Shown in pieces: positions 1 through 64,000 of a stretch of 64,000 nucleotides of DNA. This stretch comes from Candidatus Saccharimonadota bacterium. Its GTDB lineage: Bacteria; Patescibacteriota; Saccharimonadia; Saccharimonadales; AWTP1-31. Where the stretch lies: NCBI GenBank assembly GCA_052034955.1, contig JBPOHZ010000015.1:26998-90997 (forward strand). Reading direction: 5' to 3'. The notes under the pieces are model-generated. The model did no database searches. It was not told the DNA's origin and was given only the letters and a program-made list of their open reading frames with translations. The position numbers and the translations under genes are program-made. The stretch's first letter is position 1, and each line of letters opens with the position of its first letter.

Positions 1-1
1 T

Positions 2-1675
2 TCCGAAGATAAAGATCTGCAGGATATCACCATACCAGCTAGTAAGCACCTTGTTCTGCAGTCCGTCAGTAGTAACGATCGAGACAGGAATCCTCAGCAA
101 ATAACTCTTGGATTCGATAAAGAAACAATAGTTCTTAATCTCGATAAACTAGATGATCAGCTGGTAAAAAACTTCTTAGCCGGATGCCTAATGGCCCATC
201 CAAAGGTTGTAGGATACGACCTAAAATCGACCTTAAAGTGTCTACTTTCTTTGGGTATTGAAATGCCAGAAGTAGAGCACGACGTTTTGCTGGGTAGCTT
301 TGCCATCAATAGTCTCAGGCGGGAGCAATCCCTTAGCGAGCTGGCGGCTGCCGATCTGGACGTTCACTTAGACGAGACTGTCAGTACCCAGGCCGATACA
401 GTAGTAGTTATACAGGGGCTTTTTAAGCAACAAGCCGAAGAGCTAGCTAAAACTCCAAGTCTTGGAAAGCTGGTCAAGGATATAGACTGGCCAATTATTC
501 CGGTTCTGGCCAAGATGGAGCACCATGGCATTAGTCTGGATACAAATTACCTAAGGTTAATGGCTGCTCAGGTAGCAGATATGATCAGCGATCTTGAACA
601 ACAGATTTATGGATTTGCCGATCAAGAATTTAACATTGGCTCACCGGCACAGCTAGCCGATATCTTATTCGAAAAATTAAAACTACCTACCGAAGGCATA
701 AAAAAGGGCAAGACCGGCTACTCGACAGCTGCTTCAGAGCTAGACAAGCTTCGATCTAAGCACGACATCATCGACATGATTACCCAGTACCGTGAGGTAA
801 CAAAGCTCAAGAATACTTACATAGATTCGTTACCAAAGCTTGTCGATAGTAAATCAAAACTTCATACCAACTTTGCACTTACGGTCGCACAAACCGGACG
901 TCTAAGTAGCAACGATCCCAATTTACAGAACATTCCGGTTCGTACCGAGCTAGGCAAGCGTATTAGGACAGCTTTTGTGGCCGACAAAGGCAATGTCTTG
1001 GTTGGAGCCGATTACAGCCAGTTCGAGCTTCGTTTGGCGGCAGTACTGGCTGATGACAAAGAAATGATTGACGCATTTAACAGGGGCATGGATGTGCATA
1101 CCATGACCGCTGCCCAGGTTTATGGTCGAGATCCAGAAGATGTCACCAAAAACATGCGCCGCGAAGCTAAGGTGGTTAACTTTGGCATTATGTATGGCTT
1201 AAGTGTTCATGGACTTGTGGCCGCAACCGGAATGTCATACGAAGCCGCCAAGAAGTTTATAGATAAATACTTCGAGACTCGTCCAACCCTAAAGGCCTAC
1301 ATTGAAAAAGTAAAAGAACAGGCTAAACAAGACGGTTATGTCGAGACCATGCTGGGACGTCGCCGACCGACGCCAGATATTAAATCTAGCAACTTTGTAG
1401 TCCGCGAGGCGGCACTACGAGCTGCCGTAAACATGCCTTTCCAGGGAAGTGCGGCCGACATAATGAAAAAAGCTATGATTGATGTCGACAAAAAGCTAGC
1501 CGGTACCAAAGCCAAAATGTTATTGCAGATCCACGACAGTGTCCTGGTAGAATGCCCCGAAGAAGACGCTAAGGACATTGCAAAACTAATCAAAGAAACT
1601 ATGGAACAGGCTTACAAACTTCCTGTCCAGTTGACCGTCGACACCGAAATCGGCAAAAACTGGGGCGATCTGTAA
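2..1675 (+). CDS. polA: DNA polymerase I, 5'-truncated by window edge (3'-5' exo-like plus polymerase domains)
   Basis: The ORF 191..1675 continues in frame, with no stop, back to position 2. Family-A polymerase motifs are present: DYSQFELRLAA, a QVHDS-like motif (LLQIHDSVLVE), and the K...YG region. Confidence 0.9.
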   Translation, partial: SEDKDLQDITIPASKHLVLQSVSSNDRDRNPQQITLGFDKETIVLNLDKLDDQLVKNFLAGCLMAHPKVVGYDLKSTLKCLLSLGIEMPEVEHDVLLGSFAINSLRREQSLSELAAADLDVHLDETVSTQADTVVVIQGLFKQQAEELAKTPSLGKLVKDIDWPIIPVLAKMEHHGISLDTNYLRLMAAQVADMISDLEQQIYGFADQEFNIGSPAQLADILFEKLKLPTEGIKKGKTGYSTAASELDKLRSKHDIIDMITQYREVTKLKNTYIDSLPKLVDSKSKLHTNFALTVAQTGRLSSNDPNLQNIPVRTELGKRIRTAFVADKGNVLVGADYSQFELRLAAVLADDKEMIDAFNRGMDVHTMTAAQVYGRDPEDVTKNMRREAKVVNFGIMYGLSVHGLVAATGMSYEAAKKFIDKYFETRPTLKAYIEKVKEQAKQDGYVETMLGRRRPTPDIKSSNFVVREAALRAAVNMPFQGSAADIMKKAMIDVDKKLAGTKAKMLLQIHDSVLVECPEEDAKDIAKLIKETMEQAYKLPVQLTVDTEIGKNWGDL

Positions 1676-1676
1676 G

Positions 1677-2582
1677 CTATTGACCAGCTCTTGCTAGAGT
1701 TATTCCCTCGATGGAAGCTGGGGTATTTCCGGCTAAAATATCATTGTAGGCTACTTCGGGAAGTAGGAACATTGGCATGAAGAACTGGCCATCGCTAGTA
1801 TGCATCAAGGACTTATTTGATTCCATTGATTTCACATACTCAGCATAGCTGAATTTACCTTTGGCCATTGCATATACAGCTCCAAGTGAGTTACAAAGTA
1901 CTTCTTGAGTAACAAGATTAATACCGGGCTTGTCTAGATTATCGGTAGTAACTATCAAGCTAGCCTGACAAGCTTCTACAGAAAATGCTAATGCTTTTTC
2001 AAGTTCGTTATCACCCATTCTTACAAAACTTACAGCACTTTTAAGGCTAGGTAATTCTTTTGGCCTAAAGCTAACTCCTTCTGCGCCATCTTCTTTGCCT
2101 GCTAGTTCGGACATAAAATCGCCCTTTTCGGCTTCTACAACCACAACAGGGTAGTTGGGTGTCTCGATAGTCACCGCCACATTGGCTGCAATTGTTCCAC
2201 CGTCTTTATTGAATATTGGAATATCCAGTTTGGGGAATGTATTTGCAAAGCCAATTACATCTGCTTGGACATCGGCATAAAGATATTCAAATTTATCTAT
2301 TTTGGGACTGGAACCATCTTCGCTTACAAAAGTAATTGGGTGCTGATCGACAGTGTCTTTGACTGTGATTCTGCCTACGGGCTGTAATTTAGCTAAATCG
2401 ACTCCATCAAAGGAAGCTGAATCGATATCTGAAACGTGTTCAATTACAGTAGCAACGTCGTCTATAATGTTAGGGGCTTGTTCTTTTCGAACTGCTTCTT
2501 GCGGAATAGCTTCTTGATCGGAACAACCAGGAACCAAGAACGCAGCAGTAAGACCCAAGGCCAATAACTCTTTTCTCATCAA
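1677..2582 (-). CDS. hypothetical lipoprotein
   Basis: N-terminal signal peptide with lipobox (LLALGLTAAFLVPGC); no recognisable catalytic motif. Confidence 0.55.
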   Translation of the reverse strand: MMRKELLALGLTAAFLVPGCSDQEAIPQEAVRKEQAPNIIDDVATVIEHVSDIDSASFDGVDLAKLQPVGRITVKDTVDQHPITFVSEDGSSPKIDKFEYLYADVQADVIGFANTFPKLDIPIFNKDGGTIAANVAVTIETPNYPVVVVEAEKGDFMSELAGKEDGAEGVSFRPKELPSLKSAVSFVRMGDNELEKALAFSVEACQASLIVTTDNLDKPGINLVTQEVLCNSLGAVYAMAKGKFSYAEYVKSMESNKSLMHTSDGQFFMPMFLLPEVAYNDILAGNTPASIEGITLARAGQ

Positions 2583-2661
2583 TATATATTAACATATTTA
2601 ATGGCAGTTATATACTTGACGTTACCAAACTATAAAAGACCTGCTTGTTTGTAGTTTGATC

Positions 2662-2871
2662 TTAGCTAACGTCCCTTTGTTTCTTAGCCCACTTTGCTAA
2701 ATCTTTATTACTAATTGATGGAGTCTTTGACATTTTTTTAACGGCATTCTCTAAATTTTCGCCGATCCTTATCCGTCGCTCATTTTCTCGTACTGGTTTT
2801 TCTTGGTCACTCTTAATTTGAGTTTCAAGTGCTTCGATCTCTTTTTTGCTGGGCTTTCTATGAGGCATCAT
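2662..2871 (-). CDS. small basic hypothetical protein (69 aa)
   Basis: Short charged K/E/R-rich ORF, same strand and spacing as the downstream island genes; no motif. Confidence 0.3.
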   Translation of the reverse strand: MMPHRKPSKKEIEALETQIKSDQEKPVRENERRIRIGENLENAVKKMSKTPSISNKDLAKWAKKQRDVS

Positions 2872-2916
2872 ATCAATTATACAACTGCAAGTGGCAGCCA
2901 GTATAGTGGAAAATTA

Positions 2917-4029
2917 TTAACCCCTCGCCTTAGATGCTAGATAACTTTCTCGAAGTTTTGGGTCTACCAGCCACGGGGCATCTGGTCTCACCCCAGCAGT
3001 TTCACAAGCTTGCTTCCATGTATCCGGGTCTAGGCTTCCAGAATGAGCATCAATGAATCGACCAAGCTCAACCATCCTCGAGCTATGTGAGCCATTGCCA
3101 ATTCCACCAATTGGCTCCTGAACGTAACCGATATGCTTAGGGTCTATGGTTTCAACCTCACCCTGCAAGGGGTGCTCGGTAGTCAGCCAGATGTCAGGAT
3201 ATTTTGGGTATACTTCAGCTAATATGGTTGCAAACTCTTCAGGTTCCCACGTATATAGATCGCAGCTATCGTAGTCATGCGCCTCCGTCTTGGTGAGCAT
3301 GGATAATTTCCTTTCTGCCGCCATAGCATAAACTTCTTCAATAAATAACTGTGCGTGTTCACTTTTCTCGGGTGTTGATAGATCAAGAGACAAATAAAAT
3401 TTATGCCGGTCAAATGGCCGTTCCACTACAAGGTCTGCGACCTCAGACCCTGTTTCCCATGCTTGAGAAAAGCCATTTTTGCCAGGTATCACCTTGCCGT
3501 CGTGATTTGCCCTACGATAACGATTGGTGAATAAAGCTCTTGGTTTCAGATTGTTACTATCCAAGCCACCTTGTTGTGAACCGCCAAAAGCAGACGAGAA
3601 TCCAATTCTCTTGGCGGATTCAACTAATGTGCTGCGTGATAACTTTGTTAGTAGAGCTTCTGGTGAGCCCTCGCCCGTCATGCTGGTACCTTCAAGTAAC
3701 GAGGGTCCAGATGGTTCAGGTGAAGTCACTTCACCAGATTTTTCTGTGCGAATCATCCTACTTACAACCCTAGAAGGACGACTTTCGGATACTCCCACTG
3801 TGCTCGTACCGCGGCCCATACTATTACGCACGCGTGAAACTGGTGCGACAGGTGTTTCATCAACAGTATCAAGTTCTGCAGTTGCATCAACCGGAACTTC
3901 ACCAATAACTTCTGCTTCCTCCGGGCTAATAGTCTCTACACTTGCTTCTGATGTAGCTTCACTCACGCTGCGACGCATGCTACTGCGCACGCGTGAAACT
4001 GGTTCTGTGGATGTTGTCTTTGGTTCCAT
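2917..4029 (-). CDS. hypothetical protein with an N-terminal Ser/Thr/Arg-rich disordered region carrying an internal tandem repeat (PVSRVRxSMxR)
   Basis: Long ORF with a non-low-complexity C-terminal half. The DNA repeat cgcacgcgtgaaactggt occurs twice (about 3828 and 3985). Lies next to the replication-relaxation gene and the transposase. Confidence 0.5.
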   Translation of the reverse strand: MEPKTTSTEPVSRVRSSMRRSVSEATSEASVETISPEEAEVIGEVPVDATAELDTVDETPVAPVSRVRNSMGRGTSTVGVSESRPSRVVSRMIRTEKSGEVTSPEPSGPSLLEGTSMTGEGSPEALLTKLSRSTLVESAKRIGFSSAFGGSQQGGLDSNNLKPRALFTNRYRRANHDGKVIPGKNGFSQAWETGSEVADLVVERPFDRHKFYLSLDLSTPEKSEHAQLFIEEVYAMAAERKLSMLTKTEAHDYDSCDLYTWEPEEFATILAEVYPKYPDIWLTTEHPLQGEVETIDPKHIGYVQEPIGGIGNGSHSSRMVELGRFIDAHSGSLDPDTWKQACETAGVRPDAPWLVDPKLRESYLASKARG

Positions 4030-4135
4030 ATTTGTTTTTTATTGTTACCCTCACAGTAGCATACTTGTGTAAATCAGTCTAGATTGCATAACGGAGTAAT
4101 CTGACCCACTTATGTCCACAGAGCTAAAAACATGC

Positions 4136-4183
4136 TATCAGGTGACTAATTTTGCTCGCACTAAATTATGAGTCACCTGATCC
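4136..4183 (-). terminator. hairpin right after the stop of the 4166..5023 gene (possible terminator, or oriT-like inverted repeat)
   Basis: Inverted repeat ATCAGGTGACT ... AGTCACCTGAT with a T-run following on the minus strand. Confidence 0.4.
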
Positions 4184-5023
4184 ACTCTGGAAAATTAGTT
4201 CTCTTAATGTCGTCTTTTCTGCCCCATTATCCGTATCAACCTTAACCCAGATCTTATCAGCAGGCCTTGTGGCTGTTTCAAGCCGTTGTCTGGTCGTCGT
4301 AGCAAACACTAGCTCATCATCCCAAGCTTCATCGAGAATACGTTGCATCTGTCGCTTTAACTTCTTCTGGGTTCGTTCGTCATCACAGATAGCCAATATT
4401 ACTGGGTATGGCTCATTTTCCTGCCAGTCGCCGCTGTCCTTGAAGTTAACGTAGTTTCTGGTTTTCCTGACACTGACAAAGAACGGTTTCGTACCGTCCC
4501 AGATATCTACAAAGTAATGTTTGGCAGATGTCTCGCCCTTGCCGGGTATTTCAATATGCAGATCTGGTGTCCAACTTGGGTAGTAATCCAACTGTGCCAT
4601 ATAGCTTTTGGGAAGTAGGTGGAGTTTTTTGCTGTCACCGTATATATCTCGGAGTCTTTGAGCTGTTTCTGTTACAGCAATGCAGTGCTTGAGAAAATCA
4701 TCCGAGACGGTTTTGTTCTTGTACAGGCTCTTAGTTGCCCAGGTGTTGGTTGAATTAGGATTGGCTTTTTCAAGTGCTCGTGCGCCTTTCGGGGTAATGA
4801 AGTATTCTGCCGATCTACCAGCTAGCTTGTAGGACTTATCGTAACGTTTACCAATGAGTCCTTGGACTTCCAGTATCTGCAGTTTGTTTTGGATAGCTTT
4901 AGGGTTGGTTTTATCAAATGATCTGGCAAGCTGTCTGCTTGTACAAAATCGATACCAATACAGCAAATGTAGTGTTCTAATCTGCTGTTTATTCAACGAT
5001 CTACGATACTTCACTTCATTCAT
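4166..5023 (-). CDS. replication-relaxation (Replic_Relax) family protein
   Basis: N-terminal winged-helix segment (LTLRDL...QL) resembling plasmid replication-relaxation proteins: QQIRTLHLLYWYRFCTSRQLARSF...LEVQGLI. Confidence 0.55.
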   Translation of the reverse strand: MNEVKYRRSLNKQQIRTLHLLYWYRFCTSRQLARSFDKTNPKAIQNKLQILEVQGLIGKRYDKSYKLAGRSAEYFITPKGARALEKANPNSTNTWATKSLYKNKTVSDDFLKHCIAVTETAQRLRDIYGDSKKLHLLPKSYMAQLDYYPSWTPDLHIEIPGKGETSAKHYFVDIWDGTKPFFVSVRKTRNYVNFKDSGDWQENEPYPVILAICDDERTQKKLKRQMQRILDEAWDDELVFATTTRQRLETATRPADKIWVKVDTDNGAEKTTLRELIFQSGSGDS

Positions 5024-5029
5024 ATAGCT

Positions 5030-6300
5030 TCTTATTAATGCGCACTAAACTAACACTAGATAAGCTCATCAAGTCATCAAAACCATACTCAACACCACAA
5101 ACCACACAACTCATAAAACCAATACTTACATATCTACTCATAATCCTACATCACTCTAATCATCTGTTCTCCTCTATATTTATATAGAAAGAGAGGGAGA
5201 AAAGGAAGAAGGAAAATATAGGGGCAGTCCAAGAAATATAAGTTGGGTATCGGTGGGTAAGTTTAGAACTTCTTGCTAACGAGGTTGCTATAGGTTAATC
5301 GCTTGCCGTTTAGGTGGTTAAACCAGTCTTCAAAACGTTCGCCGTCAGTTAGCTCACGAGTATTCCAGCGGTAGCTATATTCATCGCAGTATCGCTGCAA
5401 GTGCTTAGCGCTAACATGGTGGTAAATGCCGTTAATGCCACGCTTGAGATGTGACCAAAACGACTCAGCTGTATTGGTACTGGCCATACCATTCACAAAT
5501 TCCTTAACGCCGTGATTGACACTTTCATGCTTAAAGCCGATCTTAGGCAAGGTTCGGTAGGGCATATGCTCGTCCGTGTAGATTGTGGCGTTAACGTCTA
5601 TGTGTTTACGGGCTAGGGTCATAAGAGTATGGCTGCCAGTATCTTTTGTGGCAACAGCGTGGAGCTGCCCACCACGTTCGACCATGCCCACGACTGGGGC
5701 TTTACTATTTTTGCTTCCGAAGCCTTGTGCGCCTTTGCCAGTAATAGCTTTTAGTTTCTTGTGAGCGTGTTTGTTACTGTCTTTGCCGCCAATGTAAGCT
5801 TCATCCATCTCAACTTCGCCGTTGAGCAGTTCAAAGCTGTCATTTTCAAAGACGTAGCGGATACGTTGAAGCATGAACCAAGCAGTCTTTTGGGTGACGC
5901 CAATATATTTACTAAGCTGAATTGAAGAAATGCCTTTCTTGTAACTACCACACAGATAGATGGCTAAAAACCACTTCTGTAGTGGTACGGGGCTATCCTC
6001 GAAGACACTGCGAGTACGAACGGTAAAGGTATTACGGCAACTGGCACACTTGATACGACCGCTAGCTAGGTTGTAGGTCTTAACATTAATCTCACCACAT
6101 TTCGGACAGGTTACACCGTCTGCCCAGCGAGCTTTATACAGGAAGTTCTGGCATTGTTTCTCAGTACCGAACTTCTGATAGAATTGGATAAGATTAAATG
6201 ACTCCATAAATCCATTCTAACAGAGGTAAATGGTAACGTCAAGTATATAATTGCCTATTTAATTAACAAAAGCAAGGAATATACACTATCAGGCACTTAA
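5030..6300 (-). mobile_element. putative IS1595-family insertion sequence (ends not resolved)
   Basis: Single transposase ORF flanked by AT-rich, compositionally odd non-coding DNA. Terminal inverted repeats could not be identified by eye. Confidence 0.4.
5263..6207 (-). CDS. IS1595-family transposase (ISXO2-like)
   Basis: N-terminal transposase zinc ribbon (CPKCG...CASCR) followed by a DDE_Tnp_IS1595-like domain (MDEAYIGG..., YTDEH..., ESFWS). Confidence 0.8.
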   Translation of the reverse strand: MESFNLIQFYQKFGTEKQCQNFLYKARWADGVTCPKCGEINVKTYNLASGRIKCASCRNTFTVRTRSVFEDSPVPLQKWFLAIYLCGSYKKGISSIQLSKYIGVTQKTAWFMLQRIRYVFENDSFELLNGEVEMDEAYIGGKDSNKHAHKKLKAITGKGAQGFGSKNSKAPVVGMVERGGQLHAVATKDTGSHTLMTLARKHIDVNATIYTDEHMPYRTLPKIGFKHESVNHGVKEFVNGMASTNTAESFWSHLKRGINGIYHHVSAKHLQRYCDEYSYRWNTRELTDGERFEDWFNHLNGKRLTYSNLVSKKF

Positions 6301-6341
6301 TATCAGTTTCGGTCGTACTTATAGCCATAGGCCTAGCCTAT

Positions 6342-6830
6342 TTGGTGCGCAGGTGGCCCCAGGACGTATCGACAACATTCAGCCAACATGCTGCCGCACA
6401 AAAACAGTCGATAGTATATTACGCTCTGTTATTCTTGGTGATATTACCGATGCTAGGCATCTACTTTGTTAAATGGTTGATTCCAAGTTTTAATCTTAAT
6501 GGTTGGTTCAGTGTCTTTACTTGGTTAGCGATACTGACCCAGGCAGCCGTCGCATTAGTTCCGGAGGTGCCTGGATGGAGGAGGGGCGCGCATAGATTCT
6601 TGGCATTCTGGTCGGCACTTTTCTTGATGCTGTCACTGTTTGCCGTTTTATCGAACAGCTTGATTTCTGGTGCATCGCACATTATTACGCTGATCTGTGC
6701 CCTTATGATGGCCATCATCTTTGCCATCCTAGTAGTTAATAAAGCGGAACATAAGTACTTCTTGATTCTGCAGGCTGGTTTTTTTGGCGCTTACTTTGTG
6801 TCTATGCTGGCAATTACCTACATACGGTGA
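6342..6830 (+). CDS. hypothetical polytopic membrane protein
   Basis: Four or more hydrophobic helices; no motif. Confidence 0.5.
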   Translation: MVRRWPQDVSTTFSQHAAAQKQSIVYYALLFLVILPMLGIYFVKWLIPSFNLNGWFSVFTWLAILTQAAVALVPEVPGWRRGAHRFLAFWSALFLMLSLFAVLSNSLISGASHIITLICALMMAIIFAILVVNKAEHKYFLILQAGFFGAYFVSMLAITYIR

Positions 6831-6889
6831 TGCGCCAGTTGTAAAAGGTGCAAAGTTATGCTATTATAGACTAAATAAATGGAGTATTT

Positions 6890-7456
6890 ATGAGTTCCAA
6901 GCGTTCGGCACTTATATTCTTAATCTTTGTGGTCGGTTGTATCCTCTTCCTGTGGTTGATCTTTGGGGGTGGTAAAAATAGTGGTACCAAAAAAGATGCC
7001 CCAAAGGCCTTTAACTTAGTAGAATACGTCGACAAGAATTCTAGTGTTGCAGCAACCACGCATGGCCGAATCAATGGCGATGATGAACACCGCGCAGTAC
7101 GAGTTACGATAACTGCAAATAATAGGCTAGTAGAGATCATACAGGGCTACGAAGGCAAGGTTATTGATAGCAAGTCTTACCCCAACAACGCAAAGGCCTA
7201 TAAGGCCTTTCTGAACGCACTGTCCAAGACCGGTTACGGCAAAGTACGTAAGTCCACTGTCGCCAGTGAAGAAGGTGTTTGCGCAACTGGACGCAGGTTT
7301 ACTTACGACTTAAGAGATTCTGATAAGCTTATTTCCCATACCTGGACAGCTAACTGCGTCAAGGGAAATGCACCGGTTTCGCCAGAGAACGTCAGCAACT
7401 TGTTCCGCCGCCAGATCACCGACTACGACGAAATTACCCGTAACGTTCGCTTGTAG
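6890..7456 (+). CDS. hypothetical membrane-anchored/secreted protein
   Basis: N-terminal TM helix (LIFLIFVVGCILFLWLIFG), hydrophilic remainder. Confidence 0.5.
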   Translation: MSSKRSALIFLIFVVGCILFLWLIFGGGKNSGTKKDAPKAFNLVEYVDKNSSVAATTHGRINGDDEHRAVRVTITANNRLVEIIQGYEGKVIDSKSYPNNAKAYKAFLNALSKTGYGKVRKSTVASEEGVCATGRRFTYDLRDSDKLISHTWTANCVKGNAPVSPENVSNLFRRQITDYDEITRNVRL

Positions 7457-7473
7457 CCTGTTACAATAGCCTA

Positions 7474-8055
7474 ATGATTAAGGCTATAATTTTTGACTGC
7501 TTCGGTGTGATTACCGAGAATCGCTGGGATACCTTTCGAGCAGCAGTTAATACTGATGTACGAGATCAAGTAAATGATATGCATACGGCATTCGATAGAG
7601 GGCTAGTTAGCTACCCAGACTTTAGCCGCACTTTACATGAGCTCACAGGCATGAGCCAAGACGAGATTGACGCCGTGTTCATGAACAGGGACGGATACAG
7701 CAAGAACATAGAACTTTTGGCAGATATAAAAGAACTTTCTGCTAAGTACAAGGTAAGTATTCTTAGTAATGTCGGAAGCAACTGGATCAGAGAAAAGTTC
7801 TTGACTACCGAGGAGATTAATCTGTTCAGCGACTTTGTACTCTCTTATGAAACTAAACTAGGAAAACCGGACCCGGCAATTTACCAACTGGCTTTTGAGC
7901 GACTAGGTGTTGACTCGTCTGAAGCTGTTTTTATCGACGATAATCCAAGCTACTGTCAGGTGGCCAAAAGCATGGGTGCAAAGACCATAGCGTATACAAA
8001 TTTTGCTCAGTATAAACAAGAGCTAGATACCATTCTAGCCAATTCTAATAACTAA
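7474..8055 (+). CDS. HAD-superfamily hydrolase (subfamily IA-like)
   Basis: Motif I (IIFDCFGVI), a K in motif III (LGKPDP), motif IV (FIDDN). Confidence 0.7.
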   Translation: MIKAIIFDCFGVITENRWDTFRAAVNTDVRDQVNDMHTAFDRGLVSYPDFSRTLHELTGMSQDEIDAVFMNRDGYSKNIELLADIKELSAKYKVSILSNVGSNWIREKFLTTEEINLFSDFVLSYETKLGKPDPAIYQLAFERLGVDSSEAVFIDDNPSYCQVAKSMGAKTIAYTNFAQYKQELDTILANSNN

Positions 8056-8274
8056 CTTCTTATCTGTTGCTAGGTGACTTTGCAGCTCAAAGAGACTCAT
8101 CCTTAGGGCTCCCGCTAAGGAGGCTCCGGGAACAGTAATTACTATCTGAGATTTGCCAATAGAAACCGAGACCAATGAATCAAAGTGCTCTTTAATGTAA
8201 TCTTTTATTACTTTTACTTCAGGCGGTTCAGCAGGAAGTCTTCTGGATAGTATGTCGCTAAGTTGATCGGCCAT
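8035..8274 (-). CDS. small DUF721/DciA-like protein
   Basis: Pattern GKSQIVITVPGASLAGALRMSLFELQSHL resembles the DUF721 core (V.V.SSAWAQEL.F). Confidence 0.35.
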   Translation of the reverse strand: MADQLSDILSRRLPAEPPEVKVIKDYIKEHFDSLVSVSIGKSQIVITVPGASLAGALRMSLFELQSHLATDKKLVIRIG

Positions 8275-8347
8275 GACAACATTATACTTTGTTGTAGAGT
8301 CCGTCGAGCATCTAGTTCTCTGATGTTCAGTCTGTCATACTAGCTGT

Positions 8348-9220
8348 ATGCCAGAACTACCAGAGGTCGAGACAGTCCGTTTGGGTTTGCAAAGATTATT
8401 ACCAGGAAAGGTTATTAAAGACGCTACATCCGATTTTGAGCGTTCTTTTCCCAATGCGCCGCAGGATATCAGGCAGTTCCTTTTAGGGTCCGAAATCTTG
8501 GAGGTTAAACGGCGCGCAAAAGTGCTTTTAATAGAACTCAGCAGCAAATACTCGTTAGTGATTCATCTAAAGATGACTGGACAGCTTGTTTTTGTCGGTG
8601 CAGAAAGATTTGGTGCAGGGCACCCTAACGATTCATTAGTAGGACAGCTGCCAGATAAATCCACGAGGGTAGTATTTACTTTCCAAGATGGCTCCAAGCT
8701 GTTTTTTAATGATCAGCGAAAATTTGGCTGGGTGCGACTGATCCCTACGGTAGAAGTTCCAGAAATAAACTTCATGAAGAAGCTCGGCCCCGAGCCGCTA
8801 GAGGCAGATTTTACAAATAAACTATTCAAAGAACGTTTATCAAGACGCAAAAAAAGCGGAATTAAAGCAGTATTATTAGACCAAACAGTGCTAGCAGGAA
8901 TCGGTAACATTTATGCCGATGAAAGTCTTTGGGCGGCCAAGATTCATCCCGAGACTAAAGTGATGGATATTTCAGACGCAAAAGTACAAGCACTACATAA
9001 AGAAATAATTGCAGTTCTTAGGTTAAGTATCGAAAAGGGCGGATCGTCAGATAGAAATTATGTAAATGCCGAAGGCAAAAAAGGCAGCTATATAAGCTTT
9101 GCCAAAGTATTCCGAAAAGAAGGTTCGGCTTGTCAGCGTTGTGGTCGAGAAATTACCAAAACAAGAGTGGCTGGCCGGGGCACCCATATCTGTTTATTCT
9201 GCCAGAAAGCACCAAAATGA
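8348..9220 (+). CDS. mutM: formamidopyrimidine-DNA glycosylase
   Basis: N-terminal MPELPEVETVR (the Fpg catalytic Pro2/Glu3 region) and a C-terminal CxxC...CxxC zinc finger. Confidence 0.9.
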   Translation: MPELPEVETVRLGLQRLLPGKVIKDATSDFERSFPNAPQDIRQFLLGSEILEVKRRAKVLLIELSSKYSLVIHLKMTGQLVFVGAERFGAGHPNDSLVGQLPDKSTRVVFTFQDGSKLFFNDQRKFGWVRLIPTVEVPEINFMKKLGPEPLEADFTNKLFKERLSRRKKSGIKAVLLDQTVLAGIGNIYADESLWAAKIHPETKVMDISDAKVQALHKEIIAVLRLSIEKGGSSDRNYVNAEGKKGSYISFAKVFRKEGSACQRCGREITKTRVAGRGTHICLFCQKAPK

Positions 9221-10134
9221 TTATAACTTTAACCGGCAGTAACGCTTATCTTCTTCAGTCCGAGCTTCGTAGAATAACAAACCAATTTATATCTACTTCT
9301 GGCGATATGGGCCTAGAGCGAGTAGATGCAGGGCAGGTGGAATATACGCGGATTATCGAGGTTGTGCATGCGCTGCCATTTCTAGCCGACAAGAGACTTG
9401 TGATTATCGATGGCCCAGCTAACAATAAGCAGTTAGCAGAGAATATTGCAGATTTACTTGTAGCAATAGATGACCTGACGGATGTTGTATTTACCGAACC
9501 CAAGTTCGACAAACGTAGTTTGCTGTATAAGACTCTTAACAAAAAAACAGATTACAAAGAGTTCAACGAATTAGATGACTCTAAAATGGCAAACTGGTTA
9601 AGTCAGTATGCCAAAGAACAAGATGGCCAACTAAGCTCATCCGATGCCCGATATTTAATACAAAGAGTGGGTCTCAACCAGCTTAGGCTAAAGAACGAAT
9701 TGGATAAATTGGTTAGCTTTAATAAAAATGTAGATCGCAACGGCATTAATCTTCTAGTTGCCCCTAACCCCGACAGCAAGGTCTTTGACTTGTTGGATGC
9801 TGCGCTGTCGGGACAACCAAAGAAAGCAATGGAACTATACGCCGAACAAAGACTACAGAAAGTTGAGCCGCAAGCTATTCTGGCGCTATTTGCATGGCAA
9901 CTCCATGTACTGGCTGTCGTTAAATCAGCAGGCAATAGACAGAGTGATGCGGTCACTAAAGACTCCAAACTCAACCCATTCGTGATTCGTAAGTCTGCCG
10001 GTCTTGCTCGACGATTATCTGCCGAAGAGTTAAAATCGTTGATCCGCAGAACACTCGAGTTAGACATTAAGCTCAAAACAGAATCTATAGACGCAGATAC
10101 AGCAATGCAAAACTTGCTTGTAGGCATTGCCTAA
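9217..10134 (+). CDS. holA: DNA polymerase III delta subunit
   Basis: The ATG at 9217 overlaps the mutM stop (ATGA). Delta-like N-terminus MIITLTGSNAYLLQSEL and a C-terminal helical domain. Confidence 0.7.
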   Translation: MIITLTGSNAYLLQSELRRITNQFISTSGDMGLERVDAGQVEYTRIIEVVHALPFLADKRLVIIDGPANNKQLAENIADLLVAIDDLTDVVFTEPKFDKRSLLYKTLNKKTDYKEFNELDDSKMANWLSQYAKEQDGQLSSSDARYLIQRVGLNQLRLKNELDKLVSFNKNVDRNGINLLVAPNPDSKVFDLLDAALSGQPKKAMELYAEQRLQKVEPQAILALFAWQLHVLAVVKSAGNRQSDAVTKDSKLNPFVIRKSAGLARRLSAEELKSLIRRTLELDIKLKTESIDADTAMQNLLVGIA

Positions 10135-11530
10135 TACGTATAAATATGTTAAAATAGTACTTAATATGAGCGCATATTCTGCCGAAGTTAATTACGGACT
10201 ATTGCTTGATTCTGTTGCCGAAACTGCTCAGGTCATGGATGTGTTAAGGCCGACCTCGGTTCAGGTTTGTAGGGACACTTTTGGCTTGCGCGCAATCGAG
10301 GCAGTAGCAATTGCTGACCATGCCGAAGTATATGGACCGATAATTGGTAAAGCAATTGCATCAGTCTCGCTTATGATGCAGGGCCAAGAAAACGTAGGTA
10401 ATCTTTCTGGAAGCCAAAAGTTTGGGCCACGGATGGTTGCCAGAAGGGTCGCTAGGCCTACTAAGTTTCACCGTGAAACTGCCGATTTCGAGCTAAAAGA
10501 GCTTAGGCGTGAACTAAGAACTATGAGCGGGGACTATCCTGCCGATTTCGAAGCTTCAGTATCGGATATCCTGGACTATGATGGGGCGCTAAAGGAAGAG
10601 GCCGATCTATGGCTTGGTGATAATGGGTTAAGCCAGGATCCACTACCCTACACTAGATGGATTAACCGACATTGGTCCGACGATTCGGCAGACAAAAGCC
10701 GGCTGAGGCTTATCCGCGCGAATAAACGCCAAATAACCGAACTCCAAGGAAGCGAAGAAGTACAGCAGGGAATAGCCGAATCTAAAAGACGGTGGATGGA
10801 AAGAACAGAAGAATTAGTAGACGAAGGAGTCTTTCACCCTTCGATTATAAAAAGGCATAAACGCCTGGCCAAGACAGGTGTATTTGTTGGGGACGATTTT
10901 TCTATCCACCTTTCTGGCAGGGGCGGATATGCCAGATCGGACAGAAACTTAGTAGCTGTCGGGAAAAGCATACTTGTAAATCCAAACGGAAGTAATTACC
11001 AAAGGACGGTGTTGCCGCATGAATACTATCATATTGCTGGCAATGGACGAGATACTAGAATGGCTCAGCTTGCAATGCATGTCACATCATTAGATAACAA
11101 CTTTGCTTATGAGGCATTGACTCAAATTGGAGCCGAAGTCATAGAGCTGGGAGTAGATCCTGGTGTTGTAGATCAACAAACTCACGCCTACCTTGCCTAT
11201 AAAGGGATAATAAACTGGATAGTTACTACCGCACAAAGCAGGGGCGTAGATATTTCACCTAAAAGGTTACTTTATGCCGATACCGCCCCCAATGAAGATA
11301 GGGTCAAGGCATCAAGGGTTATAGATAAAGACCTGGAAGGTGCACTGGGAATTTCTAGAGACGGTTCTAGTACCTTCAAGGCAGTACAAGTATCTTTGAA
11401 TGCATATGTGGAGAGGTTTAAAACGGCCAATGCCTCAGAAGCTCGGCTAGGTTCGGTTAGAGATCAGGGCGCCAAGGTGATACTATCTCGGCTCATTGAG
11501 TACGGCCGACTACCTGTAAATTGGAACTAA
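10127..11530 (+). CDS. hypothetical protein with HExxH zincin-like motif
   Basis: 467 aa, no signal peptide. Contains PHEYYHIAG (HExxH) with a downstream acidic residue; otherwise unrecognised. Confidence 0.5.
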   Translation: MPNTYKYVKIVLNMSAYSAEVNYGLLLDSVAETAQVMDVLRPTSVQVCRDTFGLRAIEAVAIADHAEVYGPIIGKAIASVSLMMQGQENVGNLSGSQKFGPRMVARRVARPTKFHRETADFELKELRRELRTMSGDYPADFEASVSDILDYDGALKEEADLWLGDNGLSQDPLPYTRWINRHWSDDSADKSRLRLIRANKRQITELQGSEEVQQGIAESKRRWMERTEELVDEGVFHPSIIKRHKRLAKTGVFVGDDFSIHLSGRGGYARSDRNLVAVGKSILVNPNGSNYQRTVLPHEYYHIAGNGRDTRMAQLAMHVTSLDNNFAYEALTQIGAEVIELGVDPGVVDQQTHAYLAYKGIINWIVTTAQSRGVDISPKRLLYADTAPNEDRVKASRVIDKDLEGALGISRDGSSTFKAVQVSLNAYVERFKTANASEARLGSVRDQGAKVILSRLIEYGRLPVNWN

Positions 11531-11599
11531 TAGTAACAGACTTGCCAAAATTGCAACATTGTGCTAATGTATAACCAAGGTTCACAAAAATAAAAAAAT

Positions 11600-12022
11600 A
11601 TGCAATCTAACGTATCACTCGCACGGACATCGGTAAGCGCAAACAGGCTAGAGCAAGCATTGCGTGACCAAGAAAGACTCAGAGCAATTTTCGATACTCA
11701 AGCAAACTTGGGTGATAAGTTGTCAGAGCACCCACTAGCTGCCAAGCTCCTTGGTGGGGTGGCCACCAAGTATCTACGCGCATCCCAAGAAAGGGCACAT
11801 CAAAATGCACCAGCCGAGCAGGCTAGTGACAGAGCTCAAGGTGTAGATGGCTTTGCTGAGTCAGAAGTATATGCGGCAAATATAAGATCTTCTAAGGCTA
11901 CTGCTGAGCAGGTTGGAGCACACGCTCAGAACCTTCCTAGGCCAGATTTACCAAAGATCACCGAGGCCCCACAGGCTGTCGGGCAAGTTGCCGAGCAGAC
12001 AAAGGAAATGGCCGGGGTTTAA
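11600..12022 (+). CDS. hypothetical protein (140 aa, Ala/Gln-rich)
   Basis: ORF only; low-complexity composition. Confidence 0.35.
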   Translation: MQSNVSLARTSVSANRLEQALRDQERLRAIFDTQANLGDKLSEHPLAAKLLGGVATKYLRASQERAHQNAPAEQASDRAQGVDGFAESEVYAANIRSSKATAEQVGAHAQNLPRPDLPKITEAPQAVGQVAEQTKEMAGV

Positions 12023-12379
12023 TTACTTCTTAGAAATAGTCTTTTTTGCAGGAGCTTTTTTAGCCACAGTCTTCTTGGCAGCAGGCTTGGCAGCGGCTTT
12101 CTTTGGAGCAGAAGTCTTAGTTTTGCTGGCAGGTTTAACACCGGCAGCTTTTGCAGCACGGGCAAGCTGAGCTTTTTTGCGTGCGGCCTTGTTTTTACTG
12201 ATAACACCTTTTTTAACAGCTAGGTCGATAGCACTCTGTGCGCTGTTGGCGTTGTTGCCGGTGATGCTAGCGTGGAAGCTTTTGATTGCTTCGCGCAATG
12301 TTCGCTTGGTTTTGCTGTTGCGAGTTGCGGCTTTGGTAGCAGTTCGGACACGTTTTTTAGCTGACTTGATAATTGGCAT
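12023..12379 (-). CDS. rpsT: 30S ribosomal protein S20 with a Lys/Ala-rich C-terminal extension
   Basis: MPIIKSAKKRVRT... is the canonical S20 N-terminus. An extra AKKAAAKPAAKK tail is appended. Confidence 0.85.
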   Translation of the reverse strand: MPIIKSAKKRVRTATKAATRNSKTKRTLREAIKSFHASITGNNANSAQSAIDLAVKKGVISKNKAARKKAQLARAAKAAGVKPASKTKTSAPKKAAAKPAAKKTVAKKAPAKKTISKK

Positions 12380-12539
12380 GAATTTTTCCTTATTCTTGTT
12401 AAAAGATTGTTTTCTTTATCTGACTACTATAACAGATAGCGACCCCAATAACAATACTCTAGACAGGGCATATAGGTTATGGTATTCTTCGACTAGATTT
12501 TCTAAAATAAAACAAAAAGAAGAGTCAAAAGAGTAAGCT

Positions 12540-14423
12540 ATGGATCCAGCTACACCACTTCAACCATACACACCACCAAGCGATGCTAGCCAGGCAAGTG
12601 TATCTGGCATGTCGGGGATGGCTGCAGTTCCTGCTCCACCGCCGATGCCATCTAGCCCGCAAGTTGGAACTCCTATGCCACCGATAGTGCCAGGTCAACC
12701 TTATCTAAGTACATCGACACCACCACTTGCACCACCGGTCTCTCCAGCGGTTCCGACTTTTGATAATAGTGGAGTTCCAATGACTCCGCTTCCACCCGAC
12801 GCCGGCATGCCTGTTGCACCACCTGTGGGCGTAGACGTAAAGTCGGAAGTCGTAGAAAGCCTGCGAAAGGCAAATAACGTTTTAGTTACAGTTAGTAGCA
12901 ATCCAACTGTTGATCAGTTGGCAGCCGCAATTGGAATAACACTTGTACTTAACAAGTTAGATAAGCACGCAACAGCTGTATATAGTGGCGAGACACCATC
13001 TGTCTTGGAATTCTTGCAACCCGAAAAGACTATCGAGAAAAACACTGACAGTCTACGAGATTTCATCATTGCTCTAGATAAAGCCAAAGCAGATAAGCTT
13101 CGTTACAAAGTAGAAGATAAGTTTGTAAAGATCTTTATAACCCCTTATCACACTAGTTTGACGGAAAGCGATCTCGAATTTAGCCAAGGTGATTTCAATG
13201 TCGATGTTATATTGGCGCTAGGTGTCCACCAAAGGGAAGAATTAGACCAATCTATTACGGCTCATGGTCGTATATTGCACGATGCAGTAACGATTAGTAT
13301 AAACAACAAACAGCCATCAGATCTTGGAGCCATAAATTGGTTCCAGGCCGAGGCAAGTAGTTTGGCTGAAATGCTAGTCAGTTTAGTAGAACCCTTGCAG
13401 GGAGACAAAATACTTCTTGATGAGCAGATCGCAACCTCATTCCTAACAGGTGTAGTCGCCGAAACAGAGCGATTTAGTAACAACAAGACCACACCGTTCA
13501 CCATGAACATTTCAGCCACTCTTATGAAGGCTGGAGCAAATCAACAGCTGGTATCTAGTAAGTTGGAGGCCCCTCAACCAGTCCCAGAAGCTAAAGCCGA
13601 ACAACCAACTCCAGCAGCCAATGGAACAATACCTGTTCCAAGTGCCTCAAACGATGGCTCTCTTGCTATAGAACATGACAAAGAGAAAGAGAAAGAAGAA
13701 AATAAACCAACTAAGACTCTTCAGGATCTTGAAAAAGAGAATAATTCTCATGGAGACGAGGAAGGCGATAGTGATCTGGCCAAGATCCATATTGATGAAC
13801 AAGGAGAATTAGTCCCGGCTGACAAGCCAGCTCCTCCAGCTTCGCCGTCTAATATGATATTGCAACCACCAACTATGGGCGGAGCAATGACCGCAACGAC
13901 TAAGAGTGAAGATGCGATTCAGCCATCGGTTGATGCTCCACCGGCCGACCAGACCGCGATGCAGCACGCTAAAACGATCAGTCCATTAACTGAAGAGGAG
14001 AAGACTCAGACCCTGTCGGAGATAGAGAAGTCAGTCGATAGCTCGCATATCACCGTAACAGACTCACAAATGCCAACCGCCGAGCAAGCCAGGCAAGCCA
14101 TTGAACAAGCCAGTGCATCGGTTGCCGCCTCTAGACTAGAACCCATAAGTGCTTTAAATGCCCAGCCAATTGATTTAGTGACCCCAACCGAAGCTCCTGC
14201 GCCAACGCCAGCACCAGCACCAGAACCAACACCACCGGCACCCGTTCCTACTCCTGTGTCAACGCCCACACCACTTCCGGCTGGACAGGACTTAACCACT
14301 GAAGATGTTTTCCCAACTCAACTCGTCGGTCCAGACAAAGGTTTGCCTCCAGATCCGACGGCGGCACCAAGTGATCCTACGGCTCCGCCGACTGTTCCAC
14401 CACCATTCATGCCAAACCTCTAA
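12540..14423 (+). CDS. proline-rich protein with a central degenerate DHH-like phosphoesterase fold
   Basis: Motif IV GVVAETERF matches the GIxTDTGxF pattern. The DHH motif is replaced by VHQ, and motif I by SSNPTVD. Pro/Ala/Thr-rich low-complexity flanks. Confidence 0.55.
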   Translation: MDPATPLQPYTPPSDASQASVSGMSGMAAVPAPPPMPSSPQVGTPMPPIVPGQPYLSTSTPPLAPPVSPAVPTFDNSGVPMTPLPPDAGMPVAPPVGVDVKSEVVESLRKANNVLVTVSSNPTVDQLAAAIGITLVLNKLDKHATAVYSGETPSVLEFLQPEKTIEKNTDSLRDFIIALDKAKADKLRYKVEDKFVKIFITPYHTSLTESDLEFSQGDFNVDVILALGVHQREELDQSITAHGRILHDAVTISINNKQPSDLGAINWFQAEASSLAEMLVSLVEPLQGDKILLDEQIATSFLTGVVAETERFSNNKTTPFTMNISATLMKAGANQQLVSSKLEAPQPVPEAKAEQPTPAANGTIPVPSASNDGSLAIEHDKEKEKEENKPTKTLQDLEKENNSHGDEEGDSDLAKIHIDEQGELVPADKPAPPASPSNMILQPPTMGGAMTATTKSEDAIQPSVDAPPADQTAMQHAKTISPLTEEEKTQTLSEIEKSVDSSHITVTDSQMPTAEQARQAIEQASASVAASRLEPISALNAQPIDLVTPTEAPAPTPAPAPEPTPPAPVPTPVSTPTPLPAGQDLTTEDVFPTQLVGPDKGLPPDPTAAPSDPTAPPTVPPPFMPNL

Positions 14424-14429
14424 GAGCTA

Positions 14430-14458
14430 TAGACGGATATCAGTATTTGTAGTATAAT
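14430..14458 (+). promoter_or_regulatory. sigma70-like promoter giving a leaderless or very short-leader mRNA
   Basis: TATTTGTAGTATAAT extended -10 at 14444-14458. The ATG at 14466 lies only 7 nt downstream. Confidence 0.45.
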
Positions 14459-14465
14459 ATGATAA

Positions 14466-15062
14466 ATGAGTGACCTCTTAGCGGGTGAATCCTGCCAACT
14501 ACCGTATTTTCCTGCTTCTTACGACGCTGTCGCTAGTGGAGAAATTCCTGCTACTTCGGCAATTCACATGGATGTTAAAGATTTTGATAGATTTCCTGTA
14601 TTTCCGCTTGGAATAGCAAACAGCCAAGAAGGTAGGCAATGTCTTGAGGTCGTAGACACTGATTTGCAGCCTGGCATGATTCCGCTAGATAGTCTCCCTG
14701 GGATAAGAAACATGGGTAAGAAGATTATACTTTGGAATTTTAAGCAATCATTGCCTGATGCCCCCCAGGCTGCTGAACAAATCCGAAGGGTTGTAGTGCC
14801 AAAATCCATTATGTGGGGAGTACATCCTGGTCATGCAGGTGTTGAGTTGCCAGACGGAACGTCTATTCCTCCACAGAATCCAGATTATTACTTAGTTTGC
14901 GACCAGGTAGGTTCGGGTAGAATGACAAGTCGAAATCTGTATGTTCCATCGAGATTTGATGGTCAAGTAAGCCAAAAAGCATTCTCTTTTAGAAGAATCA
15001 TTGGTTTACTTGGTGATCCTCGGCATAACTTGGAATATCAGGCCGAGCATGGATTACACTAA
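14466..15062 (+). CDS. hypothetical protein
   Basis: ORF directly after a promoter-like element; no motif. Confidence 0.45.
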   Translation: MSDLLAGESCQLPYFPASYDAVASGEIPATSAIHMDVKDFDRFPVFPLGIANSQEGRQCLEVVDTDLQPGMIPLDSLPGIRNMGKKIILWNFKQSLPDAPQAAEQIRRVVVPKSIMWGVHPGHAGVELPDGTSIPPQNPDYYLVCDQVGSGRMTSRNLYVPSRFDGQVSQKAFSFRRIIGLLGDPRHNLEYQAEHGLH

Positions 15063-15753
15063 GTCTATGAGCCAGCCGCTAGATCAGGTTATATTAATCG
15101 ACAAACCAAAAGAGTGGACTAGTTTTGATGTGGTTGGAAAGATTCGTTACCAGATTAGTAAACAACTAGGGAAGCGAGTTAAGGTTGGCCACGCCGGTAC
15201 GCTCGATCCCTTAGCCACTGGTCTATTGATTATTTTGGTTGGCAAAGCCACCAAGAGACAAGATTCATATATGAAGCAGGATAAAATCTACGAAGTTGTC
15301 ATGAAACTCGGTCAAACCAGCACTACAGCCGATGAAGAGGGCCAAAAAACGATAGTTTCCGATCACCAACCAGAACAGAAAGTGGTCATAGACGCCGTAA
15401 ACTCATTTTTAGGAACCATTTCTCAGGTTCCACCGGCCTACTCAGCTATTAAAATAGATGGTCAGAGGGCATATAAGCTAGCTAGAGAGGGTAAAGAGGT
15501 TAAAATCGAACCTCGAACTGTCACCATCCATTTAATTGATGATATAGCTTATGAATACCCCATAGTCAGCTTTACGGCCAATGTTTCTAGCGGTACCTAC
15601 ATTAGGTCGTTGGTTACCGATATTGGCGAAGCCCTAAAGACTGGTGCCTACATGACAAATTTGCGACGTACTTCAATCGGAGACTTTAGCGTCAGCGATG
15701 CTACCGCTCCCGAAGACGCTATAACAGAGGTGGCTATTACCACTGACAGGTGA
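15049..15753 (+). CDS. truB: tRNA pseudouridine(55) synthase
   Basis: Motifs LIDKP...SFDVV and HAGTLDPLATGLLII, including the catalytic Asp. Confidence 0.85.
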   Translation: MDYTKSMSQPLDQVILIDKPKEWTSFDVVGKIRYQISKQLGKRVKVGHAGTLDPLATGLLIILVGKATKRQDSYMKQDKIYEVVMKLGQTSTTADEEGQKTIVSDHQPEQKVVIDAVNSFLGTISQVPPAYSAIKIDGQRAYKLAREGKEVKIEPRTVTIHLIDDIAYEYPIVSFTANVSSGTYIRSLVTDIGEALKTGAYMTNLRRTSIGDFSVSDATAPEDAITEVAITTDR

Positions 15754-15765
15754 TACAGTAACGAG

Positions 15766-17418
15766 ATGGTTATTTCAGTCGATATCGCCGAAAAATCTTT
15801 CGGCAACAACTCTTTGTATCAAGATCTTCAATTGGATATTCAAGACGGCGAGAAAATTGGCCTAATTGGGCGTAATGGTACTGGCAAAACGACGCTTCTC
15901 CACATGATGACCGGTGAGGACACTGATTACGACGGAACTGTTCATGCCAAAAAGGGGACAATTATTATTGGATCGCGTCAGGAGCATCACGGATTCGAGG
16001 ATATGTCAGTTCTGGAGTACATTTTGTCCGACTTGCCAGAGTATGCCGAGCACAAACATATCCTCGACACCTACCCCGAGAAAATGGGCACTAATAATCG
16101 AATGATGCACCAGTACTCCGACTCCCTCGAACGGTTCAGCCAATTAGGTTATTTCGAGGTAGAGGCCGAGATTGTCGAGGCTCTGCGAGCTTACCAGGTG
16201 GCCGAAGAAATGTCGGCCGGACCACTCAAGAACTTAAGTGGTGGTCAAAAACGGATGGTCGAACTGGTTAAAGTGCAGCGGGCCAGGGCTCACCTAGCTC
16301 TTATCGACGAACCTACTAACCACATGGACTTCGTTGCTAAAAAGGCCTTCCTAAAGTGGTTCAAATCGGCTCGCGAAGCAGTGGTAGTTATTTCTCACGA
16401 CAGAGACGTTTTGCAGGTGGTCGACCGAATTGTCGAAATTCGTGATGGCCAAGCTTTTAGCTTCCCAGGCAATTATGATGACTATCTGCGGATCAACGCC
16501 GCCAAGATGAGCTCTGATGTAACTCAATTTAGTCTTGTTCAACGCCGGATTTCTAACCTAAAGGAAAATGTTATTCGATTCCGCCGCCTAAAGGAACGGT
16601 CCCGTGACCCAGGCACAATTCAACGCTTTAAATCTTTGGAGCAAAAGGCTGTAACTGAGCTTGCTTCCTTAGAAAAAACTGAAATGCCAACTTTTTGGAT
16701 CGACCGTGACTCGGTAGGCGAGCTTAACGAAAAAATGAGCACCGCCTACGAAAAACATAAGGCTAAGAACATTAAGGTAAACGCCAAATCTGCCGAAACC
16801 GAAACCAGTCGTTTGCTGGTCGAAGTTCGAAAGCTTAGCCTGGGTTACACCGATCCACTGTTTAAAGATATTAGTTTTGATTTGCGGGAAGGCGACCGAG
16901 TCAGACTTCATGGCCGTAATGGTGCCGGAAAATCAACCCTTGTTAAGACCGTCATTTCTAAGGTTGAGGACACTTCACCGGAGGCAACCATATTTGATGG
17001 AACAATCGCCTGCGAGCGGGAGCTAAAAATTGGTGTTTATGAGCAAGAAATCGACCCAGAGTATCTGCCATTAACGCTGGCTGGGGCGATAGAAAAAGCC
17101 TATATGGCTAAGGACGTGGCCATTGGTGACCAAAAAGTTAAGCAACTACTGGGTGACTACTTATTTAACCCAGCAACAGATGGTGACGTTCCGCTAACTC
17201 GACTTAGTGGTGGCCAAAAAGCCCGCTTCCAGCTGATGAACATGCTAGCTGGTGACCCTCAGATACTGGTTCTAGATGAACCCACCAACCACTTAGATCT
17301 GCCAAGCATTGAAGAGCTCGAAAACGCCCTGGAAACTTACCACGGAGCAGTAATTTATATTTCTCATGATAGCTACTTTGCCAGGAACGTTGGTGGTAAG
17401 ACTATAGATATCGCTTAA
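15766..17418 (+). CDS. ABC-F family ATPase (two ABC domains, no TM domain)
   Basis: Two Walker A sites (GRNGTGKTT, GRNGAGKST), two LSGGQ signatures, and an inter-domain linker. Confidence 0.85.
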   Translation: MVISVDIAEKSFGNNSLYQDLQLDIQDGEKIGLIGRNGTGKTTLLHMMTGEDTDYDGTVHAKKGTIIIGSRQEHHGFEDMSVLEYILSDLPEYAEHKHILDTYPEKMGTNNRMMHQYSDSLERFSQLGYFEVEAEIVEALRAYQVAEEMSAGPLKNLSGGQKRMVELVKVQRARAHLALIDEPTNHMDFVAKKAFLKWFKSAREAVVVISHDRDVLQVVDRIVEIRDGQAFSFPGNYDDYLRINAAKMSSDVTQFSLVQRRISNLKENVIRFRRLKERSRDPGTIQRFKSLEQKAVTELASLEKTEMPTFWIDRDSVGELNEKMSTAYEKHKAKNIKVNAKSAETETSRLLVEVRKLSLGYTDPLFKDISFDLREGDRVRLHGRNGAGKSTLVKTVISKVEDTSPEATIFDGTIACERELKIGVYEQEIDPEYLPLTLAGAIEKAYMAKDVAIGDQKVKQLLGDYLFNPATDGDVPLTRLSGGQKARFQLMNMLAGDPQILVLDEPTNHLDLPSIEELENALETYHGAVIYISHDSYFARNVGGKTIDIA

Positions 17419-17420
17419 TA

Positions 17421-17449
17421 TTGACACAAAATGTTATTTGTAGTATAAT
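17421..17449 (+). promoter_or_regulatory. consensus sigma70 promoter TTGACA-N17-TATAAT
   Basis: TTGACA at 17421-26, a 17-nt spacer, TATAAT at 17444-49. The ATG at 17460 implies a near-leaderless transcript. Confidence 0.55.
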
Positions 17450-17459
17450 AATATAAATT

Positions 17460-18170
17460 ATGTCTAGAGAAACTGATAAGCAGATCAAGCAGTGGTCACC
17501 TCGCTTCGAGAAAAATGTAACAAGGCTGGCTATTGCTGGTATTTCCGTACTTGGACTTTTTGCCGTCAACAGCACAACTGACGGGGGATTGGTAAGTATT
17601 GCGCCCGATCCAATAAAGGAAGTTTTTCGACCAGCAGCTCTTGGAAGTCTTGTTCGGGGTGAAGATTCTGAAGGCCGTCGGACATTGTCCGGAGAACTAA
17701 ACAACGGAGCATACCCAATCAAAGCAATCGAAGAAGTACTCCGTAAAGAAAAGGTCACACCAGACACTGTTACTGTTGGAGGTGTTAGTGTTGGGACTCT
17801 GATGACAGGCAATCGTGAACAGACTGCAATTTTTACAAGACTTGAAGATTCGTCTGACGTAGTTGTTCGAAAAGACGGTGACAAAACTTTTGTACGGATG
17901 TTCATAGATGAGCCAATGGACGGCATACTTAGCTTTGCTGTCGGTAGAACTCTTGACCCCACACTTGCAAGTGCTGACAGGGTTCAAGAAGACTCTTATG
18001 ATGCGATTGCCGTTGTTATTGGTGAAGGCGACGATAAAGAGATATTTGTCGAACAACCATTAGTACAAGTAACCGATTCTAATGGTAACTGGATTAGTGG
18101 CAGCACTATTCAGAATGAACCCAACCGTGCTCCAGGTGGCATGCAAGCTACTCCAGAAACTACTAGTTAG
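17460..18170 (+). CDS. hypothetical membrane-anchored protein
   Basis: N-terminal TM helix (LAIAGISVLGLFAV); downstream of a consensus promoter. Confidence 0.5.
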   Translation: MSRETDKQIKQWSPRFEKNVTRLAIAGISVLGLFAVNSTTDGGLVSIAPDPIKEVFRPAALGSLVRGEDSEGRRTLSGELNNGAYPIKAIEEVLRKEKVTPDTVTVGGVSVGTLMTGNREQTAIFTRLEDSSDVVVRKDGDKTFVRMFIDEPMDGILSFAVGRTLDPTLASADRVQEDSYDAIAVVIGEGDDKEIFVEQPLVQVTDSNGNWISGSTIQNEPNRAPGGMQATPETTS

Positions 18171-18303
18171 ATTAGTCTGACAACACTTGTCTAATCGGAC
18201 TCTATCTGTTAAAATGTCTTTAACGCCATCGATCTCTTATAAATAAAGTATCTAATTAGAGACCAAGAGTAATTACAGTAATAGTCAATTAAGAAGGAAA
18301 TTA

Positions 18304-18582
18304 ATGATAACAACCGAGAAGAAGCAGAAAGTAATCACCGAACTGCAAAAGAGTAAGAACGACACTGGCAGCAGCGCCGTGCAGGTAGGAATCCTTACTG
18401 AACGAATCAAAGAACTAACCGAGCACCTAAAAGTAAACAAAAAAGACTTTATGGCTCGCCGCGGACTTCTTCAGATGGTAGGTAACCGAAAGCGTCACCT
18501 AAAGTATATTGCCGATCACGACAGTGCCGCATACTTAGCTCTTATCAAAAAGCTTGGTATTCGTCAGACAAAAGCAAAATAA
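18304..18582 (+). CDS. rpsO: 30S ribosomal protein S15
   Basis: LTERI..LTEHLK..KKD..RRGLL..RKRHLKY is the S15 signature. Confidence 0.9.
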   Translation: MITTEKKQKVITELQKSKNDTGSSAVQVGILTERIKELTEHLKVNKKDFMARRGLLQMVGNRKRHLKYIADHDSAAYLALIKKLGIRQTKAK

Positions 18583-18726
18583 TTTGCGTAGACTTTACTG
18601 CTCCTTAACCGGGGCAGGAGCTTGTGCACATTAACTAACAAATACTGTTCGTCGTAGAGCCACAGATATAAGCTATGCATAAGGGCGTATACCTGCACCC
18701 TGCGACGAATAAGTGAGGAGAAAAAT

Positions 18727-20862
18727 TTGTCTACAATCAACCCATACGGAAAAGACATAATTAAAGTAGAGACCGAACTTTGTGGTAAAACACTTAGCCT
18801 AGAAGTCGGACGAGTTGGCTTTAGAACTAGCGCTAGCGTCATCGTACGATACGGTGAAACTGTAATCCTAGGAACAGCCATGGTTGGCAGTAAGCCACTC
18901 GCAGGATTCGACTATTTCCCCCTAAGCATTGATTACGAAGAAAAAATGTATGCAGCTGGTAAAATCAGCGGCTCCAGGTTTATTAAAAGAGAGGGTCGCC
19001 CAAGTGAGGACGCCATTTTGATCGGACGTCTTATCGACCGTCCAATTCGACCACTGTGGCCAAAAGGTTACCGTCACGAAGTACAAGGTGTAGCAACTGT
19101 ACTAAGCATGGACCCAACCTTCCGCCCAGATATGGTAGCCATGATCGCCATGAGCACAGCCTTTATGATGACTGGTGCACCATACGAAGGTCCAATTGCT
19201 GGACTCCGTATTGGAATCAAGGATGATGAATTTGTAGCTTTTGCCGATGCCGATACCTATGATAACGGAGAATTAGACCTAGTAGTCGCCGGAACCAAAG
19301 ATGCCGTCATGATGGTAGAAGCTGGTGCCAACGAAGTTTCCGAAGAAAAGGTAGTAGAAGGAATCGCCTTTGCTCACAAAGCAATGCAGCCAGCTATTAA
19401 AGCTCAAGAAGACCTTATTAAACAGCTCAAAGTAGAAAAACTAGAATTCGAACTTAGTCTGCCAGACGAAGACATCCAAAAACGGGTTAACACTTGGGTA
19501 GAGGGCAAGCTAGGCGCAGGACTTCGCAGCCCTTACCCAGAGCGTAACGAAATGGTAAACAAGCTTCGACACGAAATGGAAGCTCACTTTAAAGAAGAAC
19601 TAGGCGAAGACGCCTACAAAGATCTCCGTCAGGAATATGACGATGCTCTTACTTCTGCAATTCATAAAGACGTTCGAAAAGGCATTATCGAAGAAGGCCT
19701 ACGACCAGACGGACGTAAAATGGACGAAATCCGACAACTCTCTTCGGAAGTAAGCTTATTACCAAGAGCTCATGGATCAAGCTTATTCACTCGTGGAATG
19801 ACTCAGGCGATGAACATTGTCACTCTAGCCCCACTTAGCTATGCTCAGATGATCGACACCATGGAGCGTGACACCGAAAAGCGCTACATGCACCACTACA
19901 ACGCTCCTGGTTACACTGTTGGTGAAATCAAGCGTCTTGGTTCACCTGGTCGCCGAGAAATCGGCCACAGCGCATTAGCTGAGCGAGCACTACTACCAGT
20001 TATCCCAGCAGAAGCTGACTTCCCATATACCATTCGTTCAGTAACAGAGATTATGAGTCAAAATGGTAGCACCAGCATGGCTGCAACTTGTTCTAGTACC
20101 TTGGCACTACTCGATGCTGGCGTTCCACTTATTCGTCCAGTTAGCGGAATTGCTATGGGCTTAATGTTAGACGGCGATAAGCCAGTTATTCTTTCCGACA
20201 TCGCAGACGCCGAAGACTTTGCTGGCGACATGGACTTTAAAGTTACTGGAACCACCAAAGGTATTACCGCTCTTCAAATGGACATGAAGGTCCATGGACT
20301 TCCAGTAGAGACTTTAGCCAAAGCTCTTGCCGAAGGTAAAATTGGTCGAGCAAAAATTCTTGACCACATGATGAGTGTTAAAAGCGAAGCTGGAAAGATG
20401 AGCCCATACGCTCCACGCGTCGAAGCAATAACCATCAATCCAGACAAGATTCGCGAAGTTATCGGAAAGGGCGGAGAAGTGATCCAAAAGATTACTGGCG
20501 AAACCGGTGCCGAAATCGACATCAAGGATGACGGAACCATTATGATCGCCAGCCCAGATGGCGACAGCATCGAAGCTGCCAAGAAGTGGATCATGGCGAT
20601 TGTGGCCGAACCAGAAGTAGGCAAGATCTACCAAGATGTTCCAGTCATGACCGTTATGGACTTTGGTGCATTCGTTCAGATCATGCCTGGTAAAGACGGG
20701 CTAGTTCATGTATCCGAAATGAGCGAAGAACGCGTCGAAAAGCCATCTGATGTAGTAAAAGAAGGCGATCGAGTAACAGTTAAACTTGTTGCCATCGACG
20801 ACCGTGGACGACTACAATTAAGCATGAAGGCTGCCGCCCGAGAGCTGAAAGACAAGAAATAA
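18727..20862 (+). CDS. pnp: polynucleotide phosphorylase
   Basis: TTG start after a GAGGAG Shine-Dalgarno. Two RNase PH domains, a KH domain (KIREVIGKGG) and a C-terminal S1 domain. Confidence 0.95.
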   Translation: MSTINPYGKDIIKVETELCGKTLSLEVGRVGFRTSASVIVRYGETVILGTAMVGSKPLAGFDYFPLSIDYEEKMYAAGKISGSRFIKREGRPSEDAILIGRLIDRPIRPLWPKGYRHEVQGVATVLSMDPTFRPDMVAMIAMSTAFMMTGAPYEGPIAGLRIGIKDDEFVAFADADTYDNGELDLVVAGTKDAVMMVEAGANEVSEEKVVEGIAFAHKAMQPAIKAQEDLIKQLKVEKLEFELSLPDEDIQKRVNTWVEGKLGAGLRSPYPERNEMVNKLRHEMEAHFKEELGEDAYKDLRQEYDDALTSAIHKDVRKGIIEEGLRPDGRKMDEIRQLSSEVSLLPRAHGSSLFTRGMTQAMNIVTLAPLSYAQMIDTMERDTEKRYMHHYNAPGYTVGEIKRLGSPGRREIGHSALAERALLPVIPAEADFPYTIRSVTEIMSQNGSTSMAATCSSTLALLDAGVPLIRPVSGIAMGLMLDGDKPVILSDIADAEDFAGDMDFKVTGTTKGITALQMDMKVHGLPVETLAKALAEGKIGRAKILDHMMSVKSEAGKMSPYAPRVEAITINPDKIREVIGKGGEVIQKITGETGAEIDIKDDGTIMIASPDGDSIEAAKKWIMAIVAEPEVGKIYQDVPVMTVMDFGAFVQIMPGKDGLVHVSEMSEERVEKPSDVVKEGDRVTVKLVAIDDRGRLQLSMKAAARELKDKK

Positions 20863-20868
20863 TAAGGA

Positions 20869-21135
20869 GTGGGAATGGCAAAAGCTAAAGTAAGTAAAAA
20901 AGCAGTAAATCAGGTATCTAAACATCAGTTGAGGGTAGCGCACATAATTATGTTAGTGCTTGGCTTTATGATTACTTGGTCTGGCTTTGACAGTATAAGA
21001 ACTGTAGTTGACTCGGGAATAAAATACTCCCCAGACTGGCAAGTTCCTGCCTATATGGTTTTATTTGGAGGCGCCATTATCGGCGTAGCTATAAATGGTT
21101 TGGCAACCCTAAAGAAGAACGATGGCAAAAAGTAA
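20869..21135 (+). CDS. small two-TM membrane protein, paralog 1 of 3
   Basis: Basic N-terminus, two hydrophobic helices, C-terminal GKK; overlaps the next gene. Confidence 0.5.
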   Translation: MGMAKAKVSKKAVNQVSKHQLRVAHIIMLVLGFMITWSGFDSIRTVVDSGIKYSPDWQVPAYMVLFGGAIIGVAINGLATLKKNDGKK

Positions 21136-21334
21136 CGCACCCGAGATACAACAGAGCATTCGTATAGCTAGGGTTGTTCTAGGCTTACTTATTATCCTGT
21201 TTCCGATCTCATTAGTTTACGCAATAATTAACCCCAATGTAGGCAATTTTGTATCGGTAGCAATTGACGGGCTTTTTATAGCTGGCGAAATATTAACGCT
21301 AAGGCATTTGGAGCGAGCTCATGGCAAAAAGTAA
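21122..21334 (+). CDS. small two-TM membrane protein, paralog 2 of 3
   Basis: Starts MAKSN inside the shared 14-nt junction ATGGCAAAAAGTAA; ends HGKK. Confidence 0.5.
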   Translation: MAKSNAPEIQQSIRIARVVLGLLIILFPISLVYAIINPNVGNFVSVAIDGLFIAGEILTLRHLERAHGKK

Positions 21335-21527
21335 ACAGCAACTAAAAGACATGCACGACAGCCGTAACGGCAAGCTAGCCTTTGGTGTTGTGGCTCTGAT
21401 TGCTGCTTGGTTAATGTTCCTACGAGCTACTCATACTGGTAGCCTGCAGCAATATGCCATGCTCATAGCCTTAACGGTATATGGCATTAACCGATTATTC
21501 AGAGCATTAATCCCAAAGAATGGATAA
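21321..21527 (+). CDS. small two-TM membrane protein, paralog 3 of 3
   Basis: Starts MAKSK from the identical 14-nt junction; two TM helices. Confidence 0.5.
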   Translation: MAKSKQQLKDMHDSRNGKLAFGVVALIAAWLMFLRATHTGSLQQYAMLIALTVYGINRLFRALIPKNG

Positions 21528-22098
21528 ACAGGCTCGGCTTGACCAGATCAAGGCAGATATCCTCGAGCAGAATATCTGTCCAGATTTGGCCAAGCAAGCC
21601 AATCAGCTGGTATTTGGTACCGGTAGCCCCGATGCAGAAGTCGTTTTTATCGGCGAAGCACCAGGCAAGAACGAAGATTTAAAAGGTGAACCTTTCGTGG
21701 GAGCTTCTGGCAAATTGCTGGACGAAATGCTGGCCAGTATCGGATTGAATCGTTCGCACATTTATATAACCAATATAGTAAAGTATCGCCCTCCGAAGAA
21801 TCGGGACCCATCCAATGAAGAGAAGGAGGCGTTCTTACCATTCTTGTACTCCCAGTTGGCAGCAATTAATCCTAAAGTCATAGTGACATTAGGTCGACAT
21901 AGTTCAAATTGCTTCCTACCGGGTTTACAAATAAGTGCCATTCATGGCCAAACCCAAACTGTAACAGTGAAACTGCAAAAAAAGTCGCTAAGCTGGAAGA
22001 TCTTGCCACTCTACCATCCGGCAGCTGCGCTTTATAACGGCAAACTTCGTCAAACATTGTTCGATGATTTCACTGCAATTACTAAGATTACAAAATAA
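21520..22098 (+). CDS. uracil-DNA glycosylase superfamily protein (family 4-like)
   Basis: Motif A GEAPGxxEDxxGxPFVGxSGxLL and motif B around HP...LYN. Confidence 0.75.
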   Translation: MDKQARLDQIKADILEQNICPDLAKQANQLVFGTGSPDAEVVFIGEAPGKNEDLKGEPFVGASGKLLDEMLASIGLNRSHIYITNIVKYRPPKNRDPSNEEKEAFLPFLYSQLAAINPKVIVTLGRHSSNCFLPGLQISAIHGQTQTVTVKLQKKSLSWKILPLYHPAAALYNGKLRQTLFDDFTAITKITK

Positions 22099-22124
22099 TA
22101 TCTAAATAATTAGAAAGAAGGATT

Positions 22125-24257
22125 ATGAATCCAGAAACAACAAAACCAACTGGACCAACCGGTCCAAAGAAACCGAGTAACCGACCAGCTAATCAAGGCG
22201 GTCGACCTCAAAACAATAAAAATCCTAAAGCCGGCTCTAAAGCCCCAGCTATGGGTGGCCGCGGTGGTGCCTCTAGGGGTGCCGCTATGCGAGCTCAAAA
22301 GCGCAACCAAGACGATGCCCACAAGGCCGTCAGCGCATATTTACCAACCAACGATGCACCAAAGCGCGCTAACGTTATTGCCGATGACTTCGATAAGCTC
22401 AAGATTACTTTCTTGGGTGGACAAGACGGTATTGGCGAAAAGAACATGCAAGTTGTCGAATGGCAAAATGATGCCATCATCCTAGACTGTGGTAACAATC
22501 TAGGCCTTGAGCTTCCAGGAGTTAACTACTCAATCGCCGACACAACTTACCTAGAAACCATTAAACACAAGATTCGCGGCTACGTTATTAGTCACGGACA
22601 CCTTGATCACCTTGGTGGACTTAAGCACATCGTTCCAAAGTTCCCAGCTCCAATTTACGGATCGCTCTTTACATTAGGTGTCGTAACCAAGACATTCGAA
22701 GACATTGCTGCCGATACAGGTCTGGAGTTCGAGCCAAAACTAATGGCTATGAACATGGACAACCATGAACGACTTAAGCTAGGCGCGTTTACCCTAGAAT
22801 TAGTCCGAGTAACTCACTCCGTTCCAGAATCTAGCTTAATCGTAGTAGATACTCCAGTTGGACGAATCATCAACACCGGTGACTTCCGTCTCGACCCAGA
22901 ACCACTCGACCAAATGCCAAGTGATGTTAAGCGTCTAAAAGAACTAGGTGACGAAGGTGTTCTACTGCTTATGAGCGAAAGCACCTATACTCAGGTTCCG
23001 GGACGTCAGCCAACCGAAAGTACTCTGCAGCAGAGTTTCCACGATGTTGTAGGCCAGGCCGAAGGTCGTGTCTTTGTGGCAATTTTCTCTAGTAACATGA
23101 ACCGTGTTCAGATGATCGTAAATGCAGCTGTAGCTGCCGGTCGTCGAGTAGCCCTAGATGGTCGAAGTATGATGAGCTACGCCGAAATTGCAGTCCGACA
23201 GGGAATTCTTAAGATCCCTAAGGGTACCGTGCTTGCGATGCGTGAAATGCCAAACATTCCACCAGAGCAGGTACTTGTTATCTGTACCGGTGGACAGGGT
23301 GAGCCAAACGCTGCCATGCAACGTATGGCCGAAGGTACTCACAAGCACATTAAGTTGCAGCCAAAAGATACCGTCATTGTTAGCTCCAACCCAATTCCGG
23401 GTAACGAGATTCGCTACCAGCAGATCGGTGACGACCTATCCAAATTAGGTGTTCATTTGTATCAGCACCCAAGTCACGAAGTAGATGGCTGTGGACCACT
23501 GCACGTTGGTGGACACGCTCGTCGCGAAGAGCACCGCGAGATGATCAACATGCTCAAGCCCAAGTTCTTTGCTCCTATTTATGCCGGTGCACGTAACCGT
23601 ACTTACCACATGGAGATGGCTATCGAAGAGGGTATTGCCCGCAAAGATATCATTATGGCTGGTAACGGCGAAACCGTATTACTGTCAGAAGACAAATGGG
23701 AAATGGGTCCTGAGGCTCCAAGTGGAAGCGTATTAGTTGACCAGTCTGGCTCAGTTGTAAGTGGAATCGTGGTCAAAGACCGTATTATGTTGAGCGAGGA
23801 AGGTCTTGTGGCCGTCATCTTGACCATCGACAAACGAACCGGTCAGTTAGCTACAAGTCCAGATATCATTAGCCGAGGCTTCATCTACATGAGAGACTCA
23901 GAAGAGTTAATGAACAACTTCCGTACCGAACTACGCCGAGCTGTTGCTCAGCGATTTAAGCGTGTCGACCTCGATCGCTTTAAGGCAGAATTACGTGATC
24001 ACATCACACATTTCTTGTATGAACACACGCAGCGAAGCCCAATTGTCATACCAGTAGTAAACGTTATTTCTGGAGGTAAGCAAGGCGAATCAAAGGGTGG
24101 CAAGCCAAATGGTCCGGCCCAAGCCTCTAATGGTCAACACCCACTAGAAGCCGCTGCACCAGAACCAGTAACTCCAGAAGAGCAGGCTGCCGACATGCAG
24201 AAGCGTTTCCAAGAAATGCGCGAAAAACTCCTTGGCCACGACTCCTTGGCTGAGTAA
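22125..24257 (+). CDS. rnj: ribonuclease J with an approximately 80-aa basic Gly/Arg-rich N-terminal extension
   Basis: Metallo-beta-lactamase HGHLDHLGG, a beta-CASP domain, and an RNase J C-terminal domain. Confidence 0.9.
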   Translation: MNPETTKPTGPTGPKKPSNRPANQGGRPQNNKNPKAGSKAPAMGGRGGASRGAAMRAQKRNQDDAHKAVSAYLPTNDAPKRANVIADDFDKLKITFLGGQDGIGEKNMQVVEWQNDAIILDCGNNLGLELPGVNYSIADTTYLETIKHKIRGYVISHGHLDHLGGLKHIVPKFPAPIYGSLFTLGVVTKTFEDIAADTGLEFEPKLMAMNMDNHERLKLGAFTLELVRVTHSVPESSLIVVDTPVGRIINTGDFRLDPEPLDQMPSDVKRLKELGDEGVLLLMSESTYTQVPGRQPTESTLQQSFHDVVGQAEGRVFVAIFSSNMNRVQMIVNAAVAAGRRVALDGRSMMSYAEIAVRQGILKIPKGTVLAMREMPNIPPEQVLVICTGGQGEPNAAMQRMAEGTHKHIKLQPKDTVIVSSNPIPGNEIRYQQIGDDLSKLGVHLYQHPSHEVDGCGPLHVGGHARREEHREMINMLKPKFFAPIYAGARNRTYHMEMAIEEGIARKDIIMAGNGETVLLSEDKWEMGPEAPSGSVLVDQSGSVVSGIVVKDRIMLSEEGLVAVILTIDKRTGQLATSPDIISRGFIYMRDSEELMNNFRTELRRAVAQRFKRVDLDRFKAELRDHITHFLYEHTQRSPIVIPVVNVISGGKQGESKGGKPNGPAQASNGQHPLEAAAPEPVTPEEQAADMQKRFQEMREKLLGHDSLAE

Positions 24258-24275
24258 GTCTGGTATCATTGCTCC

Positions 24276-24818
24276 ATGAGTCACTCACCCGATCAAGACC
24301 CGGCCGTGTCTGAAGACGGACATGAAATTCGGCCTACCATAGATGAAGTCTATACATTAAATGAATCCATTTCTGATCTTGCACGCACAGAGGTAGAGAA
24401 TGGCAATGGTCGCGATACCCGAACTGTTAGTAACGAGCAAGGTGAAGTGTTTACAATAAATACACCAATATTCAAGGAGCCGGCTGGAGACAGCGGAATT
24501 ACAACCTTGAGGGCAGCTATATATAGTTTTGCACCGCAAATAATGCATACCAGTACGGGGCGTTTGGTCCGAGAGCGTTTGGAGTGGACGATCATTGTTC
24601 CAGACAAAGATCTGCTAGGGATCGTTGATGATCCCGATTACTCCCTGGCCATAGTCCGAAAACTGGTACCTGTTAATTCACAAGGACTTCCTGATCCAAG
24701 GCCAGGCCATAAAGAGTTTGTTGATCAGAACACTCAATTGGTAAACTGGCCTGATCGAAGGATCTTTGAAACTATCAAGCGTGCATACGACCACTTGGCT
24801 ACAACAAGTCCACAATAA
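24276..24818 (+). CDS. hypothetical protein
   Basis: ORF only. Confidence 0.4.
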   Translation: MSHSPDQDPAVSEDGHEIRPTIDEVYTLNESISDLARTEVENGNGRDTRTVSNEQGEVFTINTPIFKEPAGDSGITTLRAAIYSFAPQIMHTSTGRLVRERLEWTIIVPDKDLLGIVDDPDYSLAIVRKLVPVNSQGLPDPRPGHKEFVDQNTQLVNWPDRRIFETIKRAYDHLATTSPQ

Positions 24819-24825
24819 CTAAGAT

Positions 24826-24854
24826 ATTGACTAATGTTGTATTTTTTGCTATAG
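24826..24854 (+). promoter_or_regulatory. sigma70-like promoter TTGACT-N17-TATAGT upstream of ftsK
   Basis: Hexamers seen directly; a second TGGTATAAT extended -10 sits at 24881-24889. Confidence 0.45.
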
Positions 24855-24900
24855 TATATTTATTGCATAAGCAGTAACACTGGTATAATAAACAAACATT

Positions 24901-27087
24901 ATGGCTAAAAAGAAAAAACAAACACGAAGTCGCAAAAAAGTAGAGGTAGTGGAACGATCGCCGTTTTGGCCAATGGCCGGGGCAATCGTCATGATGTTGG
25001 CTGCTATTTTTGTGCTCATTGGAGGATTTAACACTGGTGGACCGCTACCCGTTGGGCTATTTGATGGCGCAGCCTGGACCCTTGGTTGGGGTGCTTGGCT
25101 TGTGCCAGTAGCATTAGTTTACTTTGGAGTGGTTAAGTTTAATTCCGAGGATCACCAGATCCCCCTCGGCAACTTTGTTAGTATGCTCGCCGGTTTAACA
25201 CTTAGTGCCAGCTGGCTTCATGTTATTTCGGTAGAAACTAATGACTTAGGCGAAGTCACTAGTCGCGGTGGGGCAGTCGGCAAACTTGTTGGCGGATCGG
25301 TTCTTAACGCCATCGACACTATTCCGGCTAGTTTAATGTTCTTTTTGTTCTCCATTCTAGCTTTCTTCTTTGCCTTTGGTATTTCTCCAAAAGTTCTTTT
25401 GAGCCTTATCGATATGATGCGACCCGCTAAAAGCGACGACACCGATCTGGGTGAACTTAAGGCACGTGCGGGCGAAGGATTCAAGATGAACGAAGGAGTT
25501 CCGGTAGAGCATCACCGTGGTCAATCAACCCGACTTAGCGGCCTTAAGAATACTGCCCAAAAACTTACTCCTGTTGAGGAACACAGCGCCCTAACCGTAG
25601 CCAGCGATCCAAACTGGAAATTACCGAGTACTAGCTTACTTAGTCATAAACAGGACAAAGCCGACGCCGGCGACGTAGAGGGCAATGCCCGAGCTATTCA
25701 GGAAACCTTTGATAACTTTAGTATTAGTGTCGAGATGGAAGGGGCCAATATTGGCCCGAGTGTTACGCAGTACACTCTAAAACCACCATCCGGCACAAAG
25801 CTGACTAAAATTACGGCACTCGAGAACAATATCGCTCTTGATCTTGCGGCTACTAGTATTCGTATTGAAGCTCCAATTCCTGGTAAAAAACTAGTAGGTA
25901 TCGAGGTGCCAAATGTAAAGCCGGCTACTGTTCGAATGAGCGGTATGCTGGAATCAAAAGAATGGATGGAGCATGAAGGCAGTCCATTGGCATTTGCTAT
26001 AGGGCGTGATATTGCCGGCAAACCAATTATTAACGACTTAGCCAAGATGCCTCACTTACTGGTGGCTGGACAAACCGGCTCCGGTAAATCGGTCATGATT
26101 AACACTATTCTAACCAGCATGCTGTATCGTAACAGCCCGGCCGATCTTAAGCTGATCCTAGTTGATCCTAAGCAAGTAGAACTTAAGCCATACGAAGATA
26201 TTCCACATCTGTTAACACCAGTTATTACTGAGCCAGAGAAGTGTATTAGCGCTCTCAAATGGACAGTCGCCGAAATGGAGCGACGCTACACCGCACTGAG
26301 CGAAATTCGAGTACGAAACATTGTCGAGTACAACAACAAAAAGCAAGAGGAGGGTATGCCCTACATCGTAGTAGTCATCGACGAGTTGGCCGACCTTATG
26401 ATGATGGCCGCTCGCGATGTCGAAGCCTTGATTGTCCGTATCGCACAAAAAGCTCGAGCCGTTGGTATTCACTTAGTACTTGCTACACAGAGGCCATCGG
26501 TGGATGTAATCACCGGTCTGATCAAGGCTAACGTGCCGGCTCGTATTGCCTTCACGACGGCCAGCCAGATTGACTCGCGAACCATTATCGACCAAATAGG
26601 TGCCGAGAAACTTCTAGGTAAAGGTGATATGTTGCTTTCGACTGCTAGCATGCCGAAGCCTATGCGTATCCAGGGTGCATTCATTGACGACGACGAAACC
26701 AATAAGGTTACCGACTTTATCCGTGAGCAACGCCCTCCACAATACGATGACGAAGTGGTTAGCATGCCAGTTCAGCTCAACGGTAAGGGCGGAATTGTGG
26801 CAGACGTAGATGCCGCAGATGAGCCAGTTTTCCGCCAGGCCGTAGAAGCTGTCATTCAGGCTGGAAAAGCCAGCACAAGCCTTTTACAGCGCCGATTGCG
26901 TATTGGTTATGGTAAGGCCGCTCGTATGATCGAATCTATGGAAGAACAGGGAATCGTTGGCCCGGCAGATGGCTCTAGACCCCGCGAAGTACTAGTCAGC
27001 AGCGTCGAGGAAGTATTTGGCGGTGGGGCAGCCGTGGCTGCAGAACCTGATGTCTACGACGACATGCCCGACAACAAGGTTGAGTAA
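24901..27087 (+). CDS. ftsK: DNA translocase FtsK/SpoIIIE
   Basis: N-terminal TM helices, a linker, Walker A GQTGSGKSV in the motor domain, and a C-terminal winged-helix gamma domain. Confidence 0.9.
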   Translation: MAKKKKQTRSRKKVEVVERSPFWPMAGAIVMMLAAIFVLIGGFNTGGPLPVGLFDGAAWTLGWGAWLVPVALVYFGVVKFNSEDHQIPLGNFVSMLAGLTLSASWLHVISVETNDLGEVTSRGGAVGKLVGGSVLNAIDTIPASLMFFLFSILAFFFAFGISPKVLLSLIDMMRPAKSDDTDLGELKARAGEGFKMNEGVPVEHHRGQSTRLSGLKNTAQKLTPVEEHSALTVASDPNWKLPSTSLLSHKQDKADAGDVEGNARAIQETFDNFSISVEMEGANIGPSVTQYTLKPPSGTKLTKITALENNIALDLAATSIRIEAPIPGKKLVGIEVPNVKPATVRMSGMLESKEWMEHEGSPLAFAIGRDIAGKPIINDLAKMPHLLVAGQTGSGKSVMINTILTSMLYRNSPADLKLILVDPKQVELKPYEDIPHLLTPVITEPEKCISALKWTVAEMERRYTALSEIRVRNIVEYNNKKQEEGMPYIVVVIDELADLMMMAARDVEALIVRIAQKARAVGIHLVLATQRPSVDVITGLIKANVPARIAFTTASQIDSRTIIDQIGAEKLLGKGDMLLSTASMPKPMRIQGAFIDDDETNKVTDFIREQRPPQYDDEVVSMPVQLNGKGGIVADVDAADEPVFRQAVEAVIQAGKASTSLLQRRLRIGYGKAARMIESMEEQGIVGPADGSRPREVLVSSVEEVFGGGAAVAAEPDVYDDMPDNKVE

Positions 27088-27165
27088 CATTGATTAATTA
27101 TCAATTTTATAGTATAATCTGCACATCTTAAAGTAATTGACAGGTGGGCAGGAGAGCAGAGTATT

Positions 27166-27729
27166 ATGGTTGAACGTTTACGACGTGGGGCAGTTCCGTT
27201 ATTGATGGTGGCGGCACTTGCCGGAACAACAGCATGCAAAGATGCTACTGAAGCTGTAAGGCCATCCGAGACAACTATAACCAGTCCAGAAACTACCCAG
27301 CCGGATAGCATAGAGTTTTATAAAGGCTTATTGATCGATCAAATGCAGAATCTTGCCTGGACTGAATTCCATACCATGACAGGGGACCCGAATGTCGAGA
27401 AGACCTTTACTGAGCCTCAAGCTGGAGATCCAACCTATTCAGTAACGACTTTTCGCAAAGATACTGGCGAATATGTATCATGGTCAGTACAGCTAAAAGA
27501 GGGCGATAGCATCGAGGGTCGTGACTTCAGCGATGCATCAGGCATATCGCTTAGCCATTTCACCCCCACTGGCGAAACTACAGATAGACTTTATCTAGAG
27601 CGTACAGCAGACGGAGAACAATTCTTTATTGGCGATACCAAAATGGGCGCTTTTGATTCTCGTGATGGCGGACTGGCTGCAGCAATGGTTGTCCTGAAAG
27701 GTGCCAGCGACTTTCAAAGCGGCAACTAG
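27166..27729 (+). CDS. hypothetical lipoprotein
   Basis: Signal peptide with lipobox LAGTTAC. Confidence 0.5.
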   Translation: MVERLRRGAVPLLMVAALAGTTACKDATEAVRPSETTITSPETTQPDSIEFYKGLLIDQMQNLAWTEFHTMTGDPNVEKTFTEPQAGDPTYSVTTFRKDTGEYVSWSVQLKEGDSIEGRDFSDASGISLSHFTPTGETTDRLYLERTADGEQFFIGDTKMGAFDSRDGGLAAAMVVLKGASDFQSGN

Positions 27730-27849
27730 GTAGATACGGACGCTACACCCTTGTATAAACAATCGTTATAGGCTATAATTACCTCTGTTATATTAACTTC
27801 GGCTCGTGTCCCCTAGTGAACGCGGGCTTTAACCAGAGGAAGGAATCAA

Positions 27850-28242
27850 ATGAATCAGTATGAACTTGCTGTTGTTTATCACCCAGATCTAGAAGTAGAC
27901 CTGAGCAAAGCAGAGGCTAAAGTCCAGAAGATCGTCACCGACAATGGTGGTAGCGTTACTGCAACCGACAACTGGGGCAAGCGTAAACTAGCTTATCCTA
28001 TTGCCAAGCAGGAGCATGGTATTTACGTGTTTTATACACTGGAAATGCCTGGAGCTGGCGTTGCTAAGCTAGAATCTACGCTTAACATCACCGACGAAGT
28101 TATTCGTTTCTTGATTACACGTCCAGACCTTAAGGCTATTGCGAAAGCAGAAGCTACCAAGGCCGAGAAAGCCGAAAAGGCTGCTGCGCGTGGCGATCGA
28201 GCTGACGACGATGACGAAAAAGACGACGAAGACGACAAATAG
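27850..28242 (+). CDS. rpsF: 30S ribosomal protein S6 with acidic tail
   Basis: MNQYELAVVYHPDLE is the S6 N-terminus. Confidence 0.9.
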   Translation: MNQYELAVVYHPDLEVDLSKAEAKVQKIVTDNGGSVTATDNWGKRKLAYPIAKQEHGIYVFYTLEMPGAGVAKLESTLNITDEVIRFLITRPDLKAIAKAEATKAEKAEKAAARGDRADDDDEKDDEDDK

Positions 28243-28342
28243 TCGTATTTAAAATACTGTTGCTTGACTGGCATGGCCAGCGGCAGTAGGCTAAGAATAC
28301 AAATAAGTTAAAGGACATAGATCCTACAAGGAGGGCGCCACA

Positions 28343-28819
28343 ATGGCACGATCATTTAACCAAGTAATCTTAATGGGAAACCTAACCAGGGATCCCGAGC
28401 TCAAGCAGATACCTAGCGGACAAAGTGTTTGTACCTTTAGCCTAGCGTTAAACCGAAGCTTCAAGGGTGCAGACGGCGAGTGGCAGGAAGCAACCGATTA
28501 CATCGATGTTGTTGCCTGGGGGCCGCTTGGCGAGCGAGTAGCTCAGTATGTAACCAAAGGTCGACCAGTATTGGTCAACGGACGCTTGCAGAGCCGCTCT
28601 TGGGAACAAGATGGCGTTAAGCGCAGCAAAGTAGAGGTAAACGCCCAAGACGTTACCTTCCTGGGTGGACGTGGCGAAGGTGCAGAAGGCGGCCAAGGTG
28701 GTGGCGATTACGCTCCAGCTCAAAGCTCTGCTCCAAAGAAATCAACCAAGAAAACAGATGAACCAGTCGTGGAAGATCTCGGCGAAGAGCCAATCAACCT
28801 CGACGACATCCCATTCTAA
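28343..28819 (+). CDS. ssb: single-stranded DNA-binding protein
   Basis: OB fold (ILMGNLTRDPEL), a Gly-rich linker, and the C-terminal acidic tip DDIPF. Confidence 0.9.
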   Translation: MARSFNQVILMGNLTRDPELKQIPSGQSVCTFSLALNRSFKGADGEWQEATDYIDVVAWGPLGERVAQYVTKGRPVLVNGRLQSRSWEQDGVKRSKVEVNAQDVTFLGGRGEGAEGGQGGGDYAPAQSSAPKKSTKKTDEPVVEDLGEEPINLDDIPF

Positions 28820-28822
28820 GGA

Positions 28823-29101
28823 GTGAATATGGCAGGAGTAGAGAACGAACCAGTATGGTTGTCGGGCATGAGCTTACCGCAGAGAGTTAAGGGCTTAATG
28901 GCACTGGACTCAAAAGGTATAAGTCCTGAAAGTGCTACAACGCAGCTTACAAAGACAGAAGAAGATGGAACAACATTAACTATCCCAGTGCGAAGGATTC
29001 CACTTATTGATATTGGATATCCAACTCAGGATGCGGCAGATGATGCGATACTGAGAGCTATGGGATATGAACCAGGAGATAACAATGGCAAAGATATTTA
29101 A
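28823..29101 (+). CDS. hypothetical protein
   Basis: ORF with an AAGGAG Shine-Dalgarno 4 nt after the ssb stop. Confidence 0.4.
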   Translation: MNMAGVENEPVWLSGMSLPQRVKGLMALDSKGISPESATTQLTKTEEDGTTLTIPVRRIPLIDIGYPTQDAADDAILRAMGYEPGDNNGKDI

Positions 29102-29288
29102 GAACCGAACAGACGTAGCATTCTTTGACTACAAGGACTTTAAGACCTTGCAGCGTTACGTAAACGTTTACGGACAAATCGAAACTCGCAAGAAAACCGG
29201 TCTAACCGAGAGCCAGCAACGACACCTAAGTGTCGCAATTAAGCGAGCTCGCCACATGGCACTAATGCCATTCGTAGCTAACAACTAA
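29085..29288 (+). CDS. rpsR: 30S ribosomal protein S18
   Basis: FFDYKD..LQRYV...GQI..RKKTGL....QR.L..AIKRAR. Confidence 0.85.
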   Translation: MAKIFKNRTDVAFFDYKDFKTLQRYVNVYGQIETRKKTGLTESQQRHLSVAIKRARHMALMPFVANN

Positions 29289-29296
29289 GGAGTCCA

Positions 29297-29575
29297 GTGG
29301 ACGGAGTCAGAAAACAGGCCGAGGAAATCCAGAATAAGTTACACAACTATTTGGATCGTCCTGACGACCCGCAAGGTCAGGCCTTGAAACAGTCTATTCA
29401 GAAGATGATAGATAATATTCGGATGCAGAAGAATAAGTATACGATCGAAGACGGTGTAAAGGCGGTTATTCGAGTACTGGATTCAATCAAAGATTACGAA
29501 GTTATCGACTACGAAGATATCGATGATCTAAAGGATCGTTGCGAAGACATGCGTCGCGCGATTCAGAAACTATAG
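29297..29575 (+). CDS. hypothetical protein (GTG start)
   Basis: ORF after an AAGGAG Shine-Dalgarno; sits where rplI usually is, but is not L9-like. Confidence 0.35.
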   Translation: MDGVRKQAEEIQNKLHNYLDRPDDPQGQALKQSIQKMIDNIRMQKNKYTIEDGVKAVIRVLDSIKDYEVIDYEDIDDLKDRCEDMRRAIQKL

Positions 29576-29584
29576 AGGACAAAC

Positions 29585-30151
29585 ATGGGATTAAGTATTA
29601 CAGATCTAAAGAAGGGCGTAGTTTTCCAGATGGAGGGCACTCCGTATAGGGTCGTAGACTACAACCAAAAAGTTATGGGCCGTGGTGGCTCGATTGTAAA
29701 CGTCCGAATCAAGAGCCTTCTTGATGGTAGCGTTTTGGCTAAGACTTTCAAGGGCAACGAACAATTAGATTATGCAGATGTCAGCAACCAGAACGTGCAG
29801 TACCTTTATGGCGACGATAGATCATTCCACTTTATGAACGAAGATACCTACGAACAATTCGAGGTGTCAGCCGATATACTAGGAGACCAGGCGGGCTATC
29901 TTAAAGAAGGCGACAAAGCTCAGGCTCAGTTGTTTGATGATCAAGTAATCAACATCGAGCTACCAAAGAATGTACCCCTTAAAGTTGTCTACACCGAAGA
30001 CGTAGTTAAGGGTGACACAACCAGCAATGTCCAAAAAGACGCCGAATTAGAGACAGGTATCACTGTAAAAGTCCCATCTTTTATTAAGCAAGGCGATGTA
30101 ATTAGTGTCGATACTAGCACGGGAGCCTACCGTGAGCGCGTCAAAGACTAG
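29585..30151 (+). CDS. efp: elongation factor P
   Basis: KKG.....G.PY.VVD....MGRGGS is the EF-P N-terminal KOW domain; three-domain length. Confidence 0.9.
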   Translation: MGLSITDLKKGVVFQMEGTPYRVVDYNQKVMGRGGSIVNVRIKSLLDGSVLAKTFKGNEQLDYADVSNQNVQYLYGDDRSFHFMNEDTYEQFEVSADILGDQAGYLKEGDKAQAQLFDDQVINIELPKNVPLKVVYTEDVVKGDTTSNVQKDAELETGITVKVPSFIKQGDVISVDTSTGAYRERVKD

Positions 30152-30866
30152 ATTAGACCAACTAATGGTAGCCCGGGAGATGATTAATTCTCGCAGCCAG
30201 GCGGAGAGCTACATTAAGCTCGGAAAAGTTAAGGTCAATGGAAACGTAGTTACCAGAGCGGGGACTATGGTTTGGCCAGACGCCGAAATCGATTTAGGAG
30301 TTACAGAGCAATATGTATCTAGGGCAGGCCTAAAACTTGCCTCAGTAGCGGAGCGTCTAAACCTAGATTTTAAGGGCAAGACTGTACTTGATGTCGGTTC
30401 TTCCACTGGAGGATTTACAGATTATTCTCTAAAGCATGGTGCCAAGAAGGTGATAGCCGTGGAAGTTGGTACCGATCAGTTGCATCCAACTTTGCACGGT
30501 AATCCACAAATAGAATTGCACGAACAAACTGACATTAGGGATTTCAAAACCGACGACAAAATAGATATTGCCGTGGCAGATGTTTCGTTTATCAGTCTGC
30601 GTCATATACTTCCAGCTGTTTCTAGACTGGTAGCACCAGGTGGGCAAGTAGTAGCTATGGTTAAACCACAATTCGAAACTCGAGATAGCGACCTTAGGCA
30701 TAAAGGTGTTATTAAAAACGAAAAGATGCGCCGCGATATACTGAAGGACTTTGAGGATTGGGCCAAAACAGCCTTTGTTGTTCTTAACAAGATTGACTCC
30801 GATGTTGCTGGTGCCAAAGGGAATCGCGAGCGCTTCTACCTCCTTAGGGTGGTTAGCAAAAAGTAG
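30132..30866 (+). CDS. tlyA: TlyA-family rRNA 2'-O-methyltransferase (S4 plus FtsJ-like domains)
   Basis: RLDQLMVAREMINSRSQAESYI..GKVKVNG S4 domain, then the SAM site VLDVGSSTGGFTD. Probable GTG start at 30132 with a GGGAG Shine-Dalgarno. Confidence 0.75.
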   Translation: MSASKTRLDQLMVAREMINSRSQAESYIKLGKVKVNGNVVTRAGTMVWPDAEIDLGVTEQYVSRAGLKLASVAERLNLDFKGKTVLDVGSSTGGFTDYSLKHGAKKVIAVEVGTDQLHPTLHGNPQIELHEQTDIRDFKTDDKIDIAVADVSFISLRHILPAVSRLVAPGGQVVAMVKPQFETRDSDLRHKGVIKNEKMRRDILKDFEDWAKTAFVVLNKIDSDVAGAKGNRERFYLLRVVSKK

Positions 30867-30902
30867 TAGTAGGTCGGTGTCTCGACCGTGTACTATTAGT
30901 AC

Positions 30903-31556
30903 ATGTATTTTACCGACCGGGTGGAAGCCGGCAAAAGATTGGCAGATGAACTGGCACTAAAAGAAAATAAGAATTGTACATTAGTTGCCTTATCTGACGG
31001 CGCGGTTGTAATTGCCGCCCAAATTGCTGCTTCTCTGGAGTGTCCAATAGCCATGCTACTGGCCGAACCCATTCACGCACCTGGTGAGCCAGATGCAGTG
31101 GCCAGTATTAGCCAAGAGGGCACCTATAGCTTCAACAGCGCCTATTCCCAAGGTCAGCAAGACGAATTTGATATGGAGTATCACCATATCTTCGAGCAGC
31201 AGAAGCTAGAGAAGCTTTCAGAGATGCATCGTATGCTTGGCAAGAACGAGCTCATTCGTCATGACATGCTGAAGGGCCACACTGTTATTTTGGTCGCCGA
31301 TGGTCTAGGTAGTGTAGTCACTATAGACGCCGCCGTTCTATTCCTAAAATCTATCAAGGTCAAGAAGCTAATCATTGCAACGCCGTTTGCCGCCGTCAAT
31401 GTAGTAGATAGGATGCATATTTTGGCAGACGAGATAGCCTGTCTTAACGTGGTCGAGAACTTTATGGGTACCGACCACTACTACGAGAACAACCAACTGC
31501 CTCCACATACTGTTATTATAGAAACCATTCAAAATATGGTCCAAAACTGGAAATAA
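30903..31556 (+). CDS. predicted phosphoribosyltransferase-domain protein
   Basis: N-terminal F.DR.EAG..LA..L, and a PRTase type I-like VILVADGLGS motif. Confidence 0.55.
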   Translation: MYFTDRVEAGKRLADELALKENKNCTLVALSDGAVVIAAQIAASLECPIAMLLAEPIHAPGEPDAVASISQEGTYSFNSAYSQGQQDEFDMEYHHIFEQQKLEKLSEMHRMLGKNELIRHDMLKGHTVILVADGLGSVVTIDAAVLFLKSIKVKKLIIATPFAAVNVVDRMHILADEIACLNVVENFMGTDHYYENNQLPPHTVIIETIQNMVQNWK

Positions 31557-31561
31557 ATAGA

Positions 31562-32245
31562 TTATTTACGCGGAGTCTTTGACTTTTTATTGGTCTTTTT
31601 CGACGTATTACTCTTGGTATAGACCACGCCACTCAAAGCACCTATCGATAAGCCTGCACCAGTTAATAGGAAAATATTTAGACCCAGAGTAGGAGAAGTG
31701 TCGTAACGTGACAGCGTATCATAGGTATCGTGCTTTTTAGGCCAACCCCTTAATATCTGCGAATAAGGAGGGAGGGTGCAGTAATATCCCTCTAATCGAT
31801 CTTTAGGGCAGTAGCCGCAGTATGCTACTTTCTGAGTACAATAGGGATCATTTTTTGGAACTGTTCTCATATCGAGCTTAGGACTCGGTCTGAGTTCCTG
31901 AGAGGTGTAGAATATCTGACCTAGTCCAAGTAATAGGCCAACGATCAAACCTACGAACAGATACCATCTGATTCCTTTTATAATCCCAAAGCGAGAGACA
32001 GTAAACCAAGTTAGAAGTGAAGCTGCCACCGCCAAAAGAATAAGAATAGGGATATTTATAAAAGTATTAGCGTTGATTGGTGGTTTATGAAAAGAGTCAT
32101 TGAAACCCACGACTCCCTGATTGGCTAATGGCCAGCCGCGATAGAACTGCCTGTCTGTGCCGATAGTTTTGGTGTAAGGAACAAAAATCTGAATTAAAGA
32201 CAGGACTAAGCCAATAACTATCCCAATTATTATTGATTTTTTCAT
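31562..32245 (-). CDS. hypothetical membrane protein with Cys-rich segment and Lys-rich tail
   Basis: Three TM helices, YCTQKVAYCGYCPKD, and a C-terminal KKTNKKSKTPRK. Confidence 0.45.
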   Translation of the reverse strand: MKKSIIIGIVIGLVLSLIQIFVPYTKTIGTDRQFYRGWPLANQGVVGFNDSFHKPPINANTFINIPILILLAVAASLLTWFTVSRFGIIKGIRWYLFVGLIVGLLLGLGQIFYTSQELRPSPKLDMRTVPKNDPYCTQKVAYCGYCPKDRLEGYYCTLPPYSQILRGWPKKHDTYDTLSRYDTSPTLGLNIFLLTGAGLSIGALSGVVYTKSNTSKKTNKKSKTPRK

Positions 32246-32278
32246 GACTTAACAATAGCACAAGCAGTTTAGCAGGGG

Positions 32279-33391
32279 TTAGTTATTAAATCGGAACTCT
32301 ACTACGTCGTCAGGTTGCATTACGTAGCTTTTGCCTTCGGTACGCACTTTTCCGGCGGCTTTAGCGGCTTGTTCTGTACCTGCCTCTACTAAGTCGTGAT
32401 AGTCAACGATCTGGGCGGCAATAAAGCCTTTTTCAAAGTCACCGTGTATAACGCCTGCGGCCTGTGGGGCTGTGAAGCCTTTTTTTATGGTCCAGGCTCG
32501 GACTTCTTTTTTACCAGCAGTTAAGTAGCTCTGTAGACCCAGGGTAGAGTAAGCCGCTTTAATAAGTTGCTCCAATCCAACCTCTGTAAAACCATAGCTT
32601 TCTAGTAGTTCAATGGCATCTTCCTTGTCTAGCTCCCTAAGTTCGCTCTCTAGTTTGGCAGAAACGAATATACTACTTGATGGGGCAACAAGTGCCTGAA
32701 GGTCTGATATTCTTTGACTGTCTGTAAGGGTGTTCTCGTCAACGTTAAATGCGTAAATGACAGGTTTTGCAGTTATGAGCTGTAGGTCGCTGACATGCTC
32801 TAGGTCGGCATCTATTTGACCTGCTAGTTTACCGTCATTTAATCCATCCAGTAACTTCTTGTATGTTTCTAGGACTGGTTTTAGCTTGGCATCTGCTCGG
32901 ACCTCTTTTTCAAATTTCGGAATCCGCTTCTCTAGGGTTTGTATGTCGGCGAGAATCAGCTCGGTGTTTATGACATCTATATCCTTCTTTGGGTCGTGCT
33001 CTTCGTCTACATGAACAACATCATTATCTTCAAATGCTCTTACGACGTGGACTATGGCGTTGGTGCTTCTGATGTGGCTTAAGAACTGGTTGCCAAGTCC
33101 CTCGCCCTTGGAGGCTCCTGCAACTAGCCCGGCAATATCTACAAAAGTAACAGTCGCTGGAACTATTTTTTCAGTCTCGTACATTTTTCCCAGGGTCTCA
33201 AGCCGATCATCGGGGACGGGGACTATGCCTGTATTCGGCTCGATTGTCGCAAACGGATAATTAGCGGCCAGAACCTGCGCATCCGTCAGAGCGTTAAAAA
33301 GGGTTGATTTTCCGACATTGGGTAACCCCACTATGCCAATACTAAGTGAACTCATTGCTTTAATTGTAACAGAGGTGGTGTGGTAATCCAA
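32279..33391 (-). CDS. ychF: ribosome-binding ATPase YchF (Obg family)
   Basis: G1 GIVGLPNVGKSTLFNALT, with TGS and coiled-coil domains. Confidence 0.9.
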   Translation of the reverse strand: MDYHTTSVTIKAMSSLSIGIVGLPNVGKSTLFNALTDAQVLAANYPFATIEPNTGIVPVPDDRLETLGKMYETEKIVPATVTFVDIAGLVAGASKGEGLGNQFLSHIRSTNAIVHVVRAFEDNDVVHVDEEHDPKKDIDVINTELILADIQTLEKRIPKFEKEVRADAKLKPVLETYKKLLDGLNDGKLAGQIDADLEHVSDLQLITAKPVIYAFNVDENTLTDSQRISDLQALVAPSSSIFVSAKLESELRELDKEDAIELLESYGFTEVGLEQLIKAAYSTLGLQSYLTAGKKEVRAWTIKKGFTAPQAAGVIHGDFEKGFIAAQIVDYHDLVEAGTEQAAKAAGKVRTEGKSYVMQPDDVVEFRFNN

Positions 33392-33440
33392 CGGCCAGCG
33401 ATGTTGTTATTCAAGATAAGCAGAAGTATAATCACTGCAA

Positions 33441-33989
33441 ATGGATGGGCCAAAAAAAGACAAGCAACCAGTTGTACGTTCTATTGAGAGAAGCTCAATA
33501 AAGCGATTTAAGAATAGATCAAATAGGCTTCTAGGTGGCTGGGGGTCTAGAAAGATTATGATAACGGTTATTGCTAGTAGTGGTCTTTTTGGGCTTTTGT
33601 TTCTAGGTATCAATGTATACAAAGATATGCGATATCAAAACTCAATCAAAGAACAAAAGCAGATTAACGACACCTCGAAAGCAGAAACAGTAAGTAACTA
33701 CGGTAAGGATCAGGCTAAAAATAGTCAGGACCTTCAAGGGGCTCCAAGCGAAAGTTGGGACAAAGAAAAACTAGATAAAGCTTACTTCAATCTAATATAT
33801 GCCGATAAAACTGGCTCCTCTAGTGATGTCTATAACATGCTATTTTTTATTGAGGTTGCTCAGAAATCAGGCCTGGATATAGATAACAATAGCTACGGCA
33901 TCGATCAGCAGGATAGGGATCAGATTAGGCAAAGAGCGGATGAAGTCACAAAGAAACGTACAACTAAGCCAAAGACAAACAATGAGTAG
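33441..33989 (+). CDS. hypothetical membrane-anchored protein
   Basis: TM helix ITVIASSGLFGLLFLGI; an alternative start at MITVI is possible. Confidence 0.4.
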   Translation: MDGPKKDKQPVVRSIERSSIKRFKNRSNRLLGGWGSRKIMITVIASSGLFGLLFLGINVYKDMRYQNSIKEQKQINDTSKAETVSNYGKDQAKNSQDLQGAPSESWDKEKLDKAYFNLIYADKTGSSSDVYNMLFFIEVAQKSGLDIDNNSYGIDQQDRDQIRQRADEVTKKRTTKPKTNNE

Positions 33990-35976
33990 GATATCTAAGA
34001 CTCTAAAGATAGCTACAGTCATGATGATCATGGTTATCGCTAGCTCGACCGGAAAGGTAGATGCTGCTAGATCGTTGGTTACGACATCTTCGTCACCAAC
34101 TTCGTTTCGAACTCTATGTGATGGAGGCACTCCAGTCGATTTTGCCGTTAGCCCATCAAATATCAGCATGGATGCGGCGACAGGGATTATGTCATACGAC
34201 ATTAACATTAATTGGCAAAGATGTAGCGGTGGGGTGGACACTCGTGCTTATGCCGTCTATAGCCTCGGACCAGAAATTTGCCCTTATTCTGGAATATACG
34301 GTCCTCCTCCAACCGGCTGGGTAACAGACTGTGTAAAATATATTGGCTCACCTGCATATAGCGTTCCGGGTAACAGCCTGTCGTGCTGGGGTGGTTCAAA
34401 TGCATCTTGTGTAACATCATCATTCGCTGGGGCAAGAAGAACCGAGAACCAGCCCACCTCTGTAGTCAATTCAGTCTCAATACCAATGACCTGGCAAATA
34501 CCTAATTGGGCTTCGCAGCCCGACACCGGCTCCTGGTCAATCTCTCAATCCATGTGTCAGTTCTACAAAACCGGCTTTAATTTCGGCACATATAATGATA
34601 ATCGATGTGTTAATGTGTCGATCTCTGTGTCGTGGGACGGCAGTGATCCGGTGCCTGTCGAGTCACAATATACCCCGACAGCGGCCACTATTTTGAATGA
34701 TGATGAAGATCCTACGCTGGCCACTCTAAACACAAGGGCAAGTCTAGACTTTGGCCCAGGGCATTCAGCCCAAATTAGATCAGAATATTATATTGTTCGG
34801 AATGGTACTAGCTCAAAAGAATATATAGACCCTTCAAATTTTGACGCACCGGGTATTTCATCCAACCCCATAAATACGAATATCACCTCTGGATGGGGAT
34901 CGGGCAATCTGACCATATCCAATCCCGTTGCCAAGCTTTCTCTTCAAGTTGGAGATAAAGTGTGTAGTTCGGCATCAATTGATCCCAGTAAGGTTTCGAC
35001 AACCAAGGGCGTTGTTACTGTGCTGCAAGGCCAGGTCTCAAGTGACCCAAGTTGTAGGTCGTACGTTAATCGACCATTTGTCTCCTTTTATGGAACGGAT
35101 GTTAGTGTAGGTGGAAGTTTTGAGGGAGGAGGCAGTTGTAATCAGCCCTCAAGTATAAGTACTTTCACAAAATCTGGTGCGAAGGGTTCGGGAGTGCAGT
35201 TCGCAGCTTTTGCGCTGGGTTCTATTAATAATTTCAACTCGGCTCGGTTGAGAACCTCTTCTCCTGTATCTCCAGTGGGGCTATCGTTTGCGAATACGGT
35301 AACTCCAGCCGGCAGCTTTGGCGCCGAACACTGTATAACAAACTATTTCTCACTTGCTTCAGCACTTACTCCAAACACGACTAATACTAATATCAATCTA
35401 AGCACAATCGATAGCGGTAATTACTACTATAAAAATCCAAGCACAATAACCATCTCCGGTGACATACCCAACGGCCGCAGGATAACAATATTCGTTGATG
35501 GCAATGTTCGGGTAGATGGTGACATTAACTATGCATCAGATACGTGGTCAGACAGGTCCCAGATACCTTTCTTAAGAGTAGTTACCAAGGGCGATATCTT
35601 TATAGAAAGTAACGTACAAAAAATTACTGGCTTTCTTGTCGCTCAGCCACATGGAGCCACAGGCGGGAATATAACAACATGCGTCGAACCTGGAAATAAT
35701 ACGGTCTTATCTGTTGATAAGCTAGCAAACAAGTGCAACAAGAAGCTAACTATAGATGGAGCGTTTGCCGCCAAGAAGGTTAATTTGCTGAGAGCCTACA
35801 AATCATTACGGGATGCCAGTTACTCGGGCGAGTTAAATGCTAATTCCAGCGCTGCGGCAGAGGTATTTAAATTTAGCCCTATTCACTATTTGGCATTACC
35901 CGGTCAACTAATAGGTGATCTAGATGGACCGTCGTCGGACTATGATTACTTTGCTGCGTTGCCGCCCATACTTTAG
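33982..35976 (+). CDS. large secreted Cys/Ser/Thr/Asn-rich protein, paralog A
   Basis: Sec-type signal peptide (MSRISKTLKIATVMMIMVIASSTGKVDA). The C-terminal approximately 300 aa are collinear with 36999..39305, both ending LPP(I/L)L. Confidence 0.6.
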   Translation: MSRISKTLKIATVMMIMVIASSTGKVDAARSLVTTSSSPTSFRTLCDGGTPVDFAVSPSNISMDAATGIMSYDININWQRCSGGVDTRAYAVYSLGPEICPYSGIYGPPPTGWVTDCVKYIGSPAYSVPGNSLSCWGGSNASCVTSSFAGARRTENQPTSVVNSVSIPMTWQIPNWASQPDTGSWSISQSMCQFYKTGFNFGTYNDNRCVNVSISVSWDGSDPVPVESQYTPTAATILNDDEDPTLATLNTRASLDFGPGHSAQIRSEYYIVRNGTSSKEYIDPSNFDAPGISSNPINTNITSGWGSGNLTISNPVAKLSLQVGDKVCSSASIDPSKVSTTKGVVTVLQGQVSSDPSCRSYVNRPFVSFYGTDVSVGGSFEGGGSCNQPSSISTFTKSGAKGSGVQFAAFALGSINNFNSARLRTSSPVSPVGLSFANTVTPAGSFGAEHCITNYFSLASALTPNTTNTNINLSTIDSGNYYYKNPSTITISGDIPNGRRITIFVDGNVRVDGDINYASDTWSDRSQIPFLRVVTKGDIFIESNVQKITGFLVAQPHGATGGNITTCVEPGNNTVLSVDKLANKCNKKLTIDGAFAAKKVNLLRAYKSLRDASYSGELNANSSAAAEVFKFSPIHYLALPGQLIGDLDGPSSDYDYFAALPPIL

Positions 35977-36022
35977 CTTAGGTTGTCATATCTATTAAGC
36001 ATAAGTATAATCAACTATAGAA

Positions 36023-37009
36023 ATGGAAGATCAAAAAAAAGGCGAAGTTGTAGATGTTCGCGGCGGCATGCGATTCAATCGTATGAATGTTAGGCATAGG
36101 CTGTCTAGAAGATCCAGAAGAATAGTTTTGTTTTCACTGGCCATTGTCTTTGTCGGGTTGGTTGCAGCCGGTTACTTTGCCTTGTTCAAGAGCCCGGCAC
36201 TAATAGTTGGCGGCCAAAGGATCAGCCGAGATCAGTATAGCTCATTGCTCAAACAGGCTGAGCTAAGTCAAATAAATGCCGAAGGCGCTAAAGAAACGAT
36301 TATTGAGTCTATAAAGTATCAACAGGCCGCTAAGAAGTTTGATATAAAGATAAATCAAGACGATTTAAAAAGACTAGAAGAGAACTCGACTCTTCCGGCA
36401 ACTTTCAAAGACGATATTTACTACTATGGCCTGAAGAAGTCATACATACTATTACAACTAGAAATTAAGAAAAGGGATGGCTTCGAGGGTTATGTCTTCT
36501 ACTATCCGTTTAGTCGTAACTTCTTAGATTCTGACCCGAAGACTAGCAATCCTCTTTTCAAGAATAAGGATGCAATTGAGTCCGATCGGCAAAAGGCCGA
36601 GGAGCGGGCACTTGCTGATTTACAAGGAATCAAGTCTGGAAAATCAAATCCAGATGATCTGGTTAAGGAGATACTAAACGATTCAAGCTTGATATATGGG
36701 AACGCTAGTAACGGAACACAACGCTTTGCCGTAGATAACAGGGGAGTCGAACTGTCTGATGGCTATGGTGCTGGAAAAGTTGTCGCTAGCAGATTTATGG
36801 ATATTCTTCCAAAAATGAAAGAAGGATCGGTTTCGGATATCAGAAAAGACGTCCAGAAATACCTAGAAGCTCAATCTAATAAGATTGTTTCTAATAACAC
36901 GGCTTATTACTTTGTGTACAAGACAAAGAATATTATTGGCGATAAAGACATTGTAGATAAGTTTAATAAAGAAGTATCCGGCATAAAGGTAGTAGATAAT
37001 GTTAAATAA
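36023..37009 (+). CDS. membrane-anchored SurA-N/PrsA-like chaperone-type protein
   Basis: Basic N-terminus plus one TM helix, then a helical periplasmic-chaperone-like region. Architecture resembles 52727..53788 but without the parvulin signature. Confidence 0.45.
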   Translation: MEDQKKGEVVDVRGGMRFNRMNVRHRLSRRSRRIVLFSLAIVFVGLVAAGYFALFKSPALIVGGQRISRDQYSSLLKQAELSQINAEGAKETIIESIKYQQAAKKFDIKINQDDLKRLEENSTLPATFKDDIYYYGLKKSYILLQLEIKKRDGFEGYVFYYPFSRNFLDSDPKTSNPLFKNKDAIESDRQKAEERALADLQGIKSGKSNPDDLVKEILNDSSLIYGNASNGTQRFAVDNRGVELSDGYGAGKVVASRFMDILPKMKEGSVSDIRKDVQKYLEAQSNKIVSNNTAYYFVYKTKNIIGDKDIVDKFNKEVSGIKVVDNVK

Positions 37010-39305
37010 CATGACACGAACTAGAAAATTACTTGCTATTTTTAGCCTGACTCTCGGATTTCTGGGTGTCTTTAACCTAACCCATTCGCCAAAAGTATCG
37101 GCTTTAGGCTGTTACCCGGGTGCGAATGCCGCTTACTTCAACGCGACAGTGGCGGTAAGGGTTCTAAACCCAGACGGCTCCTTTAGGAAGTGGTCAAATG
37201 ATTTCAACTTTAGAGCAACCGCGGCAGATCCTAAGCCCTTCGGTAATAAATGGCATGTGCCAGAAAACGGTATTGCATGGAGTGGAAGGCCTGGCTTTCC
37301 AACCAACACAGCCGACTTTAACGCCAGGGCTGGGGGAGCGGGTACAGAGTCATGCCCGACATGGGACGGTACCAATGCAACGACATTTGTATTCGGTGAT
37401 TCTACGGATGGGAAGGCGTACTTGGCCTGTAATTGGGGTTCTTGGGGCGGTGGTGCTGGCAATGATCATGGATTAGCGTTCTTTTTCAATCCACTTAGTA
37501 TCGGCGACGCCGAAGGCTCCGGTTATTGGGTGCCGGGAAGTAATGGTTATGTAGAACCCGGTGGAAGAAGAGATGCCAACAATCAAACCGCAGTTATAAC
37601 TTTTGTTTATCAACTGACATCGGTAGAGAATGAGCCTCAGGGTAACTTAGAGCAGGCCGATTGTAATGCGATTTCCGGGTGGGCAAAGGACTTAGACGCT
37701 TGGGGCGGCAGGGTAGAAGTACACATGTACTTTGATGGCCCTCCTGGGGTGGGTAGGGGGCTGAACATAGGCCTTACCAATCTTGACAGGCCTGATGTTG
37801 GTGGGCTGAACGGATTCTCTATTTCAGCTTCCGACCCAAGGATACCGGTAGATCTGTTTGATGGAGATAATCATACCGTTAATGTTTATGCTATTAACGT
37901 CGGTGGAGGCAATAATCAGCAAGTAAATAACAGCCCAAAGACGATTACTACTTGCTCACCACCAGCGCCTTCGATAAGTACGGCCGATCCGGTGGCCAGT
38001 GCAACATTCTCTCCGGATAGCGAAGATCCTACTTCGGTAACTTTCTCGGCATCAGTAAACATGACAGGCAGGGGCTATACAGTCAGCGCTGCGCGATATT
38101 ACTACTACATTAAGTCCGGAACGCTAACAGAGATAACAATAAATCGGTCAGATCTAGTTGCGTCACCATCGAGCAACCCTATCTCACAGAATATAACGGC
38201 ATCGACTAACTTTGGTGGAATAGTAACCATGGTAAATCCAGTATCAAAACTAGGTTTGGACGTCGGGGATCGGATATGTGTTAGGACTGCGGTGGATAAG
38301 TCGCAGGTCTCCATAAACTATAGAGGTACGGAGTCCACTCTGTCAGGAAGTAAGGACACTGCTAATCAGGGCTGTGTACGACTGGACAATAAACCGTATC
38401 TTTCGGTATATGGTAGTGATGTGAAAGCCGGGGGTGATATATCGGGACCTACATGCAATTATAGTAATGGCTCTATTAGCGCTTACACCAAAGGGGGTAC
38501 AAGAGGTAGCGGAGTTCAGCTGGCCGCTTTTGCCATGGGATCTGCAGGAAATATCTCTAACTTCAACACGGCTTTCAATAGAACTAGCTACCCATTACCA
38601 CCAGCCGATTTACAAGTATCAAGATATGGAATGAACAGTGGTGCTTGTATCCATGACTATTATCAAGATAGAAATACTACACCCTGGACGGGATTAAATG
38701 CATCGACAGAAGGCAAGTACTTTGTAGACGGCAGCATCACTCTTCCGGCTATGAATATTGGCGAAGATCAACACGTCTACCTATACGTAAAAGGCAACGT
38801 CACCATTAATGGACCGATTACTATGGATACCGGTCCATGGAGTGATAAATCAAAGATGCCGTCTCTGTACATTGTGTCCAACGGAAATATATACATAGAC
38901 AATGACGTTACAAAATTAGCTGGTACCTTTGTAGCGCAGCAAACAGGCAAGAAGATATACACCTGTTCAGAGGGTTCAAATCCTTACGAACTTAGTGAGG
39001 TCGACCAGATGTTTAATAGCTGTGGTAAACAATTGGTCGTTGATGGTGCATTTATAGCCAAGCAGGTTATCTTTGGTCGGACGTTCGGCACACTCAGGAA
39101 GAGTGGCTCAGACAATCCATATGGATCAAGCTCAGACAAGAATTGTTCTAGCAGTGTAACAGGGCAGTCCACTAACACCTGTGCTGCCGAAGTATTTAGG
39201 TTCAATCCGGTTCTTTATTTGGCTGAATCGCCAATATCTACCGAGTCTATAACCGGTTCATCTTCTGACTACGAGTTTGCTAGTAGTTTACCGCCATTAC
39301 TTTAG
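36999..39305 (+). CDS. large secreted Cys/Ser/Thr/Asn-rich protein, paralog B
   Basis: Signal peptide (MTRTRKLLAIFSLTLGFLGVFNLTHSPKVSA). Shares the blocks VGD..C.....D.S.VS, GS.G.GVQ.AAFA.GS, VDGAF.AK.V and AAEVF.F.P..YLA with paralog A. Confidence 0.6.
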   Translation: MLNNMTRTRKLLAIFSLTLGFLGVFNLTHSPKVSALGCYPGANAAYFNATVAVRVLNPDGSFRKWSNDFNFRATAADPKPFGNKWHVPENGIAWSGRPGFPTNTADFNARAGGAGTESCPTWDGTNATTFVFGDSTDGKAYLACNWGSWGGGAGNDHGLAFFFNPLSIGDAEGSGYWVPGSNGYVEPGGRRDANNQTAVITFVYQLTSVENEPQGNLEQADCNAISGWAKDLDAWGGRVEVHMYFDGPPGVGRGLNIGLTNLDRPDVGGLNGFSISASDPRIPVDLFDGDNHTVNVYAINVGGGNNQQVNNSPKTITTCSPPAPSISTADPVASATFSPDSEDPTSVTFSASVNMTGRGYTVSAARYYYYIKSGTLTEITINRSDLVASPSSNPISQNITASTNFGGIVTMVNPVSKLGLDVGDRICVRTAVDKSQVSINYRGTESTLSGSKDTANQGCVRLDNKPYLSVYGSDVKAGGDISGPTCNYSNGSISAYTKGGTRGSGVQLAAFAMGSAGNISNFNTAFNRTSYPLPPADLQVSRYGMNSGACIHDYYQDRNTTPWTGLNASTEGKYFVDGSITLPAMNIGEDQHVYLYVKGNVTINGPITMDTGPWSDKSKMPSLYIVSNGNIYIDNDVTKLAGTFVAQQTGKKIYTCSEGSNPYELSEVDQMFNSCGKQLVVDGAFIAKQVIFGRTFGTLRKSGSDNPYGSSSDKNCSSSVTGQSTNTCAAEVFRFNPVLYLAESPISTESITGSSSDYEFASSLPPLL

Positions 39306-39313
39306 GATATAAG

Positions 39314-39345
39314 CTTGCACAATTAGAAGTTGCTTATGCTATAAT
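39314..39345 (+). promoter_or_regulatory. promoter of the pilus operon (extended -10 TGCTATAAT)
   Basis: TTGCAC ... TGCTATAAT, then an AAGGAA Shine-Dalgarno before the pilM ATG at 39355. Confidence 0.45.
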
Positions 39346-39354
39346 TTAAGGAAT

Positions 39355-40395
39355 ATGAGCATACTGAGTGGGGTAAGTGAATTCTTTGGCCTCGACATAG
39401 GCACCACCGCTGTTCGATTAGTTGAGTTGCATAACTCAGGAAAATCGAAGGCGTTAGTTAAGTACGCTTACGTACCAATAGATCCAAACATTGCTATCAG
39501 CGACGCCCAAGGCGACCAACTAAAACTAGCCAATGCAATCAAAGACTTGATTGAACAGTCCAAGGTTACAACCAAGCATGTAGCTGTGGGTGTGCCTTCA
39601 CAGAGGGTGTTCACTACTGTCGTGGATATAGATAGATTGTCCGAGACCGAAATCTCCAAGACTATCCAGTACCAGGCAGACTCGCTTATTCCTACGCCAA
39701 TTATCGACTCTAAAATCGACTGGGCAGTAATTGGCGATTCACCAAAAGACAAAGCTAAAGTAGAAGTACTTCTTACCAGTGTAACTAACGACTTTATCGA
39801 ACAAAGGCTTGATATGCTGGAATCGATTGGTCTCAATGTTATAGCCTTTGAACCAGATCATTTAGCGCTTTCACGGGCAGTAATTCCTTTTGGCACAAAC
39901 GCAGCCCAGATGGTTGTCGATATAGGCAATAGGGCAACTGATATCGTTGTGTGCATGAATGGCGCGCCTCACTTAGCAAGAGCTATACCAACTGGTAGCG
40001 AAGCAATTATCCGGGCAGCTATTCAGAATCTAAGTATCGACGAAAAACAGGCGCAACAGTTTGTTAATAAATTTGGACTCAGCAAAGACAAGCTAGAGGG
40101 TCAGATTTATAATGCCATCATTGGGACTATAGATATTCTAGCCACCGAGATAGAGAAGTCGATCAAGTTTTTCCAGGCTCGTTATCCAGAGGTCAAGATC
40201 GAGAGAATCATTATGACTGGCGGCGCATCGGCGTTACCAGATTTTCCACTGTATATAGCCAATAAGTTTGGCCTTAACGTCGAAATAGGCAACGCTTGGA
40301 GGAATGTATCCTTCCCGGCAGATCGACAGGCGGAATTATTAGCTGCCTCCAACCATTTTGGGGTTGCAGCAGGCCTAGCGGAGCGTGATTCATGA
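39355..40395 (+). CDS. pilM: type IV pilus assembly protein PilM (actin-like ATPase)
   Basis: FGLDIGTTAVRLVEL phosphate-1 motif; ASKHA fold length. Confidence 0.85.
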   Translation: MSILSGVSEFFGLDIGTTAVRLVELHNSGKSKALVKYAYVPIDPNIAISDAQGDQLKLANAIKDLIEQSKVTTKHVAVGVPSQRVFTTVVDIDRLSETEISKTIQYQADSLIPTPIIDSKIDWAVIGDSPKDKAKVEVLLTSVTNDFIEQRLDMLESIGLNVIAFEPDHLALSRAVIPFGTNAAQMVVDIGNRATDIVVCMNGAPHLARAIPTGSEAIIRAAIQNLSIDEKQAQQFVNKFGLSKDKLEGQIYNAIIGTIDILATEIEKSIKFFQARYPEVKIERIIMTGGASALPDFPLYIANKFGLNVEIGNAWRNVSFPADRQAELLAASNHFGVAAGLAERDS

Positions 40396-41087
40396 TTCAG
40401 TTCAACCTACTTCCAGATGTAAAACAAGAATACCTAAAGGCAAGGCGCCAGAAGCACTCGGTTATTGTCATATCTTTGCTGGTGGCTGCATCGTCTTTGT
40501 TCATTTTCATAATGCTGCTAATGACTGTCTATGTCTTTCAGACTGATCATCTTAAGAAAGTAGACAATGATATTGCAGCTAAAACAAAAATTCTAAAAGA
40601 CACACAGGACTTGGATAAGATCTTAACTATCCAAAATCAGCTTGTCAGCCTACCGGGATTACACAGCAAGAAACCAGAGACCAGTCGGCTATTTAAGTTC
40701 ATATCACAAACTACTCCAGCAGAGGCCAGCGTTGGCAAAATTGATCTAGATTTTGCCACCAATTCGATTCAGATTACTGGCACCTCGGATAGCCTAGGAA
40801 CTGTTAATAAATATATCGATACCCTAAAGTTCACAACATATCAGATTGCCGGCGATTCCAAAACCGATTCGAAACCCTTTGGTAAGGTGGTGATGTCCGG
40901 GTTTACCAGAACTCCAGAAGGTGCAACATTCCAGATTAGCATGAACTTTGATATCGAGATATTCGATGTAACCAACAATGTTACGCTGGTCGTTCCAAAG
41001 AGCATTACAACAAGGTCTGAAACAGAGAAACCAAAGGAATTGTTCAAAGCCATTCCGGAACGTAAGCAAAATGGGGAAAATCAGTAA
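40392..41087 (+). CDS. pilN: type IV pilus assembly protein PilN
   Basis: MIQFNLLP..... followed by a single TM helix; overlaps pilM by 4 nt. Confidence 0.7.
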   Translation: MIQFNLLPDVKQEYLKARRQKHSVIVISLLVAASSLFIFIMLLMTVYVFQTDHLKKVDNDIAAKTKILKDTQDLDKILTIQNQLVSLPGLHSKKPETSRLFKFISQTTPAEASVGKIDLDFATNSIQITGTSDSLGTVNKYIDTLKFTTYQIAGDSKTDSKPFGKVVMSGFTRTPEGATFQISMNFDIEIFDVTNNVTLVVPKSITTRSETEKPKELFKAIPERKQNGENQ

Positions 41088-41761
41088 TGGCTAAATTTCA
41101 ACTAACAACCAAGAAAGTCCAGATAGATAAAGCGCAAGCGACGATTGTAGCTACAATCGGCATCGCTGTATTTGTTACTGTCTTCTCATTAGTATCATCC
41201 AAGTCTTTGTGGACTCAACGTACATACCAGGCCAAGGTTATATCAAAGAAAGAAGCGGCACGAGATCAGCTGATAACCAATGTAGAGTCGGTTAGGGGCT
41301 TAGTCACATCCTATAAGCAATTCGTTAATTCATCTACAAATATAATCGATGGAAACCCTTCCGGAAATGGCGAACGCGATGGTGATAACGCCCGGCTGGT
41401 ACTAGATGCGCTACCAAGCAAATACGATTTTCCAGCTCTAACTTCCAGTCTCGAAAAAATTCTAACCGATAGAAATTTCAAGATAGATGGAATTACAGGT
41501 GTTGACGACGAAGTCGCCCAGTCGGCAGTTTCCGAGAGTGGAGCGCCAACTCCTATAGAGATGCCTTTCCAGGTAAGCGTTGATAGCTCCCAGAGCGCAA
41601 TAGAGGAACTAGTAAAGGTGCTGGAAAAGTCTATCCGACCTTTTAATGTTCAAAAGATGACACTTCTTGCAGAAGAGGGCTCCCTAAAGATGACGGCCGA
41701 TATAAAGACTTACTTCCAACCAGAGAAGACTCTTAATACCAGGAAAGAGGTTGTAAAGTAA
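41087..41761 (+). CDS. pilO: type IV pilus assembly protein PilO-like
   Basis: N-terminal TM helix plus a periplasmic domain, in canonical position after pilN. Confidence 0.6.
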   Translation: MAKFQLTTKKVQIDKAQATIVATIGIAVFVTVFSLVSSKSLWTQRTYQAKVISKKEAARDQLITNVESVRGLVTSYKQFVNSSTNIIDGNPSGNGERDGDNARLVLDALPSKYDFPALTSSLEKILTDRNFKIDGITGVDDEVAQSAVSESGAPTPIEMPFQVSVDSSQSAIEELVKVLEKSIRPFNVQKMTLLAEEGSLKMTADIKTYFQPEKTLNTRKEVVK

Positions 41762-42015
41762 TGAAACAAAAAGACATCGCAACTTTTATGGTCGTAGGAA
41801 TTATCAGCGCTATTATATCCGTTGCCTTATCAAACTTGATCATCACTCCCTCCAAGATTAAATCTCAGGAAGCAGAGATCGTAGAGCCTATTACATCTAC
41901 TTTTCCGGTTCCTACCAGCAAGGATAAGTTTTTCAACAAGGACTCTATTAACCCTACTAAGTTGATCCAAATTGGCGAAGACAATAACGAAACTCCATTT
42001 GGGCCATCAAACTAA
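41761..42015 (+). CDS. small membrane protein (PilP-position, function unknown)
   Basis: One TM helix (FMVVGIISAIISVALSNLII); translationally coupled to pilO. Confidence 0.35.
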   Translation: MKQKDIATFMVVGIISAIISVALSNLIITPSKIKSQEAEIVEPITSTFPVPTSKDKFFNKDSINPTKLIQIGEDNNETPFGPSN

Positions 42016-42034
42016 AAGACAAGAGGAGCTCTAG

Positions 42035-43831
42035 TTGAGTGTTCTATCAGCAACAGTTCAAAAGCAGGTCGAAGAGGACTTTATAGACCAGGGTTTAATT
42101 ACCCCAGAACAACTTGAAGAGCTGCATAAGAAAGCCGAGTCGCTCAACAGCCCGATCCTCAGTCTATTGGTCAGCGAAGGGGTAGTCACCGACGAAGATC
42201 TAACTAGGACGACTGCCAAGGTTGCAAATGTTCCATATGTTAATCTAAGCACTGCCAAAATTGACGCCGATGTATTGGCGTTATTGTCACAGGAGATAGC
42301 CGAAAGATATATGGCCGTACCATTAGGCGAGATGCAACACCGTTTAGTGGTTGCCATGCTGGACGCAGATAACGTTCAGGCTGCTGACTTTTTAGCCAAC
42401 AAAATTGGTCGACCACTCAGAGTTTACGCGGCCAGCGAGGCCGGAATTAGGAGAATTCTAAAACAATATTCTGAACGTCTCGACAATAAAATGGTCGATC
42501 TTAAGGCGACTGCCGAGGCTGCGGCCACGCAGGATACGGCCGATAAAAAAGCCGAAGACGACAAGAATGCCTCGGTTCAGACTATTGTTCAGGACTCGCC
42601 GATCAGCAAGGCACTGTCTACTATTCTAGAATACGCCGCCAAGAACAGGGCAAGTGATATTCACATTGAACCTCTCGAGAAAGTACTCAAAATCAGGGCC
42701 CGAATCGATGGTGTGCTTCGTGAAATTATGAAGTTACCCAAGAGCACCGAAGCACCGCTGGTATCTCGTATTAAGATTCTGTCCAACCTTAAGATCGACG
42801 AACACCGTATACCACAGGACGGAGGTTTCGCCATTATGGTCGATAACCATGCTATCGATCTTCGTATCGCCATCAGTCCAGTTGTCTGGGGTGAGCAGGT
42901 GGTTATTCGTTTGCTGGACAAAAGCGGTACCAGCCTGAACCTAGACGACATGGGTTATCATGGACGAGCCCTAAGGACCATCAGGGAAGCTCTAAAGCAA
43001 CCAAACGGAATGATTCTAACCAGTGGACCCACTGGTTCGGGTAAGTCTACATCGCTCTACGCTCTTCTGCAGGAGATTAAAGACGACACCATTAACATCG
43101 TTACCCTGGAAGATCCTGTTGAATACAAAATGCAGGGTATCAACCAGATTCAGGTTAATGCCGAAGTTGGACTAACATTCGCTAACGGGCTAAGGTCTAT
43201 CCTGCGTCAAGACCCCGATGTTGTGATGGTTGGGGAAATTCGTGATAAAGAAACTGCCCAGCTGGCTGTTCAGGCTGCTCTAACTGGACACTTAGTGTTT
43301 AGCACTCTTCACACCAACTCGGCCGCCGGAATTCTGCCTCGTTTGTTAGATATGGGTATTGAGCCCTTCCTTATCGCCAGTACCGTCCACACCGTTATTG
43401 GTCAGCGATTAGTGCGCAGAACATCCGACCAAAAGACTACTTATCAGTCCGACAAGGCCGAAACAGCTGCCATTCAAGCAACACTCGGCGCTTTATTGCC
43501 AGCCACGGCTGCAGATCAGGCCAAGGCCGCCCAAGATTTAGGCTACGATAACTTGCCACTGGCTACCCAAAACGCTTATACTTTATTCAAGGGCGTAGAT
43601 GCTCCCGAAACACCCGGTGGGTATAAGGGGCGGATGGGATTATACGAAGTCTTCGAGATTAGTGAAGCCATCCAGGATCTTATCCTCAAGCGGTCCACAA
43701 GCGCCGAAATACAGAAGGCTGCTAGGGCCGAGGGCATGGTAACCATGCGCGAAGACGGATATTTAAAAGCATTAACAGGCCAAACAACTATATCCGAGAT
43801 CAATCGGGTAGCAGCAACAGATAGCGCATAA
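42035..43831 (+). CDS. pilB: type IV pilus extension ATPase PilB/GspE
   Basis: GspII_E N-domain, Walker A GPTGSGKST, and a tetracysteine-like region. Confidence 0.9.
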   Translation: MSVLSATVQKQVEEDFIDQGLITPEQLEELHKKAESLNSPILSLLVSEGVVTDEDLTRTTAKVANVPYVNLSTAKIDADVLALLSQEIAERYMAVPLGEMQHRLVVAMLDADNVQAADFLANKIGRPLRVYAASEAGIRRILKQYSERLDNKMVDLKATAEAAATQDTADKKAEDDKNASVQTIVQDSPISKALSTILEYAAKNRASDIHIEPLEKVLKIRARIDGVLREIMKLPKSTEAPLVSRIKILSNLKIDEHRIPQDGGFAIMVDNHAIDLRIAISPVVWGEQVVIRLLDKSGTSLNLDDMGYHGRALRTIREALKQPNGMILTSGPTGSGKSTSLYALLQEIKDDTINIVTLEDPVEYKMQGINQIQVNAEVGLTFANGLRSILRQDPDVVMVGEIRDKETAQLAVQAALTGHLVFSTLHTNSAAGILPRLLDMGIEPFLIASTVHTVIGQRLVRRTSDQKTTYQSDKAETAAIQATLGALLPATAADQAKAAQDLGYDNLPLATQNAYTLFKGVDAPETPGGYKGRMGLYEVFEISEAIQDLILKRSTSAEIQKAARAEGMVTMREDGYLKALTGQTTISEINRVAATDSA

Positions 43832-43859
43832 GACGCAAACATAAAGGGATAGGGAACAA

Positions 43860-44921
43860 ATGCAACCACGAATCGAGATTTTACTAGAAGAGGTCATCAA
43901 GAAGAAAGCTTCCGACCTTCACCTTCAAGTTGGCTTGCCACCTATGCTTCGTGTTGACGGCGCACTTGCACCAGTAAACGGCACCGAACCCCTCACCGAA
44001 GAAACTGTTGAATCTTTGGTGTTTGCAATTCTAGACGAAGATCAAAAACAGATTTTATTAAAAGACAAAGAATTCGACTTTTCATTTGCCTTTGGTGACC
44101 TGGGTCGTTTCCGTGTTAACGCTTTCCATGAACGAGGCAACTTAGCCGCCGCACTTCGTTTAATTCCTAACGAGATTCTTAGCATCGAACAGCTTGGCTT
44201 GCCGCCAATAGTAAATAAGTTTGCCGATTACCCTCGAGGATTAGTTCTGGTTACCGGGCCAACCGGATCAGGTAAATCAACTTCATTGGCAGCTATGGTT
44301 AATAAGATCAACCACGAACGATCAACTCATATCGTAACCATCGAAGATCCAATCGAATTTACCCATAAGTCAATCAAGTCGGTCATCGTTCAGAGGGAAG
44401 TCCACTACGATACATATTCTTTCTCGGCTGCGCTTCGATCAAGCCTTCGTCAAGATCCTGATGTGGTACTCATCGGAGAAATGCGTGACCTAGAAACTAT
44501 TAGCTCAGCCATAACCATCGCCGAAACCGGACACTTAGTTTTTGCTACTCTTCACACTAACTCGGCAGCACAGAGCATTGACCGTATGATAGATGTTTTT
44601 CCGCCACACCAACAGCCACAGATTCGATCCCAGTTAGCTAACATCTTGATGGCTATCTGTTCACAGCGTCTCATTCCAGCTATTGGTGGTGGACGTATGG
44701 CTGCAGCCGAGATTCTGGTAGCAACACCAGCTGTGCGTAACATAATCCGCGAAGGTAAAAGCCACCAGCTAGAAGCCGTTATTCAGACCGGTGCTGAGTT
44801 CGGAATGCAGTCTATGGACAAAACGCTGGTATCTCTTATCCATAACGGAACCATAACTTACGAAGAAGCTCGTAACTATGCCGTTGACCTCGACGAACTA
44901 GATAGGTTAATGAGAAGCTAA
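43860..44921 (+). CDS. pilT: twitching motility/retraction ATPase PilT
   Basis: Approximately 350 aa; GPTGSGKST Walker A; the AIRNLIRE motif appears here as AVRNIIREGK. Confidence 0.9.
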   Translation: MQPRIEILLEEVIKKKASDLHLQVGLPPMLRVDGALAPVNGTEPLTEETVESLVFAILDEDQKQILLKDKEFDFSFAFGDLGRFRVNAFHERGNLAAALRLIPNEILSIEQLGLPPIVNKFADYPRGLVLVTGPTGSGKSTSLAAMVNKINHERSTHIVTIEDPIEFTHKSIKSVIVQREVHYDTYSFSAALRSSLRQDPDVVLIGEMRDLETISSAITIAETGHLVFATLHTNSAAQSIDRMIDVFPPHQQPQIRSQLANILMAICSQRLIPAIGGGRMAAAEILVATPAVRNIIREGKSHQLEAVIQTGAEFGMQSMDKTLVSLIHNGTITYEEARNYAVDLDELDRLMRS

Positions 44922-44922
44922 A

Positions 44923-46140
44923 ATGCAGACTTTCGAATATATAGCACGCGATAGCAAAAGTGGCCAGAAGGTCAAGTCTACTGTTTCTGCTGATAGCGAA
45001 CAGGCTGCCGCAAAGCTGATTCGGGACCAAGGATTGGCCCCTTTGAATATAAAGCTGGATAAAGTCGAATCAAACGGAATAAGCGGATTCTTTAACAGGA
45101 TTAAAACCGCCGATAAGGTGCTATTTTCTCGACAACTTTCTACCTTGATTAATGCTGGACTTCCTTTGGTGCAAAGCCTAAGGAGTGTAGCCAGCCAGAC
45201 GCAGAACAAGACCCTGCATTCGGTTATCAACCAGATTATCTCAGACGTCGAGGGCGGTACGGCTTTATCGGTAGCTTTTGGTCGACATCCTAAGGCCTTT
45301 AATAAAGTCTTTATTAGTATGGTGGCAGCCGGTGAAGCATCCGGAACACTCGACAAGGCATTAGAGCGTTTGGCAAACCAGCAAGAGAAAGACGCCGAGA
45401 TACTCAGTAAGGTTAGGGGAGCTCTAATCTACCCTGCGGTTGTGATGTTCGTCATGTTCGGCGTAATCGGATTTATGGTGGTCAAGGTTCTGCCCCAAGT
45501 CGAGACTCTATATAAAGACCTTCCCGGAGCCCAGCTCCCAATCCTGACTAGAATGCTACTTGCTCTTTCCCACGCGATTATTAGCTATTGGTGGATCTTT
45601 ATAATTGTCATTTTGTTCCTGGCAGTATTTACCGGACGATGGGCCAGAACGGTAGCCGGTAAGCAGGTGATTGATAAGCTCAAGATGACTATGTGGCCGG
45701 TAGGACCGTTATTTATGAAGCTCTATATGGCTCGTTTTGCTCGAACAGGTGCCACACTTGTAAGTAGTGGTGTGCCGCTGCTTCAGATGCTTCAAATTAC
45801 GGGTGACGCTATCAGCAACGTTCATGTCGAAAAGTCTTTGTCGCAGGCCTCGGAAAAAGTTAAAGGTGGTAAGGCATTGTCTGAAGCCCTAGAAGGAGAC
45901 CCCAACTTCCTGATTCTGGTGCCAAATATGTTAAGGATCGGAGAACAATCAGGTGCCTTAGAGTCAATGCTCGAGAAAATTGCTGACTACTACGAAAAGG
46001 AAGTCGACACCCAAATCCGCAATATATCTAGCATCATCGAGCCAGTCTTGATGGTAATACTTGGTGTTTTCGCCTTTATAATCGTCGCAGCCGTTCTTTT
46101 GCCGATCTATGGCCTCGCCGGGCAGAATATAATCAGCTAA
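44923..46140 (+). CDS. pilC: type IV pilus platform protein PilC (GspF family)
   Basis: Two GspF repeats and three TM helices. Confidence 0.9.
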   Translation: MQTFEYIARDSKSGQKVKSTVSADSEQAAAKLIRDQGLAPLNIKLDKVESNGISGFFNRIKTADKVLFSRQLSTLINAGLPLVQSLRSVASQTQNKTLHSVINQIISDVEGGTALSVAFGRHPKAFNKVFISMVAAGEASGTLDKALERLANQQEKDAEILSKVRGALIYPAVVMFVMFGVIGFMVVKVLPQVETLYKDLPGAQLPILTRMLLALSHAIISYWWIFIIVILFLAVFTGRWARTVAGKQVIDKLKMTMWPVGPLFMKLYMARFARTGATLVSSGVPLLQMLQITGDAISNVHVEKSLSQASEKVKGGKALSEALEGDPNFLILVPNMLRIGEQSGALESMLEKIADYYEKEVDTQIRNISSIIEPVLMVILGVFAFIIVAAVLLPIYGLAGQNIIS

Positions 46141-46217
46141 ATTGCTTGCATTTTAATCATAAGCATCATATATTTAGATCATCACAATAACGTAACTAAT
46201 GTAGGGGGCATACATAC

Positions 46218-46643
46218 ATGCTACAAAATATAAAAAAACGAACAGAAGGCTTCACAATTATCGAAGTTTTGATCGTCCTAGCAATTGCTGGACTAATCAT
46301 GCTTATCGTGTTCCTAGCAGTTCCAGCTTTACAGCGTAACTCTCGAAACACCGAAATTCGCAACGAAGCATCTCGCTTGGCAACAAGCGCTAACGAATTT
46401 GTTACTAACGCCAACGGTGTCGTACCGGTTGCAGCTGACGTCCCAGCAATTCAAACGTCTGCTGGCCTATCAAGGATTAGTGGCGTGACATTTGGCGCTG
46501 GAACTACAGCAGCAAGAGCTGCTCGATTGGTCGCACCTGGTACTTGTGCCGGCACAACTGCAACTGCTACAGGAGCCCAGGCTCGTCAAGTAGCCATTCA
46601 GTTCGGCCTTGAAGGTGGACAAACAGGTTGTGTCTCAATCTAG
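46218..46643 (+). CDS. pilA: type IV (major) pilin
   Basis: Class III signal K(K)RTEGFTIIEVLIVLAIAGLI with G at -1 and E at +5; followed by a strong terminator. Confidence 0.85.
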   Translation: MLQNIKKRTEGFTIIEVLIVLAIAGLIMLIVFLAVPALQRNSRNTEIRNEASRLATSANEFVTNANGVVPVAADVPAIQTSAGLSRISGVTFGAGTTAARAARLVAPGTCAGTTATATGAQARQVAIQFGLEGGQTGCVSI

Positions 46644-46663
46644 TAGATAGCAATTAGGTCACA

Positions 46664-46692
46664 AAAAATAGCCCCCTCGGGGGCTATTTTTT
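46664..46692 (+). terminator. rho-independent terminator after the pilin gene
   Basis: AAAATAGCCCCC-tcg-GGGGGCTATTTTTT perfect hairpin plus a T-run. Confidence 0.8.
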
Positions 46693-46710
46693 ATATGCTA
46701 GTATAACTAC

Positions 46711-47523
46711 ATGATAATAGTAATGCTTGTTGTTTGGGGGCTATGCCTTGGTAGCTTTGCTAATGCTGCAGTATGGCGTCTGTATAAGCAGTCTAAGGGT
46801 CAAAAAGGTAATAAGTACTCTATCAGTCGAGGCAGATCAATGTGTACTCACTGCAAGCACCTTCTGGCTCCTAAGGACCTTGTTCCGGTATTCAGCTGGC
46901 TTTACCTAAAGGGTAAGTGCAGATATTGCCTTAAGCCAATTCAAGATAATCCTTTACCAGAGCTTATAACCCCGATTCTGTTCTTGGTGTCGTATATCTA
47001 TTGGCCTCATAGCTGGGACGTTTACGGCGTATACTTGTTTGTATTTTGGCTGATTTATATCGTCGGTTTCGTGATTCTGTCATTGTACGATCTACGATGG
47101 TACCTTCTTCCCAACAAGGTAATAGTAGTTTTATCAGTACTTTTTGCCACCCAACTGCTGGGCGAGGTGCTATTTTTTGACCAGACCCCGGGATATCTTA
47201 TCCGAGTTATGGGAGGTAGTTTGGTCGGAGGCGGAATATTCTGGTTAATCTTTCAGGTGTCTAAGGGTAAATGGATTGGTGGCGGGGACGTTAAATTGGG
47301 GGCGCTGCTCGGAGCCGTCTTAGTTGGACCGGTCTTTGCGGCAATGATGATCTTCTTTGCTTCGGTGATTGGAACACTTCTATCTGTACCGCTGTTATTA
47401 AACAAGAAATTAAAAGTAAACTCCAAGCTGCCGTTTGGTCCATTATTAATGACTGCAACAGTAATTGTATATTTATTCGGGCCAAGTTTATGGAGCTGGT
47501 ATCTGTCGAATCTAGGGGTTTAG
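46711..47523 (+). CDS. pilD: prepilin peptidase (A24 family)
   Basis: N-terminal CxxC...CxxC zinc motif, eight TM helices, catalytic Asp pair. Confidence 0.85.
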   Translation: MIIVMLVVWGLCLGSFANAAVWRLYKQSKGQKGNKYSISRGRSMCTHCKHLLAPKDLVPVFSWLYLKGKCRYCLKPIQDNPLPELITPILFLVSYIYWPHSWDVYGVYLFVFWLIYIVGFVILSLYDLRWYLLPNKVIVVLSVLFATQLLGEVLFFDQTPGYLIRVMGGSLVGGGIFWLIFQVSKGKWIGGGDVKLGALLGAVLVGPVFAAMMIFFASVIGTLLSVPLLLNKKLKVNSKLPFGPLLMTATVIVYLFGPSLWSWYLSNLGV

Positions 47524-47551
47524 AGCACAAGGCTTATGCTATAATGAGCGC

Positions 47552-48370
47552 ATGAAACGTGGGCTGGACTCTCTAGGGTTCACTATTATAGAAACGATGA
47601 TTGTGTTGGCTGTATCGGCAGCTATTTTGGTGTCCGCTTTGGGGGTTGTATCGGGATCACAAAACAAGAATTTGTTCAAACAAGCCATGAACGACGTTAA
47701 CGAGCAAATGACAACCGTGATCAATAATGTGGCAAATGGTTACTATCCACGAAATCAGAATCTATCTTGTACTGAGTCTATTGGCGGTACATCACTTAAT
47801 ATTGCCACCGGTACTGGAGACAGGGGTACGGTAAAGAACTGTATTTTCTTGGGACGGGTAGTTCAGTTCCTGGATAACGAAGATTTCTTTAGGATTTATA
47901 GCGTAGCCGGTTTAAGACAAACAGGGACTGTTGTTAAGAAAGAGGTAGAAGGCATGGCCGAAGCGAAGGCTACTACAGTGCCTAGTCCAGACGTAATACC
48001 GCTTAAAAATGGACTAACTGTCGAGGCCGCTCGAGTGGTGGGCGGGGGTAATATCGGAGCGATAGGATTCTTCACCAGTTTCGGACGGACGGCGAGTGGT
48101 CAGTTACAGTCGGGTGCTTTAGCTACGGATTTTGGTCCAATTCCTGGATCTAACTTAACCATTGATTCAGTGGTTTCTCAGGTTATTGATAGTTCAGCGG
48201 CATCCTTCCGCTCTCGATACGACACTGGCGCAACAAAAAATCCTCCAACAGGAGTTCAAGTTTGTTTTAGGAGTGGAACTACAGCAGATGAGTTTGGAAT
48301 AATTCAGATAGGCGGTGGTAACAGGGTTGCGGCCAACGAGATGACGATAAGATTTGGGAGTTGTTGGTAA
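47552..48370 (+). CDS. pilin-like protein (minor pilin 1)
   Basis: Class III signal LGFTIIETMIVLAV. Confidence 0.7.
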   Translation: MKRGLDSLGFTIIETMIVLAVSAAILVSALGVVSGSQNKNLFKQAMNDVNEQMTTVINNVANGYYPRNQNLSCTESIGGTSLNIATGTGDRGTVKNCIFLGRVVQFLDNEDFFRIYSVAGLRQTGTVVKKEVEGMAEAKATTVPSPDVIPLKNGLTVEAARVVGGGNIGAIGFFTSFGRTASGQLQSGALATDFGPIPGSNLTIDSVVSQVIDSSAASFRSRYDTGATKNPPTGVQVCFRSGTTADEFGIIQIGGGNRVAANEMTIRFGSCW

Positions 48371-48373
48371 GTT

Positions 48374-48808
48374 ATGGTACGCAATAATCAAACCGGTGAC
48401 ACTATTGTGGAAGTGCTTATTGCCATTGTTGTTGTTAGTTCAGTGCTAGTCGGTGCATTCTCCATAAGCAACCTCAGCCTCAAGCAAATTAGAATGGCCC
48501 AGGAAAGGGGAGAGGCCCAAGAAATTGCAAAGCAATCTACAGAGAACCTTAACAGCATGATTAAGTTCGACGACACGCTTTTAACTAGGACCACTCCTTT
48601 TTGTAAGAGTGCTACAACTTTTGGTGCCGTAGATGTTACTGATGTGGCCTGTTCATCTGGTAGTGAGGGAAGATACAAAACAACTATCACTAAGGATAAT
48701 CCGGGTGATGTCACTGATTTTGGATTTAGAGTAAATGTTAGTTGGCCGGGTTTGACAGGTTCATTACAGGAAGTAACAATTAATTATCGAGTAAAGACTA
48801 CGGACTAA
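48374..48808 (+). CDS. pilin-like protein (minor pilin 2)
   Basis: GDTIVEVLIAIVVVS N-terminal helix. Confidence 0.65.
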   Translation: MVRNNQTGDTIVEVLIAIVVVSSVLVGAFSISNLSLKQIRMAQERGEAQEIAKQSTENLNSMIKFDDTLLTRTTPFCKSATTFGAVDVTDVACSSGSEGRYKTTITKDNPGDVTDFGFRVNVSWPGLTGSLQEVTINYRVKTTD

Positions 48809-49419
48809 TGAAGAGCAATAACAATGGATTCACAATTGTAGAGTTAATGATAGCGACTACTGTATTCTCTACGGTTTTGTTGCTATGTACTTTCGGGCTT
48901 ATGGAGATTGGCAAGACCTACTACAAGGGTAGTACTATCGCCCGTACACAGAACGTAGCACGTCAGATAGTAACTACACTATCGGAAGCAGTTCAATATG
49001 GATCTTCGGAGCCAACTTTCACAGGAACGCCACCAAACGAAGTTGTGGCCTCAATTCTTACGGCTTCCAATGGGGTCTTCTGTATCGGCGATTCCAGGTT
49101 TACGTACTCAAGTGCCGTTGCTAACGGTACATCAAACGGCCTAGTTATTGATAACAAGCCCCCGGGATCCTGTGTAGCATCAGCTATATCTAATGGCAAA
49201 CAACTCCTAGGAACTAATATGAGGTTGACTAGATTTCAGATACTCAAAAACGGAGGCAATTACAACATAATTGTTAAAGTTACTTACGGCGACACGGACT
49301 TGATTAATCTGGTTGATGTCTCTCAGCCGGTCTATGGTAGCTGTAACGGAGGCAGGGGAAGCCAATTCTGTGCCGCTTCACAGCTAGAGACCACTGTACA
49401 CAGACGACTAAGTAGTTAA
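48808..49419 (+). CDS. pilin-like protein (minor pilin 3)
   Basis: NGFTIVELMIATTVFS. Confidence 0.7.
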   Translation: MKSNNNGFTIVELMIATTVFSTVLLLCTFGLMEIGKTYYKGSTIARTQNVARQIVTTLSEAVQYGSSEPTFTGTPPNEVVASILTASNGVFCIGDSRFTYSSAVANGTSNGLVIDNKPPGSCVASAISNGKQLLGTNMRLTRFQILKNGGNYNIIVKVTYGDTDLINLVDVSQPVYGSCNGGRGSQFCAASQLETTVHRRLSS

Positions 49420-49440
49420 TAATATAAGCATAAGGTTAAT

Positions 49441-50457
49441 ATGAAGAAACTGACGAATCTACGAAACAATCAAGACGGACTGGTGGCGATCATTGTGACC
49501 ATGTTAATTATGATTGTCTTAACTCTTATCGTTACTGGATTTGCCCAGCTGGCCCGTCGTGAACAAAGGGAAGCACTAGATCGCCAGTTATCAACTCAGG
49601 CATTTTATGCAGTTGAGTCAGGAATAAACGATGCCCGGAGGCTATTAAAAACCACTCCAGCACTTGTCGCTGGTGGAAACAAGGATAACTGTGCAACTAC
49701 CGATTCATCATTAGATAGCGGCAGTACTTTCCAATACACCTGTCTGTTAATTACACAGCGGTTAACCAGTCTAAAGTACCAAAACGTTCAGACTAATAAA
49801 TCGACTGTTGTGCCAATAAATCAAGATCTAGCCAGTGGATCTACTAATGATAAGCTAACCATATCATGGCAGAACAAAGACGGCTCCAACAACCTATATA
49901 CAGGAACTGGATTCCCTCCAGCTACAACCTGGAATAGTGACTTTGTAGGAGTACTTAGGATAGATATTACAGAGGCGGATGTTTTGTCTACCAATAGTCT
50001 TACCTCTAAAACATATACCGCCTTTTTAAGGCCTAGCTCAGATATGTCGGTTCCAGGTACCACAAGCTTTACAACTGTTCCTAGCGAGCAGGGACAGGTG
50101 ATCAATGCAAAGTGTAACGGTACCGGTAAAAAGTTGTGTTTTGTCACAATAGATGGCATCAGGGACACAAGCAAATATTATCTACGCATGAAATCAATCT
50201 ATAACGTTGCCGATGTTGACATCTGCGGAGGCAATTTCTCTTGTAGTAACAACGTCGTACTTACTAATGCCCAGGCAGAAGTTGACGTTACCGGTAGAGC
50301 GGGCGACATTCTTAAGAGAGTTCAAGTAAGACTCCCTGTAGAAGAGCTAAGTGGAAACGAAATAACTACTCCAGAATATGCCTTAGAGAGCTCGGATAGT
50401 ATCTGTAAGCTTATCTCTGTATGGCCAGGCGGTGGTAATGCTGGTGTCTGCCCTTAG
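49441..50457 (+). CDS. pilin-like protein (minor pilin 4, PilX-like size)
   Basis: NQDGLVAIIVTMLIMIVLTLI hydrophobic N-terminal helix; Cys-containing C-terminal domain. Confidence 0.6.
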   Translation: MKKLTNLRNNQDGLVAIIVTMLIMIVLTLIVTGFAQLARREQREALDRQLSTQAFYAVESGINDARRLLKTTPALVAGGNKDNCATTDSSLDSGSTFQYTCLLITQRLTSLKYQNVQTNKSTVVPINQDLASGSTNDKLTISWQNKDGSNNLYTGTGFPPATTWNSDFVGVLRIDITEADVLSTNSLTSKTYTAFLRPSSDMSVPGTTSFTTVPSEQGQVINAKCNGTGKKLCFVTIDGIRDTSKYYLRMKSIYNVADVDICGGNFSCSNNVVLTNAQAEVDVTGRAGDILKRVQVRLPVEELSGNEITTPEYALESSDSICKLISVWPGGGNAGVCP

Positions 50458-50460
50458 TAA

Positions 50461-51441
50461 CTAGTCAGATTTATTATGGAACTTCTCGTGGACCGATTTT
50501 AGGTGCGGGTCGGTGACGTGAGTGTATATCTGGGTCGTGGCAATATTGCTGTGTCCCAACATGCTTTGGACGCTCCTGATGTCGGCACCATTCATAAGTA
50601 GGTCAGTGGCGAAGCTGTGGCGTAGGGTGTGCGGCGACACATGTTTGGTTATACCAGCCAGTAGGGCAGTTTTTGCAACCATTCTTTGGACGCTGCGGGC
50701 TGTTAGCCTATGAAAGTTGCCGCTGGTGTCTATTTTTTTCTGACCACTGTAACGAACGAATAATGGCTTAACATTATCTTGCCTCTGACCCAGGTATTTA
50801 GTCAGCCAGTCTGCCGCTTCGGGGCTAATAAAGATCGGCCGGTCTTTTTGGCCCTTACCTCTGACAGTGAACTCTCGTCGTTTTAAGTTTATATGATCTC
50901 TATCTAATCCCACTAGCTCCGATACACGCAGGCCACTGCTAAAAAGAAGCTCTAGTATTGCTCTGTCTCGTAAGCCCATGATATTGCTGATATTACAGGC
51001 TGCAAGAAGCCGTTCTACCTCCTCTGGAGTTAAAAAGGTGACCTGTTTGCGAGTAGTTCTGGCCAATTCTACTTTATCGGCACTCAGGGCAGCTATATCT
51101 CGCTTGGCGCAATATTTAAGAAAGCTACGTAGGGCAATTAGGTGATAGTTCTGAGTTGTCTTTTGGAGCTCGTCGCTCGTATTGGTCCCCAAACGGTTCA
51201 GCCATAGACGCCATTTTCTTACCAGCTCCGGAGTTACGTCGGAGACTTGTATCTCTCCAGCGTAATCAGTTAAACGAGTTAGGTAGTGATCGTAGTTAGC
51301 AATGGTCTTTTGGGAACGATTCTGTTCAATCTCTAGGTACTCTAGGAAATCGGTTTTTACTTTACTAAGTAGCATAGACATTACTATATATAGGCTGCTC
51401 CTGGTAGTCGAGTAGATACGCTCATGACAAACGCCTCCCAA
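50461..51441 (-). CDS. tyrosine site-specific recombinase, XerC/XerD family
   Basis: C-terminal R...HxLRH...Y catalytic region HTLRHSFATDLL...GHSNIATTQIYTHV. Confidence 0.8.
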   Translation of the reverse strand: MGGVCHERIYSTTRSSLYIVMSMLLSKVKTDFLEYLEIEQNRSQKTIANYDHYLTRLTDYAGEIQVSDVTPELVRKWRLWLNRLGTNTSDELQKTTQNYHLIALRSFLKYCAKRDIAALSADKVELARTTRKQVTFLTPEEVERLLAACNISNIMGLRDRAILELLFSSGLRVSELVGLDRDHINLKRREFTVRGKGQKDRPIFISPEAADWLTKYLGQRQDNVKPLFVRYSGQKKIDTSGNFHRLTARSVQRMVAKTALLAGITKHVSPHTLRHSFATDLLMNGADIRSVQSMLGHSNIATTQIYTHVTDPHLKSVHEKFHNKSD

Positions 51442-51477
51442 TCTGTTAAAATAAGCTAAAAGTAAAAAAGGAAATAC

Positions 51478-51996
51478 ATGGAACGAACCCTCATTATTCT
51501 AAAACCAGATGCAGTACAAAGGGGCATAACGGGCGAGATTATTTCTCGATTTGAACGAGCTGGACTCAAGATAATCGGTACAAAAATGCTTCAACCCGAC
51601 TATGACCACTTTTACAAGCACTACGAGGGTATAAGTAAAATGGTTTCCAGGCGAGGCGAGAAGCCATTTCAGCTTACTCTAGAGATGATGCAAAGCGGAC
51701 CGGTAATCGCGTATGTCCTTGAGGGGCTAAGTGCTGTTTCGTTAGTACGTAAGATGGTTGGAGATACTGAGCCTCAAAAAGCACTCCCCGGTACAATACG
51801 TGGCGATTATGCCCATATGGGATTTGCTCATGCTGACGAGCGAGAAGTAGGGGTGCCGAATCTTATCCATGCCTCAGGTGATCCTGGCGAAGCAGAACAG
51901 GAAATTGCTCACTGGTTTAGCGAGGCTGAACTCTTTGAATACCAGACTGTTCACGAAGGCTTAACTCTAGCTACAAAACCAAAGTCGAAGAAATAA
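51478..51996 (+). CDS. ndk: nucleoside diphosphate kinase (with short insertions)
   Basis: ERTLIILKPDAVQRG, and NLIHASGD with the active-site His. Confidence 0.9.
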   Translation: MERTLIILKPDAVQRGITGEIISRFERAGLKIIGTKMLQPDYDHFYKHYEGISKMVSRRGEKPFQLTLEMMQSGPVIAYVLEGLSAVSLVRKMVGDTEPQKALPGTIRGDYAHMGFAHADEREVGVPNLIHASGDPGEAEQEIAHWFSEAELFEYQTVHEGLTLATKPKSKK

Positions 51997-52000
51997 AAAA

Positions 52001-52028
52001 GCCGGCCATATAGGCCGGCGCTTTTATT
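52001..52028. terminator. bidirectional rho-independent terminator (ndk on +, tRNA-Arg on -)
   Basis: GCCGGCC-atat-AGGCCGGC hairpin flanked by A-run/T-run on both sides. Confidence 0.7.
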
Positions 52029-52102
52029 GGTATCCCCAAACGGATTCGAACCGCTATCTACTCCTTAGGACGGAGGTATTCTATCCATTGAACTATGGGG
52101 AC
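52028..52102 (-). tRNA. tRNA-Arg (anticodon CCU)
   Basis: Hand-folded cloverleaf: acceptor GTCCCCA/TGGGGAT, T-loop TTCGAAT, anticodon loop ..U-CCU-AA, encoded CCA. D-arm resembles E. coli argW. Confidence 0.7.
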
Positions 52103-52172
52103 AGGGATGTGACTAGTATACAGTACATTTGGAGCTGTACACCACTTCTTATAACTAGGGTATAATACGCTT

Positions 52173-52730
52173 ATGGCTCAAAAACAAACATCTAAAAAGA
52201 GGTTTGAAGACCAGTTTGATGACGAAGAAGTGCTTTTTGTCTTTCGTAAACACCCGATTGTAATGCGTAAGGGGCTAGTTCTGGCTTGTCTGGGGCCGCT
52301 TATTGGTATTATCCCGGCTGCCGTTAGGCCGACACTTGGCTTTGGATACTTCTTTGGGGGTCTATTTGCTGGCTTTGTCCTTGGGTTCTTGTTTATCCTT
52401 CCATCTTGGATCGCCTGGTACTACAGTGTCTTTATAATTACCGACCAACGATTTATTCAAATAACTCAGAGGGGGTTATTCCACCGAAGTGTAGTCGATC
52501 TTGGATTATCTAAGATCCAGTCTACTAATTACGAGGTAAGAGGAATACAGGCAACTCTGCTTAGTTTTGGTACAATAGTAATACAGACTTACATGGGTGA
52601 TATGGTTATCCATGAAGTTCATCATCCAGCTAGGGTAATCAAGAAGATGTCTAACATCCTTCGAGAGCAGGGTATAATTGCCGAGGATATGACCGAAGAT
52701 CAAGTAGAACAGCAAAAGGGTGAGAAATGA
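52173..52730 (+). CDS. hypothetical membrane protein (two TM helices plus a PH-like/YdbT-like soluble part)
   Basis: TM hairpin followed by a beta-rich region; TATAAT at about 52156. Confidence 0.45.
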   Translation: MAQKQTSKKRFEDQFDDEEVLFVFRKHPIVMRKGLVLACLGPLIGIIPAAVRPTLGFGYFFGGLFAGFVLGFLFILPSWIAWYYSVFIITDQRFIQITQRGLFHRSVVDLGLSKIQSTNYEVRGIQATLLSFGTIVIQTYMGDMVIHEVHHPARVIKKMSNILREQGIIAEDMTEDQVEQQKGEK

Positions 52731-53788
52731 AGAAATACGTACAAAAACTCAAGGACCGCAAAGAAGCCAAAGCTAAGAGGTCAGAAGTTGCCCTAGTAGA
52801 GGCATCCAACCCAAAGATAACCAACGAGACTGTGGCCGAGCACCGCGAAGAAGTACTGTCCAGTGCCCGTAAGTACATTTATCCATTGCAGCATTCTAAG
52901 CATAAGATAGTGGTTATTACTACGACCTTATTTATCGTTACATTGGTAGCATTTGTTAGTTACACTACACTGTCGCTATATAAACTAAAGTCTAACTCAT
53001 CATTTCTGTATGGTGTTACTAAGGTCTTTCCGTTTCCGGTGGCAAAAGCCGGTGGTAATTTTGTAGCCTACGAAAATTACCTGTTTGAGCTACGCCATTA
53101 TATTCACTACTATCGTAACCAACAAAAGTTAGACTTTGATTCAGAGTCAGGGCGACAACAACTTGCCGAATTCAAGAAGAGAGCTCTAGATAAAGTGGTC
53201 AACGATGCCTATGTAAAGCAACTTGCTAAGCAAAATAACGTTACTGTCAGTAATCAAGAGGTACAAGCCGAGATAAAGATAGTGCGCGACCAGAACAGGC
53301 TCGGCGGTAGTGACAAAGTGTTTGAAGATGTACTAAAAGAGTACTGGGGTTGGTCTGTTACGGACTTCGAAAGAAGCCTTCAGCAACAACTCTTAGCCCA
53401 AAAACTGCTACCAATATTGGATAAAGAGCTAGTTGCTAAGGCTCAGGCCGCCAAATCTGAGCTAGATAACAAAGCCGACTTTGCTAAGGTTGCTCAAAAA
53501 TACTCGGACGATACAATAACCAAAGATAACGGTGGAGAGATCGACGGCGAGATAGACCGTTCCAATAGAGAAATAGCAGCTCAAACTGTCTCGACATTGT
53601 TTAGTCTTAAGCCAGGGCAGTACTCTACGGTCATTAATACCGGATACAGCCTAGAGATAGTAAAGAGTCTAGATAAGCAGGGCGACAAGGCTCGTGCCGC
53701 GCATATTGTATTCAACTTCAAAGACATAGACGCCTATCTAAATGACTTCAAAGATCAGAAAAAAGCTAGTCTATATATCAAGCTCTAA
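52727..53788 (+). CDS. membrane-anchored PpiC/parvulin-type peptidyl-prolyl isomerase (PrsA/SurA-like)
   Basis: N-terminal TM helix, a chaperone-like helical domain, and a parvulin signature around FAKVAQKYSDD...GG. Confidence 0.6.
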   Translation: MKKYVQKLKDRKEAKAKRSEVALVEASNPKITNETVAEHREEVLSSARKYIYPLQHSKHKIVVITTTLFIVTLVAFVSYTTLSLYKLKSNSSFLYGVTKVFPFPVAKAGGNFVAYENYLFELRHYIHYYRNQQKLDFDSESGRQQLAEFKKRALDKVVNDAYVKQLAKQNNVTVSNQEVQAEIKIVRDQNRLGGSDKVFEDVLKEYWGWSVTDFERSLQQQLLAQKLLPILDKELVAKAQAAKSELDNKADFAKVAQKYSDDTITKDNGGEIDGEIDRSNREIAAQTVSTLFSLKPGQYSTVINTGYSLEIVKSLDKQGDKARAAHIVFNFKDIDAYLNDFKDQKKASLYIKL

Positions 53789-53808
53789 TCTGTTAGAGCT
53801 GAGTAAAT

Positions 53809-54498
53809 TTATTGTTCAAAACTCATCCCGAAGTCGGGATTAATACCATCGGACTCTATAATTTCTTCAGGAAGTTCACGGACTTGATCAAGCATCTCAA
53901 CGTTGATATTTTTAACATAACTTCTGTCTTTTTCCTGCGAAGTAATCCTTAAATATTCATATAGATTTTCGTTTGTTAAGGGCACATACCCATCCTCAAC
54001 AAGCTGCACGGCAAGGGGGTTGTCGTTTGAAACACCCGAACTAAAGTTTGGTGATCCTGCCCACTGCAGTGTTCCGTCTTCACCTAGGAATTGCCCGAAA
54101 GTAACGTCAGCCAAGAATTTTTCACCGTCAATGGTTAGGAGGTTAAATCCATGCTGGAATGCTTCTGGGTATCTATTGCCCGAAGCCAGGGAATGTAAAT
54201 CCAGAAGTTGAACCTTCTTGCTAACTGCATCAAAACCATCACGTTGACTTTGGTCATTTAATACATATCCAAGGATATCTGGCCCTAAGTTACAATCTCC
54301 CCACATTCTGGTGGATCTGCTATCGGAATTACCTCTGGCAACCCAGCCTCTTTCAAATCGCTCGATCACATTTTCAAGTCTTGCGCTAGGTGTTGGTTCC
54401 TGTTCTAGGCCGTCAATCATTGCTCTGGCAAACATCTTGGCATGTTCTTCCGGTAATCTAGCTGTAGGGTCGGTAATATAGGACTGTTGCTCGGTCAT
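53809..54498 (-). CDS. hypothetical protein
   Basis: ORF; translationally coupled (4-nt overlap) with the upstream small membrane protein. Confidence 0.45.
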   Translation of the reverse strand: MTEQQSYITDPTARLPEEHAKMFARAMIDGLEQEPTPSARLENVIERFERGWVARGNSDSRSTRMWGDCNLGPDILGYVLNDQSQRDGFDAVSKKVQLLDLHSLASGNRYPEAFQHGFNLLTIDGEKFLADVTFGQFLGEDGTLQWAGSPNFSSGVSNDNPLAVQLVEDGYVPLTNENLYEYLRITSQEKDRSYVKNINVEMLDQVRELPEEIIESDGINPDFGMSFEQ

Positions 54499-54731
54499 TT
54501 CTGGCTACTTTTTCGGTTAGCGATAAAAGTGATCACTGTTGCTGCAGCTATCCAGTTAGGCACTATGAATAGAACTGCTTCACCGGGCGATGATGTTGTA
54601 TTCATGCCAAGTATCATTGCAAACACTACGTACCCTACAAATATTGCGTAGACAACATAGCCCGCCTTACTAGAGGGGAGGAAACTGCCACGAACCGGCC
54701 TAAACCACGTAACTTTTGTTTTTCTTGCCAT
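54495..54731 (-). CDS. small membrane protein
   Basis: Two TM helices. Confidence 0.4.
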   Translation of the reverse strand: MARKTKVTWFRPVRGSFLPSSKAGYVVYAIFVGYVVFAMILGMNTTSSPGEAVLFIVPNWIAAATVITFIANRKSSQK

Positions 54732-54891
54732 GCCTAAATTATAGCATTAGTAAATTGGCGGGCTTGGAGGCTGTTTTCTGAAAGCTTTAAAAATCTGGCT
54801 TAGGCTTTGGTTCGTGCCATACCGTCGAATGAACGTATGAGGTAGCTGCGGGGAGTGGTACTCCAACCGTGCCGTACTTTAGAGATTTGGA

Positions 54892-55407
54892 CTATACGCT
54901 CACAAGAGATTTGCTTAGTACAACGTCTTCGCCCGCACCCAGCCCGTAAAGGTCTGCTACTTCCTGGATCTCGTACCCATGATTGATTAAAAATGCGACC
55001 ATGTCGGTGTTCGTAACTTTTGTGTCGACCAGAACAGTTTCAACTCCAGGGAAGTCGGCCATTGCTTCAATCTCGGTGTTTCTAAGTAAAAAGCTTCCAA
55101 CCAAGCGGCCCTGGCCTTCTGGCACTACTGATAAGTTGCGGATCTCTAGCACATTTGATCTTTCAGGGTGCCGCTGAAAGATTGCCGCACCAACTGGTAC
55201 GCCATTGTACTGAGCGAGTAGTGCGCGCTTCACCTCATCCTCTAATTGCCCTATGGTCTTATCTATCCATTCGCTGTGAGCAGGGTAGTCAGCTTCTGTT
55301 GGGATCCAGAGTCTAGGACTACGTAGTAAGGTGACGACTTCATCGATCTCGCATGAGGATAACTCATTAGTGAATCTAAAGTCTGCCATTGAAACAAAAA
55401 ATACCAT
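54892..55407 (-). CDS. GNAT-family N-acetyltransferase-like protein (true start probably the Met at 55389)
   Basis: IRNLSVVPEGQGRLVGSFLL resembles the acetyl-CoA-binding Q/RxxGxG/A motif. The annotated first Met lies inside the upstream palindrome. Confidence 0.5.
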   Translation of the reverse strand: MVFFVSMADFRFTNELSSCEIDEVVTLLRSPRLWIPTEADYPAHSEWIDKTIGQLEDEVKRALLAQYNGVPVGAAIFQRHPERSNVLEIRNLSVVPEGQGRLVGSFLLRNTEIEAMADFPGVETVLVDTKVTNTDMVAFLINHGYEIQEVADLYGLGAGEDVVLSKSLVSV

Positions 55408-55447
55408 AAAAATGGTATTTTGTATACTTTGCGGGCCGTAACTTTAG
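55392..55447 (-). repeat. cassette-junction repeat R1 (10-4-10 palindrome plus tRNA-3'-end-like segment)
   Basis: AAAATACCAT-AAAA-ATGGTATTTT followed by TTTGCGGGCCGTAACTTTAG; near-identical to R2. Confidence 0.8.
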
Positions 55448-55920
55448 CTCACAAGCTTTTGTGTCAGTGTGACAGGGACAGGTTCTACTACATTACGCCT
55501 AATACTAAGACAAGCGGCACTTCCTACTGTAAAATTCCTGCAAATGTATGGTCTATCTTCGTATTCATCACAAAATCCGTCAGTAGTTAGGAATGCACAA
55601 TCACCATTCATCTTATATAGTCCTTGCCCTGGTCGCATTGTAAGTGCGGATTCAGCCACACCAAGCCAGAACGCTTTCTCTAAGTCATTTTCAGCATCCA
55701 CTGACAATTGCTTTATACCGTCAGTATTCTTTGACCAGCAAAAGAGCTCTTCTTCATCAGGCTCAATAGTAGGCTCAAGAACCAGTGTTTGCATAGGCGG
55801 CAGGATTCGTAGTAATTCGGCTCCAGCCTCCCTTAATCTGATTGCTTCATCAGCGTAAAGAGCAAGTCTTACGTTTGAACAGCAGGCACCCATACATCTT
55901 TCGGGATTAAACTCAGTCAT
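55444..55920 (-). CDS. YkgJ/UPF0153-like Cys-cluster protein (putative Zn/Fe-binding)
   Basis: N-terminal C-x-x-x-CC (CMGACC) plus a distal DCAFL...GFC...YIC cysteine set. Confidence 0.5.
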   Translation of the reverse strand: MTEFNPERCMGACCSNVRLALYADEAIRLREAGAELLRILPPMQTLVLEPTIEPDEEELFCWSKNTDGIKQLSVDAENDLEKAFWLGVAESALTMRPGQGLYKMNGDCAFLTTDGFCDEYEDRPYICRNFTVGSAACLSIRRNVVEPVPVTLTQKLVS

Positions 55921-55987
55921 AAAGCAAAAAATACCATAAAAATGGTATTTTGTCTACTTTGCGGGCCGTAACTTTAGTTATCTGGAA
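55921..55987 (-). repeat. cassette-junction repeat R2
   Basis: Differs from R1 at only about 3 positions over approximately 55 bp. Confidence 0.8.
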
Positions 55988-55993
55988 CAATTT

Positions 55994-56512
55994 TTATTGC
56001 TCGGCAGGTGTTGCCGAGAGCTGTTGCATGAGCTCTACCGTTGCGGCGAGTTCAGGGGTGGGACCAGCGATAGGTTTTGTTACATAGTGGGTTTCTGCGA
56101 AGAAACCGCTTTCTGTCTCTGTATCTGGCTGAGTAGGTAAGGATTCTGGGTTGATTGATAGAGAAGTTTTACCCTCATAAGTATAGCTATGGATTACACC
56201 AGGAGGCACGACTCCATGGAGAAAAGTAACAGGTGCAGGAGATCGTCTAAAAGCAATGCCCCTAAAGTAGCGTGGGAGAGCGCCAGAGTTTATCGCATCA
56301 GTTGCCGCTTCGCTTATTTCGTCGGGCGTTAGACCTCTTTGCTCAGCTTCTGTTGCAAAATTGTTCATTTGTTGTCGTGCTTCATCTAGAAGAGAGTAGG
56401 CCGTATTATGAAGAGTGGGTGTATATTCAGTTGGTGAATTAGGCTTAGCATCCAACGGTTCTGCTATTGGTTCGGTAGCAGGTGCGGGGTTTCTATTCTT
56501 TCGAAGGAACAT
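55994..56512 (-). CDS. hypothetical protein
   Basis: ORF; the start codon is immediately preceded by R3. Confidence 0.45.
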   Translation of the reverse strand: MFLRKNRNPAPATEPIAEPLDAKPNSPTEYTPTLHNTAYSLLDEARQQMNNFATEAEQRGLTPDEISEAATDAINSGALPRYFRGIAFRRSPAPVTFLHGVVPPGVIHSYTYEGKTSLSINPESLPTQPDTETESGFFAETHYVTKPIAGPTPELAATVELMQQLSATPAEQ

Positions 56513-56566
56513 AAAAAAATATTACCATAAAAATAGTATTTTGTCTAGTGGCGGGCCCGACCGGAT
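56513..56566 (-). repeat. cassette-junction repeat R3, containing an exact 18-nt copy of the tRNA-Asp 3' end
   Basis: Degenerate palindrome ATTACCAT-AAAA-ATAGTAT followed by TGGCGGGCCCGACCGGAT (56549-56566), which is identical to 56719-56736. Confidence 0.8.
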
Positions 56567-56718
56567 AGCCACACATCTATGCCAGTGCTCGGAATAAATT
56601 CCTGCGCTCTGGCTTGATGACCGAACTGGCGATCTCATTCACTTCGTTCATGGATCGCCTCGTTTGTATCGTTGGGCAGCTATGAAAAAGAGCCATCACA
56701 TGGATGACTCATTTTCAC

Positions 56719-56796
56719 TGGCGGGCCCGACCGGATTCGAACCGGCGATCTCCTCCGTGACAGGGAGGCGTGTTAGGCCAGCTACACCACGGGCCC
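56719..56796 (-). tRNA. tRNA-Asp (anticodon GUC)
   Basis: Cloverleaf: acceptor GGGCCCG/CGGGCCC, anticodon loop CUGUCAC (identical to E. coli tRNA-Asp), T-loop TTCGAAT, encoded CCA. Confidence 0.85.
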
Positions 56797-56920
56797 GCAT
56801 CGATACTTAAAAGTAACAGATGATAGTCTAACAATTTAAGGTGTAAATAGCAAGAAATATAATTCTTAAATATTACTTAAATAATTGATTATATTGCTAT
56901 AGGTACATCATAATTTAACT

Positions 56921-57397
56921 ATGGTCACACTCAGAAAACTATTTCCTAACTGCTTGGTTTGTGATGCGATGTTACCCAGAAGGAGCTACAAGTATTGTTC
57001 AAATAAGTGTCAAGCAGACTTTCAGTACGAAAAATACATACATGATTGGAAGTGTGGCAAGGTATCAGGCCTGCAAGCAAGGTTGGGAATAGTCTCTCGG
57101 CATGTAAAACGTTATTTAAGGAGTAAATACCATAACAGATGTTGCATTTGTGGGTGGGCTGAGGTTAATATTGTTACACGTACTGTACCGCTGGTAGCAG
57201 ATCATATTGACGGTAATTGGCAAAACAACAAAGAAGCAAATCTAAGGCTTATTTGCCCTAATTGTGACTCGCTTTCGGCAACTTATGCGGCACTTAACAG
57301 GGGAAAGGGTAGAATAGGTCGAAGGGTTAGCAACAGGGTTAATGTTGCAAGAAGTAATGCAAACAAAGTTGCCGGGGTAACTCAGTTGGTAGAGTAG
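56921..57397 (+). CDS. HNH endonuclease-family protein
   Basis: Cys-rich N-terminus and the HNH core VADHIDGNWQNN...LICPNCD. The last approximately 9 codons read into the tRNA-Thr gene. Confidence 0.6.
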   Translation: MVTLRKLFPNCLVCDAMLPRRSYKYCSNKCQADFQYEKYIHDWKCGKVSGLQARLGIVSRHVKRYLRSKYHNRCCICGWAEVNIVTRTVPLVADHIDGNWQNNKEANLRLICPNCDSLSATYAALNRGKGRIGRRVSNRVNVARSNANKVAGVTQLVE

Positions 57398-57446
57398 CTG
57401 TTTCGTAAATAGCAAGTCGTGGGTTCGAGTCCCATCTCCGGCTCCA
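57371..57446 (+). tRNA. tRNA-Thr (anticodon CGU)
   Basis: Cloverleaf: acceptor GCCGGGG/CTCCGGC, anticodon arm GCTGT-TTCGTAA-ATAGC, T-loop TTCGAGT, discriminator U, CCA. Confidence 0.8.
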
Positions 57447-57457
57447 AATTATCTTAA

Positions 57458-57532
57458 GCGAGTATCGTATAACGGCTATTATGTATCCTTCCCAAGGATG
57501 AGACGAGGGTTCGACTCCCTCTACTCGCACCA
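57458..57532 (+). tRNA. tRNA-Gly (anticodon CCC)
   Basis: Perfect acceptor GCGAGTA/TACTCGC, anticodon loop TTCCCAA, 4-nt variable loop, T-loop TTCGACT, CCA. Confidence 0.7.
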
Positions 57533-57553
57533 AATAGGCTATAATAAATACAA

Positions 57554-57910
57554 ATGCAATTATCACAGAAATACTTACATGACCGAGTTATTCTATTACT
57601 TCTTAGTTTCAATACATTTCTAACATTAATTGGTTCTGTACTTATCTTTTTACAACTTGGTAGTGGCCAGAGTGGCAGGGTGATTGTAGCTTATCGTCCT
57701 AACTTAGGGATTAACTCCTATACACCCGGAAAGTCATCTGATTTCTTGGCATTTGCGTTGTTTCTATTTGTAACATTGGGATTAAACATCGCTTTAAGTG
57801 CACGAATCTACAGCAAGCACCGAAGTTATGCCCTCACAGTTCTCGGACTGGGTTCCTTGGTGGCAGTCGTTACCATTATTGTCAGTAATGCACTTCTGAT
57901 CTTAGGATAA
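57554..57910 (+). CDS. small membrane protein
   Basis: Three TM helices; its stop lies 2 nt before the GT2 start. Confidence 0.45.
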   Translation: MQLSQKYLHDRVILLLLSFNTFLTLIGSVLIFLQLGSGQSGRVIVAYRPNLGINSYTPGKSSDFLAFALFLFVTLGLNIALSARIYSKHRSYALTVLGLGSLVAVVTIIVSNALLILG

Positions 57911-57912
57911 TC

Positions 57913-59511
57913 ATGAAAACTACAGATATAGAGATACCTTACGAAGCTGACAGGGGCAGACGATATCGATTTTTCGAGATGCTGCCAGGCATTATGACCT
58001 GGTCCATCCTCGTGTTGCCATTTATTGTTAGTATTTTTGCACCAGAAGTGGTCATCGTATTCACTATATTCTACATTTTACTGTGGCTAGTTAAATCTAT
58101 CGGTATGTTGGTTCGCAATGCACAGGGAATTAAGCAGATGAACAAGTTCTCAAAGATGAATTGGGCAGAGCTTAATGATGATTTACAGAGGGGAGTCATC
58201 CCCGAAGGCAGGGGTGCACCAAGCTGGCATGCAGAAAGCCTGGCAAGGCTAAAAGATATCAAGCCTGACGACATTATTCACGCAGTGTTTATTGCAGCAT
58301 ATAACGAAACAAAAGAAGTTCTTGAACCGACAATTCAGTCTGTTATTGACTCCAATTATGATATGAAGAAGGTGATTCTAGTACTGGCTTACGAAGGCCG
58401 GGACGGAGCCCAGGCCGAGAAGCCAATGCTAGAGCTCTCCAAAAAGTACGGCGATAAGTTTGCCCATATCTTAGTTGCAAAACACCCTTTTAACCCCAAG
58501 GAAGTTAGGGGCAAGGGCGGAAACATTACCTATGCTGCCCGACAACTCGAAACATATCTCAAGCGGGAAAAGATTGACCCTATGAAGGTCATAGTTACGA
58601 CTCTTGATTCCGACAACCGGCCACATAAAGAGTATTTTGGGGCTTTAACCTATCTTTACTGTGTCTGCCCAGATCCGTTGCACTCTTCTTTCCAGCCGGT
58701 CATTATTTATACTCAAAATATTTGGGACGTCCCAGCACCGATGAGGGTTATTGCCACTGGTAACTCATTCTGGAACATTACTTTGTCTATGCGACAGCAT
58801 ATGATCCGTAATTTTAGCTCTCATGCCCAGAGTATGCAGGCCTTAATTGATACGGACTATTGGAGTGTCAGAACTGTTGTAGAGGATGGTCACCACTTCT
58901 GGCGTACTTATTTCCGCTACGACGGTAATCACGAGGTTTATCCTTTATTTGTACCAATCAATCAGGATGCTGTTTTTTCCTCTAGCTATATAAAGACTCT
59001 AAAGATGCAGTTTGTGCAATTGCGTCGCTGGGCTTGGGGGGCGTCAGACATTGCATATGTCGTCGACAAGGGTTTCTTTACTCCCAATAAGGTGCCCAAG
59101 AAAGACTTAATAATGAAGTTGGCTCGACTTTGGGAGGGCCACATCAGTTGGTCTACAGCGCCGCTGATACTTATGTTTATAGGCTTTATACCTTCTTTAG
59201 TAAATCCTCGAGATTATGCTTCGGCTCAATTACCGGTGCTGATTAGCCAAATACAGCGCTTTGCAATGGTGGGCATTTTAGCTACCTTGTTCCTTAGTCT
59301 AAAAATGCTGCCACCTAAGCCGGAACGCTACAAACGGCATCGAAACATATTCATGGTCTTACAATGGGTACTATTGCCGTTCACAACCATAATATATAAC
59401 TCTTTCTCTGCAATTAACGCTCAAACAAGATTAATGTTTGGTAAATACTTAGACAAGTTTGACGTTACCGACAAGGCAATTAAGACCGACGACAACAAGA
59501 CCGTTATCTAG
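57913..59511 (+). CDS. family-2 glycosyltransferase, processive type (cellulose/chitin-synthase-like), membrane-embedded
   Basis: GT-A motifs (AYNE, DSD) and the processive-synthase signature QLRRW (QxxRW), with TM helices at both ends. Confidence 0.7.
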   Translation: MKTTDIEIPYEADRGRRYRFFEMLPGIMTWSILVLPFIVSIFAPEVVIVFTIFYILLWLVKSIGMLVRNAQGIKQMNKFSKMNWAELNDDLQRGVIPEGRGAPSWHAESLARLKDIKPDDIIHAVFIAAYNETKEVLEPTIQSVIDSNYDMKKVILVLAYEGRDGAQAEKPMLELSKKYGDKFAHILVAKHPFNPKEVRGKGGNITYAARQLETYLKREKIDPMKVIVTTLDSDNRPHKEYFGALTYLYCVCPDPLHSSFQPVIIYTQNIWDVPAPMRVIATGNSFWNITLSMRQHMIRNFSSHAQSMQALIDTDYWSVRTVVEDGHHFWRTYFRYDGNHEVYPLFVPINQDAVFSSSYIKTLKMQFVQLRRWAWGASDIAYVVDKGFFTPNKVPKKDLIMKLARLWEGHISWSTAPLILMFIGFIPSLVNPRDYASAQLPVLISQIQRFAMVGILATLFLSLKMLPPKPERYKRHRNIFMVLQWVLLPFTTIIYNSFSAINAQTRLMFGKYLDKFDVTDKAIKTDDNKTVI

Positions 59512-59917
59512 TCCGTCTTCTATTGAGGGCTTTATATTGAACGCCAGCGACTTTATCAAATCTATTTAACGTCTCGGTTGTGGTCTTTACGATCGTTGCG
59601 GTTGTAGTAGTACTGTCCAGTAACTTCTTCATTAGTTTGGCAGTCACCGTGTCGGTTAGTCCTCTGGCATCCTCAACAGGATTTACACGGTGTTTACAAC
59701 ATTCGTAGATGCTCAGGAAGAGGCTATCAGAACTAAACTTGGTTGTGCGACCTTGGGAATCAGCTACTAACAGGGCCTTAGACAGGTCTATGGTCTCTGT
59801 AGTTGTGGTCGTTTGGGCACAGTTTAAGCACTGACGCCGTCGCCAGGTAGTATTTGTCTTCTTTTGGTGACGGGAGTTAAAGACTAATGTTTTAGAACCA
59901 CAAAATATGCATAACAT
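59504..59917 (-). CDS. nrdR: transcriptional repressor NrdR
   Basis: N-terminal zinc ribbon C.FC.......SR......RRR.C..C and an ATP-cone-like remainder. Confidence 0.75.
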   Translation of the reverse strand: MLCIFCGSKTLVFNSRHQKKTNTTWRRRQCLNCAQTTTTTETIDLSKALLVADSQGRTTKFSSDSLFLSIYECCKHRVNPVEDARGLTDTVTAKLMKKLLDSTTTTATIVKTTTETLNRFDKVAGVQYKALNRRRTR

Positions 59918-60258
59918 GACTACATATTGTCATATGGCAATAAATAATGCTAGTGGATAAACTATATAAAGCTGTGGGAAAGACATACTAAAGAGCACAT
60001 CAGAGGGGATATGCTTCAAAAACACGTTAAGAAAGACTAATCTTCGCTAACGTATCTTCGGGTTCGTCGTATTCGACTAATTTGCTTCGAAGAAGCTAGT
60101 TCCTCATAGAAAAGCTTAAAGCTCTCCAGAGAACTTTTTTTGCTGGTACTCAACCAAACACCTCATTAACACGCTTATGTTAACATAAATAGTATCAAAA
60201 GTCAATGTATGATCAATTACTCACGGTGTTATTCAGTTGTAAATTTTGTTAACGTCAA

Positions 60259-60783
60259 CTATATAATGTCGCCAGGTTCAACCATGACAGTAGAGGGGTC
60301 TCTTTGTCCGGCGGCTAACTGGGTCGCAGTAGTGAGCCTGTCCATTTGAACTTCTTGGGTAGCCTGTGTCTCAAGGGTACTTATCTGAGCTTGAGCACGG
60401 TTCGCATTAACTACATTAATTATTCCTACGGCTGCATACAACCCAGCGATAGCAAGCCGTGATGGCGTAACATTATCTGTAGGGACTCTTAAGTTTTCCC
60501 ATGGTAGATTTTGTAGCACTGTTGAGTTGTAGAATCTGGATATGCTTGCTTCAGTAAAGGCATCAACTACCGCGCCAGCTGAAGTGAGTGTAGCGACCGA
60601 TGTGGCTGCTCTTGAGCGCCTAAGGCTGCGCTGAATTCTCGGAATACGAGATTCATACTCAGCTTCTTGATAAATACTGCGATTTGTTCTGGCCATATAC
60701 CAACATAATAACATAAATACGCATATATGTCTATAGTATTTACTAACATACATATTGCTTTTATCTCTGTTATCGGCTATCAT
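60259..60783 (-). CDS. hypothetical protein with one TM segment (alternative start at Met 60693)
   Basis: ORF only. Confidence 0.35.
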   Translation of the reverse strand: MIADNRDKSNMYVSKYYRHICVFMLLCWYMARTNRSIYQEAEYESRIPRIQRSLRRSRAATSVATLTSAGAVVDAFTEASISRFYNSTVLQNLPWENLRVPTDNVTPSRLAIAGLYAAVGIINVVNANRAQAQISTLETQATQEVQMDRLTTATQLAAGQRDPSTVMVEPGDII

Positions 60784-60801
60784 CTCTAGGTGTTTAGGGA
60801 C

Positions 60802-60878
60802 GGGCGATTAGCTCATTTGGCTAGAGCGCCACATTGACGTTGTGGAGGTGAGAGGTTCGAATCCTCTATCGCCCACCA
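60802..60878 (+). tRNA. tRNA-Val (anticodon GAC)
   Basis: Acceptor GGGCGAT/ATCGCCC, anticodon loop TTGACGT, T-loop TTCGAAT, CCA. Confidence 0.85.
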
Positions 60879-60887
60879 GAAACACTT

Positions 60888-60916
60888 AGATCTACGTATG
60901 TAGATCTTTTTATTTA
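60888..60916 (+). terminator. rho-independent terminator after tRNA-Val
   Basis: AGATCTAC-gtat-GTAGATCT hairpin followed by TTTTTATTT. Confidence 0.7.
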
Positions 60917-61112
60917 TCAGAAATATCTGTTCAGCTAACAAGACACACTGTTTATATTTACACCAGAAATGATATAAAACAGGGAATAGTTTTCCCCAGT
61001 GGATAATGTAAAAAAAGCGACACTAATGTACTAGCCATATAATACTAACCTTGTTATGATGGTTGGAGTGAAGTTTTGAGATTAGTTTTTTTGAGAGAAA
61101 ACAGTTTCGACA

Positions 61113-61155
61113 AAGCGGTTGAATGACATGCGAAATCATTTAACCGCTTTTTTAG
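61113..61155 (+). terminator. terminator-like hairpin inside the long thrS upstream region
   Basis: AAGCGGTT ... AACCGCTT stem (with inner AATGA/TCATT pairing) followed by TTTTTT. Confidence 0.5.
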
Positions 61156-61397
61156 TCCCCAACAGCGCTGCTTATAGGGGTGTGATATAATACCAAAAGC
61201 GTTGAAGCGGCCTAACCACCCGTCGAGCAAGCCTAAGTCATGGTAAGAGCAAGGCTATAAATAAGTGCTTACAACAGTCAATGTCGAGGTGGAACCTCCG
61301 TTATCACACAAGAACGGACCGAGACGCGTGCAAATTTAAGTATGTTTTTGCGAGGATACTTAAAAGCAGGCGTCTTTTTATATATAAAGGAGAAAAC

Positions 61398-63206
61398 ATG
61401 GCTCAAGACAACCAAGACAAACTACATCCAATGCGACATTCTTTGGCGCATATCATGGCTACAGCCGTAACTGCTCTTTGGCCGGAGGCTAAACTAGGAG
61501 TCGGTCCTGTGGTAGAGAATGGCTTTTATTACGATATCGATCTCGGTGATACCACTATTTCAGAGGATGACTTTAGCAAGATAGAGAAGAAGATGCGCGG
61601 TATCATTGCTCAAGATCAGGCCTTTATACGTTCCGAAAAGGGAATAGACGAGGCCATCGCCTGGGCAAAGGAAGCCAAGCAGCCCTACAAAGAAGAACTT
61701 CTGAATGATCTCAAGCGAGCCGGTACCACCGTAGCCAAAGATCTTGATGCCGAAGAGCTTGGAACAATCACCGAAGGTGACTCTCGGGTAGACAATGTCT
61801 CGTTTTATACCAATGGCGACTTCACCGACCTCTGTCGAGGCCCACATGTCGAGTCGACAGGTAAAGTGGGCGCCTTTAAGTTAATGCGCATCGCCGGAGC
61901 CTACTGGCGCGGTAAAGAAACAAACCCTCAGATGCAGCGACTTTATGGCGTAGCCTTCGAGACCCAAGAAGAACTCGATCATTATCTAGAAATGCTAGAA
62001 GAGGCTAAAGCTCGTGATCACCGAAAGCTTGGCAAAGAACTAGAACTTTTCTTTTTCCACGAGACCGCACTTGGAATGGCTTATTGGTTACCAAATGGAG
62101 TAGTTCTATATAATAAGCTAGTTGATTTCTGGCGCGAAGAACATCGTAACAGAGGTTACCAAGAGATTGTATCGCCAATACTAAATAAGAAAGATCTTTA
62201 TCAGACATCCGGTCACTTTGACCATTACTGGGATGATATGTTCACTTCTACGAATGATGAAGGTGAAGAGTATGGCATAAAGGCTATGAACTGCCCAAAT
62301 GCCATGGTTGTGTTTAAACATGGTCAACGTTCTTATAGAGATCTTCCACTGAGATTTTCAGATACCGACCCGCTTCATCGTAACGAAATGTCAGGTTCGC
62401 TAAATGGCCTTCTTAGGATTCGTCAATTTAGACAAGACGATGCGCATATCTTTGTAACAGAAGATCAGATAAAAGAAGAATATGAAAAGATTTTTGAAAT
62501 AACTGAGCGGTTCTATGAAATTTTTGGCTTAGACTATTCCTTCAGACTGGGCACACGACCAGAGAAGTTCATGGGAGATCCGAAGCTATGGGATAGCGCT
62601 GAGTCTACATTAAAGCAAATACTAGAAGAAAGTGGCAAAGACTTCTTTATCGAAGAAGGTGACGGTGCATTCTATGGTCCCAAGATTGATATTCTAATGA
62701 AGGATAGCCTTGGTCGTCCATGGCAGATGGGAACACTACAGCTAGATTTCCAACAACCAATTAGATTTGATCTTAAATATACAGACGAAGATGGAACAGA
62801 GAAAACACCTATCGCAATACACCGTGTAATCTACGGTTCATTGGAAAGATTCATTGGTATCTTAATTGAGCATGTTGGAGGATGGTTCCCATTCTGGCTA
62901 GCTCCAGAACAAGTAAGGATTTTGACTATCAATGACCAAATGGGTGACTACGTTAGTAAGATCACAGACATTCTAGGGTCGGTCGTCTTAATGAAGCCTG
63001 TTAAATATAACGAGATTCGCTACACCGTAGATGAACGCAATGAATCACTAGGTAAGAAAATTCGTGATGCTGCAGGAATGAAGATACCTGTGACCCTGAT
63101 TGTTGGGCCAAAAGATGCAGAAGCTTTAGAGGTAAGTGTTCGATTGCAGGATGGGGAGCAAAAGGTTAAGTTAAGTGATCTCAAGGAATTCCTAGAGAAT
63201 CTATAA
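61398..63206 (+). CDS. thrS: threonyl-tRNA synthetase
   Basis: ATG at 61398 after AAAGGAG. Editing-domain HSLAHIMA, class II motifs (FRQDDAHIF, GDGAFYGPKID) and a C-terminal anticodon-binding domain. Confidence 0.9.
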   Translation: MAQDNQDKLHPMRHSLAHIMATAVTALWPEAKLGVGPVVENGFYYDIDLGDTTISEDDFSKIEKKMRGIIAQDQAFIRSEKGIDEAIAWAKEAKQPYKEELLNDLKRAGTTVAKDLDAEELGTITEGDSRVDNVSFYTNGDFTDLCRGPHVESTGKVGAFKLMRIAGAYWRGKETNPQMQRLYGVAFETQEELDHYLEMLEEAKARDHRKLGKELELFFFHETALGMAYWLPNGVVLYNKLVDFWREEHRNRGYQEIVSPILNKKDLYQTSGHFDHYWDDMFTSTNDEGEEYGIKAMNCPNAMVVFKHGQRSYRDLPLRFSDTDPLHRNEMSGSLNGLLRIRQFRQDDAHIFVTEDQIKEEYEKIFEITERFYEIFGLDYSFRLGTRPEKFMGDPKLWDSAESTLKQILEESGKDFFIEEGDGAFYGPKIDILMKDSLGRPWQMGTLQLDFQQPIRFDLKYTDEDGTEKTPIAIHRVIYGSLERFIGILIEHVGGWFPFWLAPEQVRILTINDQMGDYVSKITDILGSVVLMKPVKYNEIRYTVDERNESLGKKIRDAAGMKIPVTLIVGPKDAEALEVSVRLQDGEQKVKLSDLKEFLENL

Positions 63207-63517
63207 TGAGCCGGGTCGATCCAGACTTTAACGACAGAGTTTATGCCCTGGTTGCAACTATACCTGAGCTTAAGGTCATGACATATGGGCAGATAGCCGC
63301 CGCAAGTGGAGCGGCTTGGGCAGCTTGGGAAGTAGGGCAAATTGCACATACTGGCCCACCCGATCTACCATGGCAAAGAGTGGTCAATAAGCAAGGTGGA
63401 TTAGCTAGTGGCTATCCAGGCGGGAAAGCAGGCCATAGGCAGGTACTAGAGAATGAGGGATTCGAGGTGTCCGAAGATTACTCAATAGATATTGAGAGGT
63501 ATTTATGGCAACCATAA
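63206..63517 (+). CDS. alkyltransferase-like protein (MGMT DNA-binding domain lacking the acceptor Cys)
   Basis: Matches the MGMT C-domain pattern (YG.IA.....AARAVG.A...N........P.HRVV), but with LPWQRVV instead of PCHRVV. Start overlaps the thrS stop (ATGA). Confidence 0.6.
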   Translation: MSRVDPDFNDRVYALVATIPELKVMTYGQIAAASGAAWAAWEVGQIAHTGPPDLPWQRVVNKQGGLASGYPGGKAGHRQVLENEGFEVSEDYSIDIERYLWQP

Positions 63518-64000
63518 CTAAACCACTGATTGTAATTGTCGGCCAAACGGCCAGTGGCAAAACGGCCCTGGCCGTAGATTTGGCGCTGCGATTCGATGGC
63601 GAGGTCATCTGCGCCGACTCCCGGACCGTATATAAAGGCATGAATATTGGCACTGCCAAGCCAAGACTGCCAGAAATGAAGGGGGTGCCTCATCATTTAT
63701 TAGATATCATCGATCCGGACCAAGCATTTAATGTTTCTGATTTTAAGCGATTAGCCGACAGGGCAATCACTGATATTCAAGGTCGTGGCAAATTGCCAAT
63801 TCTGGTAGGCGGTAGTGGTCTTTATATTAACTCGGTTATCTATAATTATGATTTTGCCGACTCAAAAGGGCCGAGGGACGAACTTAATCCTAGGCATTTG
63901 GCTGGCGATCTACCAAAACCAGAACAGCGGATTAGACCAAATACATTGGTTCTGGGGATCGATATTGAACCGGATATTTTAAAGACTAGAATTATAAAAC
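63505..64000 (+). CDS. miaA: tRNA dimethylallyltransferase, 3'-truncated by window edge
   Basis: P-loop GQTASGKT and DSRTVYKGMNIGTAKP, then LLDI..P...F.V..F; open to the end of the window. Confidence 0.8.
   Translation, partial: MATITKPLIVIVGQTASGKTALAVDLALRFDGEVICADSRTVYKGMNIGTAKPRLPEMKGVPHHLLDIIDPDQAFNVSDFKRLADRAITDIQGRGKLPILVGGSGLYINSVIYNYDFADSKGPRDELNPRHLAGDLPKPEQRIRPNTLVLGIDIEPDILKTRIIK

Follow-up and report, generated by a model that had tools for sequence, protein, structure and literature searches.

A tRNA-Asp 3' end as the probable anchor of a single-gene cassette array in Saccharibacteria

Integration into tRNA genes was reportedly divided by Williams in 2002 into sublocation classes. 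In the Islander database, tRNA-integrated islands and prophages appear as a regenerated tRNA gene together with a displaced 3' fragment (PMC4383910). Successive integrations at one tRNA have been described in Prochlorococcus, where the elements known as tycheposons push older elements inward and partial tRNAs are scattered in hypervariable islands; a minority of these elements have large serine recombinases, and some are PICI-like (10.1101/2020.12.28.424599). For Saccharibacteria, prophage counts have been published (PMC10746230), and our literature searches returned no description of the tRNA-Asp locus considered here. In this study, we analyse a 64-kb stretch of DNA (hereafter the window) in which the 3' end of tRNA-Asp recurs at the edge of a variable gene array, and we argue that serial site-specific insertion at a tRNA-Asp attB hotspot probably builds such cassette arrays in Saccharibacteria. 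The kind of event, tRNA-targeted integration, is known; the format, tRNA-anchored arrays of single-gene cassettes in CPR bacteria, appears to be new.

The source genome is a Saccharibacteria (CPR) chromosome. Relatives of its ThrRS and its GT2 glycosyltransferase (GT) all come from Saccharibacteria/Saccharimonadales MAGs (best ThrRS match 71% identical; GT relatives 72–83%), and the other housekeeping neighbours include a SurA-like PPIase, NDK and a Xer-type recombinase. A phage genome was rejected in view of these neighbours and of a phage collection that held no close match. The order Xer-NDK-tRNA-Arg-ORF185-SurA ... tRNA-Asp/Thr/Gly-ORF118-GT-NrdR-ThrRS is conserved, and the region from SurA to tRNA-Asp is the sole non-syntenic stretch of this neighbourhood. 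In the window it holds five ORFs (53809–56512), all on the strand of the tRNA, and none of them has a counterpart in the six syntenic loci compared (L010, L006, L113, L116, L121 and L122). No recombinase is encoded in 53809–56718. The nearest one (50461–51441), 5 kb away, was rejected as an island integrase or IntI: relatives carry it at the syntenic position, and on the integron-integrase model it reaches 141 bits where the cutoff is 265, with a better score as XerC/D/A, which marks it as a Xer-type housekeeping enzyme.

The original prediction had drawn attention to an exact 18-nt repetition of the tRNA-Asp 3' end, in one orientation, CCA included, with about 150 bp between the copies. This was reproduced in full: TGGCGGGCCCGACCGGAT occurs on the plus strand at 56549–56566 and 56719–56736 with 18/18 identity and equal orientation (on the minus strand, ATCCGGTCGGGCCCGCCA at 56736–56719 and 56566–56549), with 170 nt from start to start and 152 nt in between. 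The copy within the tRNA spans the last 2 nt of the T-loop, the 3' strands of the T-stem and the acceptor, the discriminator and the encoded CCA. Identity covers exactly 18 nt, as the preceding 5' base is A in tRNA-Asp and T in the second copy, and the two diverge instantly 3' of the CCA (GTGAAAA... versus CTAGACA...). The window holds these two exact copies and no third one on either strand at up to 3 mismatches, so the 18-mer does not behave as a widespread repeat unrelated to the tRNA; dinucleotide shuffles gave a match in 0/100 cases. A repeated 3' end is a feature of tRNA-Asp alone among the five tRNAs of the window. What had been overlooked is a further tRNA-like piece on the minus strand, GAGATCGCCAGTTCG (56622–56636), which matches tRNA-Asp positions 45–59 at 14/15 (equal score in 3/2000 shuffles). 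Taken with the 18-mer, this piece makes the downstream copy resemble the 3' third of the tRNA with an insert of about 55 nt at the T-loop. A promoter-like site lies near tRNA-Asp at 56820–56847. The features of the locus are collected in Table 1.

Table 1. Features of the tRNA-Asp locus and its cassette array (positions in the window)
Feature	Position	Strand	Basis
tRNA-Asp (GTC), intact, encoded CCA	56719-56796	minus	ARAGORN; Rfam tRNA 63.7 bits
18-mer copy 1, tRNA-Asp positions 61-78 (T-loop end to CCA)	56719-56736	minus	
ORF-less cassette of 170 nt, starts directly after the tRNA CCA, ends in its own tRNA 3'-end copy	56549-56718	minus	
ORF-less cassette, 5'-terminal intrinsic terminator (stem 56690-56710 + T-run)	56685-56712	minus	terminator scan
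ORF-less cassette, conserved core with inverted repeat GGCGATC...GATCGCC	56622-56683	minus	
55-nt insert at the T-loop position, specific to the lineage; in the window a two-tier hairpin	56567-56621	minus	
18-mer copy 2, att-like 3' end of the ORF-less cassette, adjoins the next cassette's -35	56549-56566	minus	
Promoter P1, TAGACA-17-TAATAT + TG extension; ATG 6 nt after -10	56519-56547	minus	
Cassette gene ORF172, ORFan	55994-56512	minus	database search
Junction J2, cassette-end motif GTTCCAGATAACTAAAGTTACGGCCCGCAA, degenerate tRNA 3'-end mimic	55959-55988	minus	
Promoter P2, TAGACA-17-TATTTT + TG, with palindrome AAAATACCAT/ATGGTATTTT	55928-55956	minus	
Cassette gene ORF158 (CxxCxxCC, PF03692)	55444-55920	minus	Pfam
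Junction J3, CTAAAGTTACGGCCCGCAA	55429-55447	minus	
Promoter P3, TATACA-17-TATTTT, copy of P2	55398-55426	minus	
Cassette gene, GNAT acetyltransferase, 171 aa	54892-55407	minus	Pfam PF00583, E = 1.5e-9
Putative junction J4a, degenerate cassette-end motif AGTCCAAATCTCTAAAGTACGGCACGG	54867-54893	minus	similarity to GTTCCAGA..CTAAAGTTACGG
Tentative junction J4b, GCCCGCCA (= last 8 nt of the tRNA)	54756-54763	minus	short motif
Distal variable genes ORF78 (54495-54731) and ORF229 (53809-54498)	53809-54731	minus	

The 152-nt spacer contains no ORF. A small frame (MNEVNEIA...) was rejected, as L010 and L004 preserve neither its start codon nor its frame and the base changes are non-synonymous. Instead, the 170-nt unit consists of a terminator, the core CGATACAAACGAGGCGATCCATGAACGAAGTGAATGAGATCGCC(N)GTTCG, a lineage-specific insert and then ATCCGGT..., and the last 15 nt of the core are the second tRNA-like piece described above. 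The terminator is a 16-pair helix with compensatory changes across 5 lineages; this ORF-less cassette provides the terminator of tRNA-Asp, and at its other end it re-creates a tRNA-end-plus-promoter junction. Its core is about 90% identical among the window, L116 and L122, and an nhmmer profile of it gave matches at tRNA-Asp arrays only, within 780 kb of related DNA. The 55-nt insert of the window folds significantly as DNA (z = -3.3), and the T-loop inserts of L010, L004 and L089 are hairpins as well. The L116/L126 type is not, and a universal hairpin at this position was rejected, with a significant fold in only 4/6 types. Rfam 15 gave no match over 56549–56684, and only the tRNA passed its threshold in 54600–57000; covariation support for a consensus RNA structure outside the terminator is weak in the 5 sequences compared. 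Reading the 18 nt as a primer-binding site complementary to the tRNA 3' end was also rejected, since the repeat in L004 extends 12 nt beyond the CCA and no reverse transcriptase is present. If the 170 nt were lost, CTAGACAAAATAC is the sequence expected directly after the CCA of tRNA-Asp.

Beyond this unit, the array runs from tRNA-Asp and the ORF-less cassette through ORF172, ORF158, the GNAT gene and ORF78 with ORF229, which are the final units before the conserved SurA-like gene (ending at 53788). Three array genes are preceded by a 56-nt repeat (family D1, which includes P1) carrying a promoter of the form TAGACA or TATACA, 17 nt, and TAATAT or TATTTT with a TG extension; the palindrome AAAATACCAT/ATGGTATTTT sits in the promoter spacer. 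As read from the sequence, the ATG lies 6–9 nt past the -10 in the array promoters, and the mRNAs are therefore probably leaderless. Directly 5' of each -35 stands the exact 18-mer (J1) or ...CTAAAGTTACGGCCCGCAA (J2, J3), and each cassette can be read as closing with a mimic of the tRNA-Asp 3' end (...GGCCCGCCA), exact or degenerate, that abuts the next promoter. As a junction, J4a looks weaker than J2 and J3. J4b is a tentative candidate, located 12 nt upstream of the extended -10 (TGCTATAAT) that serves ORF78/ORF229; its motif GCCCGCCA occurs 3 times in the 64 kb (both strands), always on the tRNA strand and always at this locus. Such short junction copies (8–9 nt) are taken to be tRNA-derived by position and homology, not by individual statistics. 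The proteins themselves are largely private to each array: a search of ORF172 among 5.8 billion proteins matched ORF172 alone, Pfam and NCBIfam gave no match to it, exact look-ups of ORF172 and ThrRS returned no record, and no cassette protein is common to the collected arrays. The end motifs do recur, and homologues of J2 terminate unrelated cassettes in L113, L123 and L126.

The ORF-less cassette is not peculiar to the window. It is found 3' of tRNA-Asp in five other lineages (L116, L010, L004, L006 and L122), with a truncated copy in L122 and a divergent interior in L006. In L126–L128 it lies within a long array, with no tRNA for many kilobases, and is preceded by another cassette's ...GGTCCGCCA motif; in L126 this is AGTTCCAGACGTCTTCCGCTATGGTCCGCCA, the end motif of a 193-aa cassette, which can be aligned with the tRNA end of other loci column for column. 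From these two contexts, tRNA-Asp and the L126 array, the unit begins after ...CCGCCA and ends in its own ...GCCCGCCA.

The search for related tRNA-Asp loci that lack the segment 56549–56718 was successful, as empty sites were found in L113, L121, L123/124, L118–120, L009 and L026. In L113, the CCA of the tRNA abuts AGTTGACTTACTACCATTTTTATGGTAGTATTTT, a palindrome-bearing promoter of the type that follows the second 18-mer of the window, which is the arrangement expected without the 170 nt; the next junction there, ...GTTCCAGATCTCTAAGGTTAAGGCCCGCCA followed directly by AGTTGACTTATTAC, consists of the last 9 nt of the tRNA and a promoter start. Other relatives carry larger inserts between tRNA-Asp and a displaced tRNA fragment (1.1 kb in L089, 1.9 kb in L123, 7.5 kb in L130/L126). 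Together, the empty sites and the larger inserts support the proposal made from the window that the 18-mer is an att-type scar of integration into the tRNA gene. The displaced fragment in L089 is a 47-nt copy of tRNA positions 13–59 (98% identical) that lies 1.1 kb away from the tRNA, with a 26-nt hairpin and ATCCGGTCGGG behind it. L123 has ...GGGCCCGCCA directly before GATTGACTTACTACC at about 1.0 kb and, at 1.9 kb, GTTCCAGACAGCTAAAGTTACGGCCCGCCA, then a 19-nt exact copy of the tRNA end and a promoter. In L121 and L126, GTTCGGAAATC(C/A)GACTCGAT(G/A)CCCCGCCA is a recognisable copy of GTTCGAATCCGGTCGGGCCCGCCA with small insertions. The junction core with a -35-like hexamer occupies 14 distinct places on the tRNA strand in about 25 kb of arrays, compared with about 4 chance matches in the remaining 550 kb or so of strand-sequence, and the junctions thus appear to derive from the tRNA end. 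A metagenome scan with the GC-biased pattern AGATCGCCNNTTCGNTCN{22,52}ATCCGGT returned 76 chance matches in GC-rich DNA and one true locus (L089). Scans of viral collections with the 18-mer, the unit core, two junction motifs and the serine recombinase described below returned nothing, or one chance match in a coding region, and no circular, excised or free form of the cassettes.

Array content changes quickly. Contigs whose GT proteins are identical differ in their arrays (L116 versus L118–120; L122 versus L123/124), and both pairs diverge at the first base past the CCA; the array turns over within species. Several assemblies break here, and L115, a 294-kb contig, ends 1 nt after the CCA. ORF158 is the sole window cassette with a copy in another genome: its one relative in a large protein database, 82% identical, lies in the L126 array, where the neighbours differ. 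Nucleotide homology (83%) starts at CCCGC(A/C)A followed by AGTAGACAAAATACC and ends at G(T/C)TACGG(C/T)CCGC(A/C)A followed by AGTAT, and the sequence beyond both ends is unrelated. The cassettes are discrete, exchangeable units.

L126, which bears this relative of ORF158, and L130 are one contig, and it is L130 that offers the sole specific lead to an enzyme. Convergent to tRNA-Asp, it encodes a 533-aa large serine recombinase whose ORF reaches 42 nt into the 3' end of the tRNA, with Resolvase and Recombinase domains and a match to phrog_95 "integrase" (E = 3.5e-58). The gene belongs to a satellite-like island of 6.7 kb that begins right past the CCA and also encodes, beside further small genes, a replication-initiator-like protein and a small-terminase-like (TerS-like) protein that scores 27.3 bits on Pfam Terminase_2 (cutoff 26.1). 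The island ends in GTTCGGAAATCCGACTCGATGTCCCGCCA, a tRNA-end mimic, which is followed by a cassette promoter, and a 170-nt unit with the exact 18-mer stands 7.5 kb from the tRNA. Between the island ends, CCCGCCA is the sole identity; short cores are typical of serine recombinases, and CCCGCCA fits this. The island therefore shows that in this lineage an integrase-bearing element genuinely uses the 3' end of tRNA-Asp as its attachment site. A serine recombinase at tRNA-Asp was found in this one lineage only, and tblastn with it detected no remnant in the window or at the other loci.

Several features of the array are accommodated by the following model of serial site-specific insertion. Incoming units would recombine within or just past the last 9 nt or so of the tRNA (...GGCCCGCCA), through a recombinase that probably acts in trans. 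Each unit would bear at its 3' end a mimic of the tRNA-Asp segment from T-loop to CCA, so that the tRNA stays intact after insertion. A Campbell-type insertion would place the start of the new unit beside the CCA and its mimic beside the promoter of the older unit, and repeated rounds would yield a one-directional array. The second 18-mer of the window would then belong to the ORF-less cassette, as the mimic carried by this newest unit. Of the two options that the original prediction had left side by side, a largely decayed element and the tRNA-proximal boundary of a cassette array extending towards lower coordinates, the boundary is the one we prefer. The crossover would have to lie 3' of the degenerate part of the mimics, since a crossover elsewhere would damage the tRNA. 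Large serine recombinases normally do not re-recombine attL-type sites, and serial insertion by such an enzyme would therefore need cassette starts that resemble one another. Several observations run against the model: the array of the window encodes no recombinase, a serine recombinase was seen in one lineage only, the scans yielded no circular or excised form, several junction copies are short, and the conserved promoters at the cassette starts could also support homologous exchange.

How does the locus compare with described systems? Like islands in tRNA genes, it has an intact tRNA, a same-orientation repeat of the 3' end with CCA, empty sites and variable content, but the 152 nt in the window hold neither gene nor integrase and the units are single genes; moreover, such islands usually have a tyrosine integrase, whereas the sole integrase at this site, that of L130, is a large serine recombinase. 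The closest counterpart is serial integration at the island tRNAs of Prochlorococcus. The tycheposons share with our loci a small host genome and several partial tRNA copies in a tRNA-proximal variable island (J1–J4b in the window; L089, L123, L126). However, they span several genes and bring an integrase and a replication module of their own, which only the L130 island has here, whereas most units here are single promoter-plus-ORF cassettes with no mobility gene and a conserved end motif of about 30 nt. CIMEs are att-flanked units without a recombinase that are mobilised by a related integrative element, and the repeat-bounded, recombinase-free units described here would likewise rely on an enzyme in trans; CIMEs, however, are kilobases long and derive from ICEs by deletion, while these units measure 0.17–1.4 kb in what appears to be a regular, recurrent format. 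PICI-like satellites combine an integrase, replication and a small terminase, which the gene set of the L130 island resembles by three modest profile hits, whereas the window has no such genes.

The resemblance to integrons extends to the one-directional array, the small and mostly ORFan cassettes, the fixed primary site, the site-like end motifs, the occurrence of ORF-less cassettes and content that varies between close relatives. In contrast to integrons, there is no IntI beside the array, each cassette has its own -35/-10 with TG extension in place of a shared Pc, and a tRNA gene offers its 3' end as the primary site. As for attC sites, which are R''-L''/L'-R' imperfect palindromes with a GTTRRRY core, the canonical core is, judged by eye, not apparent in the junction motifs GTTCCAGA..CTAAAGTTACGGCCCGCCA and GTTCGGAAATCCGACTCGATGCCCCGCCA. 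Tentatively, one may go further and see in these arrays an undescribed integron-like gene-capture system, in which the tRNA-Asp 3' end would be the primary site, the mimics of about 30 nt the recombination sites and the recombinase supplied in trans, a reading that we regard as possible without leaning towards it. The enzyme might then be a large serine recombinase from satellite-like elements at that site; single-gene cassettes with probably leaderless promoters would be inserted, excised and exchanged, and the ORF-less cassette would be part of the platform, serving as terminator and secondary docking site.

Other explanations have to be weighed against serial site-specific insertion. The strongest of them, which we nevertheless consider unlikely, is homologous recombination: the junction-plus-promoter module would act as a portable homology patch for RecA-type exchange after DNA uptake, with the 18-mer duplication as a by-product. 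The module (about 50–60 nt) is up to 96% identical between adjacent cassettes, P1–P3 and their junctions are long similar repeats, most arrays encode no recombinase, and mosaicism is seen in L122, which joins an L010-type terminator to a window-type core. Exchange through homology sits poorly, however, with boundaries placed exactly after ...CCGCCA even where the flanking homology is 7–9 nt (the L130 island ends and the L126 unit), with an integrase-bearing element that shares the insertion point, and with exact tRNA-end duplications of 18–47 nt, a Campbell-type signature at a defined site. Decay, the other option of the original prediction, would make the 152 nt the remainder of a larger integrative element, for instance an L130-like satellite, after internal deletion. 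Integrated elements that decay at tRNA sites and leave scattered partial tRNAs are well documented (10.1101/2020.12.28.424599), and the L130 island demonstrates that an integrase-bearing element can occupy this very site. We hold this to be very unlikely all the same, because the unit of about 170 nt has an identical start and end in six lineages and also once between two other cassettes, which speaks against independent deletions. The absence of any recombinase remnant in the tblastn search and a core that is about 90% conserved in lineages with GT proteins of about 72% identity also disfavour decay.

It is likewise quite unlikely that the 170-nt unit is mainly the gene for a tRNA-like structured RNA, with a T-arm-like element and a CCA-ended acceptor strand, whose repeat would be functional mimicry of tRNA-Asp, e.g., in processing or as a decoy. 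In favour of it, the full 170 nt show a better RNA fold than their shuffled versions (z = -3.5), conservation of the core is strong and specific to this locus, the GGCGATC/GATCGCC stem has changed by transitions, which produce G-U pairs in L116 and L010, and the L004 copy has its own terminator 3' of it. But the unit opens with a terminator and has no promoter between terminator and core, the acceptor copy lacks a 5' partner strand and is absent from L010 and L122, and both the Rfam result and the slight covariation past the terminator given above weigh against a dedicated RNA gene. Since an ORF-less cassette can carry an RNA, this explanation is compatible with serial insertion. A chance repeat or an assembly artefact is hardly credible. 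The only point in favour is that the sequence stems from a metagenome-type assembly, whereas none of the 100 shuffles matched and other lineages, assembled independently from different samples, show the architecture again, which makes an artefact unlikely.

Saccharibacteria are epibionts with genomes below 1 Mb and few recognised routes of gene gain. If the arrays are the gene-capture system considered above, these tiny genomes would have a dedicated locus of fast-turnover ORFans. A fixed locus with turnover within species and single ORFan genes under their own promoters would be a main site at which strains innovate, e.g., in defence or in their interaction with hosts. Genetic tools for this emerging model group would also find a natural landing pad there. 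In practice, the locus breaks metagenome assemblies, and its tRNA fragments can confuse annotation. Furthermore, the arrays would stand between classical tRNA-targeted islands and integrons.

The 3' end of tRNA-Asp, which is mimicked by the end motif closing each cassette, differs between the intact gene and its displaced copy in L089, a related Saccharibacteria locus. Its intact tRNA-Asp carries GAACCCGG as T-loop/T-stem, whereas the displaced copy retains ATCCGG, the same as the window tRNA. This difference is what would be expected if an inserted element had supplied the present 3' end of tRNA-Asp.

In L130, where a 6.7-kb satellite-like island directly follows the tRNA-Asp CCA, the ORF of a large serine recombinase overlaps the tRNA 3' end by 42 nt on the complementary strand, and therefore its last 13 residues are tRNA-encoded and would differ if the island were excised. 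The window encodes a Xer-type tyrosine recombinase, for which the sole NCBIfam cutoff passed is that of archaeal XerA / 'integron integrase'; its synteny is kept in L010 (80% identity), L006, L113, L116, L121 and L122, at about 5 kb from the array in every locus. A BrnT/BrnA toxin-antitoxin pair is inserted in L121 between ndk/tRNA-Arg and the homolog of ORF185, a syntenic neighbour gene; neither the window nor any other compared locus has this pair.

Features of the window and related loci (nt).
Feature	Locus	Position	Strand	Remark
Cassette promoters with palindrome	window	55398-55426, 55928-55956, 56519-56547	-	also in L113, L123, L126
ORF-free stretch, about 100 nt	window	54764-54866	-	degenerate end motif of GNAT cassette to GCCCGCCA before ORF78
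Cys-rich, HNH-like ORF, 158 aa	window	56921-57397	+	between tRNA-Asp and tRNA-Thr
Xer-type tyrosine recombinase	window	50461-51441	-	adjoins ndk and tRNA-Arg
Large serine recombinase ORF	L130	7683-9284	+	overlaps tRNA-Asp 9243-9320 (-)
tRNA-Asp, intact	L089	4784-4861		
tRNA-Asp, displaced copy	L089	5986-6070		
BrnT/BrnA pair	L121	2998-3505		
45-nt direct repeat	window	43282-43326, 44525-44569	+	84%; inside ORFs 42035-43831 and 43860-44921
14-nt inverted repeat	window	46663-46692		perfect; between two + strand ORFs

Within the cassette promoters, a 10+10 nt palindrome, AAAATACCAT TTTT ATGGTATTTT, sits in the -35/-10 spacer, and the extended -10 is also its right arm. A common repressor might use this palindrome as its operator, or the palindrome might belong to the recombination site. 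The ORF-free stretch before ORF78 may represent another ORF-less unit, now decayed.

Elsewhere in the window, a direct repeat falls inside two neighbouring ORFs, which are probably paralogous genes, and an inverted repeat (AAAAAATAGCCCCC / GGGGGCTATTTTTT) resembles a terminator that works in both directions.

Variability extends to the 5' side of tRNA-Asp, because none of the syntenic loci contains a homolog of the HNH-like ORF, whose Pfam HNH_3 match is weak and below cutoff and which shares 27 nt with the beginning of tRNA-Thr (57371); an unrelated 304-aa ORF occupies the corresponding place in L121. Public assemblies are broken repeatedly at the tRNA-Asp locus (L115 position 1-2, L110-L112, L123 end): the 294-kb contig L115 ends 1 nt past the tRNA-Asp CCA, and others stop within the tRNA cluster or a junction promoter. 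Such breaks would fit populations made up of heterogeneous strains.
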